Source of the DNA: Leucoraja erinacea
Lineage: Eukaryota
Assembly (NCBI RefSeq): GCF_028641065.1
Contig: NC_073382.1
Location: 37,138,001-37,202,000 of the forward strand
Reading direction: 5' to 3'
DNA length: 64,000 nt
How positions within the stretch are numbered: position 1 is the stretch's first letter; each line of letters opens with the position of its first letter. The position numbers and the translations under genes are program-made. Below, piece by piece: positions 1 through 64,000 of this stretch. The notes under the pieces were generated by a model. That model was not told the DNA's origin. It made no database searches and saw only the letters and a list, made by a program, of their open reading frames with translations.

Positions 1-75
1 ATATGTGTATGTGTATGTGTATGTATATGTATATGTATATGTATATATATGTGTATATATATGTGTATATATATA
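1..75. repeat. (TA)n/(TG)n compound microsatellite
   Basis: ATATGTGTATGTGTATGT...ATATATAC seen directly. Confidence 0.95.
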
Positions 76-1282
76 CACCGATCTTAATTAATGACTAAAT
101 AGAACCCAAACAGTATTGTATATTGAAAAGTCCTCATAAATCACTGAACAAGTTATTTTTTTTACTGAAAGTGCTTGTAAATTCTGTAAAGTGTTTTTGT
201 TGATAGCGAGAGGCACTTTGCATGCCTATCGTAAGAAACTGCAAGGCTTACTGATTTCTTAAGTAACAGAAGGAAAACTTTCATATTTAAGAAAGAAAGT
301 AAGCACCAATTTGTTTATGTCAGTAAAACATATGTCTCTCAACTTGATTAAATATGAATTTCCATTTTTTAAGATATGGAAACCTTTTAGCAAGAATTGT
401 ACTTTTGAGCTACATTTTCAAATGAAGGACCCTTGTTATACATTGATATTGCAATACACAGTAGCAAATCTTGTATATTGATTGTATAATAGAACGTAAG
501 TAAGACTGAATGTTGAACTTTGTGTGTTTAAAATCTATCCAAACAGCACTGAAAAGCTAGATATGTGGTTGAGATTCACAATCATATCATTTTACTATTT
601 TGTCTTGACTGTTCTTTTTGTATTTTACAATGGACAATGTCAAAATGCAACTATATTTCAAAATGCAGGGTCATCATGTTAAGTATTGTACCAAAACACC
701 AACCCAAATAGGTTCGTCACAGTTATTAAATTATGCTTTGTATATATCTGTAACTATTTTGCATTTATGTTGAGCATGGAAACTTTATTTTATTTTAATG
801 GCATTCCCTTTTCATTTTGGTAGTTTAAAATCCCACCTGGATGACCAGCTGCCAGGATCTGAGACTGCTAATTAATTGCAAGTTGATAACAGTTGTGTGG
901 CATCTCTCCACATATTGCCACCTTATTCTATAACTTCCAGGAAAATACAACTGACCTTTCTGAATGGTGATACTGAAAGTGGAAACTTATGACATTGTAA
1001 ATCGAATTGTGTGTCTTCTGCTGCACTTCTGTCTATTTAGTTTGATCTAGACACTGCACTAAATATGAAGTTGGAGCCTTATTTTTCAGTTACCTCAGTA
1101 AACTATCCATAAACTGAGATCCAAGCATCCTTGCACATCGGTTATGTTAGGTAGTTATTTTTTGGAATAAATTTTTAATGTATATATAATCCTGGAGCTG
1201 CCATGTTGTCAGTTTTTTTTTAAATCATAACATGCACAAGAATAGCATGCAAATTCGTGAAGCATTCCATATTTTTAGAGGG

Positions 1283-1356
1283 AAAGATAGATCAGCCATG
1301 ATCAAATGGTGGAGCAGACTAATTGGGCTGAATGGCCTCATTCTTATGGTCTTATA
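1283..1356 (+). mobile_element. CR1 LINE extreme 3' end fragment
   Basis: GATCAGCCATGATC..AATGGTGGAGCAGAC...GGGCTGAATGGCCT..TTCTTATGGTCTTAT resembles the 3' UTR of other CR1 copies in the window. Confidence 0.65.
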
Positions 1357-2063
1357 GTCTTCTGACTGAACATTGCTTATTGCTTTGCAATATGGCAATT
1401 GGATTAAATGAATCGGGTTGGGCTTTATTTTCTCCATTATTATCCATTTATTAACGTCCATTAATACAATATGTAAACTTTTAGTGTAGTGTCTGATATT
1501 TGCTTAAACTTCACTGAGAATTTTCCACAACAGATAAGCATAAATTTAACAAATTAACAAATGCGATTTATCAAATGTCAAAACAACAACAAAAACCAGT
1601 TTGATAAAATTACTGTCAATAATTCCAGTACAAAATATTGAGAGATTCGAGTAGCATAAGTGGTTATAAGAACCACTGAGAACAAAGGGAGGAGGGGATT
1701 ACATAGATTTTTGCTGATAAGATTGGTTATGGATCGTACAACTTCTAACTTCTAAGCAATCTGTAGTCTAATTACCATTGGACAATAATATTATAAGAAA
1801 AATATGTTTATTATCTGTTTCAATGTAACTATTAATCCCTAAATATGTAATGGATGATGATCCTAATTTCAACTGGCTATCTATTCATGACCACATGCTC
1901 TGAAAAGCTTCCCCTCCTCCAAATTCTGGCCCTCGTTTTTTTTTTTGCAGCAACCCTCCACACCTCTAATTAACTACCTTGGACTGCCCCAATTGGTGCC
2001 CTGTTTCTGACCTCCTGCTGTTGGTCTGTGCTCCTGCCCTGCTGTTAATTTGGTTTCATACAG

Positions 2064-2552
2064 CATAGAAACATAGAAACATAGAATATAGGTGCAGGAG
2101 TAGGCCATTCGGCCCATCGAGCCTGCACCGCCATTCAATATGATCATGGCTGATCATCCAACTCAGTATCTTGTACCTGCCTTCTCTCCATACCCCCTGA
2201 TCCCTTTAGCAACAAGGGCCACATTTAACTCCCTCTTAAATATAGTCAATGAACTGGTTTCAACTACCTTCTGTGGCAGAGAATTCCAGAGATTCACCAC
2301 TCTCTGTGTGAAAAATGTTTTCCTCATCTCGGTCCTAAAAATTTTTCCCCTTATCATTAAACTGGGACCCCTTGTTCTGGACTTCCCCAACATCGGGAAC
2401 AATCTTCCTGCATCTAGCCTGTCCAACCACTTATGAATTTTGTAAGTTTCTATAAGATCCCCCCTCAATCTTCTAAATTATAGCGAGTACAAACCAAGTC
2501 TATCCAGTCTTTCTTCATATGAAAGTCCTGACATCCCAGGAATCAGTCTGGT
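2064..2552 (-). mobile_element. CR1 LINE, 5'-truncated 3' end (HER1-like)
   Basis: ORF 2163-2468 RGDLIETYKI...FFTQRVVNLWNSLP is the CR1 ORF2 C-terminus; (ATAGAAAC)n tail; near-identical to the 3' part of 30373-32501. Confidence 0.95.
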
Positions 2553-2674
2553 AATCAGCAGATTGCAATACTTAATTTAAGTGCAACCCTCTCATTTGTG
2601 CTTGGAACAAAACTCTAAATCCCTGGGCTTGCAGTATTTTTGAGAGTGTCCATTTTGCTCTATAACCTCCCAAC

Positions 2675-3140
2675 TTCATGAGGATGTTGCCAGGACTACA
2701 GGGTCTGAGCTATAGGGAGGGTTTGAGTCGGCTGGGAGGATGAGGAGTGATCTTATAGAGGTATATAAAATCATGAGACGAATAGATCAGGTAGATGCTC
2801 AGGTAGACACAAAATGAGGTAGATGCACAGAGTCTCTTATCCAGAGTAGATGAATCGAGGACCAGCGGACACAGGATTAAGGTGAAGGGGAAAAGATTTA
2901 ATAGAAATCTGAGGGCTAACTTTTTCACACAAAGGATGGTGAATGTATGGAACAAGAGGAGGTAGTTGAGGCAGGTTCTATAACACCATTTAAGAAACAG
3001 TTAGACAGGTACATGGATAGGGCTGGTCTGGAGGGTTATGGACCAAATGCAGGCAGGTGGGCCTAGTGCGACATGTTGGCGGTGTGGTTAAGTTATGTTG
3101 AAGGGCCTGTTTCCACACTGTACCACTCTATGACTCTATA
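2675..3140 (+). mobile_element. CR1 LINE 3' fragment, second subfamily
   Basis: AGGATGTTGCCAGGAC..GATCTTATAGAGGTATATAAAATCATGAG..; 3' UTR GAAGGGCCTGTTTCCACACTGTA with CTCTATGACTCTAT tail. Confidence 0.9.
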
Positions 3141-4422
3141 ACTGCTTGATTAACATTAGGCCCAACATTTAATTTGAAATGTCAGAGTGAGGAAAGAATG
3201 TATTACAATGTCAAAAATAATGTTATTTTTAAGTTATTACCAAAAGTAGACAGTTTGCAAATAAATGTATGGGAATCATTATTCAGCTTATTCATCAAAC
3301 TTTTTATATTCAACAGTTGCAGAAGACTCACTTTTCACTTGTGCTGTTTGTGTTCTTCTAGTATCTGGATCATGTCCCTTTGTTGGTTAGTTTGTTGTGG
3401 AGACAATTGAAAATATTAAAGTTACTGCTACAGTTAGAACTGCTTTGTCAGCTCCAAATTGGAGAAAAAAATCTTTGGGGGATTTGGTTTTATGCTATCA
3501 ACTTGTTAATGAAGTCCCGTTGGTTGCAGAATTGCCTCCACTGCTGCTTACATCTGCACTTAAGTATTCAGTTGTGTCCCTGTCTTCAGTTTCAACTGGT
3601 TGTGAAACTATTATTATCTTTGAAATGTTACATCGTTACCAAAAGGAGCATTGAAGCAAATATAGCTGCAGGACAAGAGGTCTGAGAGGTAGCACACACC
3701 ACCAGTTGGGTAAGATCACTCTGGCAGCACATTCTTAATCTTAGGTACAATTACAGTATGTGCATACACTAAAGACTCCCTGAGTGTTCACTGTTCATTG
3801 GTTCAAACCAATACAAGAATTCATGTTTACTAAACCAATTATATACCATTCTGCACTGAGATTGCCACCAAGGTATCAAAAGAAAAAAAAAGTGTTTCTT
3901 TGAAAACTTACTTCTGAACAATGCAGGCCTTTTTTCAAACCTATCAATGGGACAATGGTTTATTTTTCTGTCACATGTGCGGAGATACAGTGAAAGGCTT
4001 GCTCTGCATGCTATTCAATCAAATCATACTATGGACAAGTACAATAGATCCTCTTCTGGAACAGCATGTAGAGAGTCGCCAGGTTTTGGCTCCATCTTGC
4101 AACTTTCAAGTCTCGGAATAGTCCGATTTTGGCAAAGGAGATATGTGGTTTCTTATATATCTGCAACATAAAACAAAAAACTGGATCTAAGATGCCCTCT
4201 CAGCTTCCAGGCCTACCGAGGCTGCATCAGAACAAAACAGAACCATAGATGTCGAAAATCTGAAACAACAACAAAAATTGCTGTAAGGTCTCAGCAGATC
4301 AAAGACAGCATCCAGAGAAAGAGAAAGAGAATCATCATTTCAGGTGCAAACCTCTTCATGATTTGCTGGTCTACTCATCAGTCCCAAACAACAATCACAA
4401 TAATGGAGAGAAGGAATAGGCT

Positions 4423-6192
4423 ACCATATAACCATATAACAATTACAGCACGGAAACAGGCCATCTCGACACTTCTAGTCCGTGCCGAACACGTATTCTC
4501 CCCTAGTCCCATATACCTGCGCTCAGACCACCCTCCATTCCTTTCCCGTCCATATAACTATCCAATTTATTTTTAAATGATAAAAACGAACCTGCCTCCA
4601 CCACCTTCACTGGAAGCTCATTCCACACAGCCACCACTCTCTGAGTAAAGAAGTTCCCCCTCATGTTACCCTTAAACTTATGTCCCTTAATTCCCAAGTC
4701 ATGTCCCCTTGTTTGAATCTTCCCTACTATCAGTGGGAAAAGCTTATCCACGTCAACTCTGTCTATCCCTCTCATCATTTTAAAGACCTCTATCAAGTCC
4801 CCCCCTTAACCTTCTGCGCTACAAAGAATAAAGCCCTAACTTGTTCAACCTTTCTCTGTGACTTAGTTGCTGAAACCCAGGCAACATTCTAGTAAATCTC
4901 CTCTGTACTCTCTCTATTTTGTTGACATCCTTCCTATCATTAGGCGACCAAAATTGTACACCATACTCCAGAATTGGACTCTCACCAATGCCCTGTACAA
5001 TTTTAACATTACATCCCATCTTCTATACTCAATGCTCTGATTTATAAAGGCCAGCACACCAAAAGCTTTCTTTACCACTCTATCTACATGAGATTCCAAT
5101 TTCAGGGAACTGTGCACAATTATTCCCAGATCACTCTGTGCACCTGCATTCTTCAATTCCCTACCATTTACCCTGTACGTCCTATTTTGATTTGTCCTGC
5201 CAAGATGTAGCACCTCACACTTATCAGCATTAAACTCCATCTGCCATCTTTCAGCCCACTCTTCCAACTAGCATAAATCTCTCTGTAGACTTTGAAAATC
5301 TACTTCATTATCCACAACCCCACCTATCTTAGTATCATCTGCATACTTACTATTCCAATTTACCACACCATCATCCAGATCATTGATGTACATCACAAAC
5401 AACAGTGGACCCAATACAGATCCCTGTGGCACCCCACTAGTCACTGGCCTCCAACCTGACAAACAACCATCCACCATTACTCTCTGGCATCCCCATTCAG
5501 CCACTGTTGAATCCATCTTGCTACTCCACCATTAATACCCAACAATTGAACCTTCTTAACCAACCTTCCATGAGGAACCTTGTCAAAGGCTTTACTGAAG
5601 TCCATATATACAACATCCACTGCTTTACCCTCATCAATTTCCCGAGTAACCTCTTCAAAAAATTCAAGAAGATTAGTCAAACATGACCTTCCAGGCACAA
5701 ATCCATGTTCACTGTTCCTAATCAGACCCTGTTTATCCAGATGCTTATATATATTATCTCTAAGTATCCTTTCCATTAATTTTCCCACCACTGACGTCAA
5801 ACTAACAGGTCTATAATTACTAGGTTTACTCTTAGACCCCTTTTTAAACAATGGAACAACATGCGTAGTATGCCAATCCTCTGGCACTATTCCCGTTTCT
5901 AATGACATTTGAAATATTTCTGTCATAGCCCCTGCTATTTCTACACTAACTTCCCTCAATGTCCTAGGTAATATCCTGTCCGGACATGGAGACTTATCCA
6001 CTTTTTTATTTCTCAAAAGTGTCAGTATTTCCTCTTCTTTGAATCTCATAGTTTCCATAGCTTCTCTACTTGTTTCCCTTACCTCACATAATTCAATATC
6101 CTTCTCCTTGGTGAATACCGAAGAAAATAAATTATTCAATATCTCCCCCATCTCTTTTGGCTCTGCAGATAGCTGTCCACTCTGACTCTCTA
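4423..6192 (-). mobile_element. CR1 LINE ORF2 (RT) fragment, frameshifted, with 3' UTR
   Basis: ORFs 5477-6223, 5268-5516, 4914-5267 and 4503-4796 contain NYRPVSLTS, DFSKAFDKVPH, GVPQGSVLGP and YADDTK; (ACCATATA)n tail. Confidence 0.96.
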
Positions 6193-6352
6193 GGCTACGT
6201 TTTGGGTAGCGACCCTTCTTCAAACTGAAGAAGGGTCTCGACCCAAAATGTCACCTATTCCTTCTCTCCAGAGATGCTGCCTCCCCGCTGAGTTTCTCCA
6301 GCATTTTTTCTCTATCTTCGATTGTTCCCTCATCTGCAGTTCTTTCTTAAAC
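6193..6352. mobile_element. Penelope-derived partly palindromic short element with hammerhead-like motif
   Basis: GACCCTTCTTCAAACTGAAGAAGGGTCTCGACCCAAAATGTC head-to-head arrangement; same family as 26984-27185 and 47037-47224. Confidence 0.75.
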
Positions 6353-6880
6353 AATTACAATAATACATTATTACCCAAGTATATTTTGCAACGTACGAGG
6401 AATGTAATTTGCCAGGTCAGTTATACAAATAAAAAGAAACAGAAGACATGAAACGCATTTTAACATAAACATAAACATCCATCACATTCCTCACTGATGG
6501 AAGGCGAAAAAAAGTTCAATCTCTTCCCTTGTTTGCTCTACCGTGGTCGGGGGCCTCGAGCCCTCCATTGACGGGACAATATTGACTACCATAGCCAGTG
6601 GCATTTGGGCTCTCCTCATCTGGGCGATCAGCTCCTGCATCAGGGGAATTGCAGCTCCCCCACGCCGGCGATTGAACCTCGCATCGGGGCTGGCTGAGCC
6701 TCTGCGTTCGTTGGAGCTCCTGACTGGCCTCTCCCGAAACTGTGTGCTCTTGATAGTAAGTCCACAGTGGGCAATCAAGGTCAGTCCGAGGAGGCCTTCA
6801 GCTCCGTCGATGGTAGGCTGCAGAGTGACCGGAGATACAATCCGGAAGGTAATCGCATCTCTGGCAAGGTAAGAAACTGA
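6353..6880 (-). mobile_element. Non-autonomous GC-rich retroposon with Rex-type 3' tail (family unassigned)
   Basis: Minus-strand 3' end GGCAAATTACATTCCTCGTACGTTGCAAAATATACTTGGGTAATAA with a GC-rich body; family assignment is inference. Confidence 0.5.
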
Positions 6881-7494
6881 AAAACAGCTTTTTCTTCAGT
6901 GCTTCTGCACGTGGGGAGAATTGTCGAAGCACATACACATTTCTTGGTGGTCAATGTAGTGCCGATTTGGTAGCTGGGTGCTCTTCATACACTTCCACAC
7001 CATTGCTGTCTCAACTCATTGAACCTGTGCATAACCCACCAGAATGTTACTTTAAAGGTATTTTTGCCCAATTTCCCCATTTGTTTCTATTCATGAAATC
7101 CAAATGAGCATTACGATTACACATTGCCCATAGTAGACAGGCTAAATCACTGGATTTAAATGATTGGTCCACAAGTAATCACTGCATGCAGCTAAGATTC
7201 TGAATTCATCTTCTGAAAGTTGTAACGGGACCATCACTGATTTGTGTATCTTAATTCTCAATATTATAAACTAAAATAAAAACAGGAAATGGTGGAAATA
7301 CTCAAAAAGTGAGGCTGATTCTCTGGGAAGAAAGGAATAGAGCTAACTTTTCAAGTTGAAGCCTCACTGCAATAATTAAATACCATATTGCAGACTTTAT
7401 CATTATTAGCTTGTTTATATCCTTGCATGAAGTGCTCCTTGTTTATTTCTGATAAGATTGCAAAATGCCCCCAGATTCCCTTACTTTTGCTAAA

Positions 7495-7648
7495 TGTGGA
7501 CCGTGGTGTGTGGCTGGATGCCTTGCAACCTGTTTTGGCAATTCAAACATACATAGATGAATGAGGCTGCAGAAAGTGGTGGGCATTGTCTGGTCCATCA
7601 TGGGTATTAACCTCTCTACCGTCAAAGGAATGTACAAGAAGCTAATAT
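7495..7648 (+). mobile_element. Rex1/Babar LINE 3' fragment, left half (split by DIRS insertion)
   Basis: Decayed CxxWFGN..RLQKVV..AxxIMG..L motif ending GCTAATATAAT; continues at 12421. Confidence 0.75.
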
Positions 7649-7867
7649 AATAGTAATATTAAACGAGGACTTACCAGTTTGAAGTTTGATCTTTATTTTA
7701 TGAGGAGTTACGATGAGGGACTATGTGAAGACTACGTGCGCATGGTCATCAATCTTCAAAGCAGCGGTGTGTAATCACAGGTAATAGTAATTGAAGTATA
7801 ATAGTAAGACCAGAAACCTAGAAGTATCAGATGACCTTTGTGAGAGATGGTTGGGAGCGGATTGCAG

Positions 7868-7976
7868 GTAGTCCCTCATCGTTTCTACTCATAAAATAAA
7901 GATCAAACTTCAAACTGGTAAGTTCTCATTTAATCTTACCATTTTACTTCGGAGCCACGTGAGTGACTATGTGAAG
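7868..7976 (-). other. DIRS internal complementary region (ICR, circle-junction template)
   Basis: 7941-7976 is the reverse complement of 12385-12420 (34/36). 7868-7943 is the reverse complement of 7649-7724 (~90%). The two halves overlap at ATT. Confidence 0.9.
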
Positions 7977-10900
7977 ATTTCAAAGCTCTGTGATTTCATG
8001 CCGTGAGAAACGAGTCTACACAACCACAACTGCTTCATAGACAAATGAGGGAAAAAACATTCACAATGGATACAGTCATGACATAGATTTAAAACATGCT
8101 GATGCTGTTCAATGAAGTAATAATAATAGTAACATCTCTCATCCGGGTGGAACTATAAATACAATGTAAAATAGAGTTGAAAAATACCCTTGGTCTGGCA
8201 ATGGGTTATTATAAAATGTTTGGAAAATCGTTCATTAGACCATGCTGCAGCCATTAGGATGTGGCCCAGCCGAACGTAAATAACCCTTGTTGCTGATGTT
8301 GTAACAGCCCTGGTGCAGTGAAGATCTGTAAATCAGCATCTACTCCTGCATAAATCAACCCCGTTTTATCACCTGGAAATGGTCTGACCGGATACGTTTT
8401 ATAACGTTTTGTGTACTAACAAGCATTACAAATTCAGAGCCTTAGAGGCTCTTGGTGACCTTGATGTATTGTTGTATATGTGTGCCCTCACATAGCCAAA
8501 GGTCCATGGGTTTACCTTGAACTATTTTGAGACCTGACACACCTTCTGCTGTGCTTAAGTAATTATAAACATAAAATATTATATATTATTTACTGATATA
8601 ATCATCCTGTCCCTTCGCAATATGTAGCGACTGAATCTTTTGCACTAAACCAGCGGCAGTAGGGTAACTACCTTATGAGAGCCGACCAAATCTAACTGGA
8701 GCCCCCTTGTGAAATAGTGTTAACACAATGTCAATATCCCATACTACATTGTACTTGTCCTGGGGGAACGTGTTAAAGATATCTTTTACAGACTCGATAT
8801 CCAGGGTGAACCCGACAGGGTGGGTCCAGTTTGCTGCAGTAAATATGATGGGAAAGCATGGTGGCACAGTTAATGGCCCTATAACTCAATTATTGTCAAA
8901 AGACCATTTAAAATGAACTCCAAGACGTCAGTAATCTGTAGCGTTTTTAAATAGAATATTAGCATTAAACAACACTTCCCATCTCTTGAAAAAGAAATGT
9001 ACTGCTTTTCCATTTTTGGTGCTATCTCAGCACTCTGGAGTGAACCCATACAAGGATAAGTGTGCCAACTCAAGCCGTAGGGTAGTCTATTCAGAAACTG
9101 CAGAGCATAAATTGATTTTAACATGCAACGGCTGATTTTCCTGAGCCACTGCCTGAACCAGCAACATTTACATTTAGAATAACCGTATAAGCTTGTCTTA
9201 TTATTCCCAACAAATCAGGAATTTAAGCTGCATAGGCCGATCAGACAATAGAAAAAACCTAAAACGAGATCTTGATGACTTTATATGAAGACCCGACTGA
9301 CGAGGCAAAAATGGAGGAAGATATAAAAGCCCATTCCTCCTCCTTGTAGCGAGAATGTATCTTTCGCCACTGTTATGCCACATATTTTTGCAACCTGTGA
9401 ATAAGCATGACAGCAACATATCGATATATGGTGTTCCATTTAACCAGAAATTCATAAATACTGTGTGGTCCAACACCCGTTCTGTGTTGTCATGATCTGT
9501 ATTTGATGATACACCAGTGGCAAATGAGATTAGGTAAACCATTACAGGATACTTTTACTTTTACTTGATTGCACCCATGTGACCAACATATGACACCATC
9601 TTAATGTATCAACCTGAAGTTGACCATGCAGATTATGGATATTCGCTCAGTCACTTTTTAACCCATAGAATGTACGTAGGGTCTATAAATAGTTGATACC
9701 AATAACTGAAGAATTGGTAAATCATGCAAATCTTCCTACTGCAAACTGGAGAAGACCTTCGCAAATTCCCACGTTAGGGGCATTAGCATTATTTTTTCAA
9801 TATAACTGCAATATTTACTGACCAACTGCTGGAACACTGCTAAATACTGTTTGTCCATCATAGTGACTTTGGTAGCTTCAGCTAGTACAATACAATACAA
9901 TACAGTTTTATTCATCATATTTGTCAGCAGCAGCAGAAGTAATAGCATCAGTGTATTAACAATGACCTACATGGCACTTTAGAGTTTGCCATTAAGCATG
10001 ATGTCAATTCTCCCACTTGCACAGCTGAATCACAGCCATTATATTGCCAATTAGTCTTAATGAGTAGAGGCTGATTCTAACCACAAGGCTGTTACAGGTT
10101 TCTATTAACTGCAATCTTTTGCCCAGGGCGGCGTCATAGGCCAATTAATAGTTAAAGGTAAATCCCAATGACCAACAAGTCTATTTGGTAACAACTGAAT
10201 TTAACTGTATAGAAGAGCCCAATTTCCTAAATATAGTTTGAGACTGACAATGTGGATTTTAGCAAACATACAGCATTAAAATCCCATCCAGACAAGGCAT
10301 AACAGTGTTTTTGAACTCTGCGTAGTCCGCTTTGAATGCTTATTGTCATCATACTGTTATTATTGCCTCATCATAGCAATTGCCTCCTCCAAATATCTCC
10401 GGTGATCCCTGTAAATGGGAACACCCTATAAAAATCAGTTGTTAATCAGCCATCTTTCGTAATGACCAGGCCACGCCTGTCATCATTTTGTGCCTGCCTT
10501 AAACGACAACTCTGGTCCAATTTCAGAGCCTGTCTTGCAAGACAATCCTGGCCATAATACAATTCTGGCCCCAATTCTGAACCTGTGTTGATAAACAACT
10601 CTGATCATTATACCTAGCCTGTTTCGAAGGCAATCCTGGCCAAAATAATGAGCCTACCTCAAAACACAATTCTGGCCCAATTCTAACCTGCTTGGAACGC
10701 TATTATTATCCAGTTTTGCATGGTTAGATGTCTCTAAGGAGATGATTATGTCTTAATCATTCATGTATTGTGCAACCAAGTGTAAATCTTACCAACTTGT
10801 AAGTGGTCCTTAGTTGTAGAGCAGAACTCGCAGAGTGAATGGAGCCTCTGGCCTGCTTTCATGCTGCCACCAGCTTCAGTGAACCGCTTACTGCCGATGA

Positions 10901-11214
10901 AGACGTGGGGTGCGTTGTTGCAGAAACGATGAAGCTTTGCTCGTTGTTGGCCTTGATTGGTCCAACAGCTTGTGCTTCACCCTCCAGGTTTTCCATGTTG
11001 AATAGGTCTTACCTGAATAGCACATTCAGCGGCTGTCTCTAATGTCCCCCTGAGCCGTGTTCACTGCATTGTGTTGGGATGGCAAACCTTGCTGCCAGGA
11101 ATGGTACTTCTGACACATGGCCTTCATCCCTTGGGTATGCTCCGTATCTCTACCCTCAAGCTCGGCATCAGATTTATACTGACCCGGCATGCTCCCTCCT
11201 CCAAAAAAGAGAGG

Positions 11215-11620
11215 CATTAAGCAGCCCTGTTACAAGGCGCTGCTGGCGCGGGCTCCCCACAGGCCCGTGCTGCCATAGACTCGGTGTCAGACTTATATTG
11301 ACCCGTCATGTTTTCCTTCTCCTAGAGGGAAACATTAAGCAGCCCTGTTAACAGGCGCTGCTGGCGCGGGCTCTACCATAGGCGGGCGCTGCCATTAGAC
11401 TAGGCATCAACATGAAGCAGCCCTGTCCAAAGGCGCTGCTGGCACGGCTCTCCCATAGGCCTGCGCTGCCATAGACTGGGCATCCACATTAAGCAGCCCT
11501 ATCCCAAGGCGCGGCTGATGCGGGCTCTCTCATAGGCCGGCGCTGCCATAGACTAGGCATCCACATTAAGCAGCCCTGTTCCAGGCGCTGCTGGCGTGGG
11601 CTCCTACATAGGCTCATGCT
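11215..11620. repeat. ~76-bp GC-rich tandem repeat (5 copies) inside the DIRS element
   Basis: CATTAAGCAGCCCTGT..AGGCGCTGCTGGCGCGGGCTC..ATAGGC..CGCTGCCATAGACT at ~11215, 11333, 11411, 11486 and 11563. Confidence 0.9.
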
Positions 11621-11997
11621 GACACAACTCCCTAGTGTGTCTAGATGGAGCATCCTCTCCATTACGACCTTCATCCTGACCAACCTCTAAATTTTTATAC
11701 CTTACCTGAGGGGAACCCTCCCAGCACTAATGCTGACCACTGAGGTTAGTTTTATCCTCATAGCTGCTGGATTTCCCTTCCCCGGGAACCCCAGCATCTG
11801 TATATTTTACCGGAGGGGAACCCTGCCGTACTAGGGCTGACCGTCTAATCGGTTTTTACCCCACCACTGTGGGGAACCCCAGCATCTATATCTATTACCG
11901 GAGGGGGACCCTCCCGGCAATAGGGCTAACCGTTCTTAAACGGAGCCTCCAGAGAAACCCACGTTGTCCTCTGAGAACTTAAATTTTTTATTCAAAC

Positions 11998-12075
11998 GGT
12001 ACCCGTAGCTAGGATTGCACCCGGGTCTCTGGCACTGCAAGGCAGCAACTCTACCGCTGTGCTGCTGTGCAACCC
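11998..12075 (-). mobile_element. HE1-like V-SINE 5' (tRNA-derived) fragment within the DIRS element
   Basis: Reverse complement matches the SINE head GCACAGCGGTAGAGTTGCTGCCTT..CAGAGACCCGGGT seen at 36947 and 42860-43170. Confidence 0.75.
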
Positions 12076-12420
12076 AACTGGGATATTGCCCCAGTGTTTG
12101 AAAATCACTGACTAAAAATCACAAACCCGCCTTCTCCAGCTACCCGATTCCGCGGTCGGAACCAGGGTCTCCCCACAGCCTGTAGCTGGTTCCCTCGTCG
12201 GCTTCCCGAAGTACCAACAGGAAACCTCTGTAAAAGAGGTTCCTGCATGGGATCAACACAGGTAAGAAATAAAAAGCTTACCTTTTTAGATTAAACTTAC
12301 CGCTGGCATGCAGCGACGTGCCTGACCAGTCCGGTGCTTCGCCATGCGAACGGCAATCCGACGACCATGCACATGAGCGGGGTTCTTCACGTAGTCACTC
12401 ACGTGACTCCGAAGTAAAAT

Positions 12421-12780
12421 TAAAGATTCACACCACCTTAACCATGCTTGCTACTACCATTGGAAAGAAGTACAGGAGCGTGAGAACCATTATCTTCAGG
12501 TTAAAGTACAACTTCCTCCAGTCAACCATTAGGTTCTTGACCCACCCTGCACAACCCTCCCTCAGCATCAAATCACTGTGGAATTTGCATCACTATAGTT
12601 GCTCAATGTGGTGGTTTTTGCACTATCATGGTCAGGTTTACTTAGAATAATTGCCAATTCATTGTATATTTATTTATTACCAGTAAATATTGTTATTACC
12701 AGTAAAGCTACAGCAAGCAAAAACGTTATGGTTCCAGTTCATATCCAGTGCATTTGACAAACCACACTTTTGACTTGTGA
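12421..12780 (+). mobile_element. Rex1/Babar LINE 3' fragment, right half
   Basis: IKDSHH..LLPLxRxYRSVRT..RLKYNFLQSTIRFL matches the Rex1 ORF end (compare 47417-48091); joins 7648 in frame as A-N-I-I-K-D. Confidence 0.75.
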
Positions 12781-13552
12781 TTGGGACTGAGAAAGTATCA
12801 ACTGCACTTTGTCAATTCACAAATGGAAGTACCTGCTTCTATTTCATGATAGATACATCGTCACCTGTAAAATAGTTGCAAAATCTACCTGTATGCGTAA
12901 TATGCATATTAAAATCTTACTGCAATCGGGTGCAATTTTAGCAGGCTTGATTTAAAACCCGTTCCATTCCACAGCTTGAATACTGTACAAGACTGTATTG
13001 CTATCATCAGCCTTGTCAGAAATTCAGAAATTAAACATGAATGAAAATGAATCAAGCCTTCAAAAATGTGACCATTACTATTAATGCAATACAGCAATAA
13101 AGGATATAAGACATTTTAATATACAAAGTACTTCAAAATATTTAACAACTTAAAAACCATTGAAATAAAGTAAATTAAAAGATACTAATATAGCTTAACA
13201 AATGTTCCTCTTCATTGATCTGAATGGAGATGTTTTTCCTGAATCAGGTTAAACCTGATGCAGGTTGTTCAAGCAAATCTGGTTGATTGGAGAATTGCTA
13301 GAAATAAGTTGTTTGTTGCATCAAAGTATTGGTAAAATGCCAGTAGACAGCAGTCAGCATGTTTAAAAAAACTGAACTTCCTAATGTGTAAATGCAGAAT
13401 TGCAGGCAGCTAAGCACAGAATTGCTGAGATTTTCACCGGAGAACCCTGGCCAGCAAATCTGTTTCAGTTAAGCTCTCCAACTAGATATTATATATTCAG
13501 TGGCTCTATTTGAATAAGTACATGGATGTCATAAGTGCACGGATACATACAT

Positions 13553-14515
13553 TCAAAAGACAAAGTTCTGTAGTAACAGCATGACATGCAGCACCCGAAG
13601 AGGGAATAGACAAATTACATTTTCGGTCAGGTCTCTGCATCAGACTGATGGAGTGAGGGTGGGGAGGAGAAAACTGGAAAGAGAGGGGAGAAATGTGCAG
13701 TGCTGTGGTGCATCTGGTAAAGCTGCCATCTCACAGTGCCCGAAATCCAGGTTCAATTCTGATCTCAAGTGCTGTCATGTTCTTCTTGTGACCGCATAGA
13801 TTTCCACCAGTTGTTCCGGTTTCCTCACAGATCCCAATGACGAGTGAGATTGTAGGTTAATTGGCCTCTGTAAATTGCCCCTCATGTGTAGGGAGTTGAT
13901 ATTAAAGTGGGAATACATAGAACTAGTACGGACAGGTGACCCAGTGGGCTGAAGGGCCTGTTTCCATGCTGTATCTTTCAAAACAATTCAATTCAGTGGG
14001 TGGAGCAGGAAGCAAAGTTAGGTAAGTGGTAGGTGGATATAAGTGATGGGGATTGAGTGGCAGATAGATGGAGGGAATGATGAAGGATAGAGGTGAAAAG
14101 GAGGCAAAGGGTGTCAGATAAGGAAAAACAAGGAGGAGGGAAATGTTAACCAGTGGGATAAAAAATGAAACAGAGGGCTTGGAGATGGAAGGGTGTGGGA
14201 GATCAGCATAAGGAGGAGGGGAATAGAGCAAGGTGACAGAGATGGTGGGAGAAATATGTATGTACCAATATGGAGGATGGGGTGAGAGAAGATGGTATAG
14301 GGGGTATTATGTTAAATATGGGAATTTAATGTTCATACTGTTGGGTTGTAGCTTAATTAATTAAGTTGAATATGAAGTGCTATTTCTCCAGTTTGCATGT
14401 GGCCTCACACTAGCAGTGTACAGTAGGAGGCCAAGGACAGAAGCATCATCAGTCCATTCCCTCCACAGATGCTGCCTGACCTGTTAAGTTCTCCAAGCAT
14501 CTGCAGTCTCTTGTG
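13553..14515 (-). mobile_element. Penelope-like element 3' fragment with inverted terminal piece, interrupted by a V-SINE
   Basis: 14320-14440 is the reverse complement of the GIY-YIG C-terminal region (compare KLEKEHLIFRL..PNGMSIE at 50084-50290); purine-rich linker; inverted 3'-end copy at ~14447-14515. Confidence 0.7.
13697..13995 (+). mobile_element. HE1-like tRNA-derived V-SINE with CR1-type tail
   Basis: Head GGTAAAGCTGCCATCTCACAGTGCC..CCAGGTTCAATTC; V-domain TCCGGTTTCCTCACA; tail GAAGGGCCTGTTTCCATGCTGTATCT. Confidence 0.85.
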
Positions 14516-15597
14516 TGTGGATTCGCCTCATACACTGACCAACATTCCTCTCTCAATGAAATAATTCAAAATATATTTTATAGTCATTTATTTTGTATGC
14601 TGTTTATGGAACCTCAATATGTGTAACTGGGTTGTTGCATCTGTTGACAAAACATAATAATTAAACCTTCATTTTTGATTCTTAAATATTTTGGGAAATT
14701 CTAAGGTTATATACTGGCCTGGAATTTTTTGGCTAGTGGTGAAGCAGACTGTGAACTTTGTATTACCTCTACCAAAACACGAACTTCACCATTACTGGAT
14801 CTCAGTTGCCGTCAGGCATCAGTGCCAAGAGGAACCCTGGCATCCAGCAATTACAGTGTCCTCAGACTGCCTGAGTAACCAATCAGATTCCAAAATTCCC
14901 ACAGACAAGGAAAAAAATGTACAATTTTAGCCGACTCATAAAATGGTTTCTGGAAGGCTACACAAATGTTAGAGCAAGAACATAAAATTAAAGTGGAAGC
15001 TAAAACGGATAAAATATAGACAACACCGTTCTTTATTACTTTTATTATTTTACAACCCAATAGGGAGAGATTCATCCACAGTTGTGTGAACTAAATGGAA
15101 AATGTAGTTAAATATTTTCATTGAACTCCATTTAGAAATAAAATTAACCCAATTTCTCAAGCATAGTTCAACCTGTACACATTATAACATTCTGCAGAGA
15201 ATTAATTTATATCCTATTATGTTATGAAATATTTATGTGAAGGAATTACATTCCAGGTCGTTGGAATTAAAGGGACAAAATTAGAATGTACTAGAACATT
15301 AGTATTGGACTCACCAACGCAATCTTTTTCATCTCTCAACCTGCATCTCTTGCATCTGGTGCAGCACATACAAAGTTATTGCTCCCACCTTGTCATGTTG
15401 ACAGAAGCAACGGTTATATCAAAGAGTATTGTTTATTAACTTTTCTACACAGGATATGGTTTTGTGCGTGGCTTAAGTTTGGATTCAGGAGTTATGAAAT
15501 AATAAAGATCTAGCAGGCATTAACTCAAACATGAACTCATCTTTAGGTAAAACGTATTCTAATGTAAATAGTGAGCAGTAAACGGTTTGAAAATAAA

Positions 15598-15753
15598 AGG
15601 ATGACACAAAATGCTGGAGTAATTCAGCAGGACAGGCAGCATCTCTGAAGAGAAGGAATGGGCGGCATTTCTGGTTGAGACCCTTGTTCAGATCCTTCTG
15701 AAGAAGCATATCAAGCATTTTGTGTAAACCAGCATCTGCAGTTCCTCCCTACA
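15598..15753. mobile_element. Penelope-derived palindromic short element (internally deleted)
   Basis: GACACAAAATGCTGGAGTAATTCAGC...GACCCTTGTTCAGA..CTGAAGAAG..CAGCATCTGCAGTTCC. Confidence 0.75.
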
Positions 15754-16159
15754 CTTGAAATTAAAAGGACAGCTTTGTAAACAACAAGTGCTGCCTACAG
15801 AGCACAGGCTGGTCAAGAGATGTGGTTTGTAAAGTGATATGATCTTGAAACGCACAGTCAGCATCAGCCAAATATAAAACATGGGGACTATGTTATTTGG
15901 CCAACATGAAACCAGGAATCAAACATCTTCAGTTAAATTATTTTGCACCATAGTGGCAGAGATGAAGGAAGCTTCCAGACCAGACTTATTTTGTCACCGA
16001 GCACATCAAACATCATCATAAGCACATTGCTCTGTGTGTCAATGATTGAAGTACTTCTGTACTCAGAGAGTCAGGTGTTACAACACAAATGTTGGATTCT
16101 GGGCCCCCAGAAGCTCTCAGATAGCCTATGGAATTACTTTGTCCAGCAAAGGTATGTTA

Positions 16160-16947
16160 ACATAGAAACATAGACATAGAAACATAGAAAATAGGTGCAG
16201 GAGTAGGCCATTCGGTCCTTCGAGCCTGCACCGCCATTCAATATGATCATGGCTGGTCGTCCAACTCGGTATCCTGTACCTGCCTTCTCTCCATACCCCC
16301 TGATCCCTTTAGCCACAAGGGCCACATCTAACTCCCTCTTAAATATAGCCAATGAACTGGCCTCAAATACCTTCTGTGGCAGAGAATTCCAGAGATTCAC
16401 CACTGGAATGTTGTGAAAAGAAAATTCCTCATCTCAGTCCTAAAAGATGTCCCCCTTATCCTTAAACTGTGACCCCTTGTTCTGGACTTCCCCAACATCG
16501 GGAACAATCTTTCTACATCTAGCCTGTTCAACACCTTAAGAATTTTGTAAATTTCTATAAGATCCCCCCTCAATCTTCTACATTCTAGCGAGTACATGCC
16601 GAGTCTATCCAGTCTTTCTTCATATGAAAGTCCTGACATCCCAGGAATCAGTCTGGTGAACCTTCTCTGTCCTCCCTCAATGGCAAGAATGTCTTTCCTC
16701 AAATTAGGAGACCAAAACTGTACGCAATACTCCAGGTGTGGTCTCACCAAGACCCTGTACAACTGCAGTAGAACCTCCCTGCTCCTATACTCAAATCCTA
16801 TTGCTATGATTGCTAACATACCATTTGCTTTCTTCACTGCCTACTGCACGTGCATGCCTACTTTTAATGACTGGTGTACCATGACACCCAGGTCCTGTTG
16901 CATCTCCCCTTTTCCTAATCGGCCACCATTCAGATAATAGTCTACTT
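16160..16947 (-). mobile_element. CR1 LINE 3' fragment (young subfamily)
   Basis: ORF 16397-16837 KKANGMLA..RPHLEYCVQFWSP; (ATAGAAAC)n tail. Confidence 0.95.
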
Positions 16948-17442
16948 GACATACTTAACATTCAGAGGTGTCTTGCCAGTTACAGTATGCTACCCCTGTA
17001 AAAATGTAATATAATGCAACAAATTTGTCTGACTTAAAATACTGAATGTCACTGTAGCTATTGAAATTGTATTGAATCACCTGCTGTTATCTTTGTTCTT
17101 AAATGTATAGAAGCTTAATGTACTTTGGGTTTGGAGAGATTCTACTCAGTCTCTCCATGACAATGCCTGCTTGTCATAATGAATAAAGACGTTGATATCT
17201 ACCAGCTTCAGTACCTTCAGTGATTCAGTTCACAGTAGTTTCCATCAGTTGAAACTATTTATGATTTCTTAATGTCCTATCTGCTTCCCCAAAATGGAAG
17301 TTTATTAATGCTTTCATTTTGGTGATGAAAGTCAATTGACAGGCTTAGGAATTTTGGAGTAAGTCAGTGTTAAGCAACAACACTGAATTTCAGATTAGTC
17401 TGTGACAACCATGATGGAGAGAGAAAGAACATATATCTATAA

Positions 17443-18648
17443 AGGGCCTGTCCCACTTACGCAACTTTTCAGCAACTGTTGATCTTCAAGCTCGGGGGCA
17501 CTCGCCTGAAAAAGCGCGAGCTGCATCAACCATCAGCGATGAAACCNNNNNNNNNNNNNNNNNNNNNNNNNNNNNNNNNNNNNNNNNNNNNNNNNNNNNN
17601 NNNNNNNNNNNNNNNNNNNNNNNNNNNNNNNNNNNNNNNNNNNNNNNNNNNNNNNNNNNNNNNNNNNNNNNNNNNNNNNGGAAAGCAGGGGAGTGCTGTC
17701 TGAAATTCACATGGTGCAAAGTCAAGTTGATACCCGCGATGAACAGGAAGGTAAAATACGGCAGGCACAGTGTAGGTAAAGGGCCTGTCCCACTTGCATC
17801 CAATTGCATGCGTTTGGCGCGACCAAACAGAAGCAGAGTTCACGCGAAGTTCACGAAAAGTTCACGCTAAGCAGGCACTAAATACGCACTAAGTACGTGC
17901 TAAGTTCGCGCTAAGTTCGCGCGTGACGTAATTTGCGTCACACTTACCAATCAGCTGGGCAGGAGGCGGGCTGACTGAATTTGGGCATCGCACACGTCGG
18001 GCGGTGACGTCATCACGCAACGCCATGCCGGGCGGTGACATCATCGCGCAATGCCCGTGCTAGGCATACGCCATCAAGATGCTGTGTACGCCATCAAGAT
18101 GCTGCATACGCCATCAAGACACTGCGAATGACCGCAATGCGCAATGCATGCCGACAGGCCATTGGTGAAGGGGAGAGAACGGGGAGAGAACGGGGAGAGA
18201 ACGGGGAGAGAACGGGAAGAAGGTGTGGAGACACTTTTAAGAAGCCAGACAACTTGTTATAAATTTTAGCAGGCATTTAACATTACCGGTTGGTTTTCCT
18301 TGGTTCTGAAAACTTGTGCTTACGTTTTTTTTCCCCAATGAGCAAAGGAGATTGCCTACGGCCTACGGCCATCTCGACTACCTATAACTACATGGCAACC
18401 CCACTACCACAGCACTACGAGTTCAAAAGAACCATGACGACCAATTTTACTCATGGAAAATGTTTCAGCATGTTGAAACATTTTCCTCAACCAAACTGAG
18501 GTTGCGAGTATGCGGGAACTTATCTCGAGCATGAAAGAGAGTTACAGTGACCTCCTAGGACGACGTGTCGACAATGCTGCGAGTTTGTGACGAGCGCAAA
18601 CTCTTCTAAACTCGCAAATTAGGTCACCATAGTGGGGACTGTAAGCCT
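17443..18648. mobile_element. PIF/Harbinger MITE containing a second nested Harbinger MITE (17780-18162); includes an N-gap
   Basis: TAA|AGGGCCTGTCCCACT at 17443 and again at 17780; degenerate right TIRs GACAGGCCAT (18153-18162) and AGTGGGGAC..GCCT (~18631-18648). Confidence 0.75.
17547..17679. other. Assembly gap
   Basis: N run. Confidence 1.
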
Positions 18649-19059
18649 TATTAAATAGCAGTAGCATGGAGTTGCAGTTGAGCTCAACGTTGCGAGTCTA
18701 GCATGTTTAATTGTCATATGCTCCCGGAACAGAACAATTAAATTCTTACTTGCTGCCAATTTACAGGTGGATTAGTACGAAGGCACAACAAATAACTATA
18801 CAATCATTAATAACACAATAAATGATTAGCAATACTTGATAAGCAAACCATAAATGTGCATCGGGCATGGTTGCAGTGTCATAAAAGATCCCAATGGTCA
18901 ATAGTGCTTTTATTTGTCACATTTGCAAATGCACAGTAAAATTATTTTCTTCCATAGTCCGGTATAGATGGGTATCCCTGTGTCTGCTGTTACTGTTACT
19001 GTGATTGCGCCAACTCAAGTAAAGTTTTACCTAGTATATATATATTTTTAGTAGTACAT

Positions 19060-19886
19060 ATTTTATATCGAACATGTAAAACAAAAAAAGTTTAAACAAA
19101 GCAAAATAACAATAAAATGAAATGAACTCTCATTAAATAACATCATAAACATCACAAATCTTACTCGTTTGGAAAGCAGTAGGAGGAAGTATACACTTAT
19201 TTATTCCTATCCCTTCTCTGCTATTCATCAATTAATTNNNNNNNNNNNNNNNNNNNNNNNNNNNNNNNNNNNNNNNNNNNNNNNNNNNNNNNNNNNNNNN
19301 NNNNNNNNNNNNNNNNNNNNNNNNNNNNNNNNNNNNNNNNNNNNNNNNNNNNNNNNNNNNNNNNNNNNNNNNNNNNNNNNNNNNNNNNNNNNNNNNNNNN
19401 NNNNNNNNNNNNNNNNNNATATATACAGTCTATAAACAATTATCTATATTCTATGTACAAACGCGAATATCACACTATGTCAATAAATTAAAACATAACC
19501 ACCATGACAGCCCTTCCCCCTTCTCATACCTCTGGAAAACAAAATTTTCTGCACTTCTTCTTAAATTCAGTAATGTTTATACTTTGCTTGGGTTCCACAT
19601 CCAAATCATTCCACAATTTCACCCCACAGATTTAAATACACATACTCTTCATAGTTGTACGAACACAAAGTTTATTTAAATTAAACTTTCCTCTAAAATT
19701 ATAACCACCCTCCCTGTTAAAGAACATTTTTTGTATATTACCTGGTAGTAAATTATTTCTTGCTTTATACATTATTTATGCTGTATTAAATTCTACTAGA
19801 TCAATAAACCAAGGCATTTGACTTTATAAATAGAGTTAATGTGCTCACAAAATCCTACATTATTAACTATCATGGCCCTTTTTTCG
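19060..19886 (-). mobile_element. L2-group (Crack/Daphne-like) LINE 3' fragment with 3' UTR
   Basis: Minus strand encodes MYKARNNLLPGNIQKMFFNREGGYNFRG..CVRTTMKSMC..GVKLWNDL; 3' UTR motif GGGATAGGAATAAATAAG..CTTCCTCCTAC. Confidence 0.75.
19238..19418. other. Assembly gap
   Basis: N run. Confidence 1.
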
Positions 19887-20462
19887 GACAATAGACAATA
19901 GACAACAGATGCAGGACTAGGCCATTCAGCCCCTCGAGCCATCACCGCCTTTCATTGTGATCATGGCTGATCATCCACAATCAGTACTCAGTTCCTGCCT
20001 TGACTCCGCTATCTTTAAGAGCTCGATCCAACTCTCTCATGATTCACAAACCTCTGTGAAAAAGTTTTTCCTCATCTCCGTTCTAAATGGCTTACCGCTT
20101 ATTCTGTAACTGAGGCCCCTGGTTCTGGACTCCCCCAACATCGGAAACATGTTTCCTGCCTCTAGCATGTCCAAACCCTTAATAATCTTAAGTGTTTCAA
20201 TAAGATCCCCTCTCATTCCTCTAAATTCCAGAGTATACAAGCCCAGTCGCTCCATTCTATCAACATATGACAGTCCTGCCATCTCAGGAATTAATCTCGT
20301 GAACCGACGGTGCACTCCCTCAATAGCAAGAATGTAATTCCACAAATTTGGAGACCAAAACTGCATACAATACTCCAGATGTGTTCTCACTAGGGCCCTG
20401 TACAATTGCAGAAGGATATCTTTGCGCCTAAACTCAACTACTCTTGTTATGAAGGTCAACAT

Positions 20463-20696
20463 AGGGACGACAGATGGCGCAATGGGCTAAGTGTTCGGCT
20501 GGCGACCGGAAGGTAGCCGGTTCGAATCCCGCTTGGAGTGCATACTGTCGTTGTGTCCTTGGGGCAAGACACTTCACCCACCTTTACCTGTGTGTAAATG
20601 TAATGTAATTATGTGAAGCACTTTGGGGTCAATGCAAGTTGACTAAAAAATGTGCTATATAAATAAGATAAAAAATAAAATAAAAAAAAATAAAAA
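20463..20696 (+). mobile_element. Full-length tRNA-derived CORE-type SINE with L2-like tail
   Basis: A box TGGCGCAATGGG; B box GGTTCGAATCC; CORE-like GTGTCCTTGGGGCAAGACACTTCACCC; tail TGTGAAGCACTTTG..GTGCTATATAAATAA plus A-rich run; TSD AACAT at 20458-20462 and 20697-20701. Confidence 0.88.
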
Positions 20697-21370
20697 AACA
20701 TGCCATTCCCTTTCTTCACTGCCTGCTGTATCTGCATGCTTACTTTCAGTGACTGTTGAACAAGGACCCCCAGATCTCTTTGTACTTCCCCTGTTCCGAA
20801 CTTGACACCATTCACATACTAATCTGCCTTCCTGTTTTTGCCAACAAAGTGGATAACCTCACATTTTTCTTCATTAAACTGCATCTGCCATGCATCTGCC
20901 CACTCACCCAACCTGTCCAAGTCACCCTGCATCCTCATAGCATCCTCCTCACAGTTCATACAGCCACCAAGTTTTGTGTCATCTGCAAATTTGCTATTAC
21001 TTTGAATCCCTTCATTTAAATCATGAATGTATATTGTAAATAGCTGCGGTCCCAGCACTGAGCCTTGCAGTACCCAACTAGTCTCTGCCTGCCGTTCTAA
21101 AATGGACCCGTTAATCCCTACTCTTTGTTTCCTAACTGTCAGCCATATTTCTATCCATGTCAGAACTCTACCCCAATACCATGTTATCTAATTTAGCCCA
21201 CTAATGTCCTATGTGGGACCTTATCAAATGCTTTCTGAAAGTCCAGGTACACTACATCCACTTACTCTCCCTTGTCCATTTTCCTAATTACATCCTCAAA
21301 AAATTCAAGATGATTAGTCAAGCATAATTTCCCCTTCGTAAATCCATGCTGACTCGGACCCATTCTGTTA

Positions 21371-21896
21371 AGGGCCTGTCCCACCAGCATGCGATTGCAT
21401 TCTTCTAGCGCGACCAAAACGTGGTCACTTGAGGCGTACGGCCTCATGGGGCTGGTCCCACTTCGATCGCCGGAGTCGTATGGAGTTGTGCGGGCTGGTC
21501 CCGACATTGCGCGGGGCTCCAAAAATCTTGCACTGTCCGAAAATCCGGCGCGACAACGCCTGTCGGCCCGCAACAGCATTGAGGCCGTATGCAGTGTCTC
21601 AACGGGTGTCCGCAGCGTTTCGATGGCATAGCCTAGCGCGTGGCTTTGCGCGATGACGCTACCGCCCATTGTGCCGTTGCGTGATGACGTCACCGCCCGA
21701 CGCCATGTGACGTCCAAATTCAGTCGGCCCACCACCTGCCCAGCTGATTGGTGAGTATGATGTCGTGACCAGCCCCGCACAACTCCAGACGACTCTGCAG
21801 TTCGAAGTGGGACAAGCCCTGTGAGGCCATACGCCTCAAGCCACTACGTATGGTTGCACTAGATGCATGCAATCGCATTCTGGTGGGACAGGCCAT
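21371..21896. mobile_element. PIF/Harbinger MITE with ~135-bp terminal inverted repeats
   Basis: TTA|AGGGCCTGTCCCACC...GGTGGGACAGGCCAT|TTA; removing it restores the CR1 sequence CTGTTACTGCTATC. Confidence 0.9.
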
Positions 21897-22286
21897 TTAC
21901 TGCTATCTGAATGTGCTGCTATTTCATCTTTTATCATTGACTCCAGCATCATCCCCGCCACCGATGTCAGGCTTACTGGCCTATAATTCCCTGTTTTCTC
22001 TCTCCTGCCTTTCCTAAAAACTGGGATAACATTATGTACCCTCCAATCCCCAGGAACTTATCCTGAATCAATAGAACATAGGAAAATGATCAACAATGCA
22101 TCCACAATTTATGGAGCCACTTCCTTAAGTACCCTGGGATGCAGACCATCAAGCCCTGGGGATTTATCAGCCTTAGACCCATCAGTCTACCCAACCATTT
22201 TTTACCTAATGTGAATTTCCTTCAGTTCCTCCGTCACCTACCCTCTGGTCACTAGTACATCAGGGAGATTGTTTGTGTTTTCCTTA

Positions 22287-22518
22287 TGGCCCTATCTCAC
22301 GGTGCGAGTCTACCCACGAGTGATCCCGAGTGAAAGAAAAAAACACACTCGTGGTTGTGTACGAGATTCCATGTTGATGTTCACGAGATTAAACGAGTTC
22401 CCACGTGTATGTCTAAGTTTGCCGTTTACTTCTAATTTCTGCGATGTACCAAGTTCCTCTACTGACTTACCAAATTCCTCTCCCGAGTTACTTTTGAGCC
22501 AACCGTGAATTAAGGCCT
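22287..22518. mobile_element. PIF/Harbinger non-autonomous element, second TIR type (right end uncertain)
   Basis: TTA|TGGCCCTATCTCACGGTGCG resembles the TIR at 38596/41127; possible right TIR ACCGTGAATTAAGGCC. Confidence 0.6.
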
Positions 22519-23277
22519 GTTTTAAGTATCAAATAGAGGAGCTGGACAGCATCTCATACAGTAAGTATATTCTGATTCAGTATTGAAAGTTATACAGTTT
22601 CAGAACTTAAAAAAAACATTGTGCAACAAGGAGGCAGTGGCGGCGAAGCAACAGTGTTAAAGAATACAGCTCCATCCTGCGGCTTTGAGTTAAAGATAGA
22701 ATTCAGTGCAGCCGCGCCAATTGATATGACCTACAAATGGAAAATGAGCACTGTCCAGTGCCAGAGCTAGGCTGGGATCATTCTCTGCTCTCATCTCTCT
22801 CTTGCTGTGTGTGCATTAGCAGGGGGAAGAACGGTCTGCCTCGCTGGGGCACAAGACCTCTGCTGCCTGCCCCTTGCAGCCATCAACTTGTTTGTTCCGT
22901 TGGTGTGCCTCATCTGCCCTGCTCCCATCCGAGCCCTTCCCCAGCTCTCTGCCCCATTCTCTTGGAAATGTCGCTTCCGCCACTGTAACGAGGAGGGATC
23001 CGGCTGGCTGGCTTGGTGGGTGGGTGGGTGGCTGGACAGGGAGGCGGAGTGGGTACAAACCACCGAATCCATTCTCAACAGTCGGGAAGAGCCGTTTTTC
23101 TCTGCTTCATACACGTGGGAATTCCCTCAGTATGGTCACTCAGCTGGCAGGCAGCATCTCTGGAGAGAAGGAATGGGTGACGGGATGACGTTTACAAAAT
23201 TCTGCTCCCATCCGAGAGACAACGAGGGGCTTGGAAGCACCCTAGGCTTTTTGTCTTTTAATTATAGTCTCTTACAG

Positions 23278-23295
23278 ACCCTGCTCGCTGCGCCA
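23278..23295 (-). promoter_or_regulatory. Primer-binding site complementary to the tRNA-Ser(TGA) 3' end
   Basis: Plus strand ACCCTGCTCGCTGCGCCA matches, from recall, the last 15 nt of vertebrate tRNA-Ser(UGA) plus CCA; lies 4 nt from an LTR end (minus strand ..ACA-TAAT-TGG). Confidence 0.88.
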
Positions 23296-23299
23296 ATTA

Positions 23300-24470
23300 T
23301 GTTGTGGTTTTCAATATTCAAATTAATTCAGATCACGCGGAGAATTCTTCAAGAAGTTTAAACTTTTATTTGAAAACAAAAGTTGGAGTTCCCCACATCA
23401 TCAAATCACGTGGAGCTCTCTCCCGCTCTCTCTCTCTCCAAACAAAGGGTCATCATTTTTTTATACCATTTTCAAATCAGCATGCCCACCCCGTTACATT
23501 TCCATATCCAATAATTTGCTAACATTCCCTTATTACCAGCCAATCACTTGCTCCCACTTATCCCTTCCTTCCCAGTACATTTCCACATTTGCAACAGTTA
23601 TAAGTCACATGACTCCCTTTTATGGCCCTTCCTTTGCCATGTGCATTTAACTCCTTTGTTCAGATTTCATTCCAAAAAGTGAAATTCATGAAAAATAGAC
23701 AATTTCCAGAACCCACTTCTCAAAATACAATAGATACAATGATTACTCAATTTATATATACAAGACATTCTTCCCATTAAACCTATACTCTTGGGAAAGA
23801 ATGTTACTTCTTAAACTACAATTCCACAGGGATCTAACATTTATACTCCTAATTAAACCACAATATATATTTGCCAGTTGATCTCTTTATAAATCATATT
23901 TAAACTAACATTATCTTACATTACACACTTTTAAATAGAAATTTACTTTGTCTTTACAAACTCACATCTCCTATCTTCCCAGCACAGCAATGGTCATATA
24001 AATGTCTCACTTGATTAATGATAATGGTCTCTTGGCCATCTCATACTCCCTCCCCCTTTCTTGTTTTCTCTAGGGTATGGCATTCCAACCACCACTTTGG
24101 GCCTCTTTACAACTTTGCCATAATTCTAACAACCTTATTCAAAGGATTGTTACATTTCCAGACCACCATCTCTTTCTCAAAACCTAGTCACCTCAGTTTT
24201 TATAAACATAAGGTATCCAACATAAAAATCACATATTCCTCACCCAACCACGTTCTGACCTTCCTCTTGTCCCAACATGAGTATATTTAAATGTAGCTAA
24301 AGACTGGCTCACAGACCCCGAGACTCCTTGCTATATTAGGCTAATATTAACAGTTGTCAGTCGTAAACTCTGAGCCCTTTGTGTTATAGCAGAGCTAAGG
24401 AATTTGTACTAATGAAAAACGTGTGGTCTGTGACCAAATGGCCTGTAACCTGAGAACGTCCACACTAACA
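23300..24470 (-). mobile_element. 5' LTR (~1.17 kb) of an LTR retroelement or ERV; internal region lost
   Basis: Minus strand TGTT...AACA ends; CCAAT boxes (~23508, ~23540), TATA-like GTATAAAAA (~23458-23466) and AATAAA (~23364-23369) in U3-R order; adjacent PBS. The distal end is inferred. Confidence 0.72.
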
Positions 24471-24530
24471 AACTATATTTAAATACAAATCAGATTATAT
24501 AAGATACATTTAATATAGTAGATAATATTT

Positions 24531-25072
24531 ACTATAAACACAGCTTTAGCATTTCCAAACCAAAGGCAACACAGCTTTAGCATTTCCAAACCAAAGGCAA
24601 CACAGGTTTAGCATTTCCAAACCAAAGGCAAAACAGCTTTCGCATTTCCAAACCAAAGGCAACACGGCTTTAGCATTTCCAAACTATATTTTCAAACTAC
24701 ATTAAGGGCACTGACAGGTCAGTAAAACCACTCACAGTTTAGTAGACATGTGTTCAATGTTATTCACAGCTCAGAATGAGAGACGTGACCCTTTCACTCC
24801 CCCATCTTGCAGAGACTGACTGAGTCACTCAACACTTCTGGGTTTTATTGTCCCTCCAGAAGGGGTGTGGTCTTCAGGAGAGAATCTCAACATTTTTTAA
24901 CACTAATAACTCTTTTATTTTTAATTGATGGGAAAAATCCTCTTGTCCTGCACAGCGGAGGGGGACTCTAAGTAAGATGGCCATAAATCACAGCCCTATG
25001 TGGTAGCATTTTTTCTAAAATCAATATAAAGCGCAAACAGGAAGTGATGATGATTAGACTTTCAATTATATA
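24531..25072 (-). mobile_element. Non-autonomous Helitron-like element, 5' portion, with a 31-bp tandem array
   Basis: Body is homologous to 29280-29651 (TGTTATTCACAGCTCAG, AAAAATCCTC, GGAGGGGG..CT); 5' end on minus strand CTATATAATTGAAAG; array AACACAGCTTTAGCATTTCCAAACCAAAGGC x~5 at 24537-24685. Confidence 0.65.
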
Positions 25073-25266
25073 GTAGGCTAGGCAACTATAATTAGGCAAG
25101 GCAAATTTAATTTGGCAAGGCAACTTTAATTAGGCAAGGCAGCTTTAATTAGGCATGGCAACTTTAATTAGTCAGGGCGACTTAAATTAGGGAAGGCAAC
25201 TTTAATTAGGCAACACAGCTTTAGCATTTCCAAACCAAAGGCAACACAGCTTTATCATTTCCAAAC
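25073..25266. repeat. 19-bp tandem array followed by 31-bp units running into a gap
   Basis: (AGGCAAGGCAACTTTAATT)~7, then AACACAGCTTTAGCATTTCCAAACC. Confidence 0.9.
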
Positions 25267-25450
25267 NNNNNNNNNNNNNNNNNNNNNNNNNNNNNNNNNN
25301 NNNNNNNNNNNNNNNNNNNNNNNNNNNNNNNNNNNNNNNNNNNNNNNNNNNNNNNNNNNNNNNNNNNNNNNNNNNNNNNNNNNNNNNNNNNNNNNNNNNN
25401 NNNNNNNNNNNNNNNNNNNNNNNNNNNNNNNNNNNNNNNNNNNNNNNNNN
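25267..25450. other. Assembly gap
   Basis: N run. Confidence 1.
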
Positions 25451-25541
25451 AATTACTCACCAGACCATCGAGCTGTTTCTGAAAATGACAAAATTGTCAC
25501 TAATTGGATGAACTGGCTATTTTCACGTATTAAATAAATGT

Positions 25542-26189
25542 TCCGGAAGTGGCGGCGCTGTTAACAGCTGCGGCTCGCCTGCAGTCCGTCTGTCTTTTAC
25601 CTGTTGTTTTTTTTTTTTGTTTGTCTTGTTTTGGTTCGAGTTGCTTCTGTTAGAAATGAACAAAATTGTCACTAATTCGGGGGAACATGGCTATCCCCCT
25701 TCTTTTCTGCGTGAGGCCTAATGGCGGAGCTGGCGGCCCCATCAATTATGTTGAAAGAAGCTTACCAACGAGACCGTTTTAATAGACTTTGGTGCGGCGT
25801 ATCTTTTGATGAAAGCTATTTTGGACCTGAGATGCAGGATCTGGGGCAGCGCAGAATTTTCCTGGATTCCTTGCGGGACCAAAGCTGTGCCGCCTGGAAC
25901 GAAGAAGACATCGGCCTGGAATTACGGAGACTTGTGTTTAAAAAGCTGGGGACATGATACTGCTATTCAGATCTGTACAAATCACCACGGAGGTCCCGCT
26001 GGACACGGCATCTCCGGCCTGTTGCCTGTGCAAAAAGGCTAAACTTTGCCTCCATCAATGAATGTGCTTGGTGAAACAATGTTTAGATGTTTTGTTATTA
26101 TTGATTCTGTGTATGACTGCAGGCAACATAGTTTCGTTCAGACCGTAAGGTCTGAATGACAATAAAGGATCTATCTATCTATCTATCTA
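25542..26189 (+). mobile_element. Non-autonomous retroposon with Rex-type tail; interior is mosaic
   Basis: 5' CCGGAAGTGGCGGCG; 3' TTTCGTTCAGAC..GTCTGAATGACAATAAAGG(ATCT)n; TSD AAATGT at 25536-25541 and 26190-26195; 3' end shared with 37771-38145. Confidence 0.7.
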
Positions 26190-26983
26190 AAATGTCCAGT
26201 CAAATTATGTTGAAAGAAGATGACATTTTAATAGTTTTCTGTATCTTTGAAAGCTATTTTGGACCTGAATGTTTCTGCAGAATTTTCCATTCCTTCAGAA
26301 AGCTGTGCCGTAACAAGAAGACAGGATACAATTACACTTGTGTTTAAAAAAGACATTACTGCTATTCAGTCTGTACAAATGTGACACGTGTTGTGTGCAA
26401 AAAGGCTAAATGAATAACGGAACAATTTAGAGCAAAACAATTTAGTTGAGAAGGTTTTACTTGACACAGAGGTCTTTTTCATTACTTGAATAAGAAAGAA
26501 GAATCTTCAACTGATCTATAATATATGTCTACAGAGAAAGTGGAAAATTGCATAAATCATAGTGAAACAGAGATACAGTTTCTGTTTGACGATCTTTAAA
26601 CAGAACTAATAAAGCATAACATAAGACAGCAGATTCTGTTGAAAAGTCATTGATCTGCAGCATTACTGTCTCTCCATATTCTTGTTGCTTGACTGAGTAT
26701 TTCCAACAATTTTGTTCTTTTTAACATATTTCAGGTTTCCAACATTCACAGTATTTTGGTTTTGAATATTGTATGAAATAATTAATTCTTCAAAGAACTC
26801 AAGAGTGAATTTTTTTTAATATGCTGCTTGGTTAGTTGAAATAAGAACGGAAAATATTGGAAACACTCAGCAGATCGGATAGCATCTGTAGAAAGTGAAA
26901 CAGATTTAACGCTTCAGGGTCTTTCTACAGGACCTAAAGCATGAACTTTATTTATTTTCTTACCAGAGATACTGCTTGATCTG

Positions 26984-27185
26984 TAGAGGAAGGAACTGCA
27001 TTTGCTGCTTTAAACCAAAGATAGGCACACAATGCTGGAGTAACTTAGCGGGACAAGCAGCATCTCTGGAGAGTAGGAATGGGTGACGTTTCGGGTCGCG
27101 ACCCTTCTTCTGACTCTTCAGTCACCCATTCATTCTCTCTGGAGAAGCTGCTTGTCCTGCTGAGTTACTCCAGCATTTTGGGTCT
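26984..27185. mobile_element. Penelope-derived palindromic element inserted into an older relative, with a 15-bp TSD
   Basis: Inverted arms around the hammerhead-like core at 27085-27112; flanked by ATACTGCTTGATCTG (26969-26983) and ATGCTGCTTGATCTG (27186-27200). Confidence 0.8.
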
Positions 27186-28378
27186 ATGCTGCTTGATCTG
27201 CCGAGTGCCTCTGACATTTTCTACTTTTAATTCAGATTTCCAGCATCTGCAGTTCATTTCTTTTGTTTGTTCCCTTTTGGGTAGCTATTATGTAGAAATA
27301 GCTTGGCCAAGCTCTTGTTCAGTTAGTTGTGGGTTTAACAGTCCCACATCCCTCAGCATCAAACTTGATACTAAGCCAGCCCATGGAAACACTGAGATCT
27401 TGACAGTGTATGAGGATCATTTACCATTTCTTTTTACAGCAGGTGAAAATTGATCTTTCAAATGAGCATTTGTCTAAATGACTCTTTCCATCCTTTCGGC
27501 CATTAACTTATCTATTGTTAGCTCACATGAAAAATATTCATAAGATCAGGGACTGTTATTAAATTATGGCCAAACAATATTATTGTAAGATAATGAACAA
27601 CTGAACAAATGATATCCAACACCATTTAGTCAACACTTGCTTTAGATATTTAAAATCCTGCCTCGAATTAATATTGATGATGCCATTTTCAAAAACATTC
27701 ATTTAAAAATGTATTGAAATGTTATCTGTTTATGATTAGTATTCAAGTTATACAGGATTTAATTCAAACACCTGAAATGATTCAAAATTTTATAATAATC
27801 AATGCAAAATTGTAATTGTGCAAAAAGTGCGGATTACCTCAATTTTGCTACAGAATTAATCTAACACATTATTTACTATTTATATGAAATCTGAAGGGAC
27901 AAATAATTATGGAAATCAATGCAGAATTCATTTGTATGTAGCCTCCATGCTGAAAGATAGTAAAGATAGGAAAACTGAAGATTAAATATTTACCCTCGAG
28001 ATTGGTGGGGTTCTGCAAATAAATAACCACAGCGGTTAATTCATAATGAGAAATTTATCATATATTACATTTAACTTCTCATAATTCCTGACAACATAGA
28101 AAGAGTGCCTTCAACCCATTGAGTTTAAGTTGTCACAGTGCAATCCCATCAATCTCATTCTTCCATTTATTTCCCTGCAGTATTCACGTCCCATTAAACC
28201 TTGTCCACACCACCCCTCACCACCAACCAACCCCCACCCCCAACCTGCCAGACAATTATGAGATTTTTAGAAAAATGAGAAAAATGAAAGTTATGTTATG
28301 TTAGTTATGACCTTCAACCATAACGTTATCTTCAGTTTCCCTAATGTAATGCAATTAAAGTTCAATATTTATAATTTA

Positions 28379-29651
28379 CTAGACTAAGTGGGACCCGTTG
28401 GGTCCCAGCATCACACGGGAGGGCTGGTCACCAATGCATTATTCCACCTCTCCACCAATTCCCAACAACCAAAATTCATTTTGTGATCACAAACAATTGG
28501 GCTGCAAAAACCCGACAACCAAAATTCATTTTGTGAACACAAACTTGTCAAAAAAGGCGAGGTAAACAATTGGGCTGCAGACACCCAACAACCAAAATTC
28601 ATTTTGTGAACACAAACTTGTTAAAAAAAAGGCGAGGCAAACAATTGGGCTGCAGACACCCGGCAACCAAAATTCATTTTGTGAACACAAACTTGTTAAA
28701 TAAAAGGCGAGGCAAATAATTGGCTGCAGACACCCGACAACCAAAATTAATTTTGTGAACACAAACTTGTCAAAAAAGGCAAGGCAAACAATTGGGCTGC
28801 AGACACCTAACAACCAAAATTCATTTTGTGAAAACAAACTTGTCAAAAAAGGCGAGGCAAACAATTGGGCTGCAGACAGCCGACAACCAAAATTCATTTT
28901 GTGAACACAAACTTGTCAAAAAAGGCGAGGCAAGCAATTGGGCTGCAGTCACCCGACAACCAAAATTCATTTTGTGAACACAAACAATTGGGCTGCAGAC
29001 ACCCGACAACCAAAATTCATTTTGTGAACACAAACTTGTTTAAAAAAAGGCGAGGCAAACGATTGGGCTGCAGGACACCCGACAACCAAAATTTATTTTG
29101 TGAACACAAACTTGTTAAAAAAAAAAGGCGAGGCATACAATTGGGCTGCAGACACCCGACAACCAAAATTCATTTGTGAACTGAAACTTGTTAAAAAAAA
29201 AGGTGAGGCAAACAATTGGGCTGCATACACCCGACAACCAAAATTCATTTTGTGAACATAAACTTGTTAAAAAAGAGCTGCAGCCGCTTTACAGCCGCAT
29301 CGAGGGGACTCACCGTGGAGTAGACGTACATTTAGTGTTATTCACAGCTCAGTCTCTGCCAGACCCTCTCGCATCCTGGGTCTGGCAGAGACTGAGTGAG
29401 GCACGACACATCCTAGTTTTATAGTCCCTCCCTCTGCAGCCAGCGGGGGCTGCAGAGTGAATGGGGACTTTTGTAAAAACATTAATATATCTCTCATTTT
29501 TCATCGACGAAAAAAATCCTCTGCACTCATATGGCGGAGGGGGGCTCTGAGCGAGGTGGCCAAAAATGACGGCCGTAGGTTGCGGCGTTCTCTCGGAAAT
29601 CGCAGCACAGTCGGACAAAAACAGTCAAGATCAGAGATTTAATAATATAGA
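28379..29651 (-). mobile_element. Non-autonomous Helitron
   Basis: Minus strand A|TCTATATTATT...GGGACCCAACGGGTCCC hairpin ACTTAGT CTAG|T gives the canonical TC start, 3' hairpin, CTAG end and A/T target. Confidence 0.88.
28455..29275. repeat. ~73-bp minisatellite (~11 copies) inside the Helitron
   Basis: CAACCAAAATTCATTTTGTGAACACAAACTTGTCAAAAAAGGCGAGGCAAACAATTGGGCTGCAGACACCCGA, period 73-75. Confidence 0.95.
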
Positions 29652-30372
29652 TTACAGATTGCATTACATAAGGCAACTGAATACCAGTTGCACTATTGTC
29701 TTATTTTCATGTTGCTTTGTGACTGTAAAATATCACTTCTGGCCCTCAAAAATAATGCAGACATTCATTTTTGCACAGTTAGGCAAAGTGAACATTTGAA
29801 ACCCATCAAGACCTAATAACAATCGCACAAGGGGTTCTCTAAAAGGTGGCCTGCCGTGAGTACAGTTTGAATATATTGGGTTAAATTCTTGACTATGGTG
29901 AATGCTATTGGCAGGCTAAATATAATTCATCATGGACATATATATGCATGTAGATGTATTGTGAATTACCAATCTGATATGCACCTATTTTTACGTCTCT
30001 GACAAAGTTGAAAGTTTTACTCAGTGTTCAGTGAATTAGAATTTTGCTGACTGAATCAGAACATATTTTATTTTCAAACTGTGAATAAATTATTGCTGAC
30101 CTTTAATCATCAGAAGAGTTAGCACTGGATATTCAAAAATTATCTCCACAAAGTATTTCTTATTTCACAGTACATTTTAAATAAATTAAAATAATATTTA
30201 ATTGTTAGGGAAACAGACTCAGAATTTTTGAATGATTTATATAATCGTTTGCACAACTTAAGAAAGTACATGTTAAAGTATGTATTAAAGTCATTGTACC
30301 TGTAGACTGGGCGATCATTTTGCTGTACACCTACACTCAGTCCACCTTGGCCTACATGATCTCCATGTCTAA

Positions 30373-32501
30373 TGGAAGGCATTTAAAGGCTGCATGGATG
30401 AACTACAAACATTGTTCATACCAGTTTGGCAAAAGAATAAATCAGGGAAGGTAGTACATCCATGGATAACAAGGGAAATCAGGGATAGTATCAAAGCGAA
30501 GGATGATGCGTACAAATTAGCCAGAAAAAGCAGCATACCAGAGGACTGGGAGGAAATTCAAAGACCAGCAGAGGAGGACAAAGGGCTTAATTAGGAAAGG
30601 GAAAATAGATTATGAAAGAAAACTGGCAGGGAACATAAAAACTGACTGCAAATGTTTTTATAGATATGTGAAAAGAAAGAGATTAGTTAAAACAAATGTA
30701 GGTCCCTTGCAGTCAGAAACAGGTGAGTTGATCATGGGGAACAAGGATATGGCAGACCAATTGAATAACTACTTTGGTTCCGTCTTCACTAAGGAAGACA
30801 TAAATAATTTGCCCGAAATAGCAGGGGACCGCGGGTCAAAGGAGTTGGAGGAATTGAGTGAAATCCGGGTTAGCCGGGAAGTGGTGTTGGGTAAATTGAA
30901 TGGATTAAAGGCCGATAAATCCCCAGGGCCAGATAGGCTGCATCCCAGAGTACTTAAGGAAGTAGCTCCAGAAATAGTGGATGCATTAGTAATAATCTTT
31001 CAAAACTCTTTAGATTCTGGAGTAGTTCCTGAAGATTGGCGGGTAGGAAACGTAACCCCACTTTTTAAGAAGGGAGGGAGAGAGAAAATGGGAATTACAG
31101 ACCAGTTAGTCTAACATCGGTAGTGGGGAAACTGCTAGAGTCAGTTATTAAAGATGGGATAGCAGCACATTTGGAAAGTGGTGAAATCATTGGACAAAGT
31201 CAGCATGGATTTACGAAAGGTAAATCATGTCTGACGAATCTTATAGAATTTTTCGAGGATGTAACTAGTAGCGTGGATAGGGGAGAACCAGTGGATGTGG
31301 TGTATCTGGACTTCCAGAAGGCTTTCGACAAGGTCCCACATAAGAGATTAGTATACAAACTTAAAGCACAAGGCATTTGGGGTTCAGTATTGATGTGGAT
31401 AGAGAACTGGCTGGGAAACAGGAAGCAAAGAGTAGGAGTAAACGGGTCCTTTTCACAATGGCAGGCAGTGACTAGTGGGGTACCGCAAGGCTCAGTGCTG
31501 GGACCCCAGCTATTTACAATATATATTAATGATCTGGATGAGGGAATTGAAGGCAATATCTCCAAGTTTGCAGATGATACTAAGCTGGGGGGCAGTGTTA
31601 GCTGTGAGGAGGATGCTAGGAGACTGCAAGCTGACTTGGATAGGCTGGGTGAGTGGGCAAATGTTTGGCAGATGCAGTATAATGTGGATAAATGTGAGGT
31701 TATCCATTTTGGTGGCAAAAATGGGAAAGCAGACTATTATCTAAATGGTGGCCGATTGGGAAAGGGGGAGATGCAGCGAGACCTGGGTGTCATGGTACAC
31801 CAGTCATTGAAGGTAGGCATGCAGGTGCAGCAGGCAGTAAAGAAAGCGAATGGTATGTTAGCTTTCATTGCAAAAGGATTTGAGTATAGGAGCAGGGAGG
31901 TTCTACTGCAGTTGTACAGGGTCTTGGTGAGACCACACCTGGAGTATTGCGTACAGTTTTGGTCTCCAAATCTGAGGAAGGACATTATTGCCATAGAGGG
32001 AGTGCAGAGACGGTTCACCAGACTGATTCCTGGGATGCCAGGACTGTCTTTTGAAGAAAGACTGGATAGACTTGGTTTATACTCTCTAGAATTTAGGAGA
32101 TTGAGAGGGGATCTTATAGAAACTTACAAAATTCTTAAGGGGTTGGACAGGCTAGATGCAGGAAGATTGTTCCCGATGTTAGGGAAGTCCAGGACAAGGG
32201 GTCACAGCTTAAGTATAAGGGGGAAATCCTTTAAAACCGAGATGAGAAGAACTTTTTTCACACAGAGAGTGGTGAATCTCTGGAACTCTCTGCCACAGAG
32301 GGTAGTTGAGGCCAGTTCATTGGCTATATTTAAGAGGGAGTTAGATGTGGCCCTTGTGACTAAGGGGATCAGGGGGTATGGAGAGAAGGCAGGTACGGGA
32401 TACTGAGTTGGATGATCAGCCATGATCATATTGAATGGCGGTGCAGGCTCGAAGGGCCGATTGGCCTACTCCTGCACCTACTTTCTATGTTTCTATGTTT
32501 C
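30373..32501 (+). mobile_element. Young CR1 LINE, 5'-truncated, with nearly intact ORF2 RT region
   Basis: ORFs 30394-30594, 30668-31114 and 31123-32406 are separated by two apparent 1-nt frameshifts; (TTTCTATG)n tail. Confidence 0.97.
31123..32406 (+). pseudogene. CR1 ORF2 reverse transcriptase domain to C-terminus (427 aa open, truncated copy)
   Basis: SQHGF..SCLTNL, YLDFQKAFDKVPH, GVPQGSVLGP, FADDTKLGG, RPHLEYCVQFWSP. Confidence 0.93.
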
Positions 32502-32960
32502 CAGGTTGCCAAACATTTTAACTCCAATTCCCATTCCCATACTAACATTTCTGTCCTGGGCATCCTCCACTGTCAGTGATAGGCCACAATCAAATTGGAG
32601 GAACAGCACTTCATATTTTTGCTTGTACAGCTTACAACCCAAAGGTATGAAAATTGATTTATCTAATTTCAAGTAACCCTTGCATTCCCTCTCTCTCCAT
32701 TCCTCCCCCACCCTAGGCATCCTGCTAGTTTTATTGTTCGTATCCCCTCATTATCACCTCTCCACCGGCAATATGGACCATTGTGGGCTCTTTGGCCATT
32801 GGTGCTGGCTATGATTTGTTCTGTATCTTTTCATACCTCTAGTTTACCTCTCCCCTTATTTTCAGTCTGAAGAAGGGTCTTGACCCAAAACATCACCTAT
32901 TCCTTTTCTCTAGAGATGCTGTCTGACCCGTTGTTTTACTTTAGCATTTTGTATCTTCAT
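32502..32960 (+). mobile_element. Penelope-like element 3' fragment with hammerhead-like motif
   Basis: GIY-YIG C-terminal remnant (KLEEQH.IF.L..LQPKGMKIDLSNFK); pyrimidine linker; CTGAAGAAGGGTCTTGACCCAAAACATC at 32867-32894. Confidence 0.82.
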
Positions 32961-33554
32961 AAAGTAAAAGCAGACTTCATCGCAATACCACAAGTGTCCC
33001 TCAGAATTATAGAAATTTATGACACAAAGGGCCATTTGGCCAATTATTCCATGTCAGTCAAAACAGACTAAATGAATCCCACTTGCCCCATAGCCCTGTA
33101 GATTATAGATCTCTAACTGGTATTTTTTAATATATAATTAAGTTTTGCCTTCACTGTTTTCTGAGGCACCAATTCCCATAATCGAATTAGCTATTGGCAT
33201 ATGGATATTACTTGATCAAAATACATTGCAAAATGCTGTGGTTAAATGAATGAATAGTAGACACCTCACCTCCCTAACCCTCCCATGGACAGATGTCTTT
33301 TTTGTCAACTATATATTTCATCATGTCCACAGTTTGTTGGTGATGAGGTATTTTAAGAATCTCACAATAATATGGCAGTAAATAAGCTAATGGAATGTTT
33401 ATGCCAGCTTGTAAATGGATGAGAGACTGCTTAAATAAGTACATTTAGAATTTAATTTTAAAGTTCATAGTTCAACTTTATGGAGTAAATTTCTAACAGA
33501 GGTTGATCTTAAAGAAGCCTGCTGAGAAAACAGCCAAAGGTATATTTGTTGTTA

Positions 33555-33830
33555 GAAGGGCCGAGATGGCCTGTTTCTGTGCTGTAATTGTTATATGGTT
33601 ATGTAGTGCGTGGGTCTCAAAAGGAAGCACGGTCCAGTGTTTTGAGAGGCACCTTTTATTATGTACCTCCCGGTTGTAGGGAAGACCAAACAAGAGGAAG
33701 ATGGCACCCAAACCTCTGCCTTTGAACCCTCTGGCTAAGGGCCGCCTCCGGACTGAACCACTCCCGTGCCGAGGGGTTCGACAGTATGATGGCACGACCC
33801 TTGGGAGCCGCCACAGTTATATGGTTATAT
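33555..33830 (+). mobile_element. CR1 extreme 3' end with (GTTATATG)n tail, split by a solo LTR
   Basis: GAAGGGCCGAGATGGCCTGTTTCTGTGCTGTAATTGTTATATGGTTA is the reverse complement of the tail at 4423-4470. Confidence 0.8.
33602..33815 (-). mobile_element. Solo LTR (214 bp), probably Gypsy-type
   Basis: TGT...ACA ends; 4-bp TSD GTTA (33598-33601, 33816-33819); AATAAA on the minus strand near 33655. Confidence 0.8.
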
Positions 33831-34187
33831 GAAATGCCCATTAATTTTTTTTAAATGTCTCTCATTGCTGATAGATCTAAGCCTCCCCACAGGCAAAACT
33901 CTCCAACATATTTTGATGTGCTCGAGGGTTTAACATTGGACCTACCTTTTTGCAATTGGAAAACACAGCATGAATGCCTTGAATGTTGGCTTTAGCTGAT
34001 GAGATATTACATCCACACTCACTTCAAAGTTTTTTATAAATTATTTTATTTTTCCCTAATGGTCTATCTTTTGATTTGCATAGTTCTAATTTTAAATGTT
34101 AGCCAGTGCATGTTATAAGCAAGAAAACAGTTTAATTGCCTGTCTAACAACAGTGGCCACACTGGTAATTCAGTGTAGGTGATGTTA

Positions 34188-34310
34188 TAGAACATAGACC
34201 ATAGAAGAGTACAGCAAAGTAACAGTCCACAATGTCTATGCTGAACATGATGCCAAGACCAACTCATATCTGCCTGCACATGATCCAAATCTTTCCATTC
34301 CCTTCATCTT
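34188..34310 (-). mobile_element. Old CR1 3' UTR fragment
   Basis: TAGAACATAGA..TACAGC..GTCCACAATGTC.TGCTGAACATGATGCC..TCTGCCTGCACATGATCC. Confidence 0.6.
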
Positions 34311-34789
34311 TATTGATTGCTGGTCAAAAAATGAATGATCGCAAATCATGTCCACTATTTACTTCAGCTGAGGGTGACTTGTGAAATGGATGACCCACTC
34401 ACTATCACCATTAGTCCTGAAAAGTCAAAGTTACCCTCAGTGATCAATATTCACACTAAAAGGTTCAGCAACAAATGACAAAAAGGATATGAATCCAAGA
34501 TGTCCTTGCGACATTATTTTCTAATGCAGTTACTGATGAATAATTTGTCTCTGTGTTGAATTAATCAAAGAGTGAATTTTAGCTCTTAATCCATCCAAAA
34601 TTATATATGGGGAAAGTCACGTTAAGGGAGAAATATGTAAATACTTGAACATTAAGCAAAACTGCATGCCGTAAATAAATTAAATTCCAGTTAAGTTGGA
34701 AAAGACTTGGTCTCCAGAAATCAATGCTGGAGGGGGAAGCCTGTAATCATAGTATTTAATGGAGACCATTCCTCAGATTGAAATTCAAA

Positions 34790-36180
34790 AAATTGAAACA
34801 TTGAAAACAGGTACAGGAGTAGGCCATTCAGCCCTTCAAGCTATTCACTATGATCATGGCTGATCATCCAAAATCAGTACCCCCTTCCTGCTTTTTCTCC
34901 ATATCCCTTGATTCCTTTAGCTCTAAGAGTTAAATCTAAACTCTCTCTTGAAAATATCCAATGAATTGACCTCCACTGCCTTCTGTGGCAGGAAATTCCA
35001 CAGATTCACAACTCTCAGGGTGAAAAAGTTTTTCCTCATCTCAGTCTAACTGGGCTACTCCTTCCTTATTCTTCAAATGTGACCCCTGGTTCTGGACTCC
35101 CTCAACATTGGGAACATTTCCTTGCATCTAACTTGTCTAATCCTTATAAAGAATTTTATATGTTTCTATAAGATCTCCTCTCATTCTTCTAAATCCCAGT
35201 GAATACATTCTTTCATCATATGTCAGGCCCACCAACCCGGAAATTAACCATGTAAACCTACGCTGCACTCTCTCAATAGCAATAATATCCTTCTTCAAAT
35301 TAGGAGACTAAAACTGCACACAATACTCCTGGTGCAGTCTCACCAGGGCCCTGTACAACTGCAGTAAGACCTCCTTGTTCCTAAAGTAAAATCCTCTCAC
35401 AATGAAGGCCAACATGTCATTAGCTTTCTTCACTGCCTGCTGTAACTGCATGCTTACATTCAGTGATGGATTTACAAGGACACCCAGGTCTCGTTGCACT
35501 TCACTTCTTCCTAATCTGACAGCATTCAGATAATAATCTGCCTTCCTGTTCTTACCATCAAAATGGATAACTTCACATTTATCCACATTAAACTGCATCT
35601 GCCATTCATCTGCCCACTCATCCAACCTATCCAAGTCACCCTGCAGCCTCATATAACCCTCCTCGAAGCTCACACTGCCACCCATCTTTGTGTCATCCGC
35701 AAACTAGGAGATGTTACATTTAATTCCCCCGTCTAAATTATTAATGTATATTGTAAATAACTGGAATCCCTGCAACGAGCCTTGTGGCACCCAGCGAGTC
35801 ACTGCCTGCCGTTCTGAAAATATCCCGTTAATTGCTACTCTTTGCTTCCCGTCTGCCAACCAGTTCTCTCTCCATCCATCCTGCCCCCAATACCATGTGC
35901 TCTAATTTTGCACATTAATCTGTGTGGGACCTTGTCAAAGGCTTTTTGAAAGTCCAGATACACCACATTCACTGGCTCTCCCTTATCCATTCTCTTTGAT
36001 ACATCCTCAAAAGATTCCAGATTAGTCAAGCATGATTTCCCCTTCATAAATCCATGCTGACTTTGACCAATCCTGTTTTACAAATGCACTGCTATTACAT
36101 ATTTTATTATCCCCACAACCGATGTAAGGCTAACTAATCTATAATTCCCCATTTTCTCTCCCCCTCCTTTTTTAAAAGTG
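34790..36180 (-). mobile_element. CR1 LINE ORF2 fragment (older, decayed)
   Basis: ORFs 35835-36047 (YLDFQKAFDKVPH) and 35308-35685 (LQGDLDRL..WQMQFNVDKCEV). Confidence 0.93.
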
Positions 36181-36946
36181 TGATTTCATACTTGTTTCCC
36201 CTTATTGCTGTGTTCTTATTCCTGTAGTTTTCACCATTACGCCCTGATCCTCTCCAATTCCTCATTGATCCTAGCTGCACTCTTCATGTAAACTTTTGCG
36301 CATGTGCAGTCAAAGGGGAATGGCTGGGATATGTTGGATATCCAGATTGTGGCTCATCTGATAATTAGCTCTTCCGCTGTACAATCAACGTGTAGATCAG
36401 AATGCTGTGGGGTCAAATCTTACTTCAGGAATCAAGGCTGCAAAATATTTTAATGTGGGAATGTAAAAACATTTAACAAAAAAACATAAAATGTTGGAAA
36501 CTCTCCGCAAAACAGAGACACTTGTGGAAAGAGAAACTGTGTTAAAGTTTGAACTCGGAGACTGGTCATGGGATTTTAAGTGATGGGAGGAAAGTATCGG
36601 GAAAAGGATGGGTGTTTCCTGTATTTTTGCTATTATTTCAGTTATTCAGCATCCACGGTTTTTGTTTGGATTTCAATTATTGTAAAAATACTTATGGGAC
36701 GAAATTGAACTGAGGTCTTGAATGACCTTTTCAAAGAAGAGGGAATTTTCTGCAATGTACACGCTGACATATATATTATTGAATTAATAATTACAATTAG
36801 TAAAATGTAGATCAAAACACAATAGGGAAATACAAATTGTGAAAAGTGAAAATAAATTAAAAAAAACTTTATTTGATGCCTGTATCACCAAGATTTCTAA
36901 GTTAGTGGAATTTTCTTCTATAGTGTATGGATGACTGAAATGTGGT

Positions 36947-37273
36947 GGGAGTACAGTGGCACATTTGGTAGAGCTGCTGCCTCACAGCATCAGAGACCCA
37001 AGTTCAATCCTAACCTCGGGGTGATGTCCATGTGGAATTTGCACCTTCTCCCTGTGACTGTATGTGTTTCCTCCAGGTGACCTGGTTTTCGACAATATCC
37101 CTAAGACATGTATTTTTAGAAGTTAACTGGCCTCTATAATTTACCCCAGGTGTGTACTGAATGGATGCAAAAATGAGATAACATATAACGTATCAATGGT
37201 GATTGATGATTGCCGTGGACTCAATGGACCAAAGGGCTAGTATCCATGCTGTATCTTTCAATCAATCAATCAA
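36947..37273 (+). mobile_element. HE1-like V-SINE
   Basis: Head GGTAGAGCTGCTGCCTCACAGCATCAGAGACCCAAGTTCAATCC; CR1-type tail with (TCAA)n. Confidence 0.85.
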
Positions 37274-37444
37274 TATACTATGGAATCATTCAACATTCGA
37301 TGAAACGTAAATGAAATAAAGGGATAAAAGGAAATAGGATCAAAAGGAATAAATGTGTTTGGCAGTATATATTTGGATGGAAAGTAAATAAGAAAATGGT
37401 TAGTATTGGCTGAATGTGTTGTAAATTATCTTTTCCTTAAAGCA

Positions 37445-37770
37445 GATATTTCTTGCAACCACAGGAAATGCTACACTTGTCGCTTTACCTCCCCCCTTGA
37501 CTCCATTCAAGGACCCAAGCAGTGTTTCCAGGTGCGGCAGAGGTACAACTGCACCTCCTCCAACCTCATCTATTGCATCCAGCTCTAGGTGTCAGTTGCT
37601 CTACGTCGGTGAGACCATGCATGGGCTTGGCAATCACTTCACCCAACACCTCCGCTCGGTTCGCAATAACCAAACTGATCTCCTGGTGGCTCAGCACTTC
37701 TACTCCCCCTCCCATTCCAAATCCGACCTTTCTATCTGGGACCTCTTCCATAGCCAGAGTGAGGCCCACC
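37445..37770 (+). mobile_element. Penelope-like GIY-YIG endonuclease fragment
   Basis: SCNHRKCYTC..FQVRQRYNCTSSNLIYCI / SRCQLLYVGET..HLRSV..LVAQHF fits the Penelope GIY-YIG signature. Confidence 0.88.
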
Positions 37771-38145
37771 GTGAGGCATCGCCCGGCATGGCTTTAATCG
37801 CCGCAGGACATTCGAATGCCTGCCGGGGGCTCCAACTTCGTGACATTTAGACCTGGAGCGGGGCCGCACATTATCCAGCGTGGCCTAAAATGGCCATGGG
37901 ACTTACCATCGCCCGCCTGGGGCTTCAACATCGGAAGAAAAATGGAGAGCAGGGGAGAGAAAAGACTTTGCCTTCCATCACAGTGAGGAGGAGGTTCACT
38001 GTGATGGATGTTTGTGCGAATTAAATTGGTTGTGTGTCTAGTAGGAATCATTTTTTGTTTGCATGGCTGTAGAAACAGAGTTTCGTTTGAGCCTCACTGA
38101 GGTTCAAATGACAATAAATATAGTAAAGTATTGTATTGTATTGTA
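37771..38145 (+). mobile_element. Non-autonomous retroposon 3' part with Rex-type tail
   Basis: ACTTTGCCTTCCATCACAGTG...TTTCGTTTGAGCC..GGTTCAAATGACAATAAA(GTATT)n; related to 25542-26189. Confidence 0.65.
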
Positions 38146-38539
38146 AGTATGCGAACAAAGGGTGAGAGATTAAAAATGCACTTGTTCATCTTGATATCCC
38201 TGAACGTAAAGTATAGGCATGTGTACCCACGGCAACAATTTATAATTTTGAAACAACATGCATAACTTTTGGATTCAATACATAAATGCCTCCATTTGGC
38301 ACATCATTTTATTTTAGTAATCTGATGGCTAAAGACTATTGGACGGCCAGATGATCCATTAAATTCAAGTTAGCCTTCTCCAGCTGCTTTTGAGTCCTTG
38401 TTAAACAAGCAGAACAATTTATCACCAGCCAATGCTGTAAGAATCTGGCTGATGCGATTTGGCTATGCAAAGTAGTTGTAGTAGTGGTATTAACGCAAAC
38501 TTCGAAACCTGTAAAATCTGGTCAGTCGTTCAGGTAAAT

Positions 38540-38595
38540 GCCTTAAGTTCTTTGACCTCCTGCCTATTTTCCATATAAAAATGGATGAATGCTAA
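38540..38595 (+). mobile_element. L2 LINE fragment, left part (split by Harbinger)
   Basis: ALSSLTSCLFSI*KWMNA joins NFLKLNDDKTE at 41129. Confidence 0.7.
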
Positions 38596-41127
38596 TGGCT
38601 AGATCTCACGGTGCGACCTGATGCAAGATGTCACCCGAGTGAAGTGGTCGTGGTCCAGTAAGAGTTCCGCACGATATAGCGGGAGGTAGATAAAGAGTTC
38701 CCACGGTACTCAGCAATTCTGTCATTTTTGCGAGTGACTTGTCCGTCTCCCGATCTTTCCCGTTAATCGTGAATGAACATCGTGGACTGTAGTGTAGTTA
38801 ATCACATGGCACAAATGATGTTACTTTGTTGTCACACACTATATTGGTTTTTTTCACCCGAGCTCTTTAATGAGCTGAAGAATAATCTGTGATTTTTTAG
38901 ACAAATGTTGTTTGGTGTGATGCACCTTCTCTCAATATGTGCAAGAAGTCGTATTTTTATTTTGTCAAATATGAATAAAGACTGTGTCTCACATTGACCG
39001 TGATGATTCTGTTATTTTGTGATCTACTGAGAGGTGAAACTTTCAGTCTGAAGAAGGCTCTCGACCCGAAACGCCACCCGTTCCTTCTCTCCAGAGATGC
39101 TGCCTGTCCCGCTGATTTGCTCCAAGCAACTGGTGTCTATCTTCAAAGGACTGACCACCGGGCTGGTTGTCGGGGCTGGCGTGTTGCGTTTCACAGACCG
39201 AACTTGGGACGGGACTGGAGTTGGGAGGGAAGGGTGGGGGAGTCGAGGGAGAGGAGGGGGAGACAGATGGGGGTGTCTTCATTTAGTGGCGGTGGGTGTC
39301 TGTCACTGAAACAGGCAGGTGTGATTTCACATTCACCTTGTGTGTGCCTCTCTCTCTCTCTCTTTCTCCTTCCCTCCCTCCCTCCCTCCCTCTCACACAG
39401 GCATGAATGGATGAACTCCGCGGGCCAGGCAGCATCTACGGAGGGAAATGGACAGGCGACCCATTCTTCAGGCTGCCTTATGTCTCTCTCTCCCCCTCCC
39501 CCCAACTCCCACCCACACACACGAATGCTGGAGAAACTCAGCGGGTGCAGCGGGTGCATCTATGCCAAAACATTGTCTATTTCCTTCGGAAATAGATGCT
39601 GCTGCACCCGCTGAGTTTCTCCAGCATTTGCGTGTGTGGGTGGGAGTTGGGGGGGGGGGAGAGAGACATAAGGCAGCCTGAAGAATGGGTCGCCTGTCCA
39701 TTTCCCTCCGTAGATGCTGCCTGGCCCGCGGAGTTCATCCATTCATGCCTGTGTGAGAGGGAGGGAGGGAGGGAAGGAGGGAGAAAGAGAGAGAGAGAGA
39801 GGCACACACAAGGTGAATGTAAAATCTCACCTGCCTGTTTCAGTGAGAGACACCCACCGCCACTAAATGAAGACACCCCCATCTGTCTCCCCCTCCTCTC
39901 CCTCAACTCCCCCACCTTTCCCTCCCAACTCCAGCCCCGTCCCGACCCCCTGGGAAACTGAAGGTTTCCCGCTGTAATTAAAGAGTTCCCACGGTAGACT
40001 GTAAAACTGGGACCCTGGTTCTGGACTCCACCAACATCGGGAACATTCTTCCTCCATCTAGCCTGTCCAATCCTGTAGATACGATTAGACAGGTATCTAG
40101 TTTTTTAATTCAATTAATGATTTCTATCGCCCAGCCTCTCATCTTTCAATCGGGTTCGGCCAGGAAGGATCTGCAGATGCTGGATTAAAATGAAGATAGA
40201 CACAATATGTAGCTCAGCGGGACAAGCAGCATATCAGAAGGGTCTCGACCTGAAATGTCACCCATTCCTTCTCCCAAAAGATGCTGCCTGCCATCGAGTT
40301 ACTCATTCTCTTTAAACCGGCATCTGCTGTTCCTTCCGACACATGCACAAGAAATAGGCAACTTTTCGGGCCGAAACGTTGCCTATTTCCTTCGTTCCAT
40401 AGATGCTGCAGCACTCGCTGAGTTTCTGCAGCATTTGTGTGTGTGGGTGGCAGTTGGGGGGGGTGGGGGGTGTAGAGAGATAAGGCAGCCTGAGGAAAGG
40501 CTCGCCTGTAAATTTCCCTCCGTAGATGCTGCCTGGCCCACGGAGTTCCTCCAGTTAGAAACTGCTTTCAGACAAAAAGAGACACAAACTGCTGGAGTAC
40601 AATAGCTCAGCAAGTGAGAGTACAATAGCTCAGCAACACTCAAAAATGAAAAAGAATAAAAATGTGATTATTTCACCTCCCTTCAACTATTTTGTGTTTC
40701 AGCATGAGAGGGATTATAACATTAGAGACATTCCTCTTGTAGTGATGTGTTAATGAAGAGTTGCAGACATCAATCTGATAGTAATAAATATATTTATTTA
40801 ACCTCACCTTATGTCCCTTCTGTCAAGCTTCCGGGTTTGCCGTTTGCAGGAGTTCCCACGGTACTCGTAAGAGTCATTACGGATATCGCACGGATATCGC
40901 ACTGGCATCTGCACTCATACAATGTTGCAACGCTGCTCAAGACACTCTTGGAGAAATTCAAAAATGTTTGAATTTTCTCCCGACCTTACCAAGTCACACG
41001 ACTGCCTGCCGTCAGCGCCACGGAGGTCCTCGGTGGTCCACGAATGCCGTACTGCTATCGCAGAAGGTTCCCACGATGTTAAACTCTTGTTAGGTCTTGC
41101 TTCAGGTCGCACCGTGAGAAAGCCCTT
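38596..41127. mobile_element. Composite non-autonomous PIF/Harbinger element carrying captured repeats
   Basis: TIRs TCTCACGGTGCGACCTGA (~38604) and TCAGGTCGCACCGTGAGA (~41102); TAA on both sides; removal restores the L2 frame WMNANFLKLN. Confidence 0.82.
39206..39943. repeat. Long near-perfect inverted repeat (arms ~345 bp, spacer ~49 bp)
   Basis: 39206-39551 is the reverse complement of 39601-39943; mirror ORFs MDELRGPGSIYGGKW.. appear on both strands. Confidence 0.95.
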
Positions 41128-41745
41128 TAACTTTCTTAAACTCAACGATGACAAGACAGAAATTTTATTTCTTGTATCAAAACCACAAAAGAGAGATATT
41201 ACTCGGTAAACTGGGAAATTTGACTGCCTATGTCAAACAAGAAGTCACAAGCCTGGGTGTAAAAATTTACAATGATCTTAATTTTAAATCTCAAATAAGG
41301 TACCAAAGTGTGCTTTCTATCACCTCAGAAATATTGCTAAAATACGATATTTCTTAACTCAACATGACTGTGAAAAACTCATATATGCTTTCATATCAAG
41401 CCGACTTGATTACTGACTTGTCTTATTTACCGGTTTGTCTTCAAAATCCACCAACGTTACAGCTCATTCAAAATGCCGCAGCCCGGTTCTTAACAAATAC
41501 CAAGAAAAGGGGACATATCACCCCAGTATTATATTCCCTTCATTGGCTCCCTGCGAGATCCAGGATAGACTATAAGGTCTTCCTTGTCTATAATGCCCTA
41601 CATGGCATAAGAGCAGCATATTTTACAGAGTCCCTCCTTCCCTCTGCCCCTACTCAAGCACTCAGGTCTTCTGATGCTGGACTGTTAGCAACAATGACGC
41701 AGCAAAACAAAAATTGGTGAAGCAGCCTTTTTCAATTACTAAAAA
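41128..41745 (+). mobile_element. L2 LINE ORF2 C-terminal fragment
   Basis: NFLKLNDDKTE, LQLIQNAAARFLT..HITPVLYSLHWLP..RIDYK, LRSS. Confidence 0.9.
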
Positions 41746-41854
41746 GATAAAATAAAATTATAACAAGTGGCTAAATGGGGGAATGTGCTTGATAAGATTA
41801 TCAAATATTCCAGAAACTTTGTGAATTTAAGGGAGTGAGTAATATACAAGGTCT

Positions 41855-41976
41855 GTAGGAAAGAACTGCAGATGCTGGTTTAAATCGAAGGTAGACACAA
41901 AATGCTGGAGTAATTCAGCGGGACAGACAGCATCTCTGGAGAGAAGGAATGGGTGACATTTTGGGTCGATATCTTT
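41855..41976 (-). mobile_element. Penelope-derived short element (single arm) with a 15-bp TSD
   Basis: Flanked by TAATATACAAGGTCT (41840-41854) and TAATATGCAAGGTCT (41977-41991). Confidence 0.8.
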
Positions 41977-42859
41977 TAATATGCAAGGTCTTCAAGCTCT
42001 GGCAATGACCTATACCTATTTCGGTTGCTATTCCAGACCCCAACCCTGGCTCCGGATATGCACTCGGCCCAAAGGCTGAATGCCAGCCCCAACAGCCTTG
42101 TAAACCTGAGTTACAAAACCATTATTTTCCTTCAAATTTGAATTCAATTTGCTCTGCCATATTTTTTTGAAAAGCCCGGTCATATGACACTCTCTCAAGC
42201 TCTTCCTAAAGTCTATACAGACTCGTTCCTTTACTACATGCACTATTTAATGTATACTCATATTTAGTGCTCATATTTAGTGCATACTCATATTTCAGAA
42301 ATGTTTCACAAGTAGAATTTTAAAACTGTAAATATTTTATTAAAGAGACAAAAACAAGATAAATTACAGCTGGTGAGACCGGCATTTAGTACATTATTCT
42401 CCAAATCACAGCTGGAACATTCGATCAATTAATTTTTCTTAAATTTTTCTTAACAAAACCTCAATAAAACTAGCATCTTTTAAATTTAGTATACAATACA
42501 TATCTGATAAATATGGAATATTTGTGGTATATCATCTTTATTGTACAACCATATAAACCAGTCAAAATTGATGCTTTGCATTTATTAAAAGTTATGATAA
42601 AACTTCATAAAAGCCATCAGCACTATAATAAATTAGATTACCACCTTAATGAGACGATCATAGGAATTAGTTAATCATGGCTTCTGTTTCCAGTGTGCTT
42701 TGAGTTGGTTTTGTCAGTTTAGACAGTGACTGATGTGAAAAACTATCCATTCGGCTAGATGGTTTGTTATTGGTAGAAGTTTAGTCATTTAGTAGGGAAT
42801 GGACTGAGTATTTGTTTTCTCTTCAGCATGTGTGAACTTATGCAGAAGGTTTGCTTGCT

Positions 42860-43170
42860 AGGAGGAAACAGCCCCTTCAGCCTACCATGGCAATGCCAAC
42901 CATCAACCACTCATACATACTAGTTTCATGTTATCCTACTTTCTTATACACATTCTACGCACTCGGGACAATTTACAGAGGCCAATTATCCGTCAAATCT
43001 GAAAGTCTTTGACATGTGGGAGAAAACCCAAGAACTCACAGGAAACCCACACAGTCATAGGGAGAATGTACAAACTCCACACAGACAGCATATGAGGTCA
43101 AGATCGAACCCGGGTCATGGGTTTCTGGCATTGTGAGGCAGCATCTCTACCAGCTGTGCCATGTGCTGCC
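42860..43170 (-). mobile_element. HE1-like V-SINE
   Basis: Reverse complement of the SINE head and V-domain (GAACCCGGGTC..GGCAGCATCTCTACC; GGGAGAATGTACAAACTCCACACAGACAGC). Confidence 0.85.
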
Positions 43171-43881
43171 TTAAGGAGTGGTTCAGTTAAAAACCATAGC
43201 CATTAATTGTGTAATGTTTTTCTTTTGTTGTAGTATAATTAATCTATTTGCAGATTGTACACGTCTGGTTTCCGGTGCTGCACGGCATCGACAGTTTCAT
43301 ACATTTATGCTGGGAAATGCAAGTTCAATCTGTGGTTAAGAGAAAGTAGAATTATTGGCGAAGATGTTCCATAAATGAGACAGCAATATTATTGTGCAAT
43401 ATGTAAAAATAATTTATATATACTGTTTCTTATCAAAAGCACATATTTAAAGTGCAAGCTATGCTATGAGGTAAGTGAGTTTTACATCCAGTTTATGCAC
43501 AAGAAAAACATAAACATCAAATGTGTGAATGATTTGATAATATATTTTTATTTTCATCTACCAAAGAATGCTGACAAGAAAATGAAGGCACCCCCCTGCA
43601 CTTCTACGGAGTGGTGCTGAACATTTTCCCCTTCAAGTAAATGGGTAGATGATATTTGGTCTCGCATAATTATCACTTCTGTATGTGTGGCATTATTTAA
43701 ATAGCCCTTCAAACAATTTTAAATGGCAGCACACAACACACATAACTTAATCTGCTTAATCCTATTTTCCCCGTCTTTCTTTTTTAAACAAGCATTTTTA
43801 TAATCCTCTTTTAAATATTCTGATTGATTTAGCTTCAGTAGAAAATGTTGATAAAGCATTCATATATCGAGGGGAATTCAG

Positions 43882-44511
43882 AACGAGAGGATTTGAGTAT
43901 AGGAGTAAAGAAGTCCTTCTGTAGTTTTACAGGACCCTGATGAGACCACATCTAGAGTATTGTTTGAAGTTTTGGTCCCCTATTTTGAGTAAGGACATCT
44001 TTGCTATTGAGGGAGTGCAGCGTAGGTTCACCAAATTAATCCCCGGGATGGCGGGACTGACATATGAAGAAAGATTGGAAATACTGAGCTTGTATTCACT
44101 GAAATTTAGAAGGATGAGAGGGATTCTTATAGAAACATATGAAATTATAAAAGGACTGGACAAGCTAGATGCAGGAAAAATGTTCCCAATGTTGAAGGAG
44201 TCCGGAAGCAGGGGCCACAGTTTAAGAATAAAGGGAGGCCATTTAAAACTGAGATGAGAAAAAAACGTTTTCACCCAGAGAGTTGTGAATTTGTGGAATT
44301 CTCTGCCACAGAAGGCAGTAGAGGCCAATTCACTGGATGAATTCAAAGGAGAGTTAGATAGAGCTCTAGGGGCTAACAAAATCAAGGGATATGGGGAGAA
44401 AATAGGCACAGGTTACTGATTGTGGATGATCAGCCGTGATCACAATGAATGGCGGTGCTGGCTCGAAGGGCAAAATGGCCTCCTCCTGCACCTATTTTCT
44501 ATGTTTCTATA
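43882..44511 (+). mobile_element. CR1 LINE 3' fragment
   Basis: ORF 43940-44257 RPHLEYC..FWSP; TTTCTATG tail. Confidence 0.95.
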
Positions 44512-45029
44512 TCTAATAGCACATATGAAAACCTTTCAGTTAATCACACCCTTTCATGCTTCAAGTGCTAATCCTTTATTTATGGTTTTATGCTATTAGC
44601 TCATTAGTCAGTGGATAGGGCCGATCCTTGGAGCAAAGCACTTAAATCCATTGATACTTCATTTTGGTGATGCAATAATGCTTAGTTGCAGGATTATATT
44701 TCACTAAAATAAGAGAACAGAGAAATTTATTTCCTTTTTAAATGATAAAAATGGATCATGTTATCTAGTACAGAAGGCCTTAGGACATGCTCAAATTCCC
44801 TGTCTAATAACTGCATTCAGATATATTTTAGAAAAGCATTTTAATTTCAGTTCATGGTGAAATCTTTCTGCTGATTGGACTGTTAAAGCATAGCAGACTT
44901 TCTGAATAATTAAAAAGGTAAGAAAGGGTGTTATTGTGGCAGCACTGGGTGATGGACCACGCATCCCCTTCCTGCCTATGGATAGTAACAAACTATCCAA
45001 CGGATAATAACAAACTATCCATTTTCCTA

Positions 45030-45779
45030 ACAATCCACCAGCGGCCGATAAGTATGGCGGCCTGAAGGCGCTGCTGCACCATACCTTCAGCCTCAGTCCG
45101 ATGGCGCGTGCGGCCCGCATTTACAACATGGGCAGGCTCGGCGACCGTATCGGCAACCGTAAATCATTGGCCCGAATGAGTGAGATGCTCTCACTCATGG
45201 ATGGACACCACTACTGCATGCTTTCTGAATATACCGTATCTGCCGTAGATGCCCCAATGGTGATGAGGGAGAGCTGGAGGAAGATTATGCCCTACACGTT
45301 CACCAGGTAGCAGGAGGGGGACCTTGAGGAATGGTTCCAGCAGAATGCCTTCCTGTACGAAAAGGAACATGAGGGGTACAGGGACAGGGACAAGAATGGC
45401 ATGCTTCTCATCCACTGCCCCACATGTGTGCTTAAAGTTCCATCTTTTGTCAAAGCCCAGCGTCACTCTCTTCCAGTCATCTGGTGTACTGCGATAGTCC
45501 ATCACATCATCTCCATTCACCCATTGAGACTTCTTCTTGTAAAACATACATGGTCGAAGCCAGTGTTCAACATATTCGAAGGAGGTCGAAGGAGGTCTTC
45601 TTCGTAGTCGTGGGAGATCTTCAACATAGTCGTGGGAGGTCTTCAACAGTCGTAGGAGGTCGTAGACATAGTCGTGGAAGGTCGTAGGAGGTCGTAGGTT
45701 GTCACAACCTTGATTTGTATTAGGTCGTTTAAAGTCATCGGAGGTCGCGAATTAGGTCGTGAAAGTAGGACAGGGGCTT
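45030..45779 (-). mobile_element. PIF/Harbinger transposon remnant with transposase fragment
   Basis: ORF 45191-45646 contains TPDDWKRVTLGFDKRWNFKHTCGAVDEKH (Harbinger WNFP.C.GAIDGKH first catalytic motif); TIR AGTAGGACAGGGGCT|TTA at ~45765-45782. Confidence 0.82.
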
Positions 45780-47036
45780 TAAGCATTCTTAGAAATAAAA
45801 AAGTTAGATGTTTTTTAAACTCATTATAGGTTACATTTCATTTTATTAAAACTGAACGTTCCAAACAGCTTATCCACTGATGTAAATTGTATGTGGTTCA
45901 TTTGTGCTAAGTTTCTCCATTGTGGATGGAATCCATTTCAGTGACTGTTTCGTATCTATAATTTATTACAATAAGAGTTTGGAAAACAGAAAATAAATCA
46001 TAAGTGGGTTTGGAATTTTTCTTCGGACATCACATAACTTGAGCAGCATTCTATAAAAACATTTATCCAATCCATTTAATATTTGGTTGCAATTCAGATA
46101 AAGAATGTAATATCAGATAGCCAAAATAGCAAACAACCGATACCCTTAAATTACATTGTAGCCCAAAAAGCAATTATACAGAAGTATCCCGAATAGAATG
46201 TGTGGTTAGTGCATATCACGTGGTAAAATCTGGGTCTGGGATCTGGGTTACATGGCCAAGATTTAATCAATGGGATACTTTGAGTAAATGTGTACCACAG
46301 TATTGATTGATTAAGAGTTGATGAAAATGTAATGAAGGGAACCAGCCTGTTTCTGCGCATGTTTTGATGAGCTTCTCTGGCACTTTATTACATTCATTGA
46401 ATTATTGGTTCTTTGCAATTCTGTGTAATACAATCAATGCCGATTCTGCTGTGACAGCTAACAACCTCCATTCTATACAGAACAGATTACCTTTCTAGAT
46501 CAAAGGATTTTAATCACAATGGTCCATACTGTTTAATTGGCAAAATTAAACTGACATTTCAAAATGGTAAATGCAGATGTGAAAGACTGAAGCAAATACC
46601 AATGAATTTGTTTTCTTTTCAATTGAATAACGTTCAGCTGCATTTAACAGGAATTCCAACAGTTAAGCGCCTGTCCCACTTGGCTGTCATTCGCGCGCCA
46701 TTTACGAGACCTGCTGCGTGTGGGTAGCGTGTGGGTAGCGTGTGGGTAGCACGTGGGTAGTGCGTGGGTAGCACAGGACGGGCACATGGAGTGGTGTGGA
46801 TGGGTTTGGAGTGGCGTGGAGGGGTGTGGATTTGTCCTGAACGAATGCGCCACCGGCCTGTCGCGTAACTGACGGCTAAAGTGGGACAGGCCCAAGACCC
46901 TGGTGTGGCGCAACATCTCATCTCCAACAGCACCAATGGCAGGCAAACGACTGCCGAACTCGGCCTGGGGCTCACGTCCGTTGCGGATCCGTTTCCGCCC
47001 CCACCTACTCCCAGAGCGGTGCCAAGACGATTGGAG

Positions 47037-47224
47037 ATAGACACAAAATGCAGGAGTAACTCAGCGGGACTGGCAGCATCTCTGGAGAGAAGCAATGGGT
47101 GACGTTTCGGGGCGAGACCCTTCTTCAGACCTGAGGAGAGTCTCGACCTGAAATATCATCCATTCCTTCTCTCCAGAGATGCTGCCGGTCCCGCTGAGTT
47201 ACTCCTGTATTTTGTGTCCATCTT
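47037..47224. mobile_element. Penelope-derived palindromic element with hammerhead-like motifs on both strands
   Basis: Arms GACACAAAATG..GGGT / ..CATTCC..TTTTGTGTC; minus strand CTGAAGAAGGGTCTCGCCCCGAAACGTC (47101-47128); plus strand CTGAGGAGAGTCTCGACCTGAAATATC (47131-47157). Confidence 0.8.
47101..47128 (-). ncRNA. Candidate minimal type-I hammerhead ribozyme motif (Penelope-type)
   Basis: CUGAAGA-[A GGG UCUCGC CCC]-GAAAC-GUC, with short stem I GGU/ACC; activity untested. Confidence 0.55.
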
Positions 47225-48106
47225 TAGATTCAGATTCAGATTCAGATTCAACTTTAATTGTACAGTACAGAGACAATGAAATGCAGTTAGCATTTCTCTG
47301 GAAGAGCGACATAGAATATGAGCAATAAATACATCTATTTACATGCATACAGTCATAGTATTTTCCTTTTGGGAGGAGTGTCCGGGGGGGGGGGGGGGGG
47401 GGGGGGTGATTGGCAATCACCGAGGTACATTGTTGAGTAGTGTGACAGCTGCAGGGAAGAAGCTGTTCCTGGACCTGCTGGTCCGGCAACGGAGAGACCT
47501 GTAGCGCCTCCCGGATGGTAGGAGGGTAAACAGTCTATGGTTGGGGTGAGAGCAGTCCTTGGCGATGCTGAGCGCCCTTCGCAGACAACGCTTGCTTTGG
47601 ACAGACTCAATGGAGCGGAGTGAGGAACCGGTGATGCATTGGGCAATTTTTACCACCCTCTGCAGTGCTTTCCGGCCGGAGACAGAGCAGTTACCATACC
47701 ATACTGTGATACAGTTGGTAAGGATGCTTTCAATGATGCAGCGGTAGAAGTTCAACAGAATCTGGGGAGACAGATGGACCTTCTTCAGTCTCCTCAGGAA
47801 GAAGAGACGCTGGTGAGCCTTCTTGACCAGAGTTGAGGTATTGTGGGTCCAAGGGAGGTCATCGGAGATGTTGACCCCCAGGAACCTGAAGCTGGAAACA
47901 CATTCCACCTCCATCCCGTTAATGTGGATGGGGGTGTGCGTGCCGCCCTTCGACTTCCTGAAGTCTACAATGAGCTCCTTGGTCTTCCTGGAGTTAAGGG
48001 CCAGGTTGTTGTCAGCGCACCATGCTGCTAGGAGCTGGACCTCCTCCCTATAGGCCAACTCATCGTTGTTGCTGATGAGGCCAATCACCATTGTATCATC
48101 TGCATA
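47225..48106 (-). mobile_element. Young Rex1/Babar LINE 3' fragment
   Basis: Uninterrupted ORF 47417-48091 preceded by KYADDT: VIGLISNNDE..WC.DNNLALN..KTKELIVDFRK..LPSGRRYRS; (TCTGAA)n tail. Confidence 0.93.
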
Positions 48107-48664
48107 CTTGAGACATCACTCGCTCCAGACGGCTTTGCAGATGCATGATGACGCGCGCGACCGTTGCGCGACTGTTGCGCGTCAGTCACTACAGGCCTGT
48201 TGCGTAAATGATGGCCCAAGTGGGACAGGCCCTTTAGCAAGTTGGTGACATTGCAGTAATGATTGTCGAGATTTTCTTTGTTCGATATTATGTGTGAAAC
48301 AGTGAACAAGATGGTTGAATTTTGCTCAGTGAAATTTACAGTGTTGTTCTTTTAAAAACAGCATTGCATTCACTAGCACCAATTACAGCTGAATGTTCCT
48401 GTTAATTCCTGTAAATGCAGTAGTTAGGATCCCAAACAACCCTTCATTATTCCAAAGGTATATGGAAAAATGTATTGTAATACCTTGCCATCATGGGCAT
48501 ACCAGCTGTTGTTTCTGATGAGATTAAAAAAAACAGAAACTAATTGATGAAGCTAATCCTTTCTGCAAAGTTCTTGTGATTCAAAAGCAAACTGTGCTTG
48601 TTTTGTTTTGACAACCTGAAACATACAAGTAGACACTTACAAGTCATTCACACAATGGCCATTT

Positions 48665-48792
48665 GTGTAAGAAGGAACTGCAGATGCTGGTTTACACCGA
48701 AGATAGACTCAAAATGTTGGAGCAACTCAGCGGGGATAGCAGCATTCTATCCCGCGATGTTCACTGTCCCACTGAATTACTCCAGCATTTTA
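48665..48792. mobile_element. Penelope-derived palindromic element, centre deleted
   Basis: GTAAGAAGGAACTGCAGATGCTGG...TGTCCCACTGAATTACTCCAGCATTTT. Confidence 0.7.
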
Positions 48793-49270
48793 TAGACAGT
48801 AGACAATAGACACAGGAGTAGGCCATTCGACCCATCGAGACTGCACTGCCATTCACTGTGATCATGGCTGATCATCCACAATCAGTACACCGTTCCTGCC
48901 TTCTCCCCATATCCCTTGATTCCGCTATCTTTAAGAGCTCTATCTAACTCTCTCTTGAAACCATCCAGACTATTGGCCTCCTCTGACTTGTGATACAGAG
49001 AATTCCACAGATTCGCAATTCTCTGTGTGAAAAAGTTTTTCCGCATCTCCGTTCTAAATGGCCTACCCCTTATTCTTAAACTGTGGCCCCTGGTTCTGGA
49101 ATCCCCCAACATCGGGAACACATTTACTGCCCCTGGCCTGTCCAATCCCATAACAATCTTATATGTTTCAATAAGATACCCTCTCATCCTTCTAAATTCC
49201 AATGTAGACAAGCCCGGTCGCTCCATTCTTTCAACATATGACAGTCCAGCCATCCCGGGAATTAACCTTG
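48793..49270 (-). mobile_element. CR1 LINE 3' fragment
   Basis: ORF 48882-49280 RLIPGMAGLSY..GYGEKAGT. Confidence 0.94.
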
Positions 49271-49934
49271 TGTCATACAACGGCCATCATTGCCAAATGG
49301 AAGAGTGTAGTCACTCAAAAAAGTATCTTTCCATTCCATCATTATTTCAGAGTCTCCTTCCTATCAACCAATCAAAGAGACTGTTAAATGTTATTTGCTT
49401 TATAGATCTCTGTTTGAACAATAATCACTAAATGGGTTCCTTTTTCTAACTGTAGTGAGTGAAACTTTGTTAAGCACCAAATTGAATTATCTAATATTTT
49501 GTTGCTCTGAAGATTTGTTCAGTAACCAGTGGAGATCTGTGCCAGCAAATTTTCTGTAGCTCCTCACATGCACATAAATTGGTGACAGCAGTGTAAAACT
49601 AGCAGAAAATGAACTAAGCATTTTAATTTCATTTTGTGAATTATTTCAGAGGCAATTCTGTTTAGCATTTTACTGATAGTCTTATGGACAAGTAGGCAAT
49701 ATAGCAACAGTATTTTGTTGCATCACATCTCTGTTAAAATACTGAACAATGTAACTGATTAAAATGGTGCTTCTAATGGCCCAAATAGTAACAGGGAAGT
49801 GATCCAAGTGGAAATAATTGCAGGATTTTGGTAATACAGAGCTGAAAATTCCCTCAAGCATGCAGGAACTATGCCCTACCAAGTCTTCATGGACTGTTTT
49901 TTTTTTAAAATTTACTGCAGAAACATCCTTGCCT

Positions 49935-50640
49935 CCATCCAGGGAACTCAGCCATCATCCCAGAAGAGACAGAGGTTTACGTGCACCTGCTCTAACCTCA
50001 CCTACGGCATCCAGTGTTCCCGATGTGGCTTCCAGTACATCGGCGAGCCCAAGCATAACTTCGGGAATTATTTTGCCTAACACTTGCATTCAGTCGGCCA
50101 AAGCCTACTACATATCCAAATTGTTAACCATTTTAACTTCTCTTCCCATTTCCATACTGACCTTTCTGTCTTGGGTCTCCTCCATTGCCAAAGTGAGGCC
50201 ACATGCAAACTGGAGAAAGAGCATCTCATATTTCGCTTGGTAAGCTTTAAACCCAATGGTATGAGTATTGAATTATCCAATTTTAGGTAAATTCTAACTA
50301 ACCGCTCCTAACTCTCACCCCTACCTTTCTCCCTCACTCCCTCCTTCCCTCCCCTGTGCCCAACCTGGAATCCCACCCATTTTTTCTCCTATCTCCCTCC
50401 TCCTATATTCCTTCCTCTGGCTTCACAATTCTGCTTTAATCTCTGACTTTGTTCCAACCATCAACCAGTCAAAAACCCTGCTTGCCTGAGACCACCCATT
50501 ATCTGCTATGCTTTGTCCTACCTCTCCCACCTTTCTTCCCCCTCCCTTCTATCAGTCTGAAGAAGGGTCCCAACCCAAAACCTGTTCTCCAGAGGTGCTC
50601 TCTGACCCAATGAGTTACTCCTGCATTTTGTGTCATTTTA
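49935..50640 (+). mobile_element. Penelope-like element 3' fragment (GIY-YIG plus hammerhead-like motif)
   Basis: QRFTCTCSNLTYGIQCSRCGFQYIGE.., HFNF..KLEKEHLIFRL..PNGMSIELSNFR; CTGAAGAAGGGTCCCAACCCAAAAC at 50557. Confidence 0.87.
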
Positions 50641-51574
50641 GGAGGAAGAGTAGCACACTTTAGAAAATTCAATTCTCAAACAATGTGCCAGAGGTAGAAA
50701 AACAGATCTTAGCTGCAGAAACCTTGAACTAAGCGTAGGTTGGAAATCTTTCATTCCTCGATTAGTTCGCATGGATTACTGTCTGGCACAGCCAAAGTGT
50801 AATGGGGCAAATAATAAAAGGCTGAAAATTCATACCACTGTCTGGTCAATTGTAATTTGGAAATGATGATAGCTGGAGCTCAGTAGACTCATTTGGATCA
50901 AAACACCTTACAAACTTTGGGAAGTATTTCACAAGATGTGCAATCACTTGCACCCTGTCCAACACAACCAATACTGTCTAATGAACTGAAACTAGCACAT
51001 AGATAAGATAACCCATTGCTCTCTGAACATTTGCAGCGTTTCTATGCATAGTAACTAGAGGAATTAACATAATTCCCGATACTAGTGATATAGTTTTATA
51101 CCGGTTTTAGTATAAAACATCAGTCTGAATAGCTTGGCTCATTCTAAACATACTTGCAATTTCTGCGAGAAGATGAAGGTTGTGAAAGATTATTAAGTTT
51201 TTCAGATTTTGCTAACTGTAGCCAACTTTAAAAAAAACAAATTGATTTTTATATAATGGAAACTCTGGACTATTACATCTTAAGAAGTCATAATTTTTCC
51301 CTTATACATTGTTTACTATCAATTATGTAATAAAAAAAGAAATTGGGTTTTGATAAATATCTTTACAAATGCAAAAGAATAAATTAATTTTGGCAGAATA
51401 TTCATTACACATGCATGCATTCTATTTCTTTATCACCCATTTGCTTCCATGGATAATCCCAAAGATAGAATCAGATGATTAAAATTTAGCTAAGTAACGC
51501 AGCTTCTGCCTCTGCTCAATATGTCAATACTATTTAATCAGTTAAGAATCAGGCATGGCCAATTAACATGTTTG

Positions 51575-51870
51575 CAAGATTACTGCAGATGCTGGAGAAT
51601 CGAAGGTTCTTAAAAATCTTAAACTTTTATTCTAATTAGTGAAGGAAATTGAAACGTTTCGGGCCGAATTATTGTTTTACTGATGACACTGGCCGGACAA
51701 GAAATAAAAAATTTTTTTCAATTCAGAAATGAGGGATGGGAACTGAGCAGGGGGGCTGAGGAAGGGGAGGAGACAGCCAGGACTAACAAAATTGGGAGAA
51801 TTTCTCTATTCCGTTTGGGGAGTCTGCACCCCGGGGGCATGAACATCGAATTCTCCCAGAGAATTGCCAA
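51575..51870 (-). mobile_element. Penelope-like fragment with internal inversion
   Basis: CTGCAGATGCTGGAGAATCGAAGG..AACGTTTCGGGCCG..AAATTGGGAGAATT followed by inverted FRLGSLHPGGMNIEFS segment. Confidence 0.65.
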
Positions 51871-52029
51871 GGACAAACTGCACCCCCTCCACATACACCT
51901 ATCTCTTGCCATCTGGCAAAGATAACGAAGCATCAAATATTGCTGAAAGGCTGCAAACAGATAACTAGCACAGCTGATGAGGCTGCTAAAGTCACTCTGC
52001 ACTCCCGACTTAAACATTCTTGCAATTTA

Positions 52030-52279
52030 CAATTTAATAACTGGTCTGGCCGCTGAATCAATGAGATTTTTAAGGATTGTTTACTAATTTCAACATTGGG
52101 TTTTTTTTGTTTTGATGGGACCTGAAAACTATTTATTGCAAATACAGGGAATAGATTGTTTTTTTTAGTGTTATTATGTGAGAAGTGTTTTAAATTTCAT
52201 GTGCGAGGCTCCGCTATTCACTGGGAAACGTCTTTTCATTTTGCACTGTACTTGTTGCTTGCAAGATGACAATAAAGGT
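52030..52279 (+). mobile_element. Retroposon 3' tail (Rex-type) with (TTGA)n
   Basis: TTTCATTTTGCACTGTAC..GCAAGATGACAATAAAGG(TTGA)n. Confidence 0.55.
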
Positions 52280-52829
52280 TGATTGATTGATTGATTGATA
52301 TTGTTGACAACAGGCCAGGGTTGCTGTTGTCAGGCTTCTAATGTATCTGCTGATTGTTTAATTGGCCTCTGCACTATTCAGTTCAAATAACACTGCCCAC
52401 TATATTGCTGAAAGTGCAAGCTGATAACAGCACAGTGATGAAACTAAAGCATCTGGAACCCGAATAAACATTGCAATTTAAAATATATCTGTCTCCGTGA
52501 ATAATGAGATTAAGGATTGAGAAATAAATACAGCAAGGGGTAAAGATTGTGGATTATGGGACCAAACTAATTGCAAATACAGAATAGAAAAAATATGCAG
52601 GAAAGATTGTCATTTCTCTTCAATCGCTTGTGCTAAGCATACAACGTTATAAAACAATGCAGACCAACTGAATTAATTAAGACATTTCAGCTCTCATAAA
52701 CTATGATATTGATCTTTAGAATGATCACCTAAGGGTGGACTCCAACAGGGAATGGGCAAAACTAATGAGATTATGATAGAAAGAAAAGTAGTAGAAGTGA
52801 AAGTATGAAAATAACTGAATTTTAGTGAC

Positions 52830-54137
52830 ATACGGCATCACACACACTAACCACCCACACACCCACACTAACAACCTCCTGCACGCACACTAACTATCCC
52901 ACTTGATATTATATTAATATTATGAATTTGCTCCTTTAACCCCATGACCGCCCTATCCACTGATGCATAGCCCCAACTTGCAGGCACGTCTAGAAAGGGG
53001 GGGGGTTGAGAGTGAGGGCAGAGAGAGAAGGGGGAGAGACAGAGAGAGAGGGGCAGAGACAGAGAGAGAATGGCAAGGGACAGAGGGAGAGGGGGGTCCA
53101 GGGTTGCATGAGAGGAAGTGAGGGAGGAGAGGGGTGGAGAGGGAGGATCGGGAGGGAGAGAGGGGGAGAGAGAGATGAGAGGAGAGAGAGAGGGAGAGAG
53201 GGAGAGAGGGGGGCTGAGAGGGGGGGAACGGAGGGAGGAGGGGAGGAGGGGGGGGGGGGAGAGGGGGGGGGGGAGAGGGGGGGGGGAGAGGGAGGGAGAT
53301 GAGAGGGGGGGGGGGGGGGAGAGAGAGAGAGCGAGGGGGGGGGAAGGGATGAGAGAGAGGGAGGGGGTGGAGGGAAGTGGGCACGGCCACTGCCACCATG
53401 AGTAACGATCAGGCATTGAGAGATTCAGCAGCTGGTGAGCAGGCCTGTGAGCAAGCGTGTGACTATGAGAAAGTCAGTTGGCTGTGAGCGAGCGGGTTTA
53501 GTAGCGAGCTCAGGCAATTATTCACCAAATCTACAGAAACAGTCGGAATTTTGAAATCAAAAGAAAATTTCTAGGGGAAGATGTAAATGTTTGACCATTA
53601 TTGTGTAACATCTGTGCTGCCTGCGGTCAGCGCTGCAGATTTTAAAAATAGGTCAGATTGGGGGGGGGGGTTAATGGGGGGGTTAAGAAAATAATGTACC
53701 AAATTGGCGGGGGACAAGAGTAATGGCATTTGTGAGGTCAGCAAGCTGGGCATCCGTTATATATTATTTTAAATGTCAGTTTGGTGATAAATTTTAGTAA
53801 ATATCTCAGGAAATTATTCACCAAATTTACAGAGGAGTGGATTTTTGAAATCATAAAGAAAATTTCTAGCAGAAGATGTAAAAGTTTGACCATTATTGTA
53901 ACATCACCTGCTGGTCAGCGGTCAGATTTTAAAAATAGGTCAGATTGGTCAAAAATTTTAATGAAAAAGTTAAGAAAATTATGTACCAAATTTATAGAAG
54001 AGTGGATTTCTAAAATCGCAAGGAAAATCTCTGCTGAAATTTGTAAATGTTTCCCCATTTCGGCATCTGGTTTTCGAGGAGATACGTTTCACAGGCAAAA
54101 TGACACACACACACACACAGTTTTAACATATATATGA
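52830..54137 (-). mobile_element. Probable 3'-truncated non-autonomous Helitron with a GA-rich tract
   Basis: Minus-strand 5' end TCATATATATGTTAAAAC(TG)n is Helitron-like; internal duplication (53505-53700 vs 53805-54000); no CTAG end found. Confidence 0.5.
52995..53380. repeat. Polypurine (G/A) low-complexity tract
   Basis: (GA)n and Gn runs over ~380 bp. Confidence 0.95.
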
Positions 54138-54225
54138 CACGATTAGCAATTATGCTAGATTTCGAACAATTCATTATTTATATAATCAATAGAGCTGCAG
54201 TATTTTCCTCCCTAAGCATATGAAA

Positions 54226-57200
54226 TCTATCTATACATAACTATAGCTCTGATCTTGCTATCTTTCGGTTTGCGCAGTAATTCTAAATGCGCAAAAACAC
54301 TACGCAATAGTACTATGATTTTTTGCCAGCTTGCTCACCGTTCTCCTTTGTTCCGTTCGGTGGTTTAATGTAAAAGGTAACGAGATTTAAAAACCTTAAA
54401 AACCGCGCGTGCCCAGATTGATCTGCTCTACTGCAAGTCAGCACTGCATGGATCGGTCTTTTGTCCTGTCACTCCGTGGGACGGTCCGCCCCTTCCTGCA
54501 CCATCGCGTCTTCACTAACCCAGGCCAGGAGATGTCAGCAAATGGAAAGCGGATAATCTGATATCGGTGGAGGAAAACGTCCAGCAAACAGCGCCCGTTG
54601 TGAGTTCGCATCGCACCATCAACTCCAGCCTCTCCCCTCGGTCCCCCTCACTGGCTCTTTGCCCCCCCTCCCCCCATGATACCCCCCTCTCCCCCACACC
54701 CCCTTTCTTTCCTCCGCCATCCCTTGCAACAGGGCACACCCCCGCCGGCCCGCCTGAAGCCATCCCCCCTCCCCAGGACACAAATGCTCCCAACAGTCCC
54801 CGCCTGATGCCATCCTCAGCTGCAGGTTGCTTCCCCACTACATGCCCCCCCTCAAGCCCCATCCCCCTGCAGAATGCGCCCCACCATCCCCCTTGAAGCC
54901 CCCACAATGGCAGTCCAAGCTACGGCAGCAAACACACGACCATGGCAGCGTTAGGCCACATAGTGATAGACCCGCCCAACACACCCTCTCCCCATGACAG
55001 CGATAGGCCGTGGCAACCTCCCTAGGCAGCCCCCCTCGCCCCAACCCACCCCTGGCAGGGGTAGGCACACCCTTCCACACACCAGCAGCGGTAGGCCCAC
55101 TTCCTCCCTCCACCCACACCCCCCCCCCCACCCCCACCCCCTCCACAAACCCCCTCCTCCCAGACACCCCTGCCTGAAGCCACACCCCTCCCATTTCTAC
55201 AGGATACTCTCCTGAAGCTGTCCACATTCCACAGCCCATCATGCTCCTCTGGCCCCCGTCAGCCATCCCCTCCCCTGCCTAAACATCCCTCACCTCCTCC
55301 CAGCGACCCCGCCTGAAGCCGTCCCCCTCCCCTGGCTACAGAACGCCCCCCCCGCCCCCGCCCCCCGCTGGCCCCCTGCTGGCCCCCACCGGCCCCCTAC
55401 CTGAAGCCGTCCCTGGCAACAGGACACACCCGCCGGCCCCCGCCTGAAGCCAGAACCCCCCCCCCCCCGGCTACAAGATGCTCCCAACAGTCCCCGCCTG
55501 ATGCCATCCTCAGCTGCAGGTTGCTTCCCCACTACCTGCCCCCACCTCAAGCTGTCCCATCCCCAGCTGCAGAATGCTCCCCACCGATCCCCGCTTGAAG
55601 CCAGTGGAGAATGGCAGTGGCAAGCTACGGCAGCAAAAGGCCACGGCCATGGCAGCGTTAGGTCACGATAGCGATAGACCATGGCAGCGGCAGCAGTAAG
55701 CCATGACAGCGATAGGCCGTGGCAACGGCTAGGCAGCAGTAGGCAGTGGCAGCGGCTGGCCATGGCAGGGGTAGGCAGCGGTAGACCACAGCAGCGGTAG
55801 GCCTTAGCAGCGCCACCCCCCCCCCTCTACCGGCGCCAGACAGGCCCCGCCTGAAGCCGACCCCCTCCCCTGGCTACAGGATGCTCCCCACCTGAAGCTA
55901 TCCACATTCCACAGCTACAGAATGCTCCCTCTGGCCCCCATCTGGAGCCGTCCCCTTCCCCTGCTGTAGGATGCTTTCACCCCCCTCCCACCTGACCCCA
56001 CCTAAAGACATCCCCCACCGGCACCTGAAGCAGTCCCCCTTCCCCAGCTGCAGATCTCTCCCCACCGGCCCCTACCTGAATCCATCCCTGGCTACAGGAC
56101 ACTCCCCCAACGGCTCCCGCCTGAAGCCATCCCCTCCCCCGCCCTAGCTAAAGGATGCCCCCGTCGACACCCCCCGCCTGAAGCTGTCCCCAGCTGCAGT
56201 ATGCTCCTCCCCCCCACCCACCATTCCCCACCTGAACCTGTTCCGTCCCCAGCTGCAAGACACTCCCCCATCCCCACCAGCCCCCACCTGAAAGTGTCCC
56301 CGTCCCCAGCTGCAGGATGCTCCCCACCAGTCCCAGCCTGAAGCCGGTGGAGAGCGGCTGTGGTAGGCCATGGCAGGGACAGGCCACGGCCATGACAGCG
56401 GTAGGCTACGACAGCAATAGGCCACGGCAGCAGCAGTGGTAGGCAGGGCTGAGCTGCGGCGGGCCATGGCAGGGGTTGGCAGCAGTAGGCCACGGCAGCA
56501 GTAGGCCACGGCTGCAGTAGGCCACGGCAGCAGTAGGCCACGGCAGAGGCAGGCCATGGCAGCAGTAGGCCACTGCAGCAATCTTCCCCCTCCACTGGCC
56601 CCCAACAGGCCCTGCCTGAAGCTATCCCCCTCCTCTGGCTGCAGGATGCTCCCCGCCTGAAGCGGTCCCCATCCCAGATACAGAACACTCACTCTGGCCT
56701 CCGCCTGAAGCCATCCCCATCCCCAACCGTAGGCAGCGGAAGGCAGCGGAAGGCAGCGGAAGCAGTAGGCCACGACAGCAATAGGCCACGGGTGCCCCAG
56801 CCTGAAACCGCCCCCCTCCCCCGGCTGCAGGACGCTCCCCCCCCACCGGCTCCCGCCTGAGCAGCCTACCATTGTAGGACGCTCCCCCGGCCCCCGCACA
56901 GTCCGCACCTGAAGCCATCCCCTACCCCACTGTGAGAATCTGCCCCCCCCGGCCCCCGACAACCCCCTCCTGAAGCTGTCCCCAACGCCCCGCTTCAGAA
57001 CGCTGTCCCCCTCACTGGCCCCCGCCTGAAGCCGTACCTTCCGCAGCTGCAGGACGTACCCCCCCCCCACAGCCCTCGCCTGAAGCCATCCCCCTTCCCC
57101 AGCTGTAGGATGCTCCCTCTAGCCCCAGCCAGCCTCTTCTTGAAGCTGTCCTCCTCCCCTGGTGCAGGATGCTCCCCACTGGCCCCCACCTGAAGGTGTG

Positions 57201-57816
57201 GACAGCTTCAGGCGGGACCCTTGTGGGGGGGGGATCATCCTGCAGCAGGGGACGGAATGGCTTCAGGCAGGGGTTGGTGGGGGGGGGTGGTTGCCCGCAG
57301 TAGGCCACGCAGCACTCCCTCCCTCTCCCCACTGGCCCCCGACAGGCCGCGCCTGAAGCTGTCCCCCTCACCCGGCTGCAGGACATTCCTCCCTACCCCA
57401 CTGGCCCCCGACAGACCCGGCCTGAGGATGTGTCCCTTCCCTGGCTTCAGACCCTTCCCCCCACCAGCCCTCGACAGCCACGCCTGAAGCCATCCTCCTT
57501 ATCCAGCTGCAGAACACAACAAGAGGCGAAACAAGAAAGAATGGACTGAATAAATCTCATCTTTAACATTTAAATTATTGTTATATTTTAAGAGTCATTC
57601 ATATTTTAAACTTTAATAAATCCCTTTTCCACTTGCCGTGCCCATCAGCTAATCCTGCGCAGTAATGCTTGTGTGTTTTACATCACAATGCAAACCCAAT
57701 GAGCGGGAAGGCTGCACCTCTGGAGAGCCGCTAAGAGTGGATGGGGGGGTTGCAGGGGGATGGAGTGAATGCGTGGGGGGGGGGGGGGGGGACCCAACAG
57801 GTCCCACTTAGTCTAG
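54226..57816 (+). mobile_element. Non-autonomous Helitron carrying ~3 kb of GC-rich degenerate minisatellite
   Basis: A|TCTATCTATAC start; end GGGACCCAACAGGTCCC ACTTAGT CTAG|T, the same 3' terminus as 28379-28410. Confidence 0.87.
54700..57515. repeat. Degenerate two-motif GC-rich tandem array
   Basis: Recurrent CCCCGCCTGAAGCC(A/G)TCCCC..GCTGCAGGATGCTCCCC units interspersed with GGCAGCAGTAGGCCAC units. Confidence 0.9.
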
Positions 57817-59369
57817 TAAATAAATAACATTGCCTGTAGCGGGTTTATGTCGAGTTTCTGCTCATCCGATCCATTCCCCACCCAAGGTTTGACCCAACAA
57901 TTGCTCAGCATAACTTAATTGAATACATATCCTTGAGAGTGGTGAGAGAACTGTGAAGGCCATTTGGTGTCTCTGGCTCACTAAATGACACATGATTGAG
58001 GCTCAAAGCTAAAGACAGATAACTTTAGCAAGAATACTTTAACCACTTAATATTAACCTTACTAAACCACAGAGGTTCGTTTGATAAAGTACTGTGGGGA
58101 ATTTAATATCAATGTTGAATGTTGCAAACTGCTTGTTAGCTGCAAAGGAAATGTTGTCGTATTGGTTTATATAAACACAGACATTTCTTCTCGATCCCTG
58201 CTATTGACGATAACACTAAAATATGTGTGATGGTGTAAATAACAATTTAGCTGATGCCTCAGACCTATCTTCATCAATGCATGTGAGTGGTTAAACATCA
58301 AACATTCCTACCTCAAGCAAATAAAATGGAGATGGTGACAGGCAAGGTCGTGACAAATTGTCATGGGGTGATTTTTAAATTATACTATAATTAAACTGAG
58401 TTCAGAGAGTGAGGGCAGCTTGCAAAATTCTTAGCACATCCAGAATGGTTGCTGTGGTGAGTTCTATCTACAATTATGTAGAGTTATAGTGTAATAATGT
58501 TCAGTATCAAAAAAATATTTGTATTGGAACTGCAAACTGAACACAGGGATCAATACAGAATTATAGTTGAGTGTTAAAATGGCATCATGTACAGAATAAA
58601 GAGGCCATGTTAGAATGTGGCAATTAGAAAAATGTAATATCATATTTTAAGTAATTTTGTGTAACATTGTATATTACATAATTTGCAATATTTGCATTTA
58701 TGTTCTTTTATATATGGTATTTGGTTGGATTTCAGTAAGAATTTCTGAGTGGCCTTCTTCGGTGTGCTTTAGTTGGCTTTCCCCACCTAGAAGGATTCAT
58801 GGCAAATTCAGAAAACAGCTGCAGGAGAAACTACCTCTATACATCAATAATATTACTGTCATCATGATGCCATTTTGGACCAAAGTCAAAAATCACAGTG
58901 GGAAATGGTCTGGCACATAATGCAAGGAGCTGTGTCACTGATTGAAGTATACAGTTGGTTAAGCATATTCAGTCTTTGTGCAATGGTTTGGTCGATTACT
59001 TTTAAGACAGAGGTGCCAGTAAGTCTGAGATAATTAGGCTGATAAATTATACTTCACACTGTGTTTTCGGAACACTCATTATTGAGTGCGAAAGTATTGA
59101 GCAAGACCCTGTTCATGACTGCTGCTGGAAATTGTTTTTGTGGTCCTTAGCCTCAGTTTCTCCTGTGGTGCGTTTCGGTATTCATATTCCAGAAACCTAC
59201 CTTTAATAAGTGCAACCTTCATTCCATCTCAAAATGATATAAAATAATGACATTTAAAATTTTCAGTTGAGATTCAATGTTGCACATCTAAACACAAGAT
59301 GTTATTTGAAATATTTTGGCAATATCAAATCAATTTATGATGAGAGTTACTTTATCAGACTAGCTGAAA

Positions 59370-59750
59370 TTTAGCATGTTGCAGTCTTCCAGATTCAATA
59401 TTGAATTCTTCAACTTCAGATAACCCACTCTCTTTCTGTTTGCACTGGCAATTTCTCCAGATAGACATCTGCAATTTTGGCTCATTTCTCCTTTCACTTG
59501 CTCAGCATGTTCTATGCACCTACTATTAGCAACACATAACAGATGGAGATGTATAATCTGCATCTAACTCCACACTAACCCATTTGATTTAACCCTATCA
59601 GAAATATTATCTTTGTTCGTTCCATCCTTCCCCACCTTCTTTGCAACTTGAAACCAGTTTGTTTCCTCTCTTCTGACAAAGGGTCTCAGATCAGAAATGT
59701 TAGCTCTGCTTGTCTTTCCACAGTTGCTGCCTGATCTGTTGAATGTTTCA
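59370..59750 (+). mobile_element. Old Penelope-like 3' fragment
   Basis: TTGCAGTCTTCCAGATTCAATATTGAATTCTTCAACTTCAGATAA end motif; CTGACAAAGGGTCTCAGATCAGAAATGTT hammerhead remnant. Confidence 0.6.
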
Positions 59751-60339
59751 GTTCCATAGGCAATTTAAATTATAATTTGCGTAAAAGGCAGAAATAACAC
59801 AAAGCAATGGAAGTTTGAAAGCTGAAGTTGAAACTGTCTAAAGTAAAGCAACAGATTTTACTCTGTAAATGACCATTTTACCATTTATCATATATGTATT
59901 AATGTTATTGACACCATGCAAAAAAAAGTGACACATTGATGTTGTGCAATAGTGTAAAACAAGTGAATTAGGTGAAACAGGAGTTTGGATAAAGGGCATG
60001 ATGGAAGGTGCAAGTGTTTTCAATGAAGTAATTGGTTTCTATCAGTTTCCTTTTGTGTCCATCCAGCAAATTTGTCCAGGGACAAAAACATGTCAGCATG
60101 TTAATGTACTGTACTGTACTGTACTGTACACTGACAATGACAATTAAAATTGAATCTGAATCTGAATCTAATCTTAAATTAATCTGGGTTATATCTTCTA
60201 GGCGGTCTCTTGACAAGTCTTAGGGCTGGTAGAATGTTCCCAATTCACAATCCCTGCCCTTAAATGCAATAAAGATGATAAGAGATGTCAAGTGAGGAGT
60301 TGTCACCATTTTTACTCAATTATCCAAAGTCAAGAAAAC

Positions 60340-60497
60340 AATTAAAAGACATTTGGACAGGTACTTGGATAGGAAAAGTTTAGAGGGATATGGGCCAAAT
60401 GCGGGTCAGTGGGATTGGTGTAGATGGGGCATCATAGTCAGCATGGGCAAGTTGAGGCAAAGGGCCAGTTTCCATGCTGTAGGACTCGATGACTCTA
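60340..60497 (+). mobile_element. CR1 3' UTR fragment
   Basis: AAAAGACATTTGGACAGGTAC..GAGGGATATGGGCCAAA..TTTCCATGCTGTA; same subfamily as 2675-3140. Confidence 0.85.
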
Positions 60498-61154
60498 AGA
60501 ACTAGGTGCTCCATTCTGCAGTAGTGAAATCACTGTTAATGACAATAAGAAGATTAATGAAGCTGCAAAACATACTTTGAGTGATTCAACAATATACAGA
60601 TGATCATGTGATAGATTTATTTCAGCCTCGCCCAGGCAATCGTAAAACACACCCAGTTGCCCAATTGTTACATAACCTTTCACTCCATGCTCTCATATCA
60701 GATACCAAACTGAGATAATGTGTATTGAGGCACTCTCTCAGAAAGACTGAAATGATTCAGCTTACAATCATGACCTTTAATGCAGTCTCTTCTACATGAG
60801 AAATTAAATGCAATTTGTGTTCACTTTGCTGAATACCTCCATTCACTCTTCAAGAGTGAACCTGGTTACTTGTCATTTTAATTCACTGCTTCTTTATCGA
60901 TGTGATTTTTGTTCCATAGGTTCTGATGAAGCTCAACAAAAGTTTGAAAAGCACCAAACAGCTTGACCAGATTGATTTCTTCACAATTGTTGGGACACAA
61001 TATCGTCCAACAATTTCAGATCATGATCTGTTTCACATGCATTGAGTTCCAGTAATCTCTACTGTTTGTTCTTGCTTTCCAATCTAAATTAGCATTTATT
61101 TTACTTCCTTGTTGTCTGTCCCTACAGCAGTCTGAATTATAAGATATTAAACTG

Positions 61155-61670
61155 AATGGAGACACATGGAACTGCAGATGTTCGAACCTCTGGCAAAAGT
61201 GCTGGAGGAACACCTGGAGGGTCAGGCAACATCTGTGGAAGGAAACGGACAAATGGGTTGGTCTAGGACCCTTCTTCAGAGTGATAGGAGAGGAGAAAGC
61301 TGGAAAATAAAGATGGGACAAAGTCTGGTATGGGACAGGTGGATACGGCTGGGGGTGGAGGCGTTGGCAGATGGGTGGAATAACTGAGACAAGAGACAAA
61401 AGTGTGTCAGATAAGGAAAGGAGTGAAATGTAAATCTGGAAGGAGAAATATTGGTGGAAGTGTATGAGGAAGAGGAATGAGGGGGGCAGGAAAGGAAATG
61501 TGGTGTTCAGGGATGGGAGATGAGTGTACGAAGCAGGAAAATGGAGCAGGGTGACTGGGGAAGTGGAAGATGATGGAAGAAATGTGTGTGCAATGGGAGT
61601 GAGAGTTGGACAATAGAAAAGGGAGAGGAAACTCATTTTAATAGAACCTCATTCTGCTTGGTCAGTTTTG
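61155..61670 (-). mobile_element. Penelope-like 3' fragment
   Basis: GGAACTGCAGATG..GACCCTTCTTCAGA followed by the purine-rich linker seen in other copies. Confidence 0.7.
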
Positions 61671-62182
61671 AATAGCAATGAACCTCGATCCTCCAGCTGT
61701 TTGTTTTTCTTTAGAACAAACATTATGACTCGTTGACAAGTGGCCGGTGACTATCAGGCAATGGAAGATCTGCCCATTATGTCTGATACCATGCTCAACA
61801 TGCAAGCCAAAGTAGACAGTTTAAAATCCAACAGATCTCCAAGTAAAATGTGCAAAATGTTCCTTTGTAGTATAAATATGATCTATGTACACTATTTCTT
61901 TTAGATTCTGAATAAAAATACTTAGGGTCTGCAGAACTGGATGTCTCCCAATGCACAGTAATGTTGACAACAGACTAGTAATGGCATTACTGGTGGCCGT
62001 GATCCTGACTGAGATTTGTAGTAATTGACTAAAGCCCAGGATACCTTATTATTTGCCAAAATCCTCTTGTATGTGATTGAGAGATTATGGTAATCTTAAT
62101 GCAACACACGGGGATTCCCTTTCTCTCCAATAATTAATTCTACAAGCATGTAAACCCATAACAATCCAGGGCTCTATCATTG

Positions 62183-62965
62183 ACATAGAAACATAGAAAC
62201 ATAGAAAATAGGTGCAGGAGGAGGCCATTCGGCCCTTCGTGCCAGCACCACCATTCATTGTGATCATGGCTGATCATCCCCTATCAATAACCCGTGCCTG
62301 CCTTCTCCCCATATCCCTTGACTCCACTAGCCCCTAGAGCTCTATCTAACTCTCTCTTAAATCCATCCAGTGATTTGACCCCCACTGCCCTCTGTGGCAG
62401 GGAGTTCCATACATTCACAACTCTCTGGGTGAAAAAGTTTTTTCTCACCTCAGTCTTAAATGACCTCCCCTTTATTCTAAGTGTGGCCCCTTGTTCTGGA
62501 CTCGCCCAACATTGGGAACATTTTTCCTGCATCTAGCTTGTCCAGTCCTTTTATAATTGTATATGTTTCTATAAGATCCCCCTCATCCTTCTAAACATCA
62601 GTGAATACAAGCCTAATCTTTTCAATCTTTCTGCATATGACAGTCCCGCCATCCCAGGGATCAATCTCGTGAACCTACGCTGCACTGCCTCAATCACAAG
62701 GATGTCCTTCCTCAAATTAGGGGACCAAAACTGTACACAATACAACAGATGTGGTCTCACCAGAGCCCTATACAACTGCAGAAGAACCTCTTTACTCCAA
62801 TACTGAAATCCTCTTGTTATGAAGGCCAACATTCCATTCGCTTTCTTCACTGCCTGCTGTACAAGCACGGCAACTTTCTGTGACCGGTGTACAAGAACAC
62901 CCAGGTCTCGCTGTACCACCCCCTTACCTAACCTAACCCTATTGAGATAAAAATCTGCCCCCTTG
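62183..62965 (-). mobile_element. CR1 LINE 3' fragment
   Basis: ORFs 62569-62919 and 62284-62532; (ATAGAAAC)n tail. Confidence 0.95.
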
Positions 62966-63394
62966 TAGACAATCTATTGACATCTTTCCTCACGACTGCC
63001 AAACCATCAGAGCTGAGAGATCAATTCATACAGATAAACCCTGCCTATAACAAACAATTCTAATTGGAATTTATTCACGGATTTAACATTATGTTTCACA
63101 ATATAATATGTTTCACCGTCTCTCCTGCCTAGTAACAGTGTCAGTTTCTGATACATTTTTAAAAGTGTTACAAAGCAAGAATTCTCAATTATATGACATG
63201 GTCAAGCACAAATTCCATTGATTACACTTTACACTTTAATAGAATTTCAAGTGGGAAAACAATTTAAGTAGAATTACACGTGTTCAATGGGGCTACGTAT
63301 CGAGTGGGGAAAAATAACAATGTTATAAACTTCGAAGAATTGGGGTGTTTGATACCCTCTCTAGCATCAATGTACAGTTCCAAGAAAATAAGAT

Positions 63395-63990
63395 TACGGA
63401 CAAGGGAAGGCTGCATTATCAAAAGGATATGAGAGAATGCCGTGTACTTTATTTCACAGAAACATGGCACACTTCCTGCTCTCCAGACTCAGCCTTCTAG
63501 CCCAAAGGTTTCTTGGTCTATCGCATGGCATTGGAAAAGAAAGTGGTGATGGCATCTGCTTCATCTTAAACTCTTTGTGGTGCTCAGATGTAGTGGTCTT
63601 ATCCAACCCTTGCTCCCTGCACCTAGAACATCTAGCAGTGAAGTGTTGGCCCTTCCAACTCCCAAGGGAATTCACCTCCATTATCATGACTGCGATCTAC
63701 TGTACATCTCACTCTAGGCAGACATTCGGCTAGCACTGAAGAAGCTGCATGATGTGTTCAGCAAACACCAGACCACATATCCTGATGCCTTCCGCATCAT
63801 ATCCAGGTACAGTACAATGGTGGAGAAAGTCAAAAGCTTCAAGTTCAGGGCATGCATATGTCTTGAAGATCCGACCTGGACCAAGCACAATGATTCAATA
63901 ACAAAGGAAACTCATCAATGCCTTTACTTCTAAATAAATAGCCTGGCTTGGTAACTTGGTTTGGTAACTTGCCCTGGTTTGGTTTGAGCG
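63395..63990 (+). mobile_element. Decayed Rex1/Babar LINE: AP-endonuclease region fused to an RT C-terminal remnant
   Basis: LHYQKDMRECRVLYFTETW; GKESGDGIC..WCSDV..CSLHLEHLAVKCWPFQLPREFTS; then VEKVKSFKF. Confidence 0.8.
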
Positions 63991-64000
63991 CCCAGAAATG

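Follow-up and report, generated by a model that had tools for sequence, protein, structure and literature searches.

The short repeats to which the palindrome at 47037-47224 belongs are, with good confidence, end-pieces of the terminal repeats (pLTR) of a Neptune-type Penelope element, bearing a minimal hammerhead and likely written singly by the element's own reverse transcriptase (RT), the 47037 copy itself being contained in a Harbinger-type MITE and likely multiplied by it as DNA. It is improbable that the flagged palindrome is a ribozyme element spreading by itself. The window was the whole stretch of 64,000 nucleotides, and positions given without a locus name refer to it.

Parent element and abundance of its end-pieces

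As judged from the sequence, the arm represents the end of the pLTR of a Neptune-type Penelope element that was active recently. Its Penelope origin, proposed in the initial annotation, was borne out by the position of the arm, which is found 3′ of the GIY-YIG ORF and also, where elements are full, ahead of the ORF start. The arm was found 3′ of GIY-YIG in 17 of 20 loci, which had been picked for long GIY-YIG frames. Full elements were found to contain an inverted pLTR followed by a pLTR, the ORF and a further pLTR, with an arm identity of 98-99%. The same order was present at locus L137 at about 99% identity, where the likely start codon lies ~165 nt downstream of the hammerhead core. The young subfamily contained open frames of up to 903 aa, in which RT motifs were read, followed by the presence of a CX4CxxC linker and, at the C-terminus, of GIY-YIG with CCHH. 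The Pfam GIY-YIG match of the parent-element ORF (E=0.0026) was below the cut-off. The RT, linker and GIY-YIG motifs point to a Neptune-type element, a linker of the form CX2-5CxxC being present in the parent element and in Nematis too.

In the assembly searched (2.19 Gb, 1,769 contigs), 40,789 exact hammerhead cores were found, with 0 for the control. Sixty 10-kb stretches (600 kb), taken at round positions on contigs C1-C16, were found to contain 239 arms, which make up about 3.8% of the sampled DNA and extrapolate to a genome-wide total of ~870,000. A same-strand neighbour was present for 18 of the 239 arms. This very large and partly young set of Penelope insertions, with ends readable at base resolution, opens Penelope priming, fold-back formation and the role of the hammerhead to testing by sequence together with one 5′ RACE.

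Arms and other features in the window

A profile search gave 33 arm hits within the 64-kb window. The 25-mer core, with up to 3 mismatches allowed, matched at 6 places in the window and at none in 100 shuffles, and a loose hammerhead pattern had 4 against a shuffle mean of 0.19; the hammerhead family was absent among the 25 matches of an Rfam scan at E<=5. All ten places initially listed as sharing the core or its flanking arm were found to carry arms, the one at 48665 without the core. The arms reported at the ends of the GIY-YIG fragments were likewise recovered, 32863 and 50552 marking the 3′ ends of those fragments. The former belongs to a decayed Penelope 3′ end at 32505-32955 on the plus strand (hammerhead arm at 32863-32955), and the latter to a decayed Neptune-type Penelope 3′ end at 49970-50634 on the plus strand, which contained a GIY-YIG fragment followed by a pyrimidine-rich UTR (putative intron), the hammerhead and the arm. 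Fold-back pairs were found at 6191-6353 (inverted short arm and long-tailed arm), 26982-27186 (minus arm long-tailed, plus arm short), 40161-40343 (junction off-centre) and 48664-48793 (without hammerhead core), and an arm with an internally deleted partner at 15591-15754. Solo arms were present at 39043-39143 on the plus strand, starting at TCAGT, and at 41852-41976 on the minus strand, long-tailed and with a truncated core.

The window was also found to contain a 295-nt inverted repeat at 39206-39943, 97% complementary with 148 nt spacing, in which arms of two Penelope subfamilies are nested and which is a strong potential source of dsRNA. A GC-rich region with degenerate repeats of 16 bp and about 60 bp was present at 54700-57530, and tandem repeats with periods of about 73-75, 31 and 19 bp at 28461-29274 and 24506-25273. 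A LINE whose open RT frame spans 445 aa was found at 30521-32500, together with related copies and several dispersed relatives.

The palindrome at 47037 and the MITE that carries it

The palindrome at 47037-47224 contained head-to-head Penelope pLTR end-pieces, with the pivot at ~47129-47130 and arms that are 86-88% complementary. Head-to-head palindromes had been annotated with a motif on each strand; they are real, and at 47037 the minus-strand CTGAAGA..GAAACGTC motif at 47128-47101 and the plus-strand CTGAGGA..GAAATATC motif at 47131-47157 agreed exactly with the earlier reading in position and letters. The motif at 47101-47128 on the minus strand is a minimal type I hammerhead by the descriptor in the available text of PMC4209133, with the core intact and one stem II mismatch (U-C), and its predicted cut lies between 47101 and 47100. 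The motif at 47131-47157 on the plus strand is degenerate, reading GAAATATC where the founder likely read GAAACATC, with the bulged A missing and an A-C mismatch present. The whole palindrome was predicted to form a hairpin of -139.9 kcal/mol, and this fold is predicted to bury the ribozyme. Two working ribozymes in the palindrome, as its description had implied, are not in agreement with a stem II pairing probability of 0.00 in the predicted fold. A working ribozyme on the plus strand is likewise not supported, GAAAUAUC belonging to a MITE subfamily with CGTC in 0/30 plus arms. The reading of GAAAUAUC as a compensatory change was rejected, TA being present in 2/130 at the stem III CpG and in 2/215 at the arm CpG. 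The formation of dsRNA from the palindrome, when transcribed, is plausible.

The palindrome was found inside a non-autonomous DNA transposon (MITE) at 46666-48233 on the plus strand, flanked by a TTA duplication (46663-46665 and 48234-48236) and bounded by a left terminal inverted repeat (TIR) at 46666-46679 (plus) and a right one at 48220-48233 (minus). PIF/Harbinger MITEs contain short TIRs, a TAA/TTA duplication and no ORF, and by these features the present MITE is presumably of PIF/Harbinger type. It was split by the later insertion of a LINE 3′ fragment at 47225-48112 on the minus strand, with an RT containing a YADD motif and a GAATCT-repeat tail, and would measure about 600-700 bp if uninterrupted.

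The 30 best genomic matches of the 47037 copy, selected by likeness to the query, were found to have common flanks, and both TIRs were present in 27 of them. The 3-nt flanks were identical in 18 of these 27 copies (TTA/TTA at the window copy) and unequal in the other 9, of which 5 had TAA vs TTA. A junction 28-mer had 1,424 exact matches genome-wide, giving at least 1,424 copies of the MITE. Arm-specific variants were common to 25, 21 and 19 of the 30 copies. In the plus arm, GAAA was followed by CATC in 13/30, TATC in 11/30 and CGTC in none, and CGTC was present in the minus arm of 21/30; to judge by these letters, the plus-strand core was likely broken already in the MITE founder.

Mobilisation by Penelope RT, as first proposed, holds for most copies, which are Penelope insertion products; for the 47037 copy in its TIR-bounded MITE, spread by a DNA transposase, as DNA cargo, is most likely instead. 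This copy is atypical of the arms, one MITE pair being found among the 37 sampled pairs, and is a clear instance of a retroelement palindrome captured by a DNA transposon and amplified with it. Harbinger-type transposases are present in the genome; the TIR motif was found near 2 of 30 such loci, not above background (0.54 per 3.5 kb), and the TIR-like motif gave 92 loose hits in 600 kb. At L372:617-3311, a Harbinger-type transposase was found between inward-facing TIR-like motifs, a possible parent of the MITE. The left TIR of this Harbinger-type repeat family was also found at 17446 and 17783. Variants that retained the long tail and extra flank were present at three loci (L011, L019, L168) and likely represent the MITE capture at an earlier stage.

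Conservation and decay of the hammerhead motif

The motif was found to be of the minimal hammerhead type, as suggested, with CUGANGA, GAAA and UH all present in the core, and NUH is preserved in the subfamily variant GUC to GUU. Stem II is pairable, with 4 bp, an unpaired base ahead of the stem and a variable loop, and the subfamily change A22G preserves a U-G pair in it. Changes within the motif were mostly one-sided with pairing kept, and no two-sided change was seen. Stem III contained a self-complementary ACGU at 15.2-16.2, with CG in 64/130 and the remainder mostly CpG decay; this decay is like that of CpG in the arm, where CG was kept in 107/215. The MITE plus arm does not form a self-complementary stem III. 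The earlier remark on a weak stem I proved accurate, since it contained 2 bp only against 4-5 bp in minimal PLE hammerheads; its outer pair was G-C in 89/130, its inner pair was broken in some copies, and no longer partner was found up to 150 nt upstream. Most copies are mutated, also as noted before, and 25 of 130 motif-spanning arms combine an intact core with a 4-bp stem II and a stem III that is self-complementary. The active shape is not favoured in the predicted folds of the motif.

A core more conserved than the flanking arm, as expected of a ribozyme, was found in part: non-CpG core columns had a mean identity of 0.93 against 0.84 in the arm (p=0.001), although 0.93 was likewise the value for those arm columns that are invariant. 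The gap arises from subfamily variants in the arm, and leaves scope for some selection. In a column table read by eye, such variants were present in 1/18 core and stem II columns vs 19/58 arm columns, with p=0.03 (p=0.05 for the core by itself). The pattern of columns fits selection on master elements with neutral decay of dispersed copies. Copy ends were not clustered at the cut site among the 239 arms, 3 of which start at model positions 33-36 and 1 of which ends at position 36 or earlier.

RNA reads

A 771-nt piece of the young element was used as the query, with reads aligned at 90% or more. In two single-cell runs of the same species label, 19,662 and 21,359 of 17.6 million reads were aligned, followed by 6,300 of 7.3 million in a run from another organism. 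The aligned reads were found on both strands with a peak on the arm, a few of them crossing opposite-strand joints, and fit passive transcription of many copies; they are evidence of neither cleavage nor editing. No pile-up of read ends was found at the cut site, but ends of this kind cannot be seen in libraries that are fragmented or single-cell.

Formation of head-to-head pairs

In the 600-kb sample, 74 of the 239 arms formed 37 head-to-head pairs with 35 different junction combinations. One long and one short arm were present in 28 of the 37 (expected 50%, p=0.0013), both arms reached the core boundary in 9, and the partner arm was within the top similarity decile in 16 of 30 pairs. The same long/short asymmetry was found in large inverted insertions, and many copies are flanked by target-site duplications. 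The 3′ ends of the arms cluster near model 95-106 and 129-137, two points about 35 nt apart. From their junctions, the pairs look to be made afresh at each insertion. In the available text of earlier work, long/short asymmetry is the Penelope 'tail' signature (10.1101/2021.04.23.441226), tails and solo pLTRs are reported (PMC3846280, 10.1101/2021.04.23.441226), and head-to-head palindromes are ascribed to self-priming (PMC3846280). For the Anolis element PAc, the accessible part of PMC11167929 describes two internal RT start sites on uncleaved RNA in vitro, which would explain the two 3′-end clusters and the tail signature, and cleavage that is dispensable and protein-assisted.

In the preferred explanation, the RT would initiate on uncleaved RNA, at either of two internal sites, for which the basis is the anole element in vitro (PMC11167929, available text), run 100-135 nt, and then join the target or prime back on itself, often through the native CAG-T-CTG mini-hairpin, giving a head-to-head pair. 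The ribozyme would likely be relevant in master elements only, as a dimer or with protein help, and dispersed copies would be decaying passengers. Against this explanation, five tandem-type arms and a three-unit core tandem at L108 resemble small retrozymes; the better conserved core columns, the unequal flanks of 9 of 27 MITE copies and the background-level rate of the TIR motif near transposase loci also count against it. The tandem (L108:5017-5195) contained three head-to-tail 42-nt hammerhead cores and is a natural candidate for cleavage as a dimer, or for a retrozyme in the making.

The initial annotation had favoured a family of non-autonomous fold-back retroposons whose palindromes are transcribed and then mobilised again by Penelope RT, hammerheads working on both strands; we now regard this as very improbable. 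Retrozymes do derive from Penelope pLTRs (10.64898/2026.07.22.740005, available text), the few RNA reads over opposite-strand joints are in line with such a family, and 950 exact symmetric pivots were found genome-wide. These pivots, however, span different subfamilies and arm lengths; the first 30 were found to contain several subfamilies, second arms that measure 10-136 nt and duplications of their own, up to 16 bp long, turning on the native CAG-T-CTG, and 3 of the 30 fall in the MITE. The sole set found with a shared junction was TIR-bounded, the predicted hairpin excludes stem II, and the ends are not gathered at the cut site. Spreading of the family as one unit is not supported, given the variety of junctions and the long/short asymmetry of the sampled pairs, and a fixed structure common to the non-MITE loci, as a SINE-like master copy would give, was not found.

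The 5′ boundary of the arms

Among 130 core-bearing copies, chosen solely for an intact core (60 young, 70 older subfamily), 77 start 0-6 nt before CUGAAGA, within TCAGT, which we take to be an initiator-like (Inr) motif. The 5′ ends of the young subfamily were found at 0-6 nt in 39 copies, at 7-40 nt in 3 and further upstream in 18, and those of the older subfamily in 38, 11 and 21, respectively. The mode is 2-3 nt in both. No account of this boundary was found in literature searches covering few subscription papers. The position of the ends suggests that the short pieces may be complete start-site-to-tail cDNAs and not random truncations.

That the pile-up marks the transcription start, TCAGT being the initiator and the 100-135-nt pieces running from start to tail, comes close to an even call. 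The excess at 0-6 nt over 7-40 nt in each subfamily argues for it, as do the common mode despite different upstream sequences, a slight G-over-A excess before AGT (2,773 vs 2,884, 0.49 vs 0.43 expected) and the Inr-like TCACT in a rotifer pLTR (PMC3846280, available text). Against it, a clean single extra G was not seen at 50 inspected junctions, and a cap-G signature was rejected, the excess being small and the junctions messy; an RNA start pile-up was not seen in libraries that cannot show one, and in D. virilis transcription starts 46 bp upstream of an intron ending at the hammerhead (PMC2377424, PMC4209133, available text). The pile-up could also be due to a CAG|T splice acceptor, or to the RT stopping at an RNA structure or bound protein, on a longer unspliced RNA, a reading that we hold to be less likely than not. 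It is favoured by a donor-like GT that overlaps the stop codon of the ORF and precedes a pyrimidine tract and CAG, a layout seen in most of the 55 ORF ends where the acceptor was found and the same as that of the D. virilis intron (PMC2377424, available text). Two predicted spliced junctions, searched without a positive control, had 0 genomic matches, Penelope copies being known to keep introns; the skip was absent among the 15 RNA joints shown of 89, and the pile-up does not shift with the branch-like A between subfamilies. A lariat stop was rejected on the same unmoved boundary.

Under the transcription-start reading, the main Penelope product would be a complete start-to-tail cDNA of 100-135 nt, with the initiator 3 nt before the core and the ribozyme at the capped 5′ end of the mRNA, a proposal that we put forward tentatively and rate somewhat short of even. 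If true, the ribozyme cut would decap the mRNA and not release a transposition template. It would also account for the solo minimal hammerheads that have been reported, in their thousands, from animal genomes and for the need of Penelope for tandem copies to move whole elements. Such a cDNA would resemble the strong-stop DNA of retroviruses, except that it is integrated directly.

Comparison with known systems

Penelope pLTR hammerheads are known, and it is their scale that is unusual here. In the available text of Cervera and De la Pena 2014 (PMC4209133), metazoan PLE hammerheads likewise contain CUGANGA, an unpaired base before stem II, G10.1-C11.1 and a palindromic 15.2-16.2, and are present in the pLTR, mostly as dispersed singles with some close opposite-strand pairs. 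The arms described here, with a stem II of 4 bp and a stem I of 2 bp (2 bp in D. virilis), may already figure among the families listed there, and their exact core count compares with about 4,000 in coelacanth and 9,000 in Xenopus, obtained by a different method. PIF/Harbinger MITEs in general differ from the present copy, which carries a captured Penelope palindrome.

Neptune-clade PLEs, as far as described in the available text of 10.1101/2021.04.23.441226 and PMC3846280, share the RT, the CX4CxxC linker and the C-terminal GIY-YIG. Their insertions are alike in partial tandems, an inverted 5′-truncated copy, a 30-40 bp tail at one end and short duplications, whereas most insertions here contain the last 100-135 nt only, with a sharp common 5′ boundary. 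The Anolis PAc Poseidon element (PMC11167929, available text) is alike in its two internal RT starts, a cleaved-RNA template not being indicated, but its ORF starts inside the hammerhead, where the likely start codon here lies past the core. Identity with retrozymes was rejected for the 47037 copy, which is head-to-head and not tandem (10.64898/2026.07.22.740005, PMC6765202, available text). The non-LTR retrozymes of 10.64898/2026.07.22.740005, as described in its available text, are alike in being pLTR-related and non-coding with a type I hammerhead, but they form head-to-tail tandem arrays, whereas the arms found here are solo or head-to-head.
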